Below, piece after piece: positions 1 through 64,000 of a stretch of 64,000 nt of DNA (positions are counted from its first letter, which is position 1; each line of letters opens with the position of its first letter). The translations under genes and the position numbers were made by a program. Origin of the DNA: Carcharhinus amblyrhynchos (Eukaryota); NCBI GenBank assembly GCA_965287045.1, contig OZ336873.1, positions 111,910,001 through 111,974,000 on the forward strand. The letters are read 5' to 3'. The notes below the pieces were generated by a model. The model was given only the letters and a program-made list of their open reading frames with translations. It made no database searches and was not told where the DNA came from.

Positions 1-535
1 TTCAATGTGATTGTTTGCTTATCCTACTTACTGACATCACTGCTGCTGGAGGCCAGAGATCCCTTTGATTTGACGCCAGATTTAAACTGCAATTAGGAAA
101 AGGGAAATCCGTACCTCAATGTTTGGCAGGTCTTTGTGGGCAGCTTACTTCAAAGTCAGCTGCAAGTGACATTGCTTCACTGCTGACTGTAGAATCCAGC
201 CCCATTTCTCTGCAACATTTTGCATAAATTTACAGAGGATAGAGGAAATCTCAGTTGTAGAATTTCTTAAGGTTGGTGGGTGAGCACTCGAATGTTATAC
301 CCAGAATCATGCTCATTCAGACCAGTATTTGGCCAATGTGAACTTGAATCTAGTGCAAGACCCAAGTCAAAGGGCAGAACATATAAATTAGAGCAAGCAA
401 ACAGAAATCACAAATCAAAGTTAAACAAATGAGGGCCTGAAGAAGGCTGGGAACTCACACTATATGTGCCTTTTTAATGTTTGAAAATTAAACTTTTAAG
501 TCATCTAACCATCATTCTTGCACATTAGGCACAGC

Positions 536-1310
536 AGGGATTAAATTGGATGGTCCCCAAATATGTGCCCATTCAATGTAATGCAGGCATTATGCCAACT
601 TTATGCTGTCTGCTCATTTGCATGTTTGCTGTGTGCAGTCAGCACTAACTGTTGTTCATTAGCTACACAAATCAGCGGGGGACCTAAAATCATAACTTGC
701 TCGCGCCACTTAAAGCAAGTCTGCGCTGCTTAACAGGGAAAGTTCACTGTAGCTGGAGCAGGGGCTCAGAGCTGTGTAGAATGAGATTCTGAGATGGGAA
801 ACGGTGAAGAATGGCAAACGATGGGAGAAAGATGGCACTAAGTAATTTGGACACTGCACCCGAGGCCATTCTGGACCAAGTGGAACGTCAGAGGGATATC
901 CTTTATTCACAGGAACCTAGGCTACCACCCGAAACCATGCTCAGGATGCACTGGGATCAGACAGTTGTGGAGATCAATGCCAGGAGGCGGGCCCTTGGTA
1001 CAATGTAGGAAGAAATTCAATGACCTCACATGACCTGTCAAGGTTGATGCATGTGTCTTCGGGTATCACATTTCAGTATCAGACAATGTTCAAATTGCTA
1101 CCACATCATTCCCACGTGCAAACCTTACCCATCATTCACCTACCAACAACCTCTTTCAGCCAGAAATCATCCATAGCATTCTTAAGCTTCACCTCAGCCT
1201 CACAACCCTAGCGCTATTGTAAACGTCAAACCCATCTTTCACAGCTTGCAATGTTTAAAGCTAGTCTGCGCTTCTCAAAAACGGAGATGTATTGTGGCTG
1301 AAACATGTGT
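536..1310 (+). mobile_element. PIF/Harbinger DNA transposon remnant with a decayed Myb/SANT-like exon (811-1042)
   Basis: 811-1042 translates with a frameshift to MANDGRKMALSNLDTAPEAILDQVERQRDILY..WDQTVVEINAR..CRKKFNDL, the Myb/SANT-like (trihelix) pattern of Harbinger ORF2. A related copy lies inverted at 61117-61356. Confidence 0.7.
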
Positions 1311-2299
1311 TCAGAGCTGTGTGGAATGTGAATCTGACAAGGGAAGAATCATAAAATCCCTATAGAATAGAAGAGGCCATTCAGTCCATCAAGGTTGCTC
1401 CAACTCTCTCACAGATTATCTTATCCAAGCCCTCTGCCCCACCCTACCTTGCAATCCTACACACTAACATAACTGCTATTGAAAATCAGTGTTTGGGCCT
1501 TTCCTGCTGGAGGGCCTGGCAGCATAGTGCTGAGCCATCAGTCCGAGATCAGTGCATGCACTGAGACATGTTTATTAATGAGAAAACATGTTTATTGATG
1601 AGAAAAACTATACGGAGGCCAGCAGCCCCACAGCTGCCCTTGCCCCTATATGTTTTCTACATGTTTTCTGCCTGAAAGAGGGCTTTACCCTCTTGAGAAA
1701 TTACCTACTCTCAATCCCAATTGATCCCCCAAGCAAGGTCACCCTCTTTTGCTGTGTTGCCTTAAAGGGACAATCACCACAAATCATCCCAGTCGGGGAC
1801 TTTATTGTCCATCATCAATTGCTTGGTAGCTACAGATGGAATTCTGAAGGACATATCTGCCAGGCTGGGCCTGTAGCAGGTGGTGAGTGAACTGATATAA
1901 GGGGTAAAAGAAAAACATTTGACCTCATCCTCACCAGTCAAACTGCCCCAGACTCATCTGTCTATGTCACTATTGGTACTTGTGAGTCTGATAGAAACAG
2001 TGTCAGAGACCAACAAGTAAACGAGTGAGATAGCAGAAATCAGAGGAAGATGGAGATAATACACCAAAGAGGATACAGTGCCAGAGACCAACAGGTAAGC
2101 AACACAGCCCTGAAGGAGCCTGGGGACAGAGCAACAGATTGGCTGGGCATAAGCATCAGGGAATGAAGTAAAACAAATGACCTCAGTGCAAAAGAAAGTG
2201 CTGACTAATGAGTAGATGTTAAGTTTTTTTTAAGGAAGTCATAAATAAATCTTTAGATCATTTCTGTTAATTGCCATTAGTCTAATAGATAGAGGCAGG

Positions 2300-3180
2300 C
2301 ATGGCACATCAATCCCATAAAGTGCACATCCTGTGTCATGTGAGAACTCCTGATACTTCTTGTACCTGACCACAAACATGCACAGGAAGGTTCGTCAGCT
2401 GGAGTAGCTCAATTTCAGGGTTTCAGAGCTTAAACAGCAGCTAAAGTACATTTATTAGTCACAAAAAAGGCCTACATTAACATTGCAATAAAGTTACTGT
2501 GAAATTCCCCTAGCCGCCACACTCCAGCGCCTGTTCAAGTCAATGTACCTAACCAGCACGTCTTTCAGAATGTGGGAGGAAATGGGAGCACCAGGAGGAA
2601 GCCCACGCAGATACAGGGAGAACGTGCAAACTCCACACATACAGTGACCCAAGCCGTGAATCGAACCCTGGGTCCCTGGCGCTGTGAGGCAATAGCACTA
2701 ACCACTGTGCCACTGTGCCATCCCTGGAATCAACACAAAGCTTTTAGCTATATGAATAGCAGATTTTTGCTGTGGTCACCCTTTTGCACGCAAGGGTGTG
2801 TGCAGGCTGAAAGGAGGATCAGGCAGGTGGTTTGATTGTTTATCTGGGGAGTGCAGCATGGTTCACTGTATAGCAGTGGGCGGGGGGGGTGGTGCAGAAG
2901 GAAGATTAGAAAAACAATAGTGCTCGTTAAAGGAACTTGAAGGCATTTCTGCAGTCACAGCCATGTATTCAGGATGGTAATTTGCCTCCATTTGTGCCAA
3001 GGAGTTTGTTGCGTGGCTGCAGAGTACTCTGAAGAGAGAGGGTAAACAGCTAGCAATCACGGTCCATGTAGACCATAGAGTGTTGAAGTCCTGCAGGCAG
3101 AATTTAGGGAGCCAGGAACTAGCAGTCAAGACCACAATCTCTGAATTATTCCTGATTCTATGAACTAATGTAGGTATAAA
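2300..3180 (+). mobile_element. CR1 LINE ORF1 remnant (zinc finger/coiled coil plus SGNH esterase-like part), interrupted by a SINE
   Basis: 2320-2440 gives KCTSCVM followed by ..RVSELKQQL. 2940-3110 gives RHFC..RMVICL..LQSTLKREGKQLAITVHV..EVLQAEFRE, typical of vertebrate CR1 ORF1. Many frameshifts. Confidence 0.65.
2443..2722 (-). mobile_element. HE1-like V-SINE, alternative-tail subfamily
   Basis: tRNA-like head (box A TGGCACAGTGGTTAG, box B GGTTCGATTC), V-domain core, tail CACAGTAACTT..TTGCAATGTTAATGTAGGCC..TGTGACTAATAAA. Confidence 0.9.
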
Positions 3181-3674
3181 CAATAGGGTTGCTAAAGCTT
3201 CATTGGAAGTGGCCTTGAGAAGCAGGGCGACATATTAACTCCTTGATGGGTGACATCAACATTGAAAGGATAAGGAAGAGGACAGGGATTTCAATATGGG
3301 GGCAATGATAGGGTCAAGAATAAAGGGGAGAGGCTGGATAGTTATAGGGGAATGGGAACAGAAAATGGTGACTTAAAGCTGAAGACTAGATTTCTGGCTT
3401 GGAGGTAGAGGCAGACAGTTCAAGGGGAATTAGCTCAATTCTATTCACTCACAGATACAAAGAGTGGAGAATGTAGGCTGTGAGCAATGTTGCCTTGCTG
3501 CTAGCTGTGGTTTGAATGGGGATAAGTTCTTGTGCTCAATTGGCAAAATTCTAAGAGGAGCACTGGCCTGAGCAGCAATAGGCAGTGGGGCCTTAGGAAG
3601 TCCCAAATGTTTTCGAGGAGGGACAAAATCCACAAAGATGTGTGGCATGAACAAGGGTACATAGAAGTCGCAGC

Positions 3675-4010
3675 TCATACATGGGAATGAGTGAAAGACA
3701 GTATACGGCACCTTCATTTATCTAGGGATATGGTAACTTATATCTGTCACCTTCTCTGTGAGTAACCCACGCACGATGCCAGTTGCTTTGAAGGTGATTG
3801 CTGCATGAGCTTTTTCACAAGCAGGTCCTTCCAAGTCTCCACTGGGGACCTTAGCAGAATATCACAAAAAGCAACACAAAGTGCATAAGGGAGGTGACAG
3901 GTGCCCTTTTCAATGAAGCTCACTTTTACGACTAGTTCCAAATGAATTATTTAAGCCAGGCTGCCAGAGCTGTGGGAGTTGCAATCTTACAAGTGCAGAG
4001 CGCCATCCCT
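3675..4010 (+). mobile_element. Harbinger (HARBI1-like) DDE transposase pseudogene fragment
   Basis: Frameshifted reading SYMGMSERQ..HLSRDMVTYICHLL..MPVALKVIA..FFTSRSFQVSTGDLSRISQKA..KCIREVTGALF..SQAARAVG..QVQSAI matches the HARBI1-family HTH and the run-up to the catalytic GAID motif. Confidence 0.75.
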
Positions 4011-4261
4011 TGGAAAGAGGATCTGCAGTCTATCCTTGAGGCAGTCCTCAGGGAGGTTTTGCTGAACTGTCATCCAGAGGGTTTGCTTCTCTTTGGGGTC
4101 ATTATTTACCTTTCTCTAACAAGACCTGGCCTGCAATATCTGTCCAGGTGTCATTTAAATGTGTTGCCAGGGCCTTTGACCCCATAAAGTAACTGCAGAA
4201 TTGATTTCTTCTTGCCTACCCAGCCTCAAGATTCGCCAAGATCCGATTCCTTCTTGCAGTT

Positions 4262-4429
4262 CAAAGAAGCATGGGTTTGGTTGATTGGCCACACTACATT
4301 GCCCCTTACTGTCAGGGGGATTAGCAGGGTAATATGTGGGGTTACGGAGATGGGGCCTAGATGGGATTGTTGTCGGTGCAATCTCGATGGGCTAAATGGC
4401 CTCCATCTGCATTGTAGGGATTCTATGAT
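4262..4429 (+). mobile_element. HE1 SINE, 3' half
   Basis: GGTTGATTGGCC..TTGCCCCTTA..GATGGGCTAAATGGCCTCC..GGGATTCTATGAT, a CR1-type tail. Confidence 0.85.
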
Positions 4430-7400
4430 CCTCCCCGATGTCGATCCAATGCAAATATTCATCCATCCTGCTGCCTGATGGGAACCAAACCGATTTTCCT
4501 TTCCATCACCCAGCTTATCTCCAGAATACAAAATTCCACTGAGTTTTTCCTTTCTTTTTAACTTTAGCTTTCTTGTATGTTGTCCTTGAAAATCATAATG
4601 CCCTTTCTGTATCTCCAATTCCCTACTTAGAATGAGGTATAATAATACCCAGAAATTTATACAACAACTAACTGTTTTAACTGTGCATGATGAGCTTTAA
4701 AAAAAAGTCACATTCCATTTTGTTTGTTGGCAATTATTTAAAGCCATCGTTTGTCTGATTCTGAAAATGTTACAGAATATTTGATGCCTTATTGCGATAT
4801 CATAGTCTATCGCTATTTTGAAAATCAATTTATGCCTAAAGAAAGCATCAAAGTTGGTTTTGATAAGTTATTTCATCCGAGTAAACAAATCAGCCTTTTA
4901 AAAATTCCAGTCAAATTTGCACTCTCATTTTGGCCTCCATTTTGCGTCCTTCACTGCTGCTGAACTATTGGTGAAAGCACCTCATTCTTCCTTATCAAGC
5001 TGATTACAATCCCAACTCACTTTTGATTGAGCATCAACATATATAAGGTAAGATGTGTATCAGAATCTAATGGGCTTATGCCTGAGCAGTAAGTAATTAC
5101 ACTGACTGTCACTACCTATGTGAAGTATCGCAGAACTGAGAAGCCAGAATATCAGAGCCACAGTGACAAATGTTTGTTAACATCACAGTTCCATCATTTT
5201 AACAGCTTTACCAAACGCACATTCTGTAGGATTCCCCTAGAGTATCTGAAAATTAACTGAGAATGTTAAGACAAAATAGAAGTAATTCAAATGAACTTAA
5301 AATATATGGTTAATTAAGTGTTTTCCACTATTTTGTTTATTTTTATTGACTGCATCACAAGCATTCACCTGTCTTGATGGAGTTTTGTTCGCAGTGGTGG
5401 GTATCTGTCTTCTCAACATGGATGAAAACCTGCAAATTACAGACATGCAAATGCAAATTATTAAGGAGAAGTATGTTGATAAAAAATTATAAAGTTATTC
5501 AGTAGCACAAACTAATTATCTCGTCAACTGAGTTACTCTTTAAACTGGATTATGTTTGGGGATGTAAGGCATCAGTTTTAATGTGATGTTGTTCTGTCTA
5601 AACATAAGGTAACATCTTAGTATTTTGTAAAAGTCCCAGTGTTGTTAAGGACCAGCTTCAGTCACTTCAAATGAATTCAACAATTCAAAATGCATAGGCA
5701 GTCTGATAACCAGCCGCCTGCACACATTCCCCGTAACATCTTTCCCTGGGGTGCCACCAATCTCTGAGGTGAGACAAGAAGCTTTTTTTCTCTAATCCAT
5801 TTGCTAAATTCTACCATTCACTACAACCTCATTAGCTTTCCAGAATACAACCTGTAAATCAAAACAAGGAGTGCTGCCAACTAAAGCAACACTTTACAGT
5901 AACATAGTACGCCAGGCCCTTTTCATAAGAATGTCAGAGGGAGTCATCCAAACAGCATGTGATAGAGGAGGCATTTTGTATAATTTTTCCACTTCAGTGC
6001 AAACCATAATTAATGCATACTATACATGAGAGAACATTATAGATGTTTCAATATTTTGCATATTATTGTGTGAGGTGAATAACAATCTTATCGCAATAGG
6101 TTTACATTTATTCGGGGACGAGGAGCTTTGAAAGTAGCCATAAAGTACTTAGTCCATGGAGAATTTATTCAAGAATATTAAGGTAATTTAATAAGGATAC
6201 AAAGTAGTGCTGACATCCAAAGCTAAAACAGAATGCAAATATATTCCAGCCTGTTATTCTATTTAAACCCACTCTGGGATAAAGCAGGGGATTCTATTGC
6301 TGATATACACGTTAGGTGGATCAAGGAAGTCTTTATAGGTGTTCGGGTCCAGACATCTTAAAAATGACTTAAACATCATTGGCATGAATATTTTTCACCT
6401 ACAGATCTGCCCTGAACCAATGCAATGAGTTGCAAATTGTAATTGTCGCAAAAGAAATGGTGCTGGAAAAAAAAATCTCTTGATATATTTGAGCGTGGTA
6501 ACTTGGTAAAGTTTGATAAATACAATTAAAATGATGTTATCTCAAAACAATAGGCCATTTTAATCTTAGTGACAATTGACACGATTCTAGAATTACTGAA
6601 AATGACTCTTTAAAATATACAATACTGTTTACGAGGTAGATTTCGGAACAGTTGGTAATTTCTTAGTTTTCTTTTCTATCCAGAACCTTTTAAATGATAA
6701 ACCCCAACATTCCAGTTTAATTTTTGGAGCCTTCTTGAAGACTTGCAAATCAGCGCTGTTAGGAGATGCTGCCAATGGTGGTTAACTCAACCTGGAGGCA
6801 TAGGCAGTATTGGCAACTGAGCCTAAACTAGCTCAAGTGTTTGCAGAAACCTGGGTTATTCTGAGTGTCATTTTTATGTTTGAAATTCAGTGATCGTTGA
6901 GCCATTTATACTGATATTGTGAGGCTTTGTGGGATGGGGGGGGACAGGTAGCAGGGAGGGGGTGTGCAGAAATCACACCAAATATAAAGTGTAATCGAGT
7001 GGTAATTTGTGTCTACAGAATATCAATGAGTTGCCAATGGATAACAGGAGTAAATTGGCTGTTACTCCTGTACCAGCTACCAGCAGAGTGCTATGTTGAA
7101 AGTGAGCCACATCCCCAGCCTGTGTTCCTCTTTGAGTGCAGCTCCCTCCTTGGAACACTCAATTGATGAATTTACCCTGCGTCCATATGTGACACTGAAT
7201 AAGTCATGCTGACCCATAAGTGAGTATAGCAAAACTCACAAATTAGGCTAGGTCAGTCCGATGTTCAAATACAAATCATATCCCATGGATTCTTGGCTTA
7301 TATCATCTTACATATCTACAATGTCAAATACCTCTCTCTATGTATTCCTCCTGTCCTTGACACTGACCCTTTATGATGCATCATAAAAAATTGTCAAACA

Positions 7401-8441
7401 CCCAAAATTGCCAAGAAAGAAAGCTTTCTGAGACGAAATTCAGCCTGCTGTTCAATTAAAAAAGCAGGGTGGAGAATAGAAAAATATATCTTATTTCAGC
7501 TCTTGGTATTCTTTCATTTTTGCACATGACGAACACTTCATTTAACTGACCTTGAACAATTAAGGTCATGTAATGATAACTGATGTTGCAGGAGTTCAAA
7601 AGAACACAGATTCTATTAAGCTGTTTGCACAGCCATTCTAAACTGCTCCTTGCTTAAACGGTTCCAGATAATGATTTATAAATGTTGGCAGATATTGAAA
7701 CTTGGATGTAGTGAAGATCCTAAGGGGTAATTTTGCTGGGATTTGTCATGGAGCTAGCTGTGAATATGGATAGGAAATAGCACCATATCTCTGATTTCCT
7801 GATCCACGTGTGACGTTCCTGAGGCTGCACACCAGCAGAAATAGCTCCTTAATAATTCTGGCAAATTCTATAATGGCTTTACTCTTTATAACAGTTTGAT
7901 CAGAACCTTCCTCTATTTTGAACATGTTACATCTGCTTTGTAATTTTTTGTCCACATTGAGTTGAATCCACCAAACAAATAAAGCAAGCCTAATATACGC
8001 AGGACAATTCTTTTACTTGAATCAATGTTATTATTGTATTTTTGTCATTGTGATGAATTGAGATCAACCCAATTTTAATAAAAAATGAAAAATTACATGT
8101 ACCAAATCCAACCAGCTTTCTCTTTCTGATTTGTTGCAATCAAGTTAACAGATCCAGGCTGTAATATTACATTTAATATCTGTAGTACTGAATTAAATCA
8201 GCAAAAAGTGACATTTCACTGGGTGAATCTACTTGTTGATAAATCAGTAATAAGGGAGTGCAAACTCAGGATTATCACTAGATTAAATAAAAGTATAAGC
8301 TCGAAGAGGATGTAGCCTGTTTTACATTGGGTTCTAAGTTAGCAATTCAGGCAGCAACTCAAATTATACAATTGAAAGACAGATTATGCTCGTGGAAAAT
8401 TAAAGGATATTTTATATTTTCCGATCTATCTGCAGAGACAT

Positions 8442-9240
8442 GGGGCTGGATTTTATGGCCCATTCCCTGCTCTGTACATTTTTGGCTGGGGAGAGGGCAT
8501 GCATGTACAATGTGAGGGGTAGAATATTCCATTCAGGAGGGTAAGTGGGGAGGGGGGAGCCCGGGTGAAAGTGACGGCTGGCTACACATGATCCCATGCT
8601 GGACAACTCATTCGATATTCATGCACAAGCAGCATGGTGAACCTTGTGGTGTGGGTGGTCAGCACATTCCTTGAAGCTGCCCCTCTGGTCCAAACCATTT
8701 CAGCCATTGGGAAGCCCTGTATTTGACACTGGCCCAGCACTGGTTTACTTCTGGCTTCTTCCCATCCCACCATGGTGAAGCTCATGCTGGAGGAACCCAC
8801 ATGAGTTCTTCTCTTGTTCATACACCCATGTGCAAGGAGACTTCAACACTGGGCGAGATAATGAAAGTCATTCCAATGAACCCCACCCCCCCACCCCTCA
8901 GAAACCATCACCCTTGAGACACATTCAAGGGATCCTCATCTGGGCATCATAGACATACCACATAACCCTCCTATCAGTTACGACCATCCATCTGGGATCC
9001 AGGGGGGCTCTAAGCCAGCACATTGTTGCCTCCTCCCCCACCCCAGGGCCCCTGTTGCCCTTCACCCTCCTCCCAGTCACACTCACCTACCTTGGTCAAC
9101 GTAAGTTTCCCTTCAGCACAAATTTTACTGCAGCTCCCGACCTTGCTGGGATTTGATGTTATGAGATTCATGAGTCCAGGGAACAAGCCTGTTTCTGAGT
9201 GGGCTTCACCATAGGGAGGATGATGTCAGATTTCTTGAGT
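8442..9240. mobile_element. Non-autonomous DNA transposon (Harbinger-type TIR) fragment
   Basis: Starts GGGGCTGGATTTTA, the terminal motif that recurs inverted (e.g. GAATCCAGCCC ending about 201) across the window. GC-richer interior; right end uncertain. Confidence 0.45.
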
Positions 9241-9261
9241 TTTGTTGAAGCTGTACTCATC

Positions 9262-9603
9262 CATGGTAGCACAGTGATTAACACTGCTGCTTCACAGCTC
9301 CAGGGACCTGGGTTCCATTCCCGACTTGGGTCACTGTCTGTGTGGAGTTTGCACATTCTCCCCGTGTCTGCATGGGTTTCCTCCAGGTGCTCTGGTCTCC
9401 TCCCACAGTCCAAAAATGTGTGGGTTAGGTTGATTGGCAATGCTAAAATTGCCCCTTAGTGTCCTGAGATGCACAGGTTAGAGGCATTAGTGGGTAAATG
9501 TGTGGGGATATGGGGTAGGGCCTTGGGTGGGATTGTAGTAGGTGCAGACTCGATGGGCCAAATGGCTTCTTTCTGCCCTGTAGTGTTTCTATGATTCTAT
9601 GAT
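9262..9603 (+). mobile_element. HE1 SINE, near full length
   Basis: tRNA-derived head, V-domain (GTGTGGAGTTTGCACATTCTCCCCGTGTCTGCATGGGTTTCCTCCAGGTGCTC), CR1-like tail ending TTCTATGATTCTATGAT. Confidence 0.95.
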
Positions 9604-9736
9604 CCAATGCTGAACATTGTGCTGTCATCAGCAAGCATCTTCACTTCAGATACTATCATGGGGGAAAGATCATATGGTGAAGTAGCTGGAGGTGGGTGGG
9701 TCTAAGACATTACAATGAGGACCTCCTGCAGTGATG

Positions 9737-11067
9737 GCATCTTGAAGGGAATTGCTTGATAGAGCAGACGCAACACGGTTTCGTTAAGGGGAAGTCGTGT
9801 CTGACAAATTTATTGGAGTTCTATGAGGATGTGTCTAGGGCGGTGGATAAAGGAGAGCCGGTGGATGTGGTCTTTTTTGATTTTCAGAAGGCGTTTGACA
9901 AGGTGCCTCACAAGAGGTTATTGCAGAAGGTAAGGGGGCACGGAGTTGGGAGTAGGGTGTTAGCGTGGATAGGGGATTGGTTGTCAAATAGGAGGCAGAG
10001 AGTGGGGGTTAATGGGTGCTATTCGGATTGGTGGTTGGTGACTAGTGGAGTGCCCCAGGGCTCGGTGCTGGGGCCTCAGCTTTTTACCATTTATATAGAT
10101 GATCTGGAGGAGGGAACCGAGTGTATGGTGTCGAAATTTGCTGATGACACCAAGACTGGTGGAACGGCAAATTGCGCGGAGGGTGTGGAGAGTCTGCAGA
10201 AGGATCTAGATAGGCTGGGCGAATGGGCCAGGAAATGACAAATGGAATTTAATGTTGGCAAGTGCGAGGTGGTCCACTTTGGTAGGAATAATGGTAGGAA
10301 AGACTATTACTTACGTGGCGAAAAACTGCAGCAGGCGATGGTGCAGAGGGACCTCGGGGTCCTTGTGCATGAGTTGCAAAAACCCAGCCTGCAGGTGCAG
10401 CAGGTGGTCAAGAAGGCGAATGGGATGCTGGCCTTCATAGTGAGGGGGATTGAATATAAAAGTAGGGAGGTCTTGCTGCGGCTGTATAGGGCATTGGTGA
10501 GGCCGCAGCTGGAGTACTGTGTGCAGTTTTGGTCGCCGTACTTACGCAAGGATATTTTGGCCTTGGAGGGAGTGCAGAGGAGGTTTACTAGGCTGATACC
10601 GGAGTTGAGGGGGTTGAGCTGTGAGGAGAGGCTGAATAAACTAGGTTTGTACTCGTTAGAGTTTAGAAGAATGAGGGGAGATCTCATTGAGACATATAAG
10701 ATGATGAATGGGATGGATAGGATAGAGGTGGAGAGACTCTTCCCGCTCAGAAAGGACAGTGGGTCTAGGGGGCACAGCCTCAAGATAAAGGGGGGGGCAG
10801 TTTAAAACGGAATTGAGGAGGAACTTCTTCACTGAAAGGTGGTGAATCTCTGGAATTCTCTGCCCGTTGAGGTGGTGGAGGCTGCCTCGCTAAGTATTTT
10901 TAAGACGCGGGTTGATAGGTTTTTGATAAGAGAGGGGATTAAGGGTTATGGGGAGAGGGCGGGAATGTGGAACTGAGCCACGACTGATCAGCCATGATCT
11001 TATTGAATGGCGGGGCAGGCTCGAAGGGCTAGATGGCCTACTCCTGCTCCTATTTCTCATGTTCTTA
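9737..11067 (+). mobile_element. Young 5'-truncated CR1 (HER1-like) LINE: RT domain plus 3' UTR
   Basis: [44 protein letters not shown] motifs; one TGG>TGA stop at 10236-10238; tail TTCTCATGTTCTTA; TGATG duplicated at 9732-9736 and 11068-11072. Confidence 0.97.
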
Positions 11068-11210
11068 TGATGTCCTGGAGCTGAGATGATTGACCTCTAA
11101 CAACCACAACCATTTTCCTTTGTGCCAAGTATGACTGCAGCCAGTGAAAAGTACCACCACCCACCCACCCACCACTGCCCCCCCCCCCACCCCCAACACC
11201 CCACCAATTT

Positions 11211-11383
11211 CCAAAGATGTGCAGGTTAGGTGGTTTGGCCATGCTAAATTGCCTCTTAGTGTCAGGGGACTAGCTAGGGTAAATGCATAGGGTTATGGAG
11301 ATAGGGCCTGAATGGGATTGTGGTCAGTGCAGATTTGATGGGCAAATGGCCTCCTTCTGCATTGTACGATTCTATGATTCTAT
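11211..11383 (+). mobile_element. HE1 SINE, 3' half
   Basis: CCAAAGATGTGCAGGTTAGG..GCTAAATTGCC..GATTCTATGATTCTAT. Confidence 0.85.
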
Positions 11384-12813
11384 TGGTTCCAGTTTCACGC
11401 AGGCTCCTTGAGATTATAGTCGGTCAAATGTGGTCTTGATGTCAAGGGCAGTTGCTCTCACTTCACCCCTGGAATTCAGCTTTGTTGTCCATGTTTGAAC
11501 CAAAGCTGTTATGGGATCAGGAGCTGAGTGACTGACAAAACACAAACTGAGTGTCACTGAGCAGATTATTGCTAAGCAAGTGCTGCTGTTGATGACCCCT
11601 TCCATCACTATACTAATTACTGAGAGTAGACTGATGGGGCAGTAATTGGTCGGGTTGGATTTGTCCTACTTTTTGTGTGCAAGACATTCCTGGGCAATTT
11701 TCCACATTGCTGCATAGATGCCAGTCTTTTAGCTGCACTGGAACAGTTTGGCTAAGGGCCTGGCAGGTTTTGAAGCACAACTCTTCAGTACTATTGCTGG
11801 AATATTGTCGCCTTTGCAGTATCCAATGCCTTCAGCCAATTCTCGCTATCACATGGAGTGAATCGAGTTGGCTGAAGACTGACATCTGCAATGTTGGAGC
11901 CCTTCAGAGGAGGCCAAGATGGATTATCCACTCAGCATTTCTAGCAGAATGTTGTTGTGAATGTTTCAGCCTTATCTACCTGCAATAATACACGCTGGCT
12001 TCCCCCATCATTGAAGATGGGGGTATTTGTGGATCCTTCCCCTCCAGTAAGTTGTTTAATTTTTCACCACCATTCACGGTTGAATGTGACAGATTGCAGA
12101 GCTTGGACCTGATCCGTTGTTTGTGGAATTGCTTAGCTCTGTCCTACTTGCTGCTTATGCTGTTTGGCCTGCAAGTAATCCTGTGTTGTAGCTTTACCAG
12201 GTTGACAATTCATTTTTAGGTATGCCTGGTGCAGCTCTCCCTGCACCCTTTATTGAACCAGGGTTTGATCCCTTGACTTGGTGGTAATGGTGGAGTGGGG
12301 GTTATGCTGAGGTTATGGGTTGCAGTTGAGCATAGTTAGCTAGGGGGCTAGCTAGGGAAACTGTATGGGGTTATGGGGATTGTAGGATTCTATGGCCCAC
12401 GGTGCCTCGTGGAAACCCAGTCTTGAGCTGCTAGATTTGCATAGTATTAGTGCCACACAACATGATGGACAGTATCCTCAATGTAAAGATGGGGCTTCCT
12501 CCCTACAAGGACTGTACGGTGGTCACTCCTACCGATACCATCATGGACGGATGTTTCTGTGGCAGACAGAGGATGATGTCACGTAGGTTTTTTCCTCTTG
12601 TTTGTTCCCTCACCACTTGCCACAGACCCAGTCTAGCCATTGTGTCCTTTAGAAATTGACCTGCTTGGTCAGTAGAAGTGTTACCAAGCCACACTTGGTG
12701 ATGGACATACAATTCCCAACCCAGAGTGCATTCTGTGCATTCAGCTTGAGGAGGCAGGGTATGTTGTAATCAGCAGGTTTCCTTGGCTACGTTTGGCCTG
12801 ATGCTGTGAGATT

Positions 12814-13048
12814 CCGGGTTTGATTCCCAGCTTGGGTCACTATCTGTGTGGAGTTTGCACTTTCTCCCCGTGTCTGTGTGGGTTTCCTCCAGGTGCTCCA
12901 GTTTCCTCCCACAGTCTGAAAGATGTGCTGGTTAGGTGCATTGACCTGAACAGGTACCGGAGTGTGACAACTAGGGGAATTTCACAGTAACTTAACTGCA
13001 GTCTTAATGTAAACCTTCCTTATGAGTAATAAATAAGCTTTTACTTTA
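12814..13048 (+). mobile_element. HE1-like V-SINE, alternative tail, 5'-truncated
   Basis: V-domain followed by ACTAGGGGAATTTCACAGTAACTT..TAATAAATAA. Confidence 0.85.
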
Positions 13049-13174
13049 AGTTTATTTCGTGGGGTCGGAGGCAGAACTGAAGAATCCCAGGTTAACTCCC
13101 TGCTGACTGCATACCACAGTGTCACCGCCTCTGCTGCTCTGTCCTGTGCTGGAACAGGACATACCCAGGGATAG

Positions 13175-13714
13175 TAATACTGGTGTCTGGAGTAGAAGAA
13201 GGCCATTCAGCCCTTTGAGTGTGCTCCACCATTTGATAAGATCATAGCTGATGTGTTTCTGTTTCCTACCTACCCTCCCTGTAATCTTTGATTCTTTTGC
13301 CTTTCCGTGAATCTATCTACCTCCACTTTAAAAATATTCAATCCCCCACCTCCACTGCCTTCTGAGGCAGAGAATTTCAAAGTCACACAATGTTCTGAGG
13401 GAGGAAAGATTCTCATCTCTATCCTAAAAGCACGACTCCTAATTTTTAGAGAGTGTCCCCTAGCTCTGCACTCTCTCACAAGAGGAAACATTTTTCAATG
13501 TCCGCCTTGCCAAGAGCATTCAGGATCTTAGATAGTTTAACCTAGTCACCCCTCACTTTCTTAAACTCCAAAGGAAACAAATCCAGTCTGTCTTCATAAG
13601 ACAATCTGCTCATTCCAGATATGAATCTCGTAAACCTCCTCTGAACTGTTTTCAATGTATTTAAAACCTCCCTTAAATGAGGTAATTGAAGCTGTACACA
13701 ATATTCGAGATGTG
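13175..13714 (-). mobile_element. CR1 LINE 3' fragment
   Basis: Minus ORF MFPLVRECRARGHSLKIRSRAFRIEMR plus CR1 3' UTR. Confidence 0.85.
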
Positions 13715-14912
13715 GCATGGAACTTCATGGCCAGGATCTGCTGATGCCAACTCTTGCCTCAGGTTTCTCGACAGTGAGGAGTGCATTCAAACACACTTTG
13801 GGCCCCTGATATCAATGAAGGAGATAATTAATAGGCTGTACATGCCACATTTTTGATTCTAATACTTACGTAATTTTATGCTTATTTGGTCAGTGTATCT
13901 TCAAAATACCATCAAGAAACCCCCCAAAAAATCTATTCATTAATTAAGGTTGTTCTATAAATATTTCATCATTGTCCTCACATCAGGTCTATGACTGAAA
14001 AATACTTATTAATTCATAGTAGCTGCAAATTTGTTACTAGGATTGCTTCACTGACTCATACTGATTCAATACAGAATCCCAAAAATAACAACCAATGCCT
14101 GTTTGTTCTTATTACAGAAAATATTGTTGCTGGAAAAATCTGAGATGCTCAGATGTTAAGAATGAAGCATTACTTCCATCAACACCAACTTAAAAGTCAA
14201 GTATGGCTCCATTTATCACTGCCAAAATAACAATCAGACACAAGAGGCACAGTAGATTGCCACAAGTTGAACAAGGTCACAAAACAGTTAAAAGGTGAAG
14301 GGAAGCTTTCCTTCACCTAAGCTGATCCATTTTGAATAAAGAAAAGCTTAGTCTCCCATCATCAAATCATCTGCCACTAAAACGACTCAAAGGGTTTCAC
14401 CTCCATTACCATTTGTTGATTGCTTTTTTCATGAAAAGGTTCTCCCTGATATCCATCCTAAACTTCCCTTTCATCAGTTTTGACCGATGCCCTCGGTGTT
14501 CTGGTATCCTAAGAAACCTGAAAAAAAAATTTGTAAAATCTTATTCTGTCATATTTATAGAACAACTAAGTAATTATTTCTAAATCAATTGGCGAATCAG
14601 AGTTCCAAATTAATTTTATCTACATTATTTCAAAGTGTTCAGCATGGCTTTCTGACAGCGTAATCTTCTGAGTCAGAAGATTATGCATTAAAGCTCTACT
14701 CTGCACACGGAGATGAGAGCTCTGGTCTACGGATTCTGGGTAGAAGTGCAACAGGATACTCCATTGTGTCTACTTGGCTCTCTTGGTACAGATTTGAGAA
14801 TCAAGCTAATAACTAGCCACATAAAACAAAGATTTTTGGTGCAATACTAGTCTGATGGCATCTTCCAAGCTAAATGGCCTCATTTGATGGCATGGCAAAG
14901 CTCAAGTCAACA

Positions 14913-15928
14913 GGCCAGAATCTGACATTGTGGATGAAGTTTCATCAGCTCATCCTTACCATCAATGGGCGGAGTGAGGCAGTAAAATTGTGCAAGAGCT
15001 GAGAAATCAGGATCGCGCCCTACTCTTAGGATTTTATGACAGCTGGATTCTGGCAAAGTCAGCCTCACATTGGAAGTGGCTGAGAGATTGAATAATTTAT
15101 CTAAATATAATGAAATTTTGATTTGCATGTGTTTAGTGAGTTTGGCACGCAATCGTCCAGGTTCACTTGTCACTATAGGCTCGCCAGGAAAGGCTCTCTC
15201 CGGCAAGGAAAACACCTGCTCCCCACAAATGGGGAACAGTCCTGTTGGCTTCACTGGTAGAACTGGAAGCCATTGAGGCCCCTCGGAGAGGCTGAGAGCA
15301 AGGCAGAGTGCCCCTTGGGCAGAGCCAGCCTGGCACCTGGGCAATGCGCAGTGGAGACCTTGACACTGCCCACGTGGCAGTGCCAGGGGAGGGGCCTATG
15401 GGCCAGGTCCTATCAGGGCAGAGCCTATGGGGGGGCCAGGCTTGAAGGGGCATGGCCCGATTGGGGAGAGGGGAGGTCGGCCCACAGCCACTCTGCAGTT
15501 GTGATCAGACCGGGGAGAGGGTCCCAATCGGCCTGGGTGGCAGTTTGGGTGGCAGGGGCTAGATGTCCATACATTGTGGGGTTCACGATTGTCTGCAGGC
15601 CCCAGCAATTGTAGGGAGGGGTAACTAGTCATGACTGCCTACAGTGGTAGGAGCCTGACAGCGCTCCCTCACTATATGTCAGACCCCTGCAGTTGCTATT
15701 GACATGTGCAGAATCAGAGGTTTTCACGTGCCTAGTAGCTCCCTCTCAGGCTGGTTGGCAAATTAAGCCCAGCCCACTGCCTGCAGCAGCTGCAAACAGT
15801 CTACACCATTTTTCAATGACTAAGCACATGAGATTGAGCATGAAAACTCACTGAAAAGAAACAGTTCAGGAACTTGCCCATCTTTATGCTAACTGGACAC
15901 TTAGAATCAATCTCGTAAAACTGTGCCC
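14913..15928. mobile_element. Non-autonomous DNA transposon, about 1 kb, GC-rich interior
   Basis: Imperfect termini GGCCAGAATCT / GTAAAACTGTGCCC. Interior motifs (GGCAGTGCCAGGG, ATGAAATTTTGATTTGCAT) resemble 52760-53250 and 53618-54747. Confidence 0.5.
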
Positions 15929-16029
15929 TGCATCTTTTGATGTGATTTCATTTGAATTGATCTGATTTATTGTCATATGTGATTGAAATGGGATGAAGGT
16001 GGAGGAAAGAGTTCATGGTCTGAGGTTGT

Positions 16030-16402
16030 GACAGACTCTCATTCGTATCTAACCCATCTCCCATGCCTCTGCTCTCACCCTGTTCCCCCCCCTCCAAGAA
16101 CCAGCATAGGGTCCACCTTGTCCTCTCTTTCACCCCACCAGCCTCTGCAAAGGATCATCCTCCGCCATTTCCTCAACTCCAGCATAATCCCACCACCAAA
16201 TGTATCATCCTCACACTCCCCTGTCTGCATACCACATGGACCATTCCCTCGGGGATACCCTAGTTCACTTCTCCATCACACCCAACACCTCACCCACTGC
16301 CCAAGGCACCTTCCCATGCAATCACAGAAGGTGCAACATCTGCCACTTTACCTCCTCCCTGCTCACAACCCAAGGACCCAAACACTCTTTTTGGGTGAAG
16401 TC
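16030..16402 (+). mobile_element. Penelope-like element ORF fragment (linker before the GIY-YIG endonuclease)
   Basis: PPSKNQHRVHLVLSF.., LQRIILRHF, DHSLGDTLVH..GTFPCNHRRCNICHFTSSLLTTQGPKHSF: PLE zinc-knuckle-like linker. Confidence 0.8.
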
Positions 16403-16425
16403 CAATTAGGCACTTTATAGCTTTA

Positions 16426-16651
16426 ATAGAATTATAGAATCCCTACAGTGTAGAAGGAGGCCATTCAGCCCATCATGCCTACATCAACAATATTCCCATG
16501 CAGGCTCTATCCCCTTAGCCCCAAGTAATTAAGCTGCTAATTCCCCTAACACTAAGAGGCAATTAAGCACAGCCAATCCATCTAATCCACACATGTTTGG
16601 AATCTTGGAGGAAATCGGAGCATCCGGAAAAAACCCATGCAGACACAGGGA
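16426..16651 (-). mobile_element. HE1 SINE 3' part (a matching head fragment lies at 17508-17607)
   Basis: Reverse CR1-type tail ATAGAATCCCTACAGTGTAGAAGGAGGCCATT plus V-domain. The Rex1 copy at 16652-17508 sits between the two SINE parts. Confidence 0.8.
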
Positions 16652-17508
16652 TGTCAGATGTCAGAGAAGCTTTCTCAAAAGTCAATCCACGGAAATTGAC
16701 TGGCCTGGATGGTTTTAAATGGATCAGCTGGTGGGGGTATTCACAGACACCTTCAATCTCTCTTTACAACAATCTGAGGTTCCTATCTGCTTCAAGAAGA
16801 CAATCATCATTCTGGTACCTAAGAAAAGCCAAGCAACGTGCCTTAATGACTATTGTCCAGTGGCTCTGACATCCATCATTATGAAGTGCTTCGAAAGGCT
16901 AGTCATAGCACAAATCAATTCCAGCCTCCCGGACTGCCGGGATCCACTACAGTTTGCCTATTGCCACAACAGGTCCACAGCAGACACCATTTCCCTGGAC
17001 CTGCACTCAATCCTAGAACACCTCGATAACACACACCTATGTCAGACTCCTATTTATTGACTATAGCTCGGCCTTCAACACCATTATTCGTCTGAAACTC
17101 ATCTCCAAACTCTGTGGCCAGATCTCAGCTCCTCCCTCTGCGACTGGATGCTGAATTCCGAACCGACAGACCACAATCAGTAAGAATAGGCAACAACACT
17201 TCCACCATGATCATCCTCAACACCGCTGCCCCACAAGGCTGTGTTCTCAGCCACCTTATACTCCTTATACATCTATGACTGTGTGGCTAAATTCCACTCC
17301 AATTTGGTTTTCACGTTTGCCGATGATATCACTGTAATGGGTAGGATCTCAAACAACGACGAGACAAAGTACAGGGATGAGATAGAGAACCTGGTGAACT
17401 GGTGCCATAACAATAATCTCTCCTTCAATGTCAGCAAAATGAAGGAGATTGTCATTTTTTTTTACTTTATGCTAATACATGTGACATTAACAAATCAAAT
17501 CAAATCAA
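16652..17508 (+). mobile_element. Rex1/Babar LINE RT fragment with (CAAAT)n tail
   Basis: [80 protein letters not shown]; tail TACATGTGACATTAACAAATCAAATCAAATC. Confidence 0.92.
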
Positions 17509-17609
17509 ACATGCAAACTCCACACAGACAATCACCCCAAGGCCAAAATTGAACCTGGGTCTGTGGCACTGAGAAGCAGTAGTGCTAACCACTGCATCAC
17601 CATGCTGCT

Positions 17610-18015
17610 CTTCTGGACTTAACACTGAGTTCAACAAATTCAGAGCATGAACTCGTTCCACCATTTCTATCCACATTTTTTTCTTTTTTTGTTTCTTCCT
17701 TTGATCCATTTTTCAATTTCTCCCTTTTATTTAATCCTGATTTCCATCTATTTTCCCCTTACCAACTTTTCCCTTCCCCTCACTCCAGCCCACTGAGGAC
17801 TATCTGTTACCTGTTTCAGGTTGGTCTTTGTCATCCTGCTTTGTTCCACCATTTACACATTCTGGCCTCTTGATAGCTACCATCTGCACCCTTCTTAGGC
17901 ATGATCACCATCATTAACATTCTCTTTGTCTTTTTGTCCATTATATCTTTGTCAATCTCTCCACAGATGCTGTCAGGCCTGCTGAGATTTTCCAGCATTT
18001 TCTGTTTTACTTGGA
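17610..18015 (+). mobile_element. Penelope-like element 3' (pLTR-like) fragment
   Basis: Pyrimidine-rich body ending CTCTCCACAGATGCTGTCAGGCCTGCTGAGATTTTCCAGCATTTTCTG, the same end as 39790-40218. Confidence 0.65.
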
Positions 18016-18049
18016 GCAGACTAATTATGCTCATTTTGCATATAGTTCG

Positions 18050-18517
18050 GGAACTACAGCTTAGCCTTCAACACCATTATTCCCACAAAACACATCTCCA
18101 AACTCTGTGGCCTGGACCTCGGTACTTCCCTCTGCGACTGGATCCTGAACTTCCTAACTCACAGACCACAATCAGTAAGGATAGACAACAACACCTCCTC
18201 CACGATAATCCTCAACATGGCTGCCCCACAAGGCTTTATTCTCAGCTCCCTACTATACTCCTTGTACATCAATGACTGTGCGGCCAAATTCCCCTCCAAT
18301 TTGATTTTCAAGTTTGCTGATGACACCAGTATAGTGGCTCGGATTTCAAACAGTGATGAGACAAGAGTACAGGAATGAGATAGAGAGTCTGGTGAACTGG
18401 TATGACAATAATAACCTCTCCCTCAATGTAAACGAAACAAAGGAGATTGTCATCGAATTCAGGAAGCATAAAGGGGAACATGCCCCTGTCAACATCAATG
18501 AAGACAAAGTAGAAAGT
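18050..18517 (+). mobile_element. Rex1/Babar LINE RT fragment
   Basis: Colinear with 17060-17455; KFADDT..ISN..EYRNEIESLVNWYDNNNLSLNVNETKEIVIEFRK. Confidence 0.9.
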
Positions 18518-18521
18518 GGCC

Positions 18522-19414
18522 TGATGAAGGTTATCTTCAATTGCAGTGGGATCTTGATCAATTGGGCCAGTGGGCTGACGAATGGCAGATGGAGTTTAAT
18601 TTAGACAAATGTGAGGTAATGCATTTTGGTAGTCTGAACCAGAGCAGGACTTACTCAGTTAATGGTAGGGCGTTGGGGAGAGTTACAGAACAACGTGATC
18701 TAGGGGTACATGTTCATAGCTTCTTGAAAGTGGAGTCACAGGTGGACAGACTGGTGAAGAAGACATTTGGCATGCGTGGTTTCATTGGTCAGAACATTGA
18801 ATACAGGAGTTGGGACGTCTTGTTGAAGTTGTACAAGACATTGTTAAGGCCATACTTGGAATAATGCATGCAATTCTGGTCACCCTATTACAGAATGGAT
18901 ATTATTAAACTAGAACGAGTTCAGAAAACATTTACTAGGATGCTGCTGGGACTTGGAGGATTGAGTTATAAGGAGAGGCTGAATAGACTGGGACATTTTT
19001 CTCTGGAGTATAAGAGGCTGAGGGGTGATCTTATAGAGATCTATAAAATAATGAGAGGCATAGACAAGGTAGATAGTCAATATCTTTTCCCAAAGGTAGG
19101 GGAATCTAAAACTAGAAGCCATAGGTTTAAGGTGAGAGGGAAGAGATATAAAAGTGTCCAGAGGGGCAATTTTTTCACACAGCGGGTGGTGAGTGGCTAG
19201 AACAAGCTGCCAGAGGTAGTAGTAGAGGCAGGTACAATTTTATCTTTTAAAAAGCATTTAGATAGTTAAATGGGTACAATGAGTATAGAGGGATATGGGC
19301 CAAAGGCGGGCATTTGGGATTAGCTTAGGGGTCTTTAAGAAAAAGGGCTGCTTGGACAAGTTGGGCCGAAGGGTCTATTTCCATGTTATAAACCTCGATG
19401 ACTCTATGACTCTA
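18522..19414 (+). mobile_element. CR1 LINE 3' portion
   Basis: DLDQLGQWADEWQMEFNLDKCEVMHFG..LERVQKTFTRML..RLRGDLIEIYKIMRG; tail ATGACTCTATGACTCTA. Confidence 0.95.
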
Positions 19415-19601
19415 AGTCAATGACAATCTCCTTCATTTTATTGACATTAAGGGAGAAATTATTGTTGCTGCACCAGTTCACCAGATTCTCTATATCTCAT
19501 TCCTGTATTCTGTCTCCTCATTGTTTGAGATCTGACCTACTACGGTGGTGTCGTCAGCAAATTTGAAAATTGAACTGGAGGAGAATTTGGCTCACAGTCA
19601 T
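19415..19601 (-). mobile_element. Rex1/Babar RT fragment, inverted
   Basis: Reverse complement aligns to 18272-18455 (KFADDTTVVGQISNNEETEYRNE). Confidence 0.88.
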
Positions 19602-19646
19602 CCCACAGATTCAGAGGAGGGTGTCCTGCAGAGAGTGGCACAACTT

Positions 19647-19779
19647 AGGTGATTCACCTGATGAAAGAGCAGCATCCTGAAAGCTCAGGATACCAAATAA
19701 TCCTGTTGGGCTTTAACCTGGTGTTGTGAAACTTCTTACTGTGCCCACCCCAGTCCAATGCCAGTATTGCCACATCATG
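19647..19779 (+). mobile_element. Penelope-derived short element (single arm) with a degenerate hammerhead core
   Basis: AGGTGATTCACCTGATGAAAGAGCAGCATCCTGAAAGCTC..CTTTAACCTGGTGTTGTGAAACTTCTTACTGTGCCCACCCCAGTCCAA; same family as 57022-57236. Confidence 0.8.
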
Positions 19780-19856
19780 ACAATTAGAAATGTAGTGACA
19801 GGGAGCCTGCAGGTAGATGGTCAAAGAATTATAAATATTTCTCAGACAGATATACT

Positions 19857-19969
19857 GGAAGGGATTTTACAGCCTATGTCCCAAAATAAAAATCCTGCCC
19901 GAGGTCAATGGACCTTCCCATTGTCCACATCTCACTTGCTCTGATTCTTGTGGCAGTAAAATTCCAGCC
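19857..19969. mobile_element. Small MITE (113 bp) with 3-bp TSD ACT
   Basis: Termini GGAAGGGATTTTAC / GTAAAATTCCAGCC, ACT on both flanks, core CCCGAGGTCAATGGA shared with 21859-21975. Confidence 0.75.
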
Positions 19970-20031
19970 ACTGTTCCTATTTTATCAGTAAATGAAGTTG
20001 AGAAGACTTGAATACAGTGATGTCAAAACTG

Positions 20032-22347
20032 TGTAACAATCTCAGCTGACGTTACTACTGGACAAGTCAGATTCCAGAGTGAAACCTGGCTCACTGGATT
20101 CTAACTTTTATCTTCTCTTTGAAACCATTGAGGTAAGATACTGAACAAATTCATAGGAGTCTTCTCATGAACTTTTAATATAAAGAATAAAACATTTATT
20201 CAACATGAAAAATGCACTACATTATATTCGACAAAACAGTTGCAAAGATTTCAATACAAACATGAGTAAGTGATTCCAATCACACTATTCTTCCACCTTG
20301 CGAGATACAGACAAAGTTGTAAAGACATACAACTGACTATATCCATCCTGTACTCAGGTTAAGTGTGTAAATTAATATGTGGTGTGGTTGGAAACACCAT
20401 ACCCCAAAACAAAAGGAAAATATCACCAAACCTGGATTTCTCATCAACCACCCAATCTCTCCATCCAGCCCCATTCCCAATGCTTGTTTCACTGTAAGCC
20501 AACTAATCTCACTGAAACCCTGCCTTTTTCACAAGGGTTTCCAATCTCCATGTTCAAAGCACACTTACCTTGGAATTCTCTCCCAAATATTGCTTTCATT
20601 CGAATGCCTTCAACAAGGATCTACCTCCAGGATTTCATTTTTGTCTTCCTTTCCTTGGACCTCCATGTACACTCAAGGTTCACCTTTCAAGCAGATCTTC
20701 ACGCATTTTGCCGTGACAAGCAGAACACCACTTCAATCTTCTGGCTTCTCTTAAGCCGCTTTGCTTCAAGTCTGCTTCCTTCTCACAACTTTATTCAACA
20801 GAATCTATTTCTGATCTCTGTTCTTGTCCTTTACCTAGGGCTGTCTCTGGCATCTACTTCTGATCCTTTCGTATGTACAATTATCACAGGATATCCAAAT
20901 GACCAATCTCTCAGAGGACCCCATTCCTTCTAAGGGTGCATGTCACAGGGCATTACAGCTCTGTTTGAGCCCCCCTTCCCTCCAGCAGTTTCATCTTTTG
21001 AAGATTGGGGTGCCATCTTTAAACACTGCCCCAGTGCATATAAGTTAACAAGGAACCACCACCCATGTGCCCCATGCATATCCCCACATAACTATGCTTT
21101 GGCACTGGCTGTGCACTGACCCCTGGCTATGGGGAAATATCTGAATAGTGCCAAGGGTCATGGCTGAGTAGTGTCAAGCATGACGCTCTCCCTCTAAGTG
21201 ATGCACTCACCTGAACTTCTCTGGCAGGTTTGTCCGCCAGGTACACATCTCTGGCGACCAGTTATGATTCTCATCAATGTGAATGGACTTTTTTTATGGG
21301 GAGCGGTTGATTCAGGTGTAGAGGCCTGATAATGAAATGTAAATATATGGAAATTATGCTGAACACTTGGAATCCCATTCCATCGCTGGCGAGTGGCAGG
21401 GCCAATAGTGTCACATTGTTACATCAATGCAATTTGGACATCTCGCGAGATTTTCCCCCAACACTGATCCCACCTGATGATAATAGGAGTGGAAAATCCA
21501 CCGTCCCCTCTCTCCACTGCATCAGGTAACTGTACTTTGCTGGAGACAAGTTCCTTCCTTTAATTCTATGATCGGTCTCCCAGATATCAATGGGTTTTCT
21601 ATGGTTCCTTCTAATAGATGGTTATTATCCCTTAGCTTGGATTTTTATAACATAGAGACAAGACTCTTCTTATAAGAGAGATTGAGGGAGACTGCTGCCT
21701 TCAACAGGTTTTCTAGACAACTTTCATGACTTCTCTCTGTGTCTGGCTTGACAAAACCAGTTCTTAAAAGCACTCTATCTGTACATTCCCAAGTAACAAT
21801 TGGATTAACATGTTGTGCAGTCATTTTTATAGAACAGGTAATTGCATTTTGATCCCTCGAGCGGGATTTTACAACCTTGCTTGTCCCAAAACTGTAAAAT
21901 CCCACCCGAGGTCAATGGATCCACCCCCTCTCCTGCCCAGATTCCCGTGGCGAGCTGGGTGGTAAGATTCTGGCCTTCATCTCAATAGCATTTGACACAT
22001 TTCACGACAGTTGAAACTAACAGGCGATGGGGTTTTTTCATCCTCCACAGGGTCGTTTGAGTATCTGTCGGTGTATCTGGCTGGTTAGCAATTCCTATTG
22101 TCTTTACAATTGATTAAAATTTAGCACTTTGCTGATGCCTGTAAGTTGCTTTTGAATTGGTTCTCTCTTCACAATTTCTTTTGGAGGGAGGTCTTGTTTG
22201 CTTTTGTTCCTGTTTGCTTTTTTCACCTTCATCTTGAGAGGTGGCCTTATCTTTTAAAGCAGTTTGCTATGTCATTTATAACTGAGATTTGAACATACCA
22301 CGATTGAAAATCATTATTTTCAAAAGTAAAGAGGCATTTTCATGTCA
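20032..22347. mobile_element. Possible long LTR-like repeat with nested insertions
   Basis: Begins TGTAAC.. and ends ..TTTTCATGTCA, with an AATAAA/TTTATT block near 20186-20200 and no coding capacity. No TSD seen; call is by resemblance only. Confidence 0.35.
21859..21975. mobile_element. Small MITE, same family as 19857-19969
   Basis: GAGCGGGATTTTAC..GTAAGATTCTGGCC; flanks CTC/TTC. Confidence 0.7.
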
Positions 22348-22510
22348 GTGTGCAAGTCACAGCGCTCAAGGATAATTTTAAAGATCCCCACTGATAAGTA
22401 CTGAGGTCACCTCCAGCCCTATCTAGACACCTGAACCTCATCTTCAACATCCTTATGGCTTCCTGATGGCCATATGATTCTCTGTTGTAATGTTTTGCAC
22501 CTCATTTAAG

Positions 22511-22933
22511 GAGAGAGGGTAGCATACAGGTATTGTCACTGGATTAGTATTGCAATAATGTATCATTACTAAAGACCCAGGGTAATTTACTGGAGACCTG
22601 GGTTTGAATCCCACCATTGCAGATGGCAAAATCTGAGCTCAATTAAAGACTGAATTTATAAGTCTAATGATGATCGTGATGCTAAAAGAACATTAAACTA
22701 TTGCCAATTGTCATTAAAATCCATCTGGTTCGCTAATGTCTTTTAAGGAAGGAAATCTGTCGTCTTTACCTGGTCTTTTCTATATATGGTTCCAGATCCA
22801 CAGAAATGTGGTTCCCTCTTCAATGACCCCTGAAATGGCTGAACAAGCCACTGAGTTTAAGGGCCATTAGGGATGGGCAATAAATGCTGGCCCTGCCAGC
22901 GACACCCACATCCCATGGGTTAATTTTAAAAAA
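22511..22933 (+). mobile_element. tRNA-derived SINE 'family B' sharing its 3' tail with LINE family B
   Basis: Head GGTATTGTCACTGGA..GGGTTTGAATCCCACC, core CATCTGGTTCGCTAATGTCTTTTAAGGAAGGAAATCTG, tail GGGCAATAAATGCTGGCCCTGCCAGCGACACCCACATCCC. Confidence 0.85.
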
Positions 22934-22949
22934 TGCTCCCCATAGGTAT

Positions 22950-23270
22950 CATGAGCCATGTTTTAGGTGGGTGGCCTAAATGTCCATTAGTTACTCCTGA
23001 AATCGGTGTCCCAGAATGAAGAAATGTTGGAAAGCTGCATCATGACTGCACCACAACCCAGGGATGAGTGGTGCCTGAACCTTAATGTTGCATACCAGCT
23101 ATGCATTGATGGAACAATATCCCATTGCAATTTAGAAAATCTCCTGGTTTCTTTGATGGTGTCAGATTGCCGTGCATGGACATTGCTAATCAGCAAAGTT
23201 CATCTCTTTGTTACAGATGCAACACGGAGCTTGATTTGCAGGATGTATCTGTCCATTCAGTATGAACTAC
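22950..23270 (-). mobile_element. Possible LINE AP-endonuclease remnant
   Basis: Minus reading MDRYILQIKLRVASV..TLLISNVHARQS..F..LQ..IAG loosely fits the 'NVYAP...IAGDFN' endonuclease pattern. Confidence 0.35.
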
Positions 23271-25142
23271 TGGCCATGGATGTCATTATCGTATGCCATT
23301 GAGATGAGGGAGCACCAATATGTTCTCCAACCGCAATTCAGTTTCCACTTAGTGCCTTTGATTATTTCTGACTGACTTTTGTTAAAAGGTCTAATGGCAT
23401 AATGTTATGTTGGTATCTTTTTCTATATTAAAATAATCTCGGATGAAATGACGCCAAAACTGGAAACATTTTCGGGCACATTATGATAATGTATTTCCTG
23501 ATAAATGTGCATAATTCTTCATCAATATAGCTGCTACTCTTATAGAAGACAGCTCTGTATCATTAAAGCTTTTATAACAGTAATAGAAAACACTCAAAAA
23601 TAATCACACAGCATAACACATATAGATGAATTGTTATGTATTCAGTGTAGCTCTCTTTCTGGCATGTGGATTAGATTTACATCAAAAATAATTTATTGGC
23701 ACTGCAGCCCACTATGTTGCAACAATAATTTTATTAAAGAATTGCTTACACTTTCAGGGAAATACTTTTCTTAAATGATGACCATTTTGAGGAAACTGAA
23801 AACCAATTATGCTCACCAAGATAAAGATCAGGACCAGGCAGGCTATGTTTCATATTGGGTAGACAAATGAACATGCATCAGTTAGAATGATTATTTTATG
23901 GTAAATAGACTCTGTATTATTGCATCACTTCACTTATTTAATTTATAAAAAGCCCTGAAAAGACAAGCTCCATGTTCCATGGTCTTGAAAGGATTTGTTT
24001 TTCATTACAAATTCTAGAGCCTGAAATGATCAATTAATTTATGTAATATTGTTTCCAGTTGTAGAAGTCTGTGGTTATTTTGCTTCATATTTCATTGGTA
24101 CTAGTGCAATGGGCTGCAGCCCACCATTAACTCCACAACAAGCTCAGTGACAAAAGAGAGAAGTTTATTATCACAGCAGAGAGAATGAGGGCTACACATC
24201 TGCACCCAAGTACATGTGTAACCTCAGTGCCAACAATGTTTACGGCTTGAAAAAAAATCGAGGAATTATGGGTGTTAAGAGAGATACACATGTAACCACA
24301 ATGTACCCCATAACCCTTTATTATTGCTGTCCATTCGTCAAACTGTACTCTTCCACTACATCTATAACATTGGTTTCTACCTCACTAAGGAGAAAATTGT
24401 CCAACTATGTCCTGTCCACAAAATGGATGAATTAACTCCAGCCAATTGCTGCCCCCTCAGTCTATCCTCCAGCATCAGCAGAAGAAGCCATTAGCAGCGC
24501 CATCAAGCAGCACAAACTCATCAATAACCATTTTTCCCACTCCTCTGGCCCCGAAAGGGCCTTTTGATTCCACACCTCATTATAGCCTTGCTTCAAAGTT
24601 GGATAAGAAAGCTAAATTCCAGAAGTAAGGTGAAAGAGACTGCCCTTGACGATGAGTCAGCGTTTGACCTTATGTGGCATCAAGCAGCCCAAGTAAAATA
24701 AAGTCAAAAGAAATTAGGAGGCAAACTCACCACTGGCTGGAGTCATACCTAGCACAATGGAAGATGGTTGTGTTTGTTGGAAGCCTATCATACCAGCTCC
24801 AAGACATTACAACCGGAATTCCTCAGGATAGTATCCAGATCCAACTAGCTAAAGCTTCATTTGTGAACTTCCCTGAATCATAAGGTCAGAAGTGGAAGTA
24901 TTCAGTGTTTGCGCAGTGCTTAATTCCATTTTCAACTCCTTACATAATGAGGCAGCCCTTGATTAAAGAGCTAGTTCAGACACAATGGGCCAATTAGTTG
25001 CCTACTGCACCATAAAATTTTGAAAATTCAAATCTGTACGTCAAAAGAACTGGACAACAATCAGGCTTGGGTTGATAGGTGGAAAGTAACATTCATGTCA
25101 CAAAAGTGCCAGGAAATGACTATTGATAACAAGAGAAAGTAT

Positions 25143-25427
25143 AAGTTTATTTTATTTAGTGTCACAAGTAGGCTTCCATTAGAACTGCACTGAAGTTACT
25201 GTGAAAATTCCTCAGTCACCACAGTTTGGTTACACTGAGGGAGAATTCAGCATGGCCCATGTATCGAAACAGCATGTATTTCGGACTGTGGGAAGAAGCT
25301 GGAGCACCTGGTGGAAACCCACACAGACAGGGGGAGAACATGCAGACTGTGACCCAAACTGGGAATCGAACTTGTATCCCTCATGCTGTGAGACAGCAGT
25401 GCTAACCATTGTGCCACCGTACCACCC
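25143..25427 (-). mobile_element. HE1-like V-SINE, alternative tail
   Basis: Reverse of head, V-domain and CAGTAACTTCAGTGCAG..CTACTTGTGACACTAAATAAA. Confidence 0.88.
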
Positions 25428-25535
25428 GATGTACTTTTTTTTGATATTCACAATACCTTCACCAAATCCCCAAACAATAATATCCTAGATGGTCAATTGA
25501 CCGTAAAGTTAACTGGACCAGACATTGAATTACGT

Positions 25536-26260
25536 GGGGGAGAATGTTCACACTCCTTTTTGACAGGCAGGAAGGCCTGTGGAGGCGGAGAATCACACAG
25601 GAATCCTAAATGGTTTTTACACCAGTGGAATTTCCCATTGAGACTATCGCCACCCCTGCCAATGACATATTGAAGTTCCTGCCGTGAAAGATTGGGAACT
25701 CAATTAACATGTGTTTACATGTCATTAGCAGGTCTCCCCACTCTATCATTCACCCACAAAGGGGTTTCCTCCCTCCACACAGGCAGTACCCTGGCACTAT
25801 CCCCAGGTTAAGGTATGTCTGTGTGTGTGTGTGTGTGTCTGTGGATGGGAGGGAAACTTCCCTAGGTTGGTGGGTTATTGGGAGATCTTGAGTCCAAGGG
25901 TGGGGGGAGGAACGTGCTGGGGCAAGGATGTTGGGGGAGGGTCTGATGTCTGTGGTTGGGTGGGAGGGGGGGGAGCAAGGAATGTGAGCAGGAAATCTAC
26001 GGCTTTTTTAAAATTGTTTTCAGAATTGACTGCCCTTTGAAAATCTGTCAAGGGCTGAGGTTGCTGGCAAGCTGGGCTGATTCAAAGTTCGCCCCACCTG
26101 CAGGATGCCCCGATACCTGCCACCTAAATTCCTTTGACTGCTTGTCAAAAATATATCACAGGAAAATGCAGCAGTGTAGCCCACAGGCTACACACCACTT
26201 TTCCCACCTGAGTTGACAGATAGTCAAAAAAATCAGATAGTTGAAAAATGAGAAAATTCC
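25536..26260. mobile_element. Non-autonomous DNA transposon/MITE containing a (TG)n tract (about 25820-25838)
   Basis: Termini GGGGGAGAATGTTC / GAGAAAATTCC; interrupts colinear LINE B sequence. Confidence 0.55.
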
Positions 26261-27134
26261 ATGGAAGTGAAGCTTAGACATTGGGAATTTTATAATGAGT
26301 AATCATTTCCTGATTTCTCAAAGCCTATTCACCATCTACAAAGCACAAGTCAAGAGTGTGGGTGGAATATTTCCTATTTGTCTGGATGAAGATAGCTCCA
26401 AAAACACTCAAGAAGCTCAATACCGTCCAGGACAAAGAGGCCACTTGTTTGGCCACTGATCCACCACCTTAAACATTCACTCTTCTATCTTTGGCTCACT
26501 CACTGTGGAACTCAGTAACTCACCAGGGCAGTGCATACCAAATCTACAATCAGCTTCAGAATACAAAAACAAAATGCACAAGAGAACCATCGCCACCTAT
26601 GAATTCCCCTCCAAATTATTAACTTTCCTACCTTGGAAAAATATTTAATTCCCTTCACTCTTATTGGGTCAAAATTCTGGAACTCTATCTGATAGCACAT
26701 TGGGAATGGCTTATGGGAATACATGAACTACAGTAATTTAAGAAGATAGCTCATCACTCCTTTCTGGGCAATTATAGATGAGCAATGCATCCTGGCCTTA
26801 CCAGTTATTCATTGAATGAATAAAAAATGTATCCTCAGTCCCACCCAATCCCAGATTTAAGTATTTTCCAAATGCATTACTCAGTAATCTCTCAACATTG
26901 TGACTAAAGGTTGAGGCACTGCAGGAAACAATGCCATGTTTCCTGTCTATTATTTGGAATTTTTGAGCATTTTCCTTAATGTACTGGCATCCCAAATTGC
27001 TCAGTATTATCTGTTTCATTGAATATATATTTCATGATACAGAATTTTAAAAATTGAAAACTTCTTTAATTACAGCTTTCTGAACATTCTGTGGCAGATA
27101 TGCAAGAAAAATGATAGTTTAATAAGTTTAAATC

Positions 27135-27940
27135 TGGAACATAATCTGTAAAAGTGTGAGGTAATGCACTTTGGAAGAAGAAATGGAGGCATAGATTATT
27201 TTCTATTTGGGGAAATGCTTAGGAAATCAGAAATACAAAGGAATTTGAGAGTCCTTGTTCAAGATTCTCTTAAGGTTAACATGCAGTTTCAGTTGGCAGT
27301 TAGGAAGGCAATGCAATCTTAGCATTCATGTCAAGATGGCTAGAATACGAGAGCAGAGATACACCGTTGAGGCTGTATAAGATTCTGGTCAGACCCCATT
27401 TGGAATATTGTGAGCAGTTTTGGGCCCTGTATCTAAGGAAGGATGTGCTGGCCTTGGAAAGGGTCCAGAGGAGGTTCACAAGAATGATCCCTGGAATGAA
27501 GAGCTTGTCATATGAGGAATAATTGAGGACTCTGGGTATGTACTCGTTGGAGTTTAGAAGGATGAGGGGATCTTATTGAAACTTACAGGATGCTGCAAGG
27601 CTTGGATAGAGTGGACATGGAGAGGATGTTTCCACTAGTAGGAAAATCTAGAACCAGACGGCACAACTTCAGACTAAAGGGACGATCTTTCAAAACAGAG
27701 ATGACAAGGAAGCTCTTCAGCCAGATAATGGTGAATCTGTGGAACTCTTTGCCACAGAAGGCTGTGGGGGCCAGGTCATTGAGAGTCTTTAAGACAGAGA
27801 TAGATAGGTTCTTGATTAATAAGGGGATCGGGGTTATGGGAAAAAGGCAGGAGAATGGGAATGAGAATAAAATCAGCCAATGGTGCGGCAGACTCGATGG
27901 GCCGAGTGGCCTAATTGTGCTCCTATGTCTTATGGTCTAA
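27135..27940 (+). mobile_element. CR1 LINE 3' portion
   Basis: LYKILVRPHLEYCEQFWALYLRKDVLALERVQRRFTRMIPG; tail CCTATGTCTTATGGTCT. Confidence 0.93.
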
Positions 27941-28949
27941 ACTTTAAATTTAAATACTCAGTGAATAAATGTATTGGTTTGAGTTTGATGATTCCTTGAC
28001 CAATTTTTGATTGAAGATTGGGAATTATTCCGGTTAGCTTGGAAAGATACTTGGGTGTGACTTAATATTGACAAAAGTTTGGGGTATATTTTATGAGTTG
28101 CACTCAAGAAGGAAACCTAACGCCTACGATATTTAACTTAATGGGACATGACCTATTCTAATTAAGAATCATCAAGTTTTGAAACAAGAACTGAGAAATA
28201 AAATTTTCTTATTCTAATATTGATGCAATTGGGGATTGACTGCAATGCAACAGCTGAAAACAGATACAGTGCAGCATTTGTTCACCACCAAATTTGAAAA
28301 AAAAGTATGTGAAGTGTGTTTTTTTCTCACCATAAAGGATTGGAAGCAAGGGACTGTGATATATAGAGTGCCTCATCATACCCTCTGGCCAACGCAAAGA
28401 ATTTATTGTTCAACATGAGGTCTATTGAAAATACGATGCTATTTCCCCTTTGGCTATGGTTATATAAGTTAAAAAGAGGACATTCTCATCTCATGGTCTC
28501 TTTTATTTGAAAATAATAGTAGATGCAATGTATCATCATTGTTAATGTGAAGGCATCATAGAGTCAGCTTTCTATATTAAATGCAGCATATAAGCAAAGC
28601 CAAGGTCCCGGTGCTGTTGAAAACATTGGCAAATCCAAAAGAAGTAATACCAGGACAGTTGTTAAAAATCTTTTTAAATCTTTTAAAAAGATTTCATTGT
28701 CAATCTGTTAATGTTTATTTGGATTAAGCTGTCATCCTATAAACAGATCAATCCATTTTGCCATTTCTTGGTATTGCTTAACTTTAAAGAGTTTCAGGGC
28801 ATTAATTGGACATTTTGCCTTTCTGTTGACAATATATTGCTTTTGGTTCCAGGATTTCATGAGGTTTCTTTTCCTCTCTGACTAACACATTGGTCAAATT
28901 CCTTTGCTCATAAAGGGGAAAGCTGGTGACCCCTACATTAAATAACATG

Positions 28950-29310
28950 GAATTTTCAGCTCAGAAACCATGCCAATTGACCTAACAGATCAATGCTGCT
29001 ATTCCTCAGGGATCTCCTCTCACTTATTTCGTCGAATTCTATCTGCATATCATTCTACTCCTTACTCCTTTGATGCCCATTTAGTTTTCCCTTAAATACA
29101 TCTTGAGTTCTTACCACTCTCTGGCTAAAGAAACTTCTGCTGATCTCTCTACTGGATTGATCAATAATTATCTTATATTCATGACCCTGAGCTTTACTTT
29201 GTCCCACAAGGGAAATGTTTTTTTCAATTTCTACCCTATTGAACCTCTTCATAATTTAAAGATTCTATTAGGTAATCTCTCTATCCTCTCTTTACTGGTG
29301 AAAAGAACGC
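28950..29310 (-). mobile_element. Old CR1 3' fragment
   Basis: Minus ORF MKRFNRVEIEKNISLVGQSKAQGHEYKI..FFSQRVVR. Confidence 0.75.
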
Positions 29311-30116
29311 CTCATATTCACTTCAACAATTCTGCTAACACGGACCTGCAACATGTAACCAGGCGATTGAAGTGAAATACTTTAAACATACTTGACTGGA
29401 CTTGGCGGATGAATGCTTTAATATAATAATTAAAGTATGAAATGTTCAATCGCTTCTTTGTTCGAAGGAATCATTAAAATGTACGCTTGAACATCTTTAT
29501 ACAGGGCAAAGGGAACAAGGCAATAAACTTGTTAGGAATCCAGTTGCAGATGAAAGTGGCCTATAATGCTTCACTGCTGGCATTTTGTGAGCAACTTGAA
29601 GAGTTTGCACCATCAGTGGGAAGCCTTGATTGCCAGAAGAACAAATTGAAGTTTGGTGATATACTGTTCACTGTTAGAATTAAAGGTTGGAAAATCATGT
29701 GCTTTGAACATGAATGTCAATATTTGCTGCCTACAAGTAGACTTCCCATGATGTATGTAAAGTTAGAAACATTATCATATTTGTGTAGATTTTTACATTG
29801 AAAAAGAGCGTTGAAGAGCAACTACAGATCTTATATACTTGCAATGAAGGCTGTAACTCTCAAGGTGTTGTTCTGGATGTTGAGATTGAAACCTTCACCT
29901 GGAATGCTTCAGGGGGCAAGCTCTGATGGCATCGAACATGCCACTTTATCATAGTCATGTATCTGTATGAAATGAATTACATAGCATTTACAGCACAGAA
30001 AAGATCATTCAGGTCAAAAAATTAACAATACTTGAAGGAATAACAGAAGCTTCAGTCACGTGGTTTCCTTCAGGCTCAGGAGTCTCTAGCTGTCCAGGAG
30101 GCGAGGCTGGGTTTTT

Positions 30117-30387
30117 AAAAGTTCATTTATTAGTGTCACAAGTAGATTTACATTAAGACTGCAGTGAAGTTACTGTGAAAATCTCCTAGTCGCTATACTC
30201 TGTCACCTGTTTGGGTACACTGAGGGAGAATTTTAGAATGGCCAATGTACCTAACCAGCACATCTTTCAGGCTGTGGGAGGAAACCAGAGAGGACCCAGA
30301 GGAAATCCATGCAGACACAGAGAGAATGCACAGACTCCGCACAGTTACCCAAGCCGGGAATCGAAGCCAGGTGCCTGGCGCTGTGAG
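30117..30387 (-). mobile_element. HE1-like V-SINE, alternative tail
   Basis: TTTATTAGTGTCACAAGTAG..GAAGTTACTGTGAAAATCTCCTAGTCGC..GGGAATCGAAGCCAGG. Confidence 0.88.
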
Positions 30388-30650
30388 CCAGGCCATCTCT
30401 TCAGTCTATACCAGTATTGAAGTCTCACTTGACCCTGCTCCCACTTTACTTCATCAAATTCTATCCACGTTTCCTTAATATTCCTCTCTCCATCACTTAG
30501 CTTCCTCTTAAATATATCTATGCTATTCACCTCAACTACGCCATGTGGTAGCAAGTTCCACATTTTAATCACTTTCTTGGAAAGGATGTTTCTCTTGAAT
30601 TCCCTGTTGGATTTATTAATGATTATCTTATATTTATGACCCCTAAGCTT
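30388..30650 (-). mobile_element. Old CR1 3' fragment
   Basis: Minus ORF MIKMWNLLPHGVVEVNSIDIFKRKL. Confidence 0.75.
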
Positions 30651-31239
30651 TGAACCACATCATGTACCAGAGTAACAAGTGGATTCTCTCTGCAGTAATA
30701 AGTATTGCATCATTAAATTTATCTGAACTTTGAAAATTTCCAAATGTGTCCACCAAGATTTAAATATTTTTCAGCATTCCAGCTCCTTCACTACTTGTTT
30801 GCTTCAGTTTAAATTGGATGTTTCTTTGATACAGGGTTTAGATGAATAACACAAGAAGTACGAGGTTGAACATTGTGTCACTATTGCTGAAGGTATCTGC
30901 TGAAGAAGTGGGAAAGCAAAATTAATGGCAAAACTGTCCAGCCTAGGGGAATAGGAGAGCAAGCAGCGATACAAGAAAAGAGCAGAAAGGTTATTGGTAG
31001 CAACAGATTTGCTGGTTCATGTTGTTAGGAGATTTGCTGGGGTAATATGTGAAAAAATACTGACAGCAGTGATTTTGCTGCCAAGGATTAAGACTGGAAT
31101 ATTGAGAAGGGCCACACAAAGTGCAAGAGATGGGTCACTGGTTGTATTTGGCACACAAACAACGACAAAAAATATAGTCACTGGAGTTTATGTAGGTGAA
31201 TAGTTTCTAAAATAAGATCAACGATGTGATGTTGTGCTT

Positions 31240-32230
31240 TTCAAGCTTGTACCAGTCCTCTTAAAAATATTGCACTTGATAGAGTTTAAATGATAAATGA
31301 GTGACTGACAAAATGGTGACTTTCCAAAAATGTTGACTCATAAAAAAAACTGTTTTGACATTAAACCAGGGTATGAAAGGACTATGAAGTGTCTGTATCC
31401 ATAATTTCCTCCAAACAGGTGCTTCAGAGCCCAATTTCCTCTCTGGTTAAAATCAGAGAACCATACAATGCAGAAAGAAGCTATGCGATAGCCTCTAATA
31501 GAGATAAAAGATTTTTATAATGTGGAAAGAATTGAAAAAGCCTGGAATCATTCTTCTTAGAGCCAAGAAGTTTAAGGGAATTAATTGAGGTATTCAAAAT
31601 TATGTAGGGTTCTAATAGGACAAAACAAAACTTTAACTTGCCTTTTACAGATGTCAAGGGTGATATTTTTTGATGGATTAAAAGCAGATAATAGCGAATC
31701 AGCAGTCTATTTTGTATCTTGACCACTTTTCTTTTCATAAAGTTCTGCCAATTTGCTATCACCTTGTTTTCATCCCTCTGTAGAGTTAACATTACCCCAA
31801 TGAGCAGCCTGCTAAATATTTCCAACTATTTCTAGCTTTGTTTCAGAATTCCACCATTTGCATTGCTTTCGTTTTGTGTTTGATAGCTTCCATGGAAATC
31901 ACCATTCCTTTCTAACAATTGAATTAGTCCCCTTAGCCCACCAATCTTTCCTGGGAATACTGTATTTTGGTCATTTTAAGTGGATACCCAATTCCGTTTT
32001 AAATGTTCCTATAGATGCTGCTTCCTCAATCCTTTCAGGCTGCATTGAAAATTATCTTCTTCTCCTCTTTTTTTTTGACAGTTACCTTGAACTTGTATCC
32101 TTCATTTCCTGATTGTCTTCCCAATTTCTTCCTCTTTACTGTCTTAAAATCCTTCATTATTTTGAACACCTCTGTTAAATCTCTTAAACTCCTTGGTTTT
32201 AAGAATAATAATTCTGTATTTTCCTTTGTC
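31240..32230. mobile_element. Two highly decayed CR1 fragments in opposite orientation (about 31240-31650 +, about 31880-32230 -)
   Basis: TTAATTGAGGTATTCAAAATTATG on + and TTAACAGAGGTGTTCAAAATAATG on - both encode the CR1 'L(I/T)EVFKIM' motif. Confidence 0.55.
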
Positions 32231-32564
32231 CCTGTTGAAGACCATCACATGGTTTGCTTCTGTGTTGCGTGGCTCCCTATTTCTACCAGAGTGGAAATTG
32301 GGCTGAGTCCACCTGTTTTGGCTGTACAAGGTGTCCTTTTGGGTACCAAAATGTTGTCTGTGATGCACAACTACACTTTTGATGTGAATAGAGTGGATGC
32401 CACAATGATGTAAGGGTGCGCACATGCATTTGTTATCTTTTGAGAGCATGCAGAGCAGACAGATTATGATGTGAAAAAGCACGCATCATTTATCTGATGA
32501 AAACAGTGTCATTTTGGAGCTCTAGCTGTTATCCCACTGAACTGAACCCAACATTCCTGGGTGT

Positions 32565-32826
32565 TGGTTAGTACTGCTGCCTCACAGCTTTAGGGACCTG
32601 GGTTCAATTCTCGGCTTGGGTCACTGTCTGTGTGGAGTCTGCACATTCTGAGTAGGTTTCTTTTGGGTGCTCCAGTTTATTCCCACAGTCCAAAAGACAT
32701 GCTGGTTAGGTGAATTGGCCATGCTAAATTCTACCTCAGTGTACCTGAACAGGCAGTGTGGTGACTAGGGGATTTTCACAGTAACTTCACTAATGTAAGC
32801 CTACTTGTGACAATAAAACATAAAAC
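32565..32826 (+). mobile_element. HE1-like V-SINE, alternative tail
   Basis: GGTTAGTACTGCTGCCTCACAG..GACTAGGGGATTTTCACAGTAACTTC..CTACTTGTGACAATAAA. Confidence 0.88.
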
Positions 32827-33338
32827 AGTGCAAAGGATTCCCTACCAGTTATTCAAAGGGATTGTCGACAACTTACAAGTTGTGGGTTTACTCTTTTGGC
32901 TGTTGCTATGATTTTACATGTTCTTGTCACTTTCTATAGCTGCTTCAAGTTTCAAAATTCCTCAGGGAGTGATGTGGCAGGTGCTGAAGGAGATGCTGCT
33001 GACTTTGAGGATTCTGCACGAATCAGTTGCTCCAAGGCACAGGATGACTCCAGCAGGACTGGGAGAATATCCAAAGGTCATGCAGAGAAGGTCAAGCTGC
33101 TGGAAGAGGAGAGTGGCCACTGTGGGAAAAAGGACACTCAGCAGAAGGGTCATGACCACCAAGGTGCATGGGAGTAAGTTTCATCTTTGTATCTCAGTGA
33201 CAACCAAAGTGTGAGGCGTTTGGGCTGGGATTTTTTGGCCCCATTAGGATGGGACTCACAGCCACGAGAGATTTGGCATTGAGTCCATTGACTTCTGCCA
33301 GGACCAGAAGATCATGGCAGCAGACAGCATTGGAAGAT

Positions 33339-33655
33339 GATGGCACAGTGGCACAGTGGTTAGCACAGCTGCCTCACAGTGCCAGGGATCCAAATTCAAT
33401 TCACAGCTATGCGGAATCTGCACATTCTCCCTGTGTCTGAGTGGGTTTCCTCCGGGCACTCCAGTTTCCCCCCACAGTCCAAAAGATGCGCAGCTTAGGT
33501 GAATTAGCCATGCTAAGTTCTCCCTCAGTGTACCCGAACAGGCCGGAGTGAGGCGACTAGGGATTTTCACAGTAACTCCACTGCAGTGTTAATGTAAGCC
33601 TACTTGTGACATTAATAAATAAACTTTAAACTTTAAAACTTTGAAAAAACTTTAA
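33339..33655 (+). mobile_element. HE1-like V-SINE, alternative tail, full length (preceded by a small MITE at about 33222-33338)
   Basis: GGCACAGTGGCACAGTGGTTAGCAC..GTAACTCCACTGCAGTGTTAATGTAAGCCTACTTGTGACATTAATAAAT followed by (AAACTTT)n. Confidence 0.92.
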
Positions 33656-33966
33656 ATCTGTCACTGCTAGAAGCAACAGCTACAAATTCAGAACTGAAAA
33701 AGGATCACATTGCTAGTGCGCATGAAGGTGACCATGGCAATGTACTCATACACATCAGGCTCATGTCAGGTTGGTGCAGGAACTACCGTCAACATTTGTT
33801 TGCAGTGCAATTTGCCATAAGGGGGATTAAAAAAAAACTTTATTTCATTCCGCCTTTCCAGAGGGAAGAAAGCAGAGGGAGCACAGGGTTTGTGAGGATT
33901 TCAGGCAACCACATGATGCAGGGTGCCAGTGATTGCTTTGTGGGTGCTGCATGTTGACTCTGTCAT

Positions 33967-34804
33967 GGAAATGGCAAATGGAATTTAATGTTGGCAAGTG
34001 TGAGGTGGTCCACTTTGGTAGGAAGAATGGTACGAAGGACTATTACTTACGTGGCGAAAAACTGCAGCAGGCGACGGTGCAGAGGGACCTCGGGGTCCTT
34101 GTGCATGAGTCGCAAAAACCCAGCTTGCAGGTGCAGCAGGTGGTCAGGAAGGCTAATGGGATGCTGGCCTTCATAGCGAGGGGGATTGAATATAAAAGTA
34201 GGGAGGTCTTGCTGCAGCTGTATAGGGCATTGGTGAGGCCGCAGCTGGAGTACTGTGTGCAGTTTTGGGCGCCGCACCTGCGCAAGGATATTTTGGCCCT
34301 GGAGGGAGTGCAGAGGAGGTTTACTAGGCTGATACCGGAGTTGAGGGGATTGAGCTATGAGGAGAGGCTGAATAAACTAGGCTTGTACTCGTTAGAGTTT
34401 AGAAGAATGAGGGGAGATCTCATTGAGACGTATAAGATGATGAATGGGATGGATAGGATAGAGGTGGAGAGACTCTTCCCGCTCAAAAAAGACAGTAGGA
34501 CTAGGGGGCACAGCCTCAAGATAAAGGGGAGGCGGTTTTGAACGGAGTTGAGGAGGAACTTCTTCACTCAAAGGGTGGTGAATCTCTGGAATTCTCTGCC
34601 CGTTGAAGTGGTGGAGGCTGCTTCGCTAAATATTTTTAAGAAGCGGGTTGATGGGTTCTTGATAAGAGAGGGGATTAAGGGTTATGGGGAGAGGGCGGGA
34701 AAGTGGAACTGAGCTACGACAGATCAGCCATGATCTTATTGAATGGCGGGGCAGGCTCGAAGGGCTAGATGGCCTACTCCTGCTCCTATTTCTTATGTTC
34801 TTAT
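33967..34804 (+). mobile_element. Young 5'-truncated CR1 LINE, same subfamily as 9737-11067
   Basis: Open frame KWQMEFNVGKCEVVHFG..GHSLKIKGRRF nearly identical to 10242-10805; tail TTCTTATGTTCTTAT. Confidence 0.97.
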
Positions 34805-35849
34805 AACCTAAAGAAAACCCATTCCCTCAAAATGCAGCTGGTGTGTGACCATGGGCATTGTTTGGCTTAATTCTCTGTATCCTGGCAGCTTTAGTTTTGC
34901 TGCAGACTGCTATGTCTCTGTATTTCAGCCTCCAGAACTGTCTTAAAACTGGCTGACGAGGACAAACCCCAGATAACCTGGCCCTAGATGCTGATTCATG
35001 AACACACAGGCGCAGCAGGCATACAATGAAAGCCATTCGACCACAAAAAAAATCTGGCAGAGCAAACCACTGGATAAAAAGGCACTGCAGCCTAGACAAG
35101 GCTAGTGCAGGTGCCAGTTCACTGGGGGTGATGGGGAATGAATGGGGTGGTGAGCTCTTTTGCAGAGGGACAGTTGATTTTATAGTAGTGTAGGATGGGC
35201 TGGCTAATAGGCAACACCAGGGACAGTGGATAAAAGCCACAATGGAGAAGTGGTAGGAGTGAGGACAGAAAGGCAGTCATCCTGATACAGCAAACAAGCA
35301 ATGTTCCATGGAGGCACTGCCACTCACCCCCCTCCTCCTTTCAGGCAGTGTAGAAACACTCCTAATAATCTGCTGGAGAACAGATTGCCAAACCCCTGTG
35401 AGAACTGGGAAAATGCCTTTGAATAGTGTTACCCAGAGCCACGATAACAGCGGTCTAAGGTTCCAGACAACAACCTGACTTTGGGCAGAAGCTGTTGGAG
35501 CTATATTGGAAACCGAGGCATCAGTCAACAGATGCTGCATCATGGTTGGTTCCACAAGCATGCTAATGGAATTGGACATCAGCTCCGCATTGAAAATGAC
35601 GGCTCCAAGCTCTGTGCTGGGTTCTGTGCCAAATTGATGTTGGGTTCCTCCATGCTCCTTGACATAGCACGCAGGCTTTCTGGCAGCCTTCCCAGTGCAG
35701 CAAGCATTTCACAGTGTATAGTTTTCAGCCTTTCTCTGTATGCTGCCAAAACAAAATCCTCATCTGAGTTCATGTGCAACATAACTTGGGTGCAACCTCA
35801 CCAGCCCCTTCACTCCCCTTCATCCCCAGTGGGCTGGCACATACACTAC

Positions 35850-36160
35850 GGCAGAACAATGGCTCTGTGGTTGATATTACTGCCTCACAGCACCAGGGAT
35901 CAGGGCTCGATTTCTGGCTTGGGTCACTGTCTGTGTGGAGTTTGCATGTTCTCACCACGTCTGCATGGGTTTCCTTCAGGTGTGCCAGTTTTCTCCCACA
36001 GTCCAAAGATGTGCAGGTTAGGTGCATTGGCCATGCTAAATTGTCCCTCAGTGTACCCGAACAACAGCCGAAGTGTGGCGACTAGGGGATTTTCACTGTA
36101 ACTTCACTGTAGTGTTAATTTAAGCTTACTTGTGACTAATAAGTAAACTTTAAACATTTA
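35850..36160 (+). mobile_element. HE1-like V-SINE, alternative tail
   Basis: Head, V-domain and GTGGCGACTAGGGGATTTTCACTGTAACTTC..TTGTGACTAATAAG. Confidence 0.88.
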
Positions 36161-37130
36161 AAACCTTTGTCCCAGCCACGATTTACTTGTGCAAAGTGCC
36201 TCGCTACATGCAAATCCCGCTTCTCTTCTATCTTCTAAGATCTGCCATTTTCTGAGCTGGTGATTGTGAGTCAGAAACTGAATGATGTGATTCTCCATCT
36301 CTGTTTTCTTGACTTCAGCTCTTGTTTGAATCGCAAAAAAGGACAGGGGGTAAATGTGACCAGGGAAAAGGAGAAGTCAAGGGGATGCTGACGTCAGCTA
36401 CAGCTTGTAAATCGGAAGAGAGTGTGACACGAGAGGAATTGGGATGACAGAAGGAGGATAAGGTATTAGGTTAATGGATTCAACCCCACCAATGATCATG
36501 ATCTCAACAACTGCCCTTCACCATTTGACTGTCACTGTCTCCACCTTGGGGATTAGAAAATGTAGGCATATTTCTGCTTAACTGGTTAGCTCCTGTTGCC
36601 TTGCAAGATAGAGGGGAGTGTATCAAAGATTCCCGTGCCATGTGTCTGCAATCTCCAGCAGCCTGACAACACTCTCAGATCTTTGCACTCCTCCAATTCT
36701 GCTCTACTGCACGTCTCCAATTTTAATTGCAAGTTAAAATTGAGGCCGGTAAAGCCTCTATAAAACAATTAAATGGACAAACCACCTCCTGGGAACCGTT
36801 TGCCTGCCCATCCATTGTCCCACTCTGTAAAACCCAAACTGAGTCAGACTGAGGGATGGGTGCTCAGATTTTTATAAATTTATTGTGTGCTAAACTTCAG
36901 CCCCTTTTTTCTGCAAAGTAAGAACGAGAACGATCAAAGGTCAGTATTGCACTGAAACCCAAACTGACGCAACAGGTAATAAGGGTTGTAGTGACAGCAA
37001 TATCATGACAATTTACCATTCACTGTAGCATTCACAAGTTTTTATTTGATTAGCAGTGGGGGTACCAGTCTGCAATGGAGGGACTTTGATTGCTAACTAG
37101 CGTAAAGGAGTTCTGCTTCTACTTTCCACT

Positions 37131-37461
37131 AGGTGAAGTGATTGCCCAGTGGTATTGCTCGACTATTGATCCAGAAGTTCAGCTAATGTTCTGGGGACCT
37201 GGGTTTGAATCTCACCATTTGAATTCAATTAAAAATATCTGGAAATAAAAACCTACTGGTGACCATGAAACCATTGTCAATTGTTGGAAAAACCCATCTG
37301 GTTCACCAATACCCTTTAAGGAAAGAAGTCTGCTGTCCTTAGCTAGTCTAGTCTACATGTGACTCCAGAGCCACAACAATGTGGTTGACTCTCAACAGCC
37401 CTCAGGCAATAAATACTGGCCAGCCAGCAATGCCAATTTCCCAACAAATGAATTAAAAAAA
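37131..37461 (+). mobile_element. SINE family B
   Basis: Colinear with 22511-22933 (GGGTTTGAATC, AAAACCCATCTGGTTCAC, GGCAATAAATACTGGCCAGCCAGC). Confidence 0.85.
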
Positions 37462-37942
37462 CTCAGATGGAAGGAGATGTTTGTCAGAGTGTGCTGCTAC
37501 TGATCAACCAGCAGAAGCTTGTTCCTCAGTTGTTCTCTGAAACCTCGAGCACATAGGAACAGGTTGCAGCTTTTAAATAATTGATCAAGATTCTTGATTT
37601 AGCCACTTTGATGAAACTTTTCATAACTAGGAGTGATTTTTTGATCAACTTTAAACGAACATAATGGTGGATGATATAGTTCCAACACATATCCACTGGG
37701 AACATAACCCTGAGGTACGGCATGCATCTGCGACCTTGAGAGCTGATTTGGCACATGGTCAGTTTATTTTATTGTTTCAATCATACTCCCAGAACTTAGT
37801 AACCAAGTGAAAAGCACCACAAGGGCCAGGAGCAAAAGGTTTGATGCCAGCAACAAAGGAATAGTTATTAATTGGCCGTATATTGTGACATTTTTCTCTT
37901 GATTTGATGCATTTGTTTTTGGAAGCTGAAGAATTTGGGACC

Positions 37943-38244
37943 AAAAGTTAAAGTTTATTTATTTATTTATTAGTCACAAGTAAGGCTTACATTAACATTG
38001 CAATGAAGTTACAGTGAAATTCCCCAAGTCGCCACACTCCAGTGCCTGATTGGATACAGTGAGGGAGAATTTAGCATGGCCAATGCATTTAACAAGCATG
38101 TCTTCAGCCTGTGGGAGGAAACTGGAGAGCACCCAGAGGAAACCCACGCAGATACGGGGAGAACGTGTAGACTCCACATTGACAGAGACCCAAGACAGTA
38201 ATTGAACTTGGGTCCCTGGCACTGTGAGGCACAGTGCTAACCAC
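37943..38244 (-). mobile_element. HE1-like V-SINE, alternative tail
   Basis: TTATTAGTCACAAGTAAGGCTTACATTAACATTGCAATGAAGTTAC..GGAAACCCACGCAGA..GTGCTAACCAC. Confidence 0.9.
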
Positions 38245-39130
38245 CTCTAGCAAAATGCAATGGTGTCAAGCCATTATATAAGGTCCACAACTAATCCATG
38301 GAAGGAGCCACAAGCAAAGAAATTCAAGGCCGCAATTCTCTTGATAGCCACTGGTGGGGCATGGAAACAAGGGCAGTGTGGTTGAGGTTTCTAGTGATGA
38401 GGAGACAGATGTCTATGCCTGTCTATCTGGAGAGTTGCAGTCCCCTGTGGTAATGGCTGTTAGTCATCTCCAGATACCTCAATTAATCGAACAATTGAAG
38501 GTTTTGCCTCGGAAGGCTTCCTGCCTCTCTTTCCTCTCCTGTGTCCTCCAGATCCCTGGGATATGCCCTTTCTCTGGAGGGCACTCCTTCTCATTGCCAC
38601 TGTGCTCAACCTAATAGTCATGCCTCCCTTGTCAATTAACCTACCTTCTGAGCAGTTGGCCATCCAATTGCCCTTGGCAGCCTTGTCTCTGCTTCTCTAC
38701 TCCTAGGATGCTGGGGTGGGGTAACAACTACTTTCAAAGCATAAGCACTGAATGCCCTCTCTCCCTGACATCTGTCCAGTGCTTAGAATACCCACTTACT
38801 AAGCGTCTCATCCCCTTTTGCCCTTCTGGTCCTCTTATGGAGCCAAGTTGATGCCCTGGGACAAGAATGACTGGCTTCCCACTGGCTCCCCATTGTCACC
38901 ACCACCTTCACAAACGCAATTAAGGATGAGTAATAACTATTGGCCTAGCCAATGACACCATTATTCCAAGAATAAATTTTTGAAAACTTCAGCTGTTCTG
39001 AAATGAACAGATTCTAAAACCTGTCCACCCCTTTTAATATTCCACACTTCACCTTCCCCAAGCTCTTAATGAATTTTTAAAATAAGTTTAATTGATCTTA
39101 GTTGGAAGGAGGGCAGGTTCTTACACTGTC

Positions 39131-39463
39131 AAAGAACAAAGAACAAAGAACAACACAGCACGGGAAACAGGCCCTTTGGCCCAAAGAGCCCACGCCGCCA
39201 TTTTAACATTGTGAGTTCCCTCTTCCACCCATGACCCTTGTCTACGCTTATGGCACTCCACATTGGAAACCAGATTGAGGGGAGACTAATTTAGGGATAA
39301 TTTGTCACACCAATCAGCCTAAGAGCACATCTTTGGGGTGTGGGAGGAAACCGGTGAAAACCCACGCAAGCACGGGGAGAATGCACGAACTCCCACAGAT
39401 ACTGGCTCAAATCCATGTGTCTGCACAGCAAACAGTGATAGTCACTGAGCTGTCGTGTTGCCC
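39131..39463 (-). mobile_element. HE1-type SINE with (TTCTTTG)n tail
   Basis: (AAAGAAC)3, CAGGCCCTTTGGCCC, reverse V-domain GGGAGGAAACCGG..ACCCACGCAAGCACGGGGAGAA. Confidence 0.75.
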
Positions 39464-39789
39464 ATCAGCTGGTCCAGTTTAAGCGTACACTAACAACGTG
39501 AAGCACTAGGCTACTCTCGAAACATCCAAGAGCAGCCCTCGCACGACCCACCGCATGTATAGCCCTTGTTGGACAACAAGGCGGACCGAAGCAGCTGTGG
39601 ATTAAAAGAGAAAAACACTGTCCTCTCCCCTTCCCGCTGCTCATTATTACTGAAACCAGGATCACCATTCCCTCCAGTATATTTGGGCACCACCCCGGCC
39701 TCTGTTCTTGTTTTCTAGGGGTCCCAAAAGATTCGGCCCTAAGTGTTTAAAATAATGGAATGATGAAATTCCAGGTCAGCATTTACTGT

Positions 39790-40218
39790 TTAAAATAATT
39801 TGGCTGAAGCTTGTGGTGGAGGTGTGAAATCATACAATAGCAGAAGACATTCGGCCAGCAAGTTCCTGCTGGCTCTTTTGAGGAGAAATTCATTAGTCCA
39901 AGTTCCCCCTTTTCCTCAGTTTTACCTCTCTCCCACCCATCTTCCCTTCCTCCCATATCTCCATCTGTCAGTTTACCACCTGGTTTCAGCTTCTTTGGCC
40001 ATTCACATCTTCTCTTCTCTTTATCAGCAGCCATTAGCATGTCTCAGCCTTTCCTGTTGTTTTGACTCATCTTTCATTCCCTCAGCCTGCAGTATAAATA
40101 TCTCCCACTTTCTATGTGTTTTAGCTTCGACAAAGGGTCACTTGAACTCAAAATGTCAGCTTTTTTCTTTCCTTACAGATGCTGCCAGACCTGTTGAGAT
40201 TTTCCAGCATTTTCTTTT
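39790..40218 (+). mobile_element. Penelope-like element 3' (pLTR) fragment with a decayed hammerhead-like motif at 40123-40161
   Basis: CTGCAGTATAAAT..AGCTTCGACAAAGGGTCACTTGAACTCAAAATGTCAGCT..ACAGATGCTGCCAGACCTGTTGAGATTTTCCAGCATTTTC. Confidence 0.7.
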
Positions 40219-41372
40219 TAGGGGTCTCAAATCTTTTCCCATATCACTGCACTTTTTTCTTTATTCATATTGATTGAATTCCCTTTGAGGTTTTGACTTC
40301 ACCACCTATCAGACAGTGCTTTCCAAATGCCTGTCGTACAGTGGGTACGATCTTCCAGCTCTTCACACCACGGATATTCTGGCCCTGCCAATGGCGCACG
40401 CCTGCCTTGTGTTTCCTGATGCCTTGAGATTGGGTACAATGGGAAATTTTATTGACAGTGGCGGGATTAGAAGATCTCACCACCAGCCAACAGTGCACCA
40501 TCTTCCGCCACTGAGAAAAACATCCCGGATGGGAGGGCAGAGAATTGTGTACAAATCTTATCCTGGTCCTTAAAACTGTGCCTTTGCCAATTCCCACTTC
40601 AGCCATTGGTACCTCATACTTCCAACAATTGCTCCTGTTGTATGCCTGCTGCTCGTCTGCACTGCCTCCAATCTCTAACTCCAGACTGTGAGATCTACAT
40701 ATCCTTTGGATCGCCTGTCATCTGTGACTCCTGGAATGTCTGCACTCTGCCTGCCCCTGAACTTAAATGGGACCCTTGACCTAATTGCTGTTTCTAAAGA
40801 GGACCATGGACAATAATGAACTTCACAAATCACTGCAACCCCAAGCTGTTTAGTATCTGTGTGAACCATTCCTAATGTGCCACACCAACAGGCACCCACC
40901 CTATAAATTTCAGTTTCTGTGCATCTCCTTCCAGTAATACATGTGCCAGCTCTTAGACTCCCTTGATGTCTACATTTCATGCAGCTTCCCTTCCATCAGT
41001 TTTTCCTCTGCCTTCCATTGTTTCATCATCTATCTCTTTGCCCTTCTACCTGCCATTGTGAACCCTTGCCCTCCCTCCCACTCTTTGCATAGCCCTCCTT
41101 CTACATCACCTCCCTTGTCTTTGTCAGGCTGCTCAATCACCCCTGCCCTGCCTTGGCCTCACCTCGCACCACATCCGAGATCGAACCTTGGACCTTGTGG
41201 CGGCTGCTTGAGTCCCGCAGCACAGTGCTGTCCAGATAAACATGTGTGTGGCACTAGCAGGGGGAGGAGACCCCTGTATTCCCCAACCTCAGGCACTATG
41301 CTGATCCGAGACGGTCACACAGGAGGGCCCGTGAGTCCAGCAACAGTGTACTGTCCATGAATAAATAGATAA

Positions 41373-42178
41373 ATGGATCAATGTGAATTTATCCACTTTG
41401 GTGAGAAAAACAGAAAGGAAGATTATTATCTGAATGGTAGCAGTTTAGGAAAAGGGTAAATGCAACATGACCTGGATGTCATAGTGGAACAGCCGCTGAA
41501 GGTTGGCGTGCAGGTACAGTAGACCATGAGGAAAGCTAATGGCACACTGGCCATCATAGCAAGAGGATTTGAGTATTGGAAGAGGGATGTCTAGCTGCAG
41601 TTTTACTGGGCCTTGGTGAGACCACGCCTTGAGTAGTGTGTGCAGTTTTAGTCTCCTAGTCTGAGAAAAGACATTCTGCTATTGAGGGAGTCCAGCTAAG
41701 TTTCACCAGGCTGAATCTCAGAATGGCAGGACTGACATATGAAGGAAGACAGGATCGACTGGGCTTGTATTCACTGGAATTTAGATGAATGAGGAAGGAT
41801 CTCATAAAAACATATAGAATCCTGATGGGACTGGACAGGCTAGATGTGCGAAGAATGTTCCTGATGTTGGGGAAGTCCAGGACTAGGGGTCACAGTCTAA
41901 GAATAATGGGTAAGTCAGTCAAGACCGAGATGTGGAAGAACTTCTTCACTTAGAGAGTTGTGAACCTGTGGAATTCTCTACAGCAGAAAGCTGTTGGGGC
42001 TAATTCATTAGATATGTTCAAGAGGGAGCTGGATGTGGTCCCTGCGGCTAAAGGGATTAAGGGAGATGGAGAGAAAGCAAGGGTGGGATATTGAAAATAC
42101 ATGATCAGCCATGATCATATTGAATGGTGGTGCAGGCTAGAAGGGCTGAATAGCCTATTCCTGCACCTATTTTCTATG
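41373..42178 (+). mobile_element. CR1 LINE 3' portion, decayed
   Basis: Colinear with the other CR1 copies (GCCTTGGTGAGACCACGCCTTGAGTA..GATCAGCCATGATCATATTGAATGG..CCTATTTTCTATG). Confidence 0.9.
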
Positions 42179-42598
42179 AAGACCAGCTTGCTTTGGAGAT
42201 GGAGGGCAGAAGCAGACCTGCCCCCTGCAAGAGTGGAGAACAGCACATCAGGGGCAGCATAGCACTGTAGCAAGTAGGCCTGGCCTGGTTACGTTCACCT
42301 CAAAGTCTTTGTTGAGCTGAGGACTGCTTTGTGAACATTACTCTTTATCAATCAGGTTTTAGACTGACATCATTTCCAGCTAGCGTAATGCAAGATTAGA
42401 AAGCCAGCGGCAGCCAGCTGCTTGAATGAGCATTCATGAGACCTGCATAAATGCAAGTGGTGTCCATGCCACCAGGCAGAGAGAAAACCGTCACGCCATT
42501 AGCCTACCATCGGAAGAATTTCTACCCAATTTTAAGCCTGTGGATTCTCTGTTCCCACCTGGCACTTCCATGGGCGGGTTGAGAGAATTCCGATCACA

Positions 42599-42729
42599 GG
42601 CAGGATTTTCCAGCCATGCCCATTACCAGGATCATCTGGTCCCATCAAAATTCAATGGACTTTTGGCTGAGCTGCCAGTGACATTCTCTAAGGCAGGTCC
42701 TGCCACGACGGGACTGGAAAATTCTGGTC
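42599..42729. mobile_element. Small MITE
   Basis: GGCAGGATTTTCCAG..CTGGAAAATTCTGGTC inverted termini, flanks ACA/ATA, central TCAATGGAC core. Confidence 0.7.
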
Positions 42730-43195
42730 ATAGTAATAGTTTAGTTTCCCTGATACTTCCATGTTCACCATTATAAATTCTCCTGTCTTTGCCTGTAACG
42801 GACCCACATCTGTACTTGCATTCGAACTGCATGACTTACCCACTTTTAGTACTGCCAACTTTCCAATATTCTTCTCATATATTTAATGATAGCAGTGATG
42901 AAATATTTGGGTAATGATCTGCCTGGTCTTAAACAGGTCCCAAAAAGGTTTGAGAATGTTCCTATCCCAACAAACGAGTTTCCTTCAACTATTTAACTGA
43001 TTTAAATACTTTACCTGGATCAGTGGGTGGGTCACAATACATGACAGTGATGTTGAGGGATTTAACCATTGGGCCATAAAGCAATTCTGCCTGATCTCCC
43101 AAAAATATGCCAGCACTGCACAGCTCTTCCTCACCCTCAAAGTTAATTCAAAGAACAAAGTTGGAAATCATACATACATTATCCACTGCGAACCT

Positions 43196-43476
43196 GGGGC
43201 AGCACCGTGGCACAGTGCTTAGCACTGCAACCTCACAGCGCCAAGGCCCCAAATTCGATTCCTGGCTTGGGTCACTGTGTGGAGTTTGCAAGTTCTCCCC
43301 GTGTTGGCGTGGGTTTTCTCCTTGTGTTCCAGTTTCCTGCCACAATCTGAAAGATGTGCTGGTTAGGTGCATTGACCCGAACAGGCGCCAGAGTGCGGTG
43401 ATTAGGGGAGTTCCACAGTAACTTCTTGGCAGTGTTAATGTAAGCCTTTCCGGTCACTAATAGATAAACTTTAAAA
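43196..43476 (+). mobile_element. HE1-like V-SINE, alternative tail
   Basis: GGGGCAGCACCGTGGCACAGTGCTTAGCAC..CACAGTAACTTCTTGGCAGTGTTAATGTAAGCC. Confidence 0.9.
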
Positions 43477-44218
43477 CTGTTCTTAAGTCGTAACAACCTT
43501 TGCTCATAGATACATACACAATTAGTTGAGTTAAAATACTCAAGGAAAGAGGAGAATACATACAGATTTGAGAGTTTTGTTGCCTGATCTAAATTGTTAC
43601 ATTTCTCCATAGTCACAAGTTTGAAGATATTTTTTTAATGAGGCTGAATCTGCTGAAAACTTGCACCATAAGAATTGCTGCATCTATAACACATGACATT
43701 ATTAAAGCATGTTTGTGCTAAGAAATTATGGCATGTGTCACTTATACCATAGTTTCCTGGGACCATTACACTGTTTCACCCAGGCTGTCCCCCGAATAGT
43801 TGTCATTGCTCTAACCCTCATCAAAATCAATGGCAAGGTCATTTTTTCAAAATTAATGCCACTGTGATTGGCATTGAATTCACTCAATCAGGCAGAGAGC
43901 TCAGAATCAGTGTTTAATTACTCAGCAGTTTGCCTGAGGGGACCATCTTTACTAACTTGCTCCCAAAACCTCACTGAAATCATAAACCTCAATTCGATGA
44001 AAAAAAGTGTTCTGACAGCCTGATTTTCCCTTGACTGATATTATTTTTAAATTAACATGAGCTTGTGTGCTCAGCATGGATTGTAGCTGATAATTAAATA
44101 TGGCTAAGGATCTCACATATTCAAGACAACTCAATGCACATGGGTTTCTCCTGATTATCTTTGCATTTGAGCGCAAATTAAAGAACAACACAGCAGAGAA
44201 GGAAACCATTCAACCCAC

Positions 44219-44895
44219 TGAAGTAAGAAAAAGATGAATGCATTTTGTACCTGAAGGGAAAGGGTTAATGGATTTTGTATCGAGAATATGACACAAACAT
44301 AACCTTTTCATCATGACTGGTCTCCATTAGCTTATACTGCTCCTGGGATTAATATAAGTTATTTGTTCATGTATTACATGCTTTAACACTCATTTTTATA
44401 AAGACAGATAGTTTAATGTAGCTGTTATTTTGTAGACTTTGCAAATCTTACCTATTTGCCTTAGTTGGACATCGCTACACAGATGGTAGTTTACGATACT
44501 GGCTTTTGACGGCTGCTGATGGCAGATCGTGATACCGGCTTTTAACAGGAAGAGTCCTGCTGGGACAGCCACGATCGCACAAGTAACTTCAAAGACAGGG
44601 ACGCTGGTACTGCCGCAGAAGGAATTTCCTGTGTCCTGACTGCAGGACTGTAATTCCTGATTAACTCTGGGGCTGTATCGCAACCCAGGAAGGAAGAACT
44701 GGAGGTCTAGCAGGAATTGGAACTTTGAATGGTGATTCCTGCTGGAGCTCATAATGTATAAATGCCTACTTGTGTTTGTGTTCTGTGAGACGTCTGGTAA
44801 TCTGGGCTGGAACCAGTTTCTTCCAAAGCTTTGCAATAAAAACCATTGTATTTTGACTCACTAACAGTCTTTGAGGTATTATTTTACTTACAACA
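44219..44895 (+). mobile_element. Solo LTR (677 bp) inserted in a minus-strand CR1 3' tail (44180-44218 plus 44896-45030)
   Basis: TG..CA ends with imperfect inverted termini (TGAAGTAAGAAAA / TTTTACTTACAACA), flanks CCAC/CCAT, TATAAAT about 44757, AATAAA 44835-44840. Flanks rejoin into CR1 tail sequence (..CCATTCAACCCA|TCAAGTCCATG..). Confidence 0.8.
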
Positions 44896-45410
44896 CCATC
44901 AAGTCCATGTTTGGTCTTTAGAAAGAGCAATCCATATTAGTTCCACTCTCCTGCTCTTTCCCCAAAACCCATTAAAATGCTTTCTCCTTCAAATATTTAT
45001 CCTGTTCTTTTCTGAAGGTTACTATTGCCTATTGCTTCAACTACGTGGAACCTGACCTGGATATTCCGTTCATGTTATCAGGTCAAAGCTGTCACCCTCA
45101 ATATCATTCCTGTTAAATAACCTGTTATCCCGTTGTGTTGGCCCTGTGCATTGCAGTGAATAATTCCTCACTCCAATTGAAAGCCAGAAAATTTCATGGA
45201 AAAGCTGCTAAATTTCAGTCTAATTCAGGGGAAAGTTGCTCTCCGAACTCCAAAGTGAGTGAATCTACTTGAGGTGATCATGATTAACATGAGAAGATTT
45301 TTAACTCTTAATTGTAATGATGCCCAAGCCAGAAGCAGGTCCAACCTCTCCCTATGATTACTTACTATTTTCTGTGAAAATAAGATTGCAATATCTTAAC
45401 TAATTTGACC

Positions 45411-45712
45411 TGGTGGCACAGTGGTTAGCACTGCTGCCTCACAGCACCAGGGACCCAGGTTCAGTTGTGGCCTCAAGTGACTGTTTGAATGGAGTCTGCA
45501 CATTCTTCCCATGTCTGAGTGGGTTTCCTACAGGTGCTCCGGTTTCCTCCCACAGTACAAAGATGTGCAAGTTAGGTTGATTGCCCCTTAGTGTGTAGGC
45601 TAGGTGGATTGGCTGTGATGGATGTGCAGGGTGCAGGGATGGAACAGTGGGGTGGGCCTGGGTAAGAGGTTCTTTGTAGGGTCACTGCATACTCAAAGGG
45701 CTCCTCTCTATA
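45411..45712 (+). mobile_element. HE1 SINE
   Basis: TGGTGGCACAGTGGTTAGCACTGCTGCCTCACAGCACCAGGGACCCAGGTTC, V-domain and TTGCCCCTTAGTG. Confidence 0.88.
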
Positions 45713-46139
45713 GCTGAAACAACCTGTCCACTCAAACACAACCTATTTGTTTCATTACATTTATAAATTTTAATCAAATCACCCCAACTCCTCTAATGCA
45801 TCAAGCCCTAGCTTTTTGAGCTGATGTGGGTAACTAAGATACTTTAAATTGGGAAATCATGTTGTTCATACTCTTTCCAAATCGTTAATATGACCCAGCA
45901 TGTGAGGGGACCAAAACTGACTGCTGACGCCTTTCCTGTTAAATGGGTCCAAGCCAGATTTTGAAATACACAAAGCTTTTCCTTTTTAATATATTTATTC
46001 GCAGGAGACAGCATTACAGGATCTCTGCCTTGTAAATACTGACTGCCTATCCAAGCTGACTCTCTTTGTACTCCCTTAAATAGGACAAAAGTACTATTAA
46101 ATTAAACAAAAATGACAAGGATGACAGTCCCTGATGAGG

Positions 46140-46445
46140 CACTGTAACTTAATAACTGTCAGCGGAAACTTCAATAACTAAACCAAGACATGATTCCCAA
46201 GGGTGATGATGCACCCCAGCCATCACGGCACCCATCAGTTGCAGAAGGCCTGAAGCATGCCGGTGGACACCGTGTGCTTTCTCACCGAGACTTCCAAATG
46301 TAGCCACGGTGGAGGGCCAGAAAGTCAAGTGTGATGATCCACTAATACCATGCCTAGATCTGTTAATGGACAACTTAGCCAGGCCCAGGAACAAGCTTAC
46401 AAACAGGTCCTCATCCTTCCCTGCCCCTCTCTGTGTGACCAAAGA
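46140..46445 (-). mobile_element. Tx1/L1-clade LINE ORF2 C-terminal fragment
   Basis: RGAGKDEDLFVSLFLGLAKLSINRSR, the Tx1-like C-terminal 'LLLGLAKxAIxxSR' motif. Confidence 0.7.
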
Positions 46446-46559
46446 TTAAGATTGTCTTTATATTCTTTTAGTAAACTAAATTACATAAACTAAGGGACAA
46501 ATCAAGAGAGCAGCCCATTAAAGGAACACTGCATCAAACATAAACAAATTGAAAAGGAA

Positions 46560-46975
46560 ACTTGTAAACATTAAACCAAAATATAATTAACGGGGTTGAT
46601 TAAATATTCCAGTCCCCGTTGTGTCCACTCAGCATTAATGGCCTGGATGGTGCTGGCAGACATTGTTTAGTCTCTCCCCAAAGACACATTACTGTGAATT
46701 TAACTGCAGTAGAGAGGCACATAGTCAGGCTGGATGAATGCCTTGCTCTCTTGCCACCTGGACATGTTTATGGCAAATTTGGCCAGGCCCAGAAGCAGGC
46801 CCATGAGGAGGTCCTCCTCCTTCAGTGCTTCTCTCCGAACTGGGTCCCCATAGATCAGGAACATAGGGCTGAAGTATAAGCAAAACAGTAACAAAAGGTT
46901 TTTCATATAACAGGAAATGGGGTGTAGTCTTTTACAACTTCAATTTAAATCATTCACAGACTCCCCAGTTCTGCT
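46560..46975 (-). mobile_element. Tx1/L1-clade LINE ORF2 C-terminal fragment, second copy
   Basis: MKNLLLLFCLYFSPMFLIYGDPVRREALKEEDLLMGLLLGLAKFAINMSR. Confidence 0.75.
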
Positions 46976-46994
46976 AAAAGTTCATGTACCTTGC

Positions 46995-47504
46995 AAAGTA
47001 AAGTTTATTTATTAATCACAAGTAAGGCTTACATTAACACTGCAATGAAGTTACTGTGAAATTCCCATAGTCGCCACACTCTGGCGCCTGTTTGGGTCAA
47101 TTGTTTTATTGTGAATTTTCCTCTAAAGACACATGTGATTTTCTTCATAGCTTTACATTATTGGTTGTAAATCTTTAGACATTGCTGTATAAAATTACTA
47201 ATGTGTGCTTCCTTCACCACTGCTTTTATATTTTTCCCCTGAAGTATGAAGATACGTTCAGTATTAAACTTCCCTACAGGGATAATGCCACACTTTTTTC
47301 CAAGTTAAACTTATTATGTGAATCATGAACCTAACCAGCACATCTTTCAGACTGTGGGAGGAAACCAGAGCACCCAAAGGAAACGTAATGCGAAAACAGG
47401 GAGAATGTGCAAACTCTACACAGACAGTGACCCAGACCAGGAATTGAACCCAGGTCCCTGATGCTGTGAGGCAGCAGTCTAATCATTGTGTCACCATGCC
47501 ACCC
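46995..47504 (-). mobile_element. HE1-like V-SINE (alternative tail) split by a 231-bp insertion
   Basis: The two halves rejoin at GGGTCAAT|GAACCTAACCAGCAC; intact copies read GTCAATG(T/C)ACCTAACCAGCAC. Confidence 0.9.
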
Positions 47505-48018
47505 ATGGGAGTACAAAGCACAAAGAAAAGTATTGCACTGGAACAGGCCCTTCCAAACCGGTGCCAATCTTGGGACATTCACTGCCAATGGCATCATGGC
47601 ACGCCAAGGCATGTTCAGGCAACAGTAGAGGGCAAAGAAGTGAAGGGTGGTGATTCTCTTTATATTTGTTCTTAGTTCTTAATCAAACAATGTTCATTAC
47701 TTATGCATCTTTAATAACATAATTACTTCACACACTCACAATTAGTGTATCCAAAATCCTCCAAAAGGACAAGGGAAGTTTTGTTTTATTGTGAATTTTC
47801 CTGTAAATACACTCTCATATGTAATTTTCTTCATAGCTTTACACTATTGGTTGTAAATCTTTAGACACTGTTGTATAAAATCACCAATGTGTGCTTCCTT
47901 CACTGCTGCTTTTAATTTTTTTTCTCCCTGAAGTGTGAAGATATGCTCAGTATTTGACTTCCCTACAGGGATAATACCACACTTTTTCCCAAGTTAAATA
48001 TTATGTGAATCATGAACC
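47101..48018 (+). repeat. Direct duplication: 47101-47331 is a copy of 47781-48018
   Basis: Both begin TTGTTTTATTGTGAATTTTCCT and end TTATGTGAATCATGAACC, colinear with scattered substitutions and small indels. Confidence 0.95.
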
Positions 48019-48069
48019 CAGCATCTCAGAACAGCTAGATCTTCTTCATTCGGTTAAGTCATTGGAGCA

Positions 48070-48435
48070 TTTTTAAAAATGTATTCGCAAAATGTGAATG
48101 TCATTGGAGAGAATGGTATTTATTAACCTGTCGGATAGTGAGGGCGTTCTTGAACCACAGATAGCGGTGAGTTGCTTGCTGGGCATTCCAAAAGGCAGTT
48201 AGCCACATTGAGACTGAGACACTTATCATTCAGTGGGTCTCCTTCCCTAAACCAATTGGCTCTTTATGACAATCCAGCATCTTTATGATCAGACGTTACT
48301 GATGCCAAACATTAATGTCTGGATTTTCTTTCTAACTTGATGAAATTCTCTCATTGCCATGTTCGAATTTAAAGGACTGTTCCAGATTATTAATGAAGCC
48401 CCTGGATCATGAGTCCAGAAACAAAATGGTAACAC
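48070..48435 (-). mobile_element. Decayed SINE family B
   Basis: Reverse tail (ATTCGCAAAATGTGAATGTCATTGG..ATTTATT), CCTTCCCTAAA, AATTCTCTCATTGCCATG, CCTGGATCATGAGTCCAG. Confidence 0.55.
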
Positions 48436-49549
48436 TGGCAAATCCCTTCTAACTTTGTTTCTGAACAGCATACTTGATCGGATCAAACCAGATTGACAAG
48501 TGTGCGGTGTAAACTGCACAGATAAAAAGTAACTCCAGCCACAGAAAAACAGTTCATCATTTCTGCTTTCTTTCTGCATCAGATTTTGCAAAACCTAAAT
48601 GCATGTATTGATTAGCATACGTTAATGTTCATTGCAATTTCACATGATTAAAAATTGTTCACGGACACTTAAATGTACAGGTATACTGCTGATATAAAAA
48701 TTCACCTTGCAGCTGAAAAAAAAACTCAGTTTTCTTAAAGGGAGAGAAGAATTGCTATTTTTCTCTCTGTCAGCATTCTGCGTGAGACCTGCTTTGTTCA
48801 GTCTTAAAACCCAAGGACATGAAACACAGCTAAGCGGTGAGTCCATGAACAAACACCTCTCATTGACACAGCATGAAAGCCTATCTTTCTGCTGACTGAC
48901 TGCAATCCTCAATGCTGTCATTCATGTACAAAGACGGCAGTGATCAGGAACAGCGAATGTCAGTATTTCACTCCTGTCCAAATCTGATTAGGGTGTTGGT
49001 GTATGACATTTGAGACCTTGCAGTGAGCACCAAGTTTAAGTGAATGGACAAATTCCAGCAACGTATGTTGGATCCCTGTACTTTGAAAGTTTAATTCAGT
49101 TTTAATGTTTCTACTCTGTCCTTAACTTTTCTTTATCAAAGGAAAATTTATCACAATTGTGAGGAATGGGGGATCTTCATTAGGATGATGTGTTTTGGTT
49201 TGTCGGGGTAATCAAGGTCAGTTTGATTGTGTTGGACCCCACCCCACTGCCCCATCATAACAGCCAAAGCCAGAAGCCATCCTGTTATTGGGGAGTCACT
49301 AACATGAGGTCAGCAAGCTGTGAGGGCCAATCAGACATTTTAACACAATCTGTTAAGTTATTAGGATCTGTTTTTCACAACCCTACCAGCAGAATTGAAA
49401 TGGGCTCAGATCGGAAACTCAATGTCGCATAAAAACAACTAGGTGTAAATTCAGTTAGGATGGCTGGAGTTTTACCAACCCTTTGACGATGGGCATGGAG
49501 GTTGGAATCTGGGAAAATGTCATAGGAAGGAATTGGAGGTGAGTGTCAC

Positions 49550-49790
49550 AACATTTGACAACAAGGCAGCATTTGATTGAGTGTGGCATCAGGAAACCCT
49601 AAAACTGGAGTCAATGGGAATTAGGAGGAAAGCTTTCCTGTGGTTGGAGTCATACCTGGTAGCTTGGAGGTCAAACTCTCAGATCCAGAACATTACTGCA
49701 GGAGTTTCTGAGGGTATGTCCGAGGCCTAATCATCTTCAGCTACTTCATCCATGCTGTTCCTTCCATTATATGGTCAGAAGTGGAATTAT
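49550..49790 (+). mobile_element. LINE family B RT fragment
   Basis: DNKAAFD..WHQE..WLESYL..ITAGVSEG..IIFSYFI motifs; the family tail reappears at about 50275-50330. Confidence 0.7.
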
Positions 49791-49795
49791 TGAAG

Positions 49796-50265
49796 TGTGA
49801 AGTATCACTTTGGGAAAGACTTAAATCACAACAGTGATTAATTGAAGCAAAGTTATAACTATAAACAAACAAGCTCAGTGCAGATACAGGTCTATTTTCA
49901 CTGACTTCCAGACTCACATTGAAGATTCCCTCCTACCAAAGCCATGCCCTAACAGGCGACGACAGTTCATCCACTTCCTTCTGATAGGCCCCAGGAGGTT
50001 CATGTGACCCACGAACACCAGCCTCTTAAAGGGGCCACACTTCCACATTCCTCCCCCCCTTAAGTTCCTTTAAAATGACACAGGCAAGAATTCTTAGATA
50101 CAGATACATGCAATCAAGATAGAATTTGCAAAGAGGAGCCATTTGGCAAAGGTCCGAAAGCCAGTTGCACTTTGGAGCATGGCAACTCTGCAGCTGGATT
50201 CTCCAAGCTGGGGCACACAAGAATGGTAGGTGAGTCAAGAGATTCCGATGGTGAACAAGGGCTGG
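49796..50265 (-). mobile_element. LTR retrotransposon (Gypsy-like) 3' end: internal remnant, polypurine tract and 252-bp LTR
   Basis: On the minus strand TTAAGGGGGGGAGGAA (50048-50063) directly abuts TGTGGAAG (from 50047); the LTR ends ..CTTCACA at 49796. Confidence 0.75.
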
Positions 50266-50339
50266 TACCCTCTTGTCAATAAATGCTGGTCGAGTCAGCT
50301 TTGCCCATATCCCATTTATGAATAAAATAAAGGAATGGC

Positions 50340-50740
50340 ATTAATATGTTCAGGGCTGAAAGGGTTAATACATGGGACTGGAGAAACATTACCGCCCACA
50401 TGATGGTTTAAGAAAGAGACACGTGATTAAGAATCAAGAGGAGAAGGCTTATGATTTGGACTGAGGTCCTAAATCTCTGTACTTAGTTACAATAAACCAT
50501 TTCAGACATATCTACGTGAGAAAATCCTTTTCTCACAGCGAGTAGTTCGGATCTAGAATGCACCGCCTGGAAGTGTGGTAGGAGCAGATTCAATCAGGGA
50601 ATTCGAGAAGGCATTTGATGATTATTTGATTCGAAAAAATGTGTAGGGGACTGGCACTAAGCCACAATGCTCGTATGGAGAGGCAGTGCAGGTATGATGG
50701 GCCAAATGGCCTCCTTCCGCACCATGACAATTCTGTGATG
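50340..50740 (+). mobile_element. CR1 3' fragment
   Basis: TTTCTCACAGCGAGTAGTTCGGATCTAGAATGCAC..GATGGGCCAAATGGCCTCCTTC..AATTCTGTGAT. Confidence 0.75.
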
Positions 50741-51403
50741 TCTCTGCAACCATTCCTTAACCAATCACAACTAACATACAACAAAAGGGGTGCCAAATTT
50801 GCGAGCTGCAGGAAACGTAGCAGACTGGTTGCCTGCCGGGATTTCAGTTTGGCCACTTAGTAACCAGCTGAAAGCCACTTGCCACCTCAGTGGTTTCTGC
50901 AGGTACAGGAGTCCTCCTTTTTGGGCACTCCTTGCTCCATGGGGGGACATACCAGTAGCATTGCCCATATGTAATGGTGTCACTGGCATTTAACTGCACC
51001 CACTCCAATCACCTTAATTTGCCTGTCTTGTCTTGCTATTTCCCAATTCCTCTTACCTGGTGTAATATTCATCTAAGGAATATCAGCACGACATCACTAA
51101 AAGGGAATTATGTCATATGATCCAGACTTAATTTCGCTTTTGCTTTTGACCAGTGCACACATACACAGCTCTGCTGCTGATGTCTTCAATATTCTCATGA
51201 GCCTAGTCTCAATAAATGAACCAACAATGTGTTCAACCCAATTCGTTTTGAGTGATCGGTGCTTATATCATTGTGACAATATGACATTACTTTGCCTCAA
51301 GAGCCCCAGGCTATTGAGACATCCTTTCCATGCAAATCCAGCATCAGTCTTGGCCTCTGCTGGCAGTGGCACTTCTGAAACTGCTTGGAGTTCTTAGTAA
51401 AAT

Positions 51404-51698
51404 AAAGAAAAGTTTATTTATTAGTCACAAGTAGACTTACATTAACACTGCAATGAAATTACTGTGAAATTCCCCTTGTCACACTCTGGCATCTATTCAG
51501 GTACACTGAGAGAGAATCTGGCATGGCCAATGTGCCTAACCAGCACATCTTTTGGACTGTGGGAGGAAAGCGGAGCACCGAGAGGAAACCCACACAGACA
51601 TGGGGGTACATGCTGACTCCATACAAACAGTGACTCAAGCTGGGAATCGAACCCAGGTCCCTGGCATTATGAGGCAGCACTGCTAACCGCTGTGCCAC
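51404..51698 (-). mobile_element. HE1-like V-SINE, alternative tail
   Basis: TTATTAGTCACAAGTAGACTTACATTAACACTGCAATGAA..GGGAATCGAACCCAGGTCCCTGGC..GCACTGCTAACC. Confidence 0.92.
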
Positions 51699-51919
51699 TA
51701 AGGGGGTAGGATGCCATTCTTAGTTGGGTTGGTAGCCTTAGCAGTGACCACTTTAATGGCCATAGCCAACGTTGTGCCTCCCTAGATCCCACTGCTGACC
51801 TGAAGTGCTCCTGGGATGTCTGCCTCCTAGATAAGATTCAGCCTGATATAAAAACAGGAATGCTACTGAAACCCGTCAGGTTAGATTAAAATAACCCCCA
51901 TTTTATGTTGGTTGTCTCA

Positions 51920-52165
51920 CTGGTAACATTTTTGCCACTGAGTCAGGGAATTGTAAGTTTAAGTCCCACAAGCCCTGCGTCTGTCTGCGAGAGGTACATC
52001 ATATGAATTATTGCAGCTTTCTCCCTCCTGCTGTGGAACAGTAACACCATGACAACCCACATCAAAATCTCCCCACTGTACCATTAGGACTTGAACACAT
52101 AATGTTCGGTGTAGCTTTGAGGGAGTGTTGTATTGTCAGAGGTGCTGTCAGTTAGATGAGACATG
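51920..52165 (+). mobile_element. SacSINE1-like (DeuSINE) 5' remnant, interrupted
   Basis: CTGAGTCAG..AAGTCCCAC, then after about 115 bp GACTTGAACACATAAT..TGAGGGAGTGTTGTATTGTCAGAGGTGCTGTC..GATGAGAC. Confidence 0.55.
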
Positions 52166-53617
52166 ACATCGTACAATTGAAACAGGAAAACTGAACCCAC
52201 AAAGGCCAAAGTGAACTACATGGACCATGGTTCAATAACAAATTTATACAAACAAATATTATTACACATCTGAGTAAGAAGCAGTGAATTCAAAAATTAA
52301 TGCATCAGCGGCCTCCACTGAAGCGATAAATTCCTAGCAAAGTGGTTACGAATTTAATAAATTAAGTCATCTGAGGGCACCAGCCAATAAATTAATACAG
52401 TAGTCAGTAGTATTGAATTAAGTGGGAAAAAGATTGCAGTAAACATACAGGCATAAATCAGCAAAGTAAGGGAGCAGGGATACCATTGAATAAATATCTA
52501 CTTCCTGTTTCTCATTCCTGCAGGTGCAAAAGGACATTCATTGGTTTTATTGACAGACAATATGAGCAATCTTCATGTGTTTGCCAACTGTAAAAGTGAT
52601 GAGGGTTTGATCACCACAAATGCAAGTATACAGGAGCAAGACCCTGAGGGAAACAAAAAGGTACAATGATGACACACACAGGGTGGTGCGTGGGAGTTGG
52701 AGGGAAGAGTCATGCTCAGTGAAGGCATGTCTTGCTCATAACTTTAAATATTGGGGGCAGGGTGAGGTGATTCTCCAACCTCACTGTGCTTGGTGCAGAT
52801 CTCACAAATTCCAAAGAATAACCATGGAGGCCTAATCATTGGCTTTGCACATAGAGCCAAACAGTTTGCAATCATCCCAGTCCCTTTTAGGGCGTGAGGC
52901 AGATTAGCACATTTAAAGCATTATTTAAATATGCAAAGCCCATTCGACGCTGAATTGTTCCAGCTCCTGGGATTTTCCAACCTTCAAGCATGGCGCAAAA
53001 AGAAGAATTACTACTGGTTTCTGTTAGTGGAGACCATGCATCGAGGGTATTGGAGGTCATTGAGGAACGCGGGTAGTCGGAGGCGTGACCAGGCAGAGAC
53101 CTCAGGCAGTGCCCACCAGGCAGTGCCCACCAAATACCTCGACAGTGCTCTCCAGGCACCCCAGCAGTGCCAATCGGGCAATGTGCCAGGGGTACTCTGG
53201 TGGAAGGGCTGGGCGGGGTCTGAGTCAGGGCTATGATGGAGGGGGCTATGTAGGATGGGCTACTTAAATAAGCAGTTGCCTCAATTGAAGCAGGATTTTG
53301 TCGGCCAATGGTGTGAAACCTGAAGTTTGCTGGTTGGAACAAATAAGAGAGATCTGCACTTGTTGGATTTGTTTGGATGGTCAATGTATCACTCTGGATG
53401 TGGTCCTGGGACCACTTTGGGGGCCGGTAAGGTACTCTTTGAGAAAGGTAAAGCACCATTTGAGATTGCTAAGAGTATTGTGTGTAAAAAGTGCATAAAC
53501 TCAATTAAACTGTAGGAGCTCAAGGAACAATCAAATCTGTCAAAGGATATTAGTTCAGTTTGCATGAAGAGGGTAAGGATAAAGTATGATGTGGACTTGC
53601 GTTGGCAGTAAGTTGAA

Positions 53618-54747
53618 GGGGATGATTTTCCCAGCCCACTGTGCTGTTCTAGCAGTGCAATGGGCCAGGAGAGATCAGCGAAAGCCATTTTGTGAGCTTC
53701 CTGATGGGCGCCATGGCCTCTTTGTGTTGCTGCAGCAAAGATCTTCACAGAAATCAGCTGTGCATTGGATATCAGCACAGAGCTGATTACAATATGCCAA
53801 TCTGCATTTAAATATCATTCATAGCCCTTGGTCTGAAGTCTCCGGGCCCGTTAGCATCTCTCCCCCGACAGGAGTGGTTCACTCCAGTAGAGTTTACAAC
53901 TGCTCACCACTAACGGGGAACAGCGGCCTACCCCAGTGGAATGAAGCGAGGTCATGGTGGCCGTCCCAGGAGGTTGGTGATAAGGGGGGTGCCCACTGGA
54001 CAGTGTCAAGGGGCCAGGCTGGCACTGCCCAAGGAGCAAACTGACAATGTCCAAAGGGCACCTTAGCACTGCCCACCAAGCATCGGTCAGTGCCAAGAGG
54101 CAGGGATAGAAGGGGGTGCATTTGGATGGGTGGAGTCTATTGGGGGCGTGATCGATGGGAGTGGTGGAATCTGTTGCCACTCTGCATTCAGGATTTGGCA
54201 GAGGAAGGATGGCAGTCAGGGCTGGCCGTCCAGATAGGGACAAGGGGGGGTTGGGGTTGCTGGGGGGTCCAGACTGTCAGGGGTGGAAGGGGATTGGGTG
54301 AATAAGAAGGCTGGGGCTGGCTAAGTGGGGTACAGGGAGATCGAGACAGGCCAAGGGGTGGGGGCATGGGGTTGGTCCAGGGAGGTCCAGGAAACCAACA
54401 ATTTGGTGGTGGGGGGGTCAGCAAGGGCAGCGATGGTGGGGGGGGCGGTGGCAGTTACAGGGCTGGCTAGCGATCAGGCTGGTCAATGGCTGAGAGGCCA
54501 GCAGTGCGGGATCACTAGCATGCATCGATCTCGGTGCTGACAGGTCGGCACGTGTGCAGTGGCCTGATCTCTTCAGCAAGAATAGGCCTAACTACCTGAT
54601 TTTCACAGGTACTCTCACAGGGGCACTCTGCAGTGCATAGAGCGTGGGAGATTCAATCTGAAAATCACGCTAAAAAAAAATCAGCAAGAGTTACTCCCAT
54701 TTTCACACAAATTTGGGACTTAGAATTATTTTGGGAGAATCTCATCC
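53618..54747. mobile_element. Non-autonomous DNA transposon, about 1.1 kb, with G-rich interior (related partial copy about 52760-53250)
   Basis: Imperfect TIRs GGATGATTTTCCCA / TGGGAGAATCTCATCC; GGCACTGCCC motifs shared with 14913-15928. Confidence 0.6.
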
Positions 54748-55765
54748 GAAATATGGGTTATAAATGCCTTAGGGGTGGGACGATGGGGGGTGCTGACTGG
54801 AAACAACAGCCCAGGATTATGCTAAACAAAGAAAGAGCAAAACTATATTTGGAAGCAAGCTGTAAGCAGCCACATGGTGAGGCAATCATTTTTGAGCTTT
54901 TTTTTCATTCAAACAAGCAGTCTGCAGAAAGCACACTGCGGAAGAGAGCAGCTGCAGAAAAGGTAGTGTCAATTTTGCCTTTTAAAAACTGGGAGGCTGT
55001 AAAGTCTTTTTAAAAAGCCTCCCACTGCTTTGATTCAAAATCCCCATTCATCACAAAGGAGGGCTACCTCACCAGGCGCAGTCCACTATGTGCAGTCACA
55101 AAAGCCAACATTCTCATTTTTCCACTGGTGAGGACATTAATCTCGGTAAACTGGCCTTTTAATAATCATGTAATGCATGGCACACTTATGCACGCAGTGG
55201 GAATTCCCAACATTGTCCATCGGAAAGCCTGACCCTGCCTTCAGCCAACTTTTAGAATCCCATGAGAAATGGGCAGAATCTTCTGGCCCCACCAGCAATG
55301 GAAAGCAGGGGATCTTAATTTGGTGTGAGGCCCTCGAAATCAGTTTCCCAACAGTGGGATGATCTTCAGCAATGATGATCTTGTGAATGGTCAACTGTCT
55401 TGCAACCCCACCAATGCCTCCCCCGCCCCGCACCCACCACCACCACTGCCCCCACCTCAGTCATGATGTAATTGAATAGTGGAGCAGACTATGAGTCGAT
55501 TGGTCTACTTTTGCACCTTGTCTTAGGATCTTATTGCAAGCTGCGACTCAGTAATGCCTATCACAATGTCAAACAGCCTAAACTAATAGGAGGAGTCCTG
55601 CAAGGTCAAGCAGGGTATCCTTCTTATTTTGAAACGTGAGAAAGTTAAGCTTTCAACACGGAAAATGACTTTATCAAGACAGGATGCCAAGCAAACTAAT
55701 AATGCTTAAAGAGTTTTTTGTGCAGATACAATTAAATTCTTCTCTAATTGGAGTTGGCCATTACT

Positions 55766-56085
55766 GGGTGGCACGGTGGCTCAATGGTTAGCACTGCTGT
55801 CTCAGTGCGCCAGGGATCTGGGTTCAATTCTCACCTCGGGTGATCGTGTGGAGTTTGCACGTTCTCTCCGTGCCTGCATGAATTTCCTTCAGGTGCTCTG
55901 GTTTCCTCCAACAGTCCAAAAAAGTGCAGATTAGGTGGATTTGCCATACTAAAATTGCCCCTTAGTGTTGGGGGATTAGTAGGGTAAATATGTGGGGTTA
56001 TGGGGATAGGACCTGAGTGGAATTGTTGTTGATGCTGCTCAAAGGGCCAAATGGCCTCCTTCTGCACTTTCAGGATTCTAAAAAT
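55766..56085 (+). mobile_element. HE1 SINE, full length
   Basis: GGGTGGCACGGTGGCTCAATGGTTAGCAC, V-domain, GGGCCAAATGGCCTCCTTCTGCAC..GGATTCTA. Confidence 0.93.
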
Positions 56086-57021
56086 TCCATCATTGAATTA
56101 AGTCATCATTAGACTACAACTCAATTTAGCCACTTTTCTCGATATTCCTTACTATGTTTACCTCACAAAAATTTATCCATTTCAGCCTTCAAATTTTTGA
56201 CTGGCCCAACATGCACCATTTTTTGGGAGAAAAAAAATTAAAGTACCATAAGGAAATAATATTTGCAAAAAGCTAGAACCTTGGAGAAAAAACTTCAATG
56301 ACAATTTTTTTTAAATAACACAAAAAGATTCAATGGATAAATTCAACCATTCTTATTTGCTATTTTATGTAAATTCTTAGTTTGGACATGGAATTTTCAG
56401 TTAAAAAAAAGCTGGCAGAATATTAATTTCAGAAAGCATTTAAGTAATTTGATTAGTTCAGCAACAATCCACAACAATTCAAAATAACATTTAGATTGTA
56501 TCATTGATAGGGGTGGATTTCCCAGATGGGGCTGGTCAGACGAGAGAGACGAGTTTTTGTCCTGATATGCTGTGGAGATTTCATTCAATAACATACTTTT
56601 TTTTAAAATATAGAATCATCAACCAAAAGTTAGCCTGAACAACAGGCTTAGCTGCTAATCAGGGGCAGGTTGCAGGATCAGGTTGTGACTCACTGCTGTT
56701 AGTGGGATCCTGGTGGGGTTTCCAAAACCCAACCCTGGGACAGAGTTCTTTGGATGGGGGGGGGGGCACGTGGGGCAGGTCCAACCTGAAGGGAGGGTTT
56801 TCTGATGGGAGAGAAGTAGGTAACTTGGTGGGCTGTGACAAAGCAACTCTTACTTCTTCTTGACTCACAGGCCATGTTGTAAAGACATTTACCTTTACCC
56901 CAAAGGGGTGTGTTGCAGGATCTGAATAAGTTGGCCAGTGAGGACTGCACCTTTCAGGTGCATTGTGTGATACATGTAACCTCATTATAATATTTAAATA
57001 GACAGCCCATATCCTAGGAAC

Positions 57022-57236
57022 AGTGAGAAGTCTCACAACACCAGGTTAAAATCCAACAGATTTATTTAGTACCATGAGCTTTTGGAGCACTGCTCCTTCA
57101 TCAGATGAGCCACTTACCTGACGAAGGAGCAGTGTTCTGAAAGCTCGTGATACAAAATAAACCTTTTGGACTTAAACTTGGTGTTGTGAGACTTCTTACT
57201 ATGCCCACCCCAGTCCAACGCTGGAATCTTCACATC
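57022..57236. mobile_element. Fold-back (palindromic) Penelope-derived short element
   Basis: 57022-57109 is the near-perfect reverse complement of 57113-57200, followed by a tail ..GCCCACCCCAGTCCAACGCTGGAATCTTCACATC. Confidence 0.9.
57115..57150 (+). ncRNA. Minimal type I hammerhead ribozyme motif (PLE-associated)
   Basis: tac-CUGACGA-a-ggagc-agu-guucu-GAAA-gc-UC-gug: intact CUGANGA and GAAA boxes, helix II with G-U wobbles, short helix I, vestigial helix III. Activity not shown. Confidence 0.65.
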
Positions 57237-59340
57237 TCCACAGAATGGATGGACTGACAGGCATCTGTCCTGCCTTCATTAAACCCAAACATGGGCAGCT
57301 TGCAGTCTGGTTTGAAATTTTCAAATATTTACAACTCACACGATCACTTACACGATACCTATTTTTACCCACAAGGTTTTTTAATTGTAATGTGTTGAAT
57401 TATGGGTTTTCTACTGTAAAATCATAACTCAGGCAGTAAGGTTAATGTCTATAACTCTTGCACACATTACACATAATTTTGAAGAATAAATAGATAATGG
57501 ATTTAGTTCGTGAACTATCATCATTCTGTTTCCTGAGCTATAATTTGTTCCCACTTTCGCTGTTTGCCAATGTGGTGATTCATTCTGAAGACAATGTCTC
57601 TGGGCAATTTCCATTTGCCATAAATAACTTAGACAACCTGCTAAGGCCTTCCTGTCAAGCTGAACCAGGTCAGCAGTTGTTTACAAACAGAAGAAGCATT
57701 CCAAGCTCAGTGTAAAATGTTTGGCAGGTGGGGCCAGAAGGAAAATTGTGACCCTCCACACCCCTTGTACCCTGCTCCCCCGTTCTACCCCTATTTGTTG
57801 CTTCAGATTCCATTTCATCATTTGAGGGCTTCTCCTAAACCTTCTTCAAACCATTTATCTTCACACCAATCTTTGTGTCTTTGGATCAGTACCATTTTGA
57901 CGAGGCTTAAATGTTGAAACACCTTGGACCTGAATCCTAGGCCAAAGAGTGTGTTTCTTCATCATGAGGTTCAAATGGATCTCCTAAATACCTGAGGAGA
58001 TAATCAGAAAAGGCAAAACTGTGAGTGAAAGAACTTTGTGACCCAAGCAGCAATGTTGCATAAAAAAATTGTCAAACCAAACATAACGGACAATAGTTCT
58101 AGCAAGGGATAGCTGAATAACCAAGTGTTACATTAAGATAACTTTGCTGGATCAAAACTTTTGCTGGTTTTTAGAAAGTCATTACTCACAAATTCGTACC
58201 TGATTGCATTCCAAAAGGGTCCAGCTACAGGCAAGCTGCTTGCAGTAAAGACAACCTGGTTGATCAATGATTTCAATAGGACTTAACAATAAGCACTTTT
58301 CTCCCTTTCACACGGCAATAGTGTATGAGAAAGAGAGGGACACAGAGACAGGTATGATATATAAACCTAAACTGCTAATATTACGCTGCTGCTATTACAG
58401 ATCTTTTCAACTGGTACAGAATATTGATGTGCAATGCAGCAACTCACACAGCCAAAACGAGACACATTAATGATCTTGGAGATAACTTCCCTGCCACATC
58501 CTTTGCATCTGATTGAAGTGGGTCAAACTCATCACATCAACTAACCTTAGCAACTTTACCAGGCTCAACAGGAAGTGCTGATCTTTCTCTGAAAACTGTC
58601 GCACCATGCTCCAGTAATCCATCACTGGGCAAGAACAGCCTTGGTACAGCATTGCCAATTACAATACGAACAAACACATTTTTTTCTGTTAAAATCATAC
58701 TCTCCTAGTAACTTCTCACCTACATTTGTTGCTAGATTGCTCCAGGATAGTTCAGATCTGATTACCAGAGAAATGGGATGATTTTAGTCAAAGCGAGTAT
58801 GATAATTTCATCGAGGCAGAATGGTGATTATACTTCTCAAGAGAATTTCAACTTGATCCATTCAATTCTGAAGAGATAACACGAATTTCCAACCCACTGC
58901 CCAAAGTGTTCAACTGAATAGATTTTTTTGTGTAGAATTAATTAAAAATAGTAGTAGCTCAAAAATGTATGCTCATAATGTTGCTAAAAAGAAAAGGAAG
59001 CCTAAGGGTCTCAGAAATCAACCAAGGAATTGATAAAAAATGAAAATAATAAAATGAGAGTAAACTACCAAGAAATATAAAATCAGATTGCCAATGAACT
59101 TATACAAACATCTAAAAAGGAAGAGATTAGTGAAAGTAAACCCTTAGGGGCAGAGACAGAAGTTATAATGAGGCATAAGGAAATGGCAGAGATGTTGAAC
59201 AAATATCATGTATCTGACCTCACAGTCGAGCACACAGAACACACCATTACTATTGGAACCTGCACCAACAATCCCACCCAGACCCTATGCCCATAACCCT
59301 GCATATTTATCCGGCCAAGTCCTCTGACCCTAAGGAACAA

Positions 59341-59672
59341 TGGTGGCACAGCGGTTAGCACTGCTGCCTCACAGCACAATGAGAGACCTTTGGTATGCCT
59401 CACAGCACCAGGGACACGGGTTCAGTTCCGGCCTCGGGTGACTGTCTGTGTGGAGTTTGCATGTTCTCCCCATGGCTGTGTGGGTTTCCTCCTGGTGCTC
59501 CAGTTGCCTTCCATTGTCCAAAGATGTGCAGGTCAAGTGGACTGTCCATACTAAATTGCCTCTTAGTGTCAGGGGTAATTAGGGACTAAGGGGACAGAGC
59601 CTTGGTGGATTTGTTGTCGGTGCAGGCTTAATGGGCCAAATGGCCTCATTCTGCACTGTAGGGATTCTATGA
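59341..59672 (+). mobile_element. HE1 SINE with a duplicated head segment, flanked by decayed CR1 sequence (about 58950-59230 and 59690-59830)
   Basis: Head, V-domain and GGGATTCTATGA tail; TGCCTCACAGCAC occurs twice. Confidence 0.9.
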
Positions 59673-59983
59673 CAATTATTTTTAAAATAAGGTGAGAGAC
59701 CTTTGGAATGCAAAGGGATTTGGGTGACTCTGTACATAAATCACAGAAATATAATGTGAAGGTGCAGCAAGTATTTAAGAAGGCAAATGTTGTGTCATGC
59801 TTTGTTGCAAAATGGAAAATAAAAGTAAGAAGCCATTAAGTTCACCCATGTTCACAAGCAGCCACACCCCAATAGCAAAGATGAACTCTGAGCTACGCAT
59901 CAACCCTCCAGCAAGTTGGACCAGACTCCTCCACGTTCCTTGACTATAGCCAGAGGCGTTCTGGAAAACCTGCCAATGTGAAT

Positions 59984-60255
59984 GTTTTTTTAACATTCAT
60001 TTACAGGATGTGGACATTGCTGGCTAGGCCAGCATTTATTGCCCATCTCTAATTGCCCTTGAGAAGGTGGTAGTGAACTGCCTTCTTGAACTGCTGGAGT
60101 CCCTGAGGTGCAAGTACACACACACAGCTGATAGGAGGGAATCCCAGGATTTTGATCCAGCGACAGTGGAGGAAAGGTGATATGTTTCCAAGTCAGGATG
60201 GTGAGTGATTTGGACAAGAACCTCCAGGTATATTTGCTCTTGTCCTTCTAGATAA
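59984..60255 (-). mobile_element. LINE family B 3' end
   Basis: Reverse complement gives CAGTTCAAGAAGGCAGTTCACTACCACCTTCTCAAGGGCAATTAGAGATGGGCAATAAATGCTGGCCTAGCCAGC. Confidence 0.85.
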
Positions 60256-60259
60256 TAAT

Positions 60260-61610
60260 GGTGTCAGTCTTGTTCTGTGTTCCTCTGCACAATACCTGTC
60301 TGCAGCCCTCTGGTGAGCTGCAGTCTGCACTAGGCTTTTCACCTTGTGTTCACCGCAGGCCGTTAATACCTGGCATCTCACCACTGCAGGTCCTGCCTCC
60401 ATGCTATTTTCTGAAGGTTATGCAGGGTTGCTACGTGAGCTGGTGAGTGAGAGTTTGAGATTGAGAGATTCCTCCTTCATCAATGTCCTTGTGCTCTTCC
60501 AGCTCTTGCTGTTCCAATACTGCTTGGCCAGGTCGCAGTTTCCAGATGTCTGGAAGGAGAAGTACATCAGGGTAGGGGCATGGTGAGAGAAGAGGGTGAA
60601 AGAAAGAAGTGCATGGGTACCCCATCTGCAGCAGGTAAATGAGAAATCCTATAGAATGAGGGGAAATTGGGATATGAAAAGGCGGAATGACTATGGGAAC
60701 ACAGCCATCTTTGACTGTTGGCCACTGCATTAGCAAAGGCCCTCCAATAATGACAAGTACTAACTGCTTCAAGAACATGAGGACTGCAGCCATTCCATGT
60801 CTGCCCCAGTTAGGTGTTGTGCCTCTGACTAAAATGCCCAGTAAGAAAGGGGCAGTTGTGTCAGTAAGTGGCAGTAGGTGTTTTGATGTTGAACTATCAT
60901 ACATGAATAACCACCAGAGTGTATAAACTGCAAGATGTGGGCACAAGGTTTACAGCAGTGTAAGGTGTGTCAGGGTGAGGTGGAGTCATTAACATGAATT
61001 ATAAGTTGCCAGTGCTAACTGATGTTGGTGATGAGTGATGGGAATGTGCATTGAGCATTGTGTGAGGCTGGTGTTGCAATTAGAGGGATATGACATTTGA
61101 AGACACTTTCACTAACCTTGATCACTCATCTAAGATCATTGATCATTTTGTGGCACTGCATCCACTCCCGTGGGATTTGAATTTTTGCATTGACTCTTGT
61201 TGACTAGGTGGTCCCACTCCTTTCACAAAGAATGTCTAGAAGCTCTCCTGGTCCCCTGTAGGTGAACTACATTGTTCTCCCTCTCTACCTCCTCCACCAA
61301 GGTTTCCAATACAGTATCAGAGAACCTTGCCATCAGTGCTATCCCCATTCTGCCATTATTCACTCTTCTTCCTACTCAGATTTTATTCCACAAACAACTC
61401 CAGAGGCAACTTCACCCAGAACGCACCTCCCCTTTAAGAGGTGCAGACGTTACTTAGAGCAAGACAACATTAAGAGATGCAGCCTCACACAAATGTAGGT
61501 CCCCAGCTGAGTAATGAAGCCACTCAACAGTGCATTTACTGACATCTGTAAGTCAATCAATCATTGAGTTCCTCGTGTTGGTGTGCAGGGACCCCTAAAT
61601 TTTGCTCCCA
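60260..61610 (-). mobile_element. Harbinger remnant with a Myb/SANT-like exon (61117-61356)
   Basis: Minus reading MARFSDTVLETLVEEVERENNVVHLQGTRRASRHSL*KEWDHL..VNAKIQIPREWMQCHKMINDL, followed by a donor AAG|GTTAGT. Confidence 0.75.
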
Positions 61611-61614
61611 AAAG

Positions 61615-62036
61615 TTTTGTTGCAAAGGTTTTGGAGAAATCGCATCTAGACTACTGTGTACATCTTTGATCTTTCCTCCTAAGAAAGAGTGCACTTGCTT
61701 TAGAACAGGTGCAACAAATGTTAATTGGATTGATTCCTAAGGGTTTACCTCAAGCAGAATGGGTTTAAATTCTGCAGATTTTACAATTACAAAAGGTGAT
61801 CTCATTCAATCACATCGAATTCTTGGTGGACTTGTCAGGGAAGATGCTGTTTCTCCTGCATGAAAAATCTAGACTGAAGGGTCACCAACTCAGAATAAGG
61901 GACTGGCCATTTTGGACTGAGATCAGGAAACATCACTTCACTCAGAGGGTTGTGAATCTTTAGATTCTCTCAGGGATATGGTGGGAAAGTGGAGTTGTGG
62001 TGGAAGATCAGCCATGGTCCAATTTCTCATGTTCTT
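61615..62036 (+). mobile_element. Old CR1 3' fragment
   Basis: GGTGATCTCATT..CTTCACTCAGAGGGTTGTGAATCTT..GATCAGCCATG..TTCTCATGTTCTTA. Confidence 0.7.
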
Positions 62037-62713
62037 AAAGTTTGCCCAGAATCTTGTGTACACTCTTGGCTTAACTAAAAACCCAAGCTGCTGCAAACAC
62101 ACTAAGATCTATAAACAAGGCAATTCAAGCTGACCTCTAATTTCAAGATTGGAGAGCCTAACGGGAGCAATCTCCTCCAAGGAGAAGGTTCAGATTAATA
62201 TTTCAGTATAACCCATTTATCACAGCTGTTCTGGTTGGCTTTAAAACCAATCTGGAGTTCCTCCAAAATGTCAGTCAGACCCGTGGCAACTGAAATGTTG
62301 CCCAAATGAACAGACGTTCTGTCCAAATTGTCTCCCAGCAGACGCAATCTAGTTGCAAAAGGCTATGCCATCCTTTATGATACGCTGTGATGACTGATTG
62401 AAGTTCATATTAAGAATTTGAAGATGCTCAGTTCCATTTCAATTTACCTACTGTGCAATTTTAAATGGTTATAGCAGTGTATTGTAACTGTCCATTTCAG
62501 GTTCCAGCTGTTTGATCATTGGGTTAAATGACATATTGGGAAACTGAGGGTAAAAGACAATAGTGTAAGATAAGCAATATCAGTTCAGCCTCCCATTAAA
62601 CACATCTTCTGATTGCCTTTGCTATTGAATTGCTTGATATTTCATATTTTGCACTACCATTTAAAGCCAAACTACTCCCAAGTGCCCTGCACATATATTT
62701 CCAGTTAATGTCT

Positions 62714-63795
62714 TTTTAAAAATGTAGTCTTTCAAAGGATGTGGTTGTTGCTGGCAAGGTCAGCATTTGTCACCCATTCCGAATTGCCTGTGGGATGGAG
62801 GTAGTGTCGCCTGCTTTTACAATCACTGTAGTCCAAGTGGTGCAGATACACCCACAGTGTGGTTAGAAAGGGAGTTCCAGGATTTTGGTAGAACAACAGT
62901 GAAGCAATGATGTTTTAGCTTCTAGTCAGGGTGGCTGTGCAGTTTAGTGGTGAACTTGCAGGTTGTGGTGTTCCCATGCATTTGCAGTCTTTGTTCTTCT
63001 AGGTAGCAGTACAGGTCATGAGTTTGCAATGTGCTATTGAAAGAGGCTTGGCAAGTTGCTCTACTGCATCTTCTATAGGGTACACACTGCTGCCACTGTG
63101 CACCGATGATGGATGTCATAGAAATCATGCAGGCTGCTTTGTTTTGGATGGAGTTGAGATTCTTCAGTGATTTTGGAGCTGCTATCATCCAGGAAAGTGG
63201 AGAGTATTCCATCACAACACTCACTTATGTCTCATAGATAATTGACCGGCTTTGGGGACTCAAGAGGTGGGTTATTCACCTCAGAATTTCTGAGTCTCTG
63301 ACCTGTCCCTGCAGTCATAATATTTTTATGGCTAGACCAATTAAGATTTTGGCCAATGGTAAGCCTGACGATATTGATATTGAAGTATTCAGCAAATGAA
63401 CATTAAGGGGAAATGGTATGCCCTATTCTGTGTTGCTAGATTTGATCTGAATCCATCATATTTTGCATGGTGGTGGTGTCACACAACACAATGAAGGGTA
63501 TTTTCAATGTGAAGACAGGACTTAATCTCTACATGGACTGTGTGGTTATTACTCCTACCAATGTTATCATGGGCAGATGCATCTGCAACAGGTAGATTGG
63601 TGAAGATGATGTTAAGTAGGTTTTATATTCTGGTTGGTTCCTTCATCACCTGCCACTGACCCAGTCTAGCAGCTATGTCCTTTAGAACTTGGCCAACCCA
63701 GTCAATAGTGAAGCTGCCGAGTTACTCTTGGTGATGCACATTGAAACCCTCCAGAGTATATTCTATACCCTTGCCACTCAATGCTTCCTTTCAAC
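62714..63795 (-). mobile_element. LINE family B, 3' end plus upstream fragments
   Basis: Minus ORF SVVMEYSPLSWMIAAPKSLKNLNSIQNKAACMI; 63460-63780 is colinear with 12450-12740. Confidence 0.8.
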
Positions 63796-63797
63796 AT

Positions 63798-63993
63798 TAA
63801 GAAGTCTCATAACACCAAGTTAAGGTCTAACGGGTTTATTTGGAATCACAAGCTTTCGAGTGCTTCTCCTTCATCAGGTGATAAAGGCTCCGAAGTCTCG
63901 TGATTCCAAATAAACCTGTCAGACTTTAACCTGATATTGTGAGACTTCTTACTGTGCTTAAACCAGTCCAACGCTGGCATCTCCACATCATGG
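63798..63993. mobile_element. Fold-back Penelope-derived short element with a minus-strand hammerhead-like motif (63845-63882)
   Basis: Arms TAAGAAGTCTCATAACACC.. / ..TTGTGAGACTTCTTA; minus strand reads atcac-CUGAUGA-aggagaagcacuc-GAAA-gc-UU-gugau. Confidence 0.85.
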
Positions 63994-64000
63994 TTAGCAT

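Follow-up and report, generated by a model that had tools for sequence, protein, structure and literature searches.

Penelope-like elements that carry an endonuclease (EN+) are described as forming a unit in which a direct pLTR stands next to an inverted, 5'-truncated copy, with a tail of 30-40 bp on one side only and a target site duplication (TSD) around the whole (PMC8557442; for Pen2a_Av of Adineta, PMC3846280). In the published classification, a CX2-5CxxC linker between the reverse transcriptase (RT) and the endonuclease (EN) defines Neptune and is common to Nematis too (PMC8557442). A minimal hammerhead motif on its own is reported not to cleave, and pairs of motifs lying 100-700 bp from each other on opposite strands have been ascribed to truncated Penelope-like elements (PMC4209133). 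For Poseidon of Anolis carolinensis (PAc), the tail is reported to be bounded by a pair of neighbouring internal RT start sites; both target strands are extended in vitro, and the protein is predicted to be a dimer (PMC11167929).

The window analysed here is a stretch of 64,000 nucleotides from Carcharhinus amblyrhynchos (contig OZ336873.1, positions 111,910,001 to 111,974,000). The unit at 57022-57236 is a very short, decayed end (about the last 130 nt) of an abundant coding Neptune-type Penelope element. This end is present as two head-to-head arms, one with a 36-39-nt tail and one without. We consider it probable (about 0.8) that twin target-primed reverse transcription doubled the truncated 3' end in this way, and that the copy has probably been immobile and non-cleaving since. 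The features of this unit and of its two relatives in the window are:

57022-57109, minus strand: inverted, tail-less, 5'-truncated pLTR arm, about -41 to -127 counted from the end of the ORF start codon.
57073-57107, minus strand: minimal type I hammerhead motif in which G12 (57083) and G1.1, each at a CpG, have become A; helix II intact in isolation.
57111-57236, plus strand: direct, 5'-truncated pLTR arm with tail, reaching about -130; 112 of 126 positions agree with the family A majority and 97 of 126 with the young family B.
57115-57149, plus strand: minimal type I hammerhead motif with C17 at 57146; its core letters are all in place, and helix II has decayed.
57201-57236, plus strand: unpaired Penelope tail, which ends at the ATG of the ORF in intact elements.
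57008-57020, no strand: possible decayed left TSD, matching 57233-57245 at 9 of 13 positions, not significant.
63798-63992, plus strand: second fold-back copy with the outer ends of the 57022 copy and a different, shorter centre; direct-arm hammerhead lost.
63783-63797, no strand: left TSD of the 63798 copy, 15 bp with 1 mismatch; the right TSD begins at 63997 and extends beyond the window.
19654-19779, plus strand: third copy, a direct arm standing alone, with tail and hammerhead motif; its truncation edge is that of the 57022 copy.

The sequence-only reading described an inverted repeat of about 88 bp per arm with a 3-nt spacer. The palindrome and its spacer are real, and the arms measure 93 nt (57017-57109 and 57113-57205, 82% complementary, 3 nt apart). 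Compared with 200 shuffles, the folding energy of the 215-nt unit has a z-score of -17.8 or -15.2, depending on the strand, and none of the shuffles (0/200) folded as well. The tail, that is the last 36 nt, has no partner in the left arm and had been overlooked. The unit itself contains no ORF, and no ADAR-type A>G scar was seen in the arms within the window. We found no significant TSD at this copy, the best candidate being 13 nt with 4 mismatches. The unit had been said to recur at 63798; the outer boundary is indeed shared, and the centre there is different and shorter. Taken as a whole, the earlier description stands for the palindrome, both hammerhead motifs and the shared outer boundary, and fails for the fixed unit, the helix I covariation and the intact plus-strand ribozyme. 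A tandem arrangement is absent in all three window copies (57022, 63798 and 19654). The window also holds a recurrent repeat (9261-9594, 32551-33553, 35854-36136, 45408-45609, 55771-56083 and 59338-59672), which we take to be tRNA-headed and SINE-like, and two copies of a repeat that looks like a LINE 3' end (10231-11068 and 33967-34804, 95-96% identity).

Three subfamilies were compared: A, which is older and is the window's own; B, a young sister; and C, a third. Families A and B are only about 77% alike. A genome search with the unit returned 5025 candidates, 40 of which were scored. The 30 best matches to the 57022 copy have both outer ends in common and differ at their centres, and TSD-like flanks accompany 21 of the 30 (control, 1/30). 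Because this best-match set is biased to the length of the query, DNA was also drawn blind to position. These 600 kb contained 27 loci, 12 of them with both orientations within 300 nt, which extrapolates to approximately 130,000 loci for all subfamilies. Arms at the position-blind loci range from about 50 nt to 1058 nt. One family B locus (L034:5495-7631) is a palindrome with 1058-bp arms, 100% complementary and 21 nt apart, each of which contains an open 258-codon GIY-YIG endonuclease frame.

Many copies of family B are 98-99% identical, the genome contains 6594 exact matches to its tail, and a 917-codon open frame occurs in at least five loci among the matches listed. The layout is pLTR-ORF-pLTR, plus inverted and tandem pieces. 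The ORF of 893 aa starts at the ATG that closes the tail, matches RVT_1 (E 1.5e-9) and GIY-YIG (E 1.9e-4, slightly below the Pfam cut-off), and carries DKG and YIDD motifs, a CX4CXXC linker (residues 755-763) and a CCHH motif whose two cysteines lie between GIY and YIG (residues 793-809 and 822-839). The linker recurs in the family A copy L185, and the CCHH motif in L185, L148 and L166. Given the presence of RT, DKG, the CX4CXXC linker and CCHH, family B appears, by its linker motif, to be Neptune-type; the named homologues of its protein are from sharks. Long family A copies match the family B ORF at 55-78%, with stops; L185 has 74% aa identity over residues 718-893, and L150 extends to the RT. 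Every long family A copy among the loci examined carries stops and no intact ORF was found there, so the nature of the family A source is deduced from B. The Penelope origin proposed earlier is borne out by long copies with the same ends that run into EN and RT. Loci L121-L125 (e.g. L123:4340-7522 and L124:2267-8909) are apparently intact full-length Neptune-type elements, and L124 has a near-100% identical partial tandem with an inverted head. Pieces of this endonuclease also lie inside annotated shark isoforms of septin 5a, XRCC5, USP8 and others (P0003, P0011, P0012, P0014 and P0017-P0019), as exonised fragments or annotation artefacts.

For a survey of whole families, copies were chosen by an exact tail match, blind to the upstream sequence. 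The family A sample comprised 70 of 246 tail matches. The family B sample comprised 90 of 6594, the first along the largest contig with three already-sampled or adjacent ones skipped, and removal of two segmental duplicates left 88. Both are first copies along the largest contigs, and picking by exact tail favours less decayed copies. Arm lengths in family C are unreliable, the reference being of another subtype, and only its TSD and target counts were used. Fold-backs make up 44/70 copies in family A, with distinct centres in all 44, and 66/88 in family B, with distinct centres in 62. TSDs of at least 10 bp flank 28/44 fold-backs of family A, compared with 0/44 in a shifted control and 3/26 solo copies. 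In family B, where five loci whose far end lay beyond the retrieved DNA were left unscored, TSDs of 11-17 bp (mode, 12-13) flank 61 of the 64 scored fold-backs, compared with 0/64 in the control and 1/19 solo copies. A single ORF with RT and C-terminal GIY-YIG (family B), pLTRs in tandem or inverted arrangement with an optional 30-40-bp tail, and these TSDs at the level of the family are all features of EN+ Penelope-like elements, and by everything examined the window unit and its family are members of that group. Several places show the same insertion within the same flanks (L337-L340, L202/L207 and L215/L218) and are host segmental duplications.

The arms of family B span 45 to more than 1500 nt. 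The helix II variant is matched between both arms in 27 of 31 family B loci (0.13 expected). For family A arms, the values for shared non-CpG changes are 1.0 within a locus, 0.53 left-left and 0.66 right-right, and this family has no separate left-arm and right-arm lineages. Distinct centres together with matched arms argue that every palindrome arose separately, upon insertion, from the RNA of one source. The 57022 unit was therefore likely made afresh when it inserted and does not represent a fixed mini-element family. The proposal of a fixed 215-bp unit founders on the shorter, different centre at 63798 and on the 44 distinct centres among 44 in the genome-wide sample. The check suggested with it, for fixed boundaries and TSDs, gave fixed outer ends and TSDs on fold-backs, with centres that vary. 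The contrary possibility, simple inverted 5' truncations of a Penelope family, describes the centre correctly; the outer ends are fixed, and for this there is a mechanistic reason.

Both hammerheads of the unit are recognisable as minimal type I motifs; at the family level, the core is conserved and the variants of helix II, judged by eye, still pair. The core letters on the plus strand are intact, as had been noted, with C17 at 57146, and helix II has decayed to G-U pairs. The minus-strand motif with G12 read as A is confirmed (57107-57073, change at 57083). In the plus arm alone helix II has a predicted pairing probability of 0.004-0.005; in the minus arm alone it is predicted to form (0.98), yet G12 is absent. 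In the whole 215-nt RNA the predicted probability of helix II is 0.0 on either strand, and forcing it within the hairpin would cost 19-25 kcal/mol. The long hairpin is thus predicted to bury both motifs: a transcript of either strand would contain a motif and fold as had been proposed, and the fold would sequester both. An Rfam scan matched no hammerhead family at E<=1, and a mir-734 match (E 0.91) reflects the hairpin only.

Helix I (cat/atg on the minus strand) had been thought to keep its pairing by compensatory change. G1.1>A occurs in 31/187 arms and C>T in 14/187, with both in 3 (Fisher p=0.71), rates that are approximate as about 40 of the 187 arms have B/C-type letters; cat/atg is CpG decay (G1.1>A) plus a C>T, and not covariation. 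G12>A, at a CpG, is found in 41/187 arms of the same set. Non-CpG mismatches amount to 3.0% in the core and 5.9% downstream (p=0.07), so that the core, which had been expected to be more conserved than its flanks, decays roughly like them. The 31 family B direct arms contain 11 helix II variants, with the stem kept as read by eye, and family A has a further form. Selection acts on the motif in the mobile element, since source lineages vary helix II yet keep the stem; inserted copies decay. A pile-up of arm ends at the hammerhead cut site is not evident in family A, where 2/70 direct arms end at 90-96.

Twin priming would proceed as follows. The protein of the element, likely a dimer, would nick both target strands about 12-13 bp apart. 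One target 3' end would prime where the tail ends, i.e. at the ATG; the other would use a site 36-39 nt upstream of it on RNA from the same source. Each cDNA would grow towards the RNA 5' end and most often halt near -130, a position immediately 5' of the hammerhead that is probably where transcription starts. The ends of the two cDNAs would then be joined, often via local palindromes or a few filler bases. There is a ribozyme motif on each strand because the pLTR is duplicated in reverse. The same ends are found on copies of every length, including those that reach the coding region. In cDNA polarity the inverted arm is the top-strand extension of the left TSD, and the direct arm is likewise an extension on the bottom strand; judged from the sequence and from standard target-primed reverse transcription, this polarity fits two primed nicks. 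The inverted arm begins at about -101 or -123 rather than -40 in L236, L249 and L265. The -101 start adjoins the hammerhead cut site (2/66) and may reflect priming at the end of a cleaved RNA. Inverted family B arms form a second cluster at about 384-411 nt, in the last ORF codons (L216, L224, L240, L242, L251, L266 and L287).

The recurring size of about 215 bp arises because arms stop near -130. In family A, 49/114 arms end between -120 and -135 and a single one between -136 and -160 (arm-length values of at least 281 are lower bounds), and both arms measure 120-133 nt in 11/44 fold-backs, the class of the 57022 copy. The near-constant size that caught the eye in the sequence-only reading is therefore real as a mode. 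The family A pLTR has TATATG at -158 and an initiator-like CCACTC at -130, and the TATA-to-initiator spacing of 30 nt is the same in family B. The edge is probably the RNA start, with run-off, and this is its likeliest reading. D. virilis Penelope is reported to use an internal promoter that has no TATA box (PMC2377424). The family B edge is broader, with clusters at -133 to -137 and -145 to -149 and many longer arms, so a single start site is inadequate there. The junction G comes from the inverted arm, and no GT..AG joint was present among the rows listed for contigs of four sequencing runs presumed to be RNA. The edge could instead be due to RT stalling at hammerhead helix I or at a protein-bound ribozyme fold, which would alter just this one step of twin priming. 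The coincidence of the edge with the 5' strand of helix I would agree with a stall, as would the raised termination in family B across -90 to -200 (0.8-1.2 per 100 nt, compared with 0.13-0.24 outside). Given that the 30-nt spacing is kept in two families so little alike, and that the family A edge is sharp and one-sided, we regard stalling as a possible but doubtful cause.

Twin priming itself has to be weighed against a snap-back, in which a single cDNA would fold back at a local palindrome and serve as its own template, and the endonuclease would resolve the other end at the edge of the tail. Both self-priming and resolution by the EN have been suggested in print (PMC3846280, PMC8557442), and the match of the two arms in their helix II variant agrees with them. 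The 57022 copy, without a significant TSD, is a counterpoint to twin priming, and so are the 23/66 family B fold-backs that are symmetric within 5 nt, where 3.4 would be expected, with centres on local palindromes of the template. Symmetric centres are compatible with both mechanisms. The tail-less arm, however, exceeds the tailed arm by more than 20 nt in 16/66 (family B) and 9/44 (family A) loci; a longer arm without tail excludes a simple snap-back of one cDNA at such loci, unless a later central deletion of the palindrome is invoked, which could shorten either arm. A symmetric target dyad and TSDs restricted to fold-backs point to use of both nicks, and two RT start sites have been demonstrated in vitro (PMC11167929). 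We therefore consider a snap-back unlikely, and prefer twin priming. Less credible still is the idea of a non-autonomous, retrozyme-like family, in which the 215-bp hairpin would move as a unit through transcription, hammerhead cleavage and retrotransposition. It would account for the fixed outer ends and TSDs and for the size mode, both cores are intact in 6/24 best-matching copies, and retrozymes are described as pLTR derivatives and as present in a chondrichthyan (10.64898/2026.07.22.740005). Against it stand the differing centres, which extend to the 30 best matches, the same ends on coding copies, the lack of arm-specific lineages, the decay of the core and loss of G12, and the burial of helix II in the predicted hairpin. 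Priming by the lizard element is reported to require about 55 nt of ORF past the start sites (PMC11167929), which the stump lacks. There is neither a head-to-tail tandem with same-strand hammerheads nor a unit of defined sequence that is amplified. The unit is not a retrozyme, and the retrozyme-like reading is largely refuted.

Target sites came from loci L201-L290 (family B empty sites) and L332-L361. Family B empty sites have CTG about 11 nt to the left and CAG about 11 nt to the right of the TSD centre, with a spacing of 16 (20 sites) or 17 (9 sites). The dyad is often CTGG...CCAG and is centred on the 12-13-bp TSD. Both half-sites occur in 30/61 family B targets, or 21/49 after merging similar targets, compared with 1.2% of random positions, the motif and its window having been chosen on the family B data themselves. 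The dyad is present in 6/20 family C targets (6/17 after merging four copies of one duplicated locus) and in 0/27 family A targets. Solo family B copies retain the downstream half-site in 14/19 cases, against a background of 12%. L216 and L290 are independent insertions, with differing arm lengths, at the same site of another repeat; several further targets recur in repeats, reducing 61 sites to 49 clusters. On balance we lean towards a wider view, in which the stumps, numbering tens of thousands, would document dimeric Penelope integration as it happened in vivo: a spaced-dyad cut (CTG-N16-CAG in B) with a 12-13-nt 3' overhang, both ends primed on one RNA at two fixed sites a tail length apart, run-off at the capped 5' end, and target specificity gained or lost between sister subfamilies of one genome.

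Taken alone, the 57022 locus is an unremarkable dead stump. Its family is of importance, as the origin of Penelope inverted repeats and tails is presented as an open question in the published accounts (PMC8557442, PMC11167929). With a seemingly intact 893-aa element, near-identical insertions in the thousands and a defined target preference, the genome makes twin priming and the cut geometry directly testable.

The anatomy of the fold-back is already published (PMC8557442, PMC3846280, PMC4209133). The published EN+ Penelope unit has the same arrangement, a tail on one arm, a TSD, and a TATA and initiator-like motif in the pLTR; here both arms are only the last ~130 nt, the coding sequence is gone and the copy number is very high. 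The hammerheads share with the minimal motifs of PMC4209133 the core, an unpaired base after A9, a long helix II and a palindromic AGCU in place of helix III. Unlike the dual motifs of that study, the two motifs here stand back to back (~10 nt apart) and both are damaged. The family resembles PAc in the adjacent internal start sites delimiting the tail, in the cutting and extension of both strands and in a hammerhead near the ORF start. PAc is reported to prefer AT-rich ATT as its target and to lack a linker zinc finger (PMC11167929); in family B, by contrast, the linker has the CX4CXXC motif, the tail runs to the ATG and the target is a spaced dyad. Metazoan non-LTR retrozymes are likewise non-coding and pLTR-derived with a type I hammerhead; they are described as head-to-tail tandems with a ribozyme per unit, whereas the window unit is head-to-head and its centre differs from copy to copy (10.64898/2026.07.22.740005). 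In the main texts of the open-access literature we found no account of twin priming, run-off or a dyad target for Penelope elements. In the twin priming of L1, a second target nick primes on the same RNA and produces a 5' inversion inside the TSD, and the inverted part is a non-overlapping upstream segment. In the shark family, by contrast, a single segment is copied into both arms, starting from two fixed sites.
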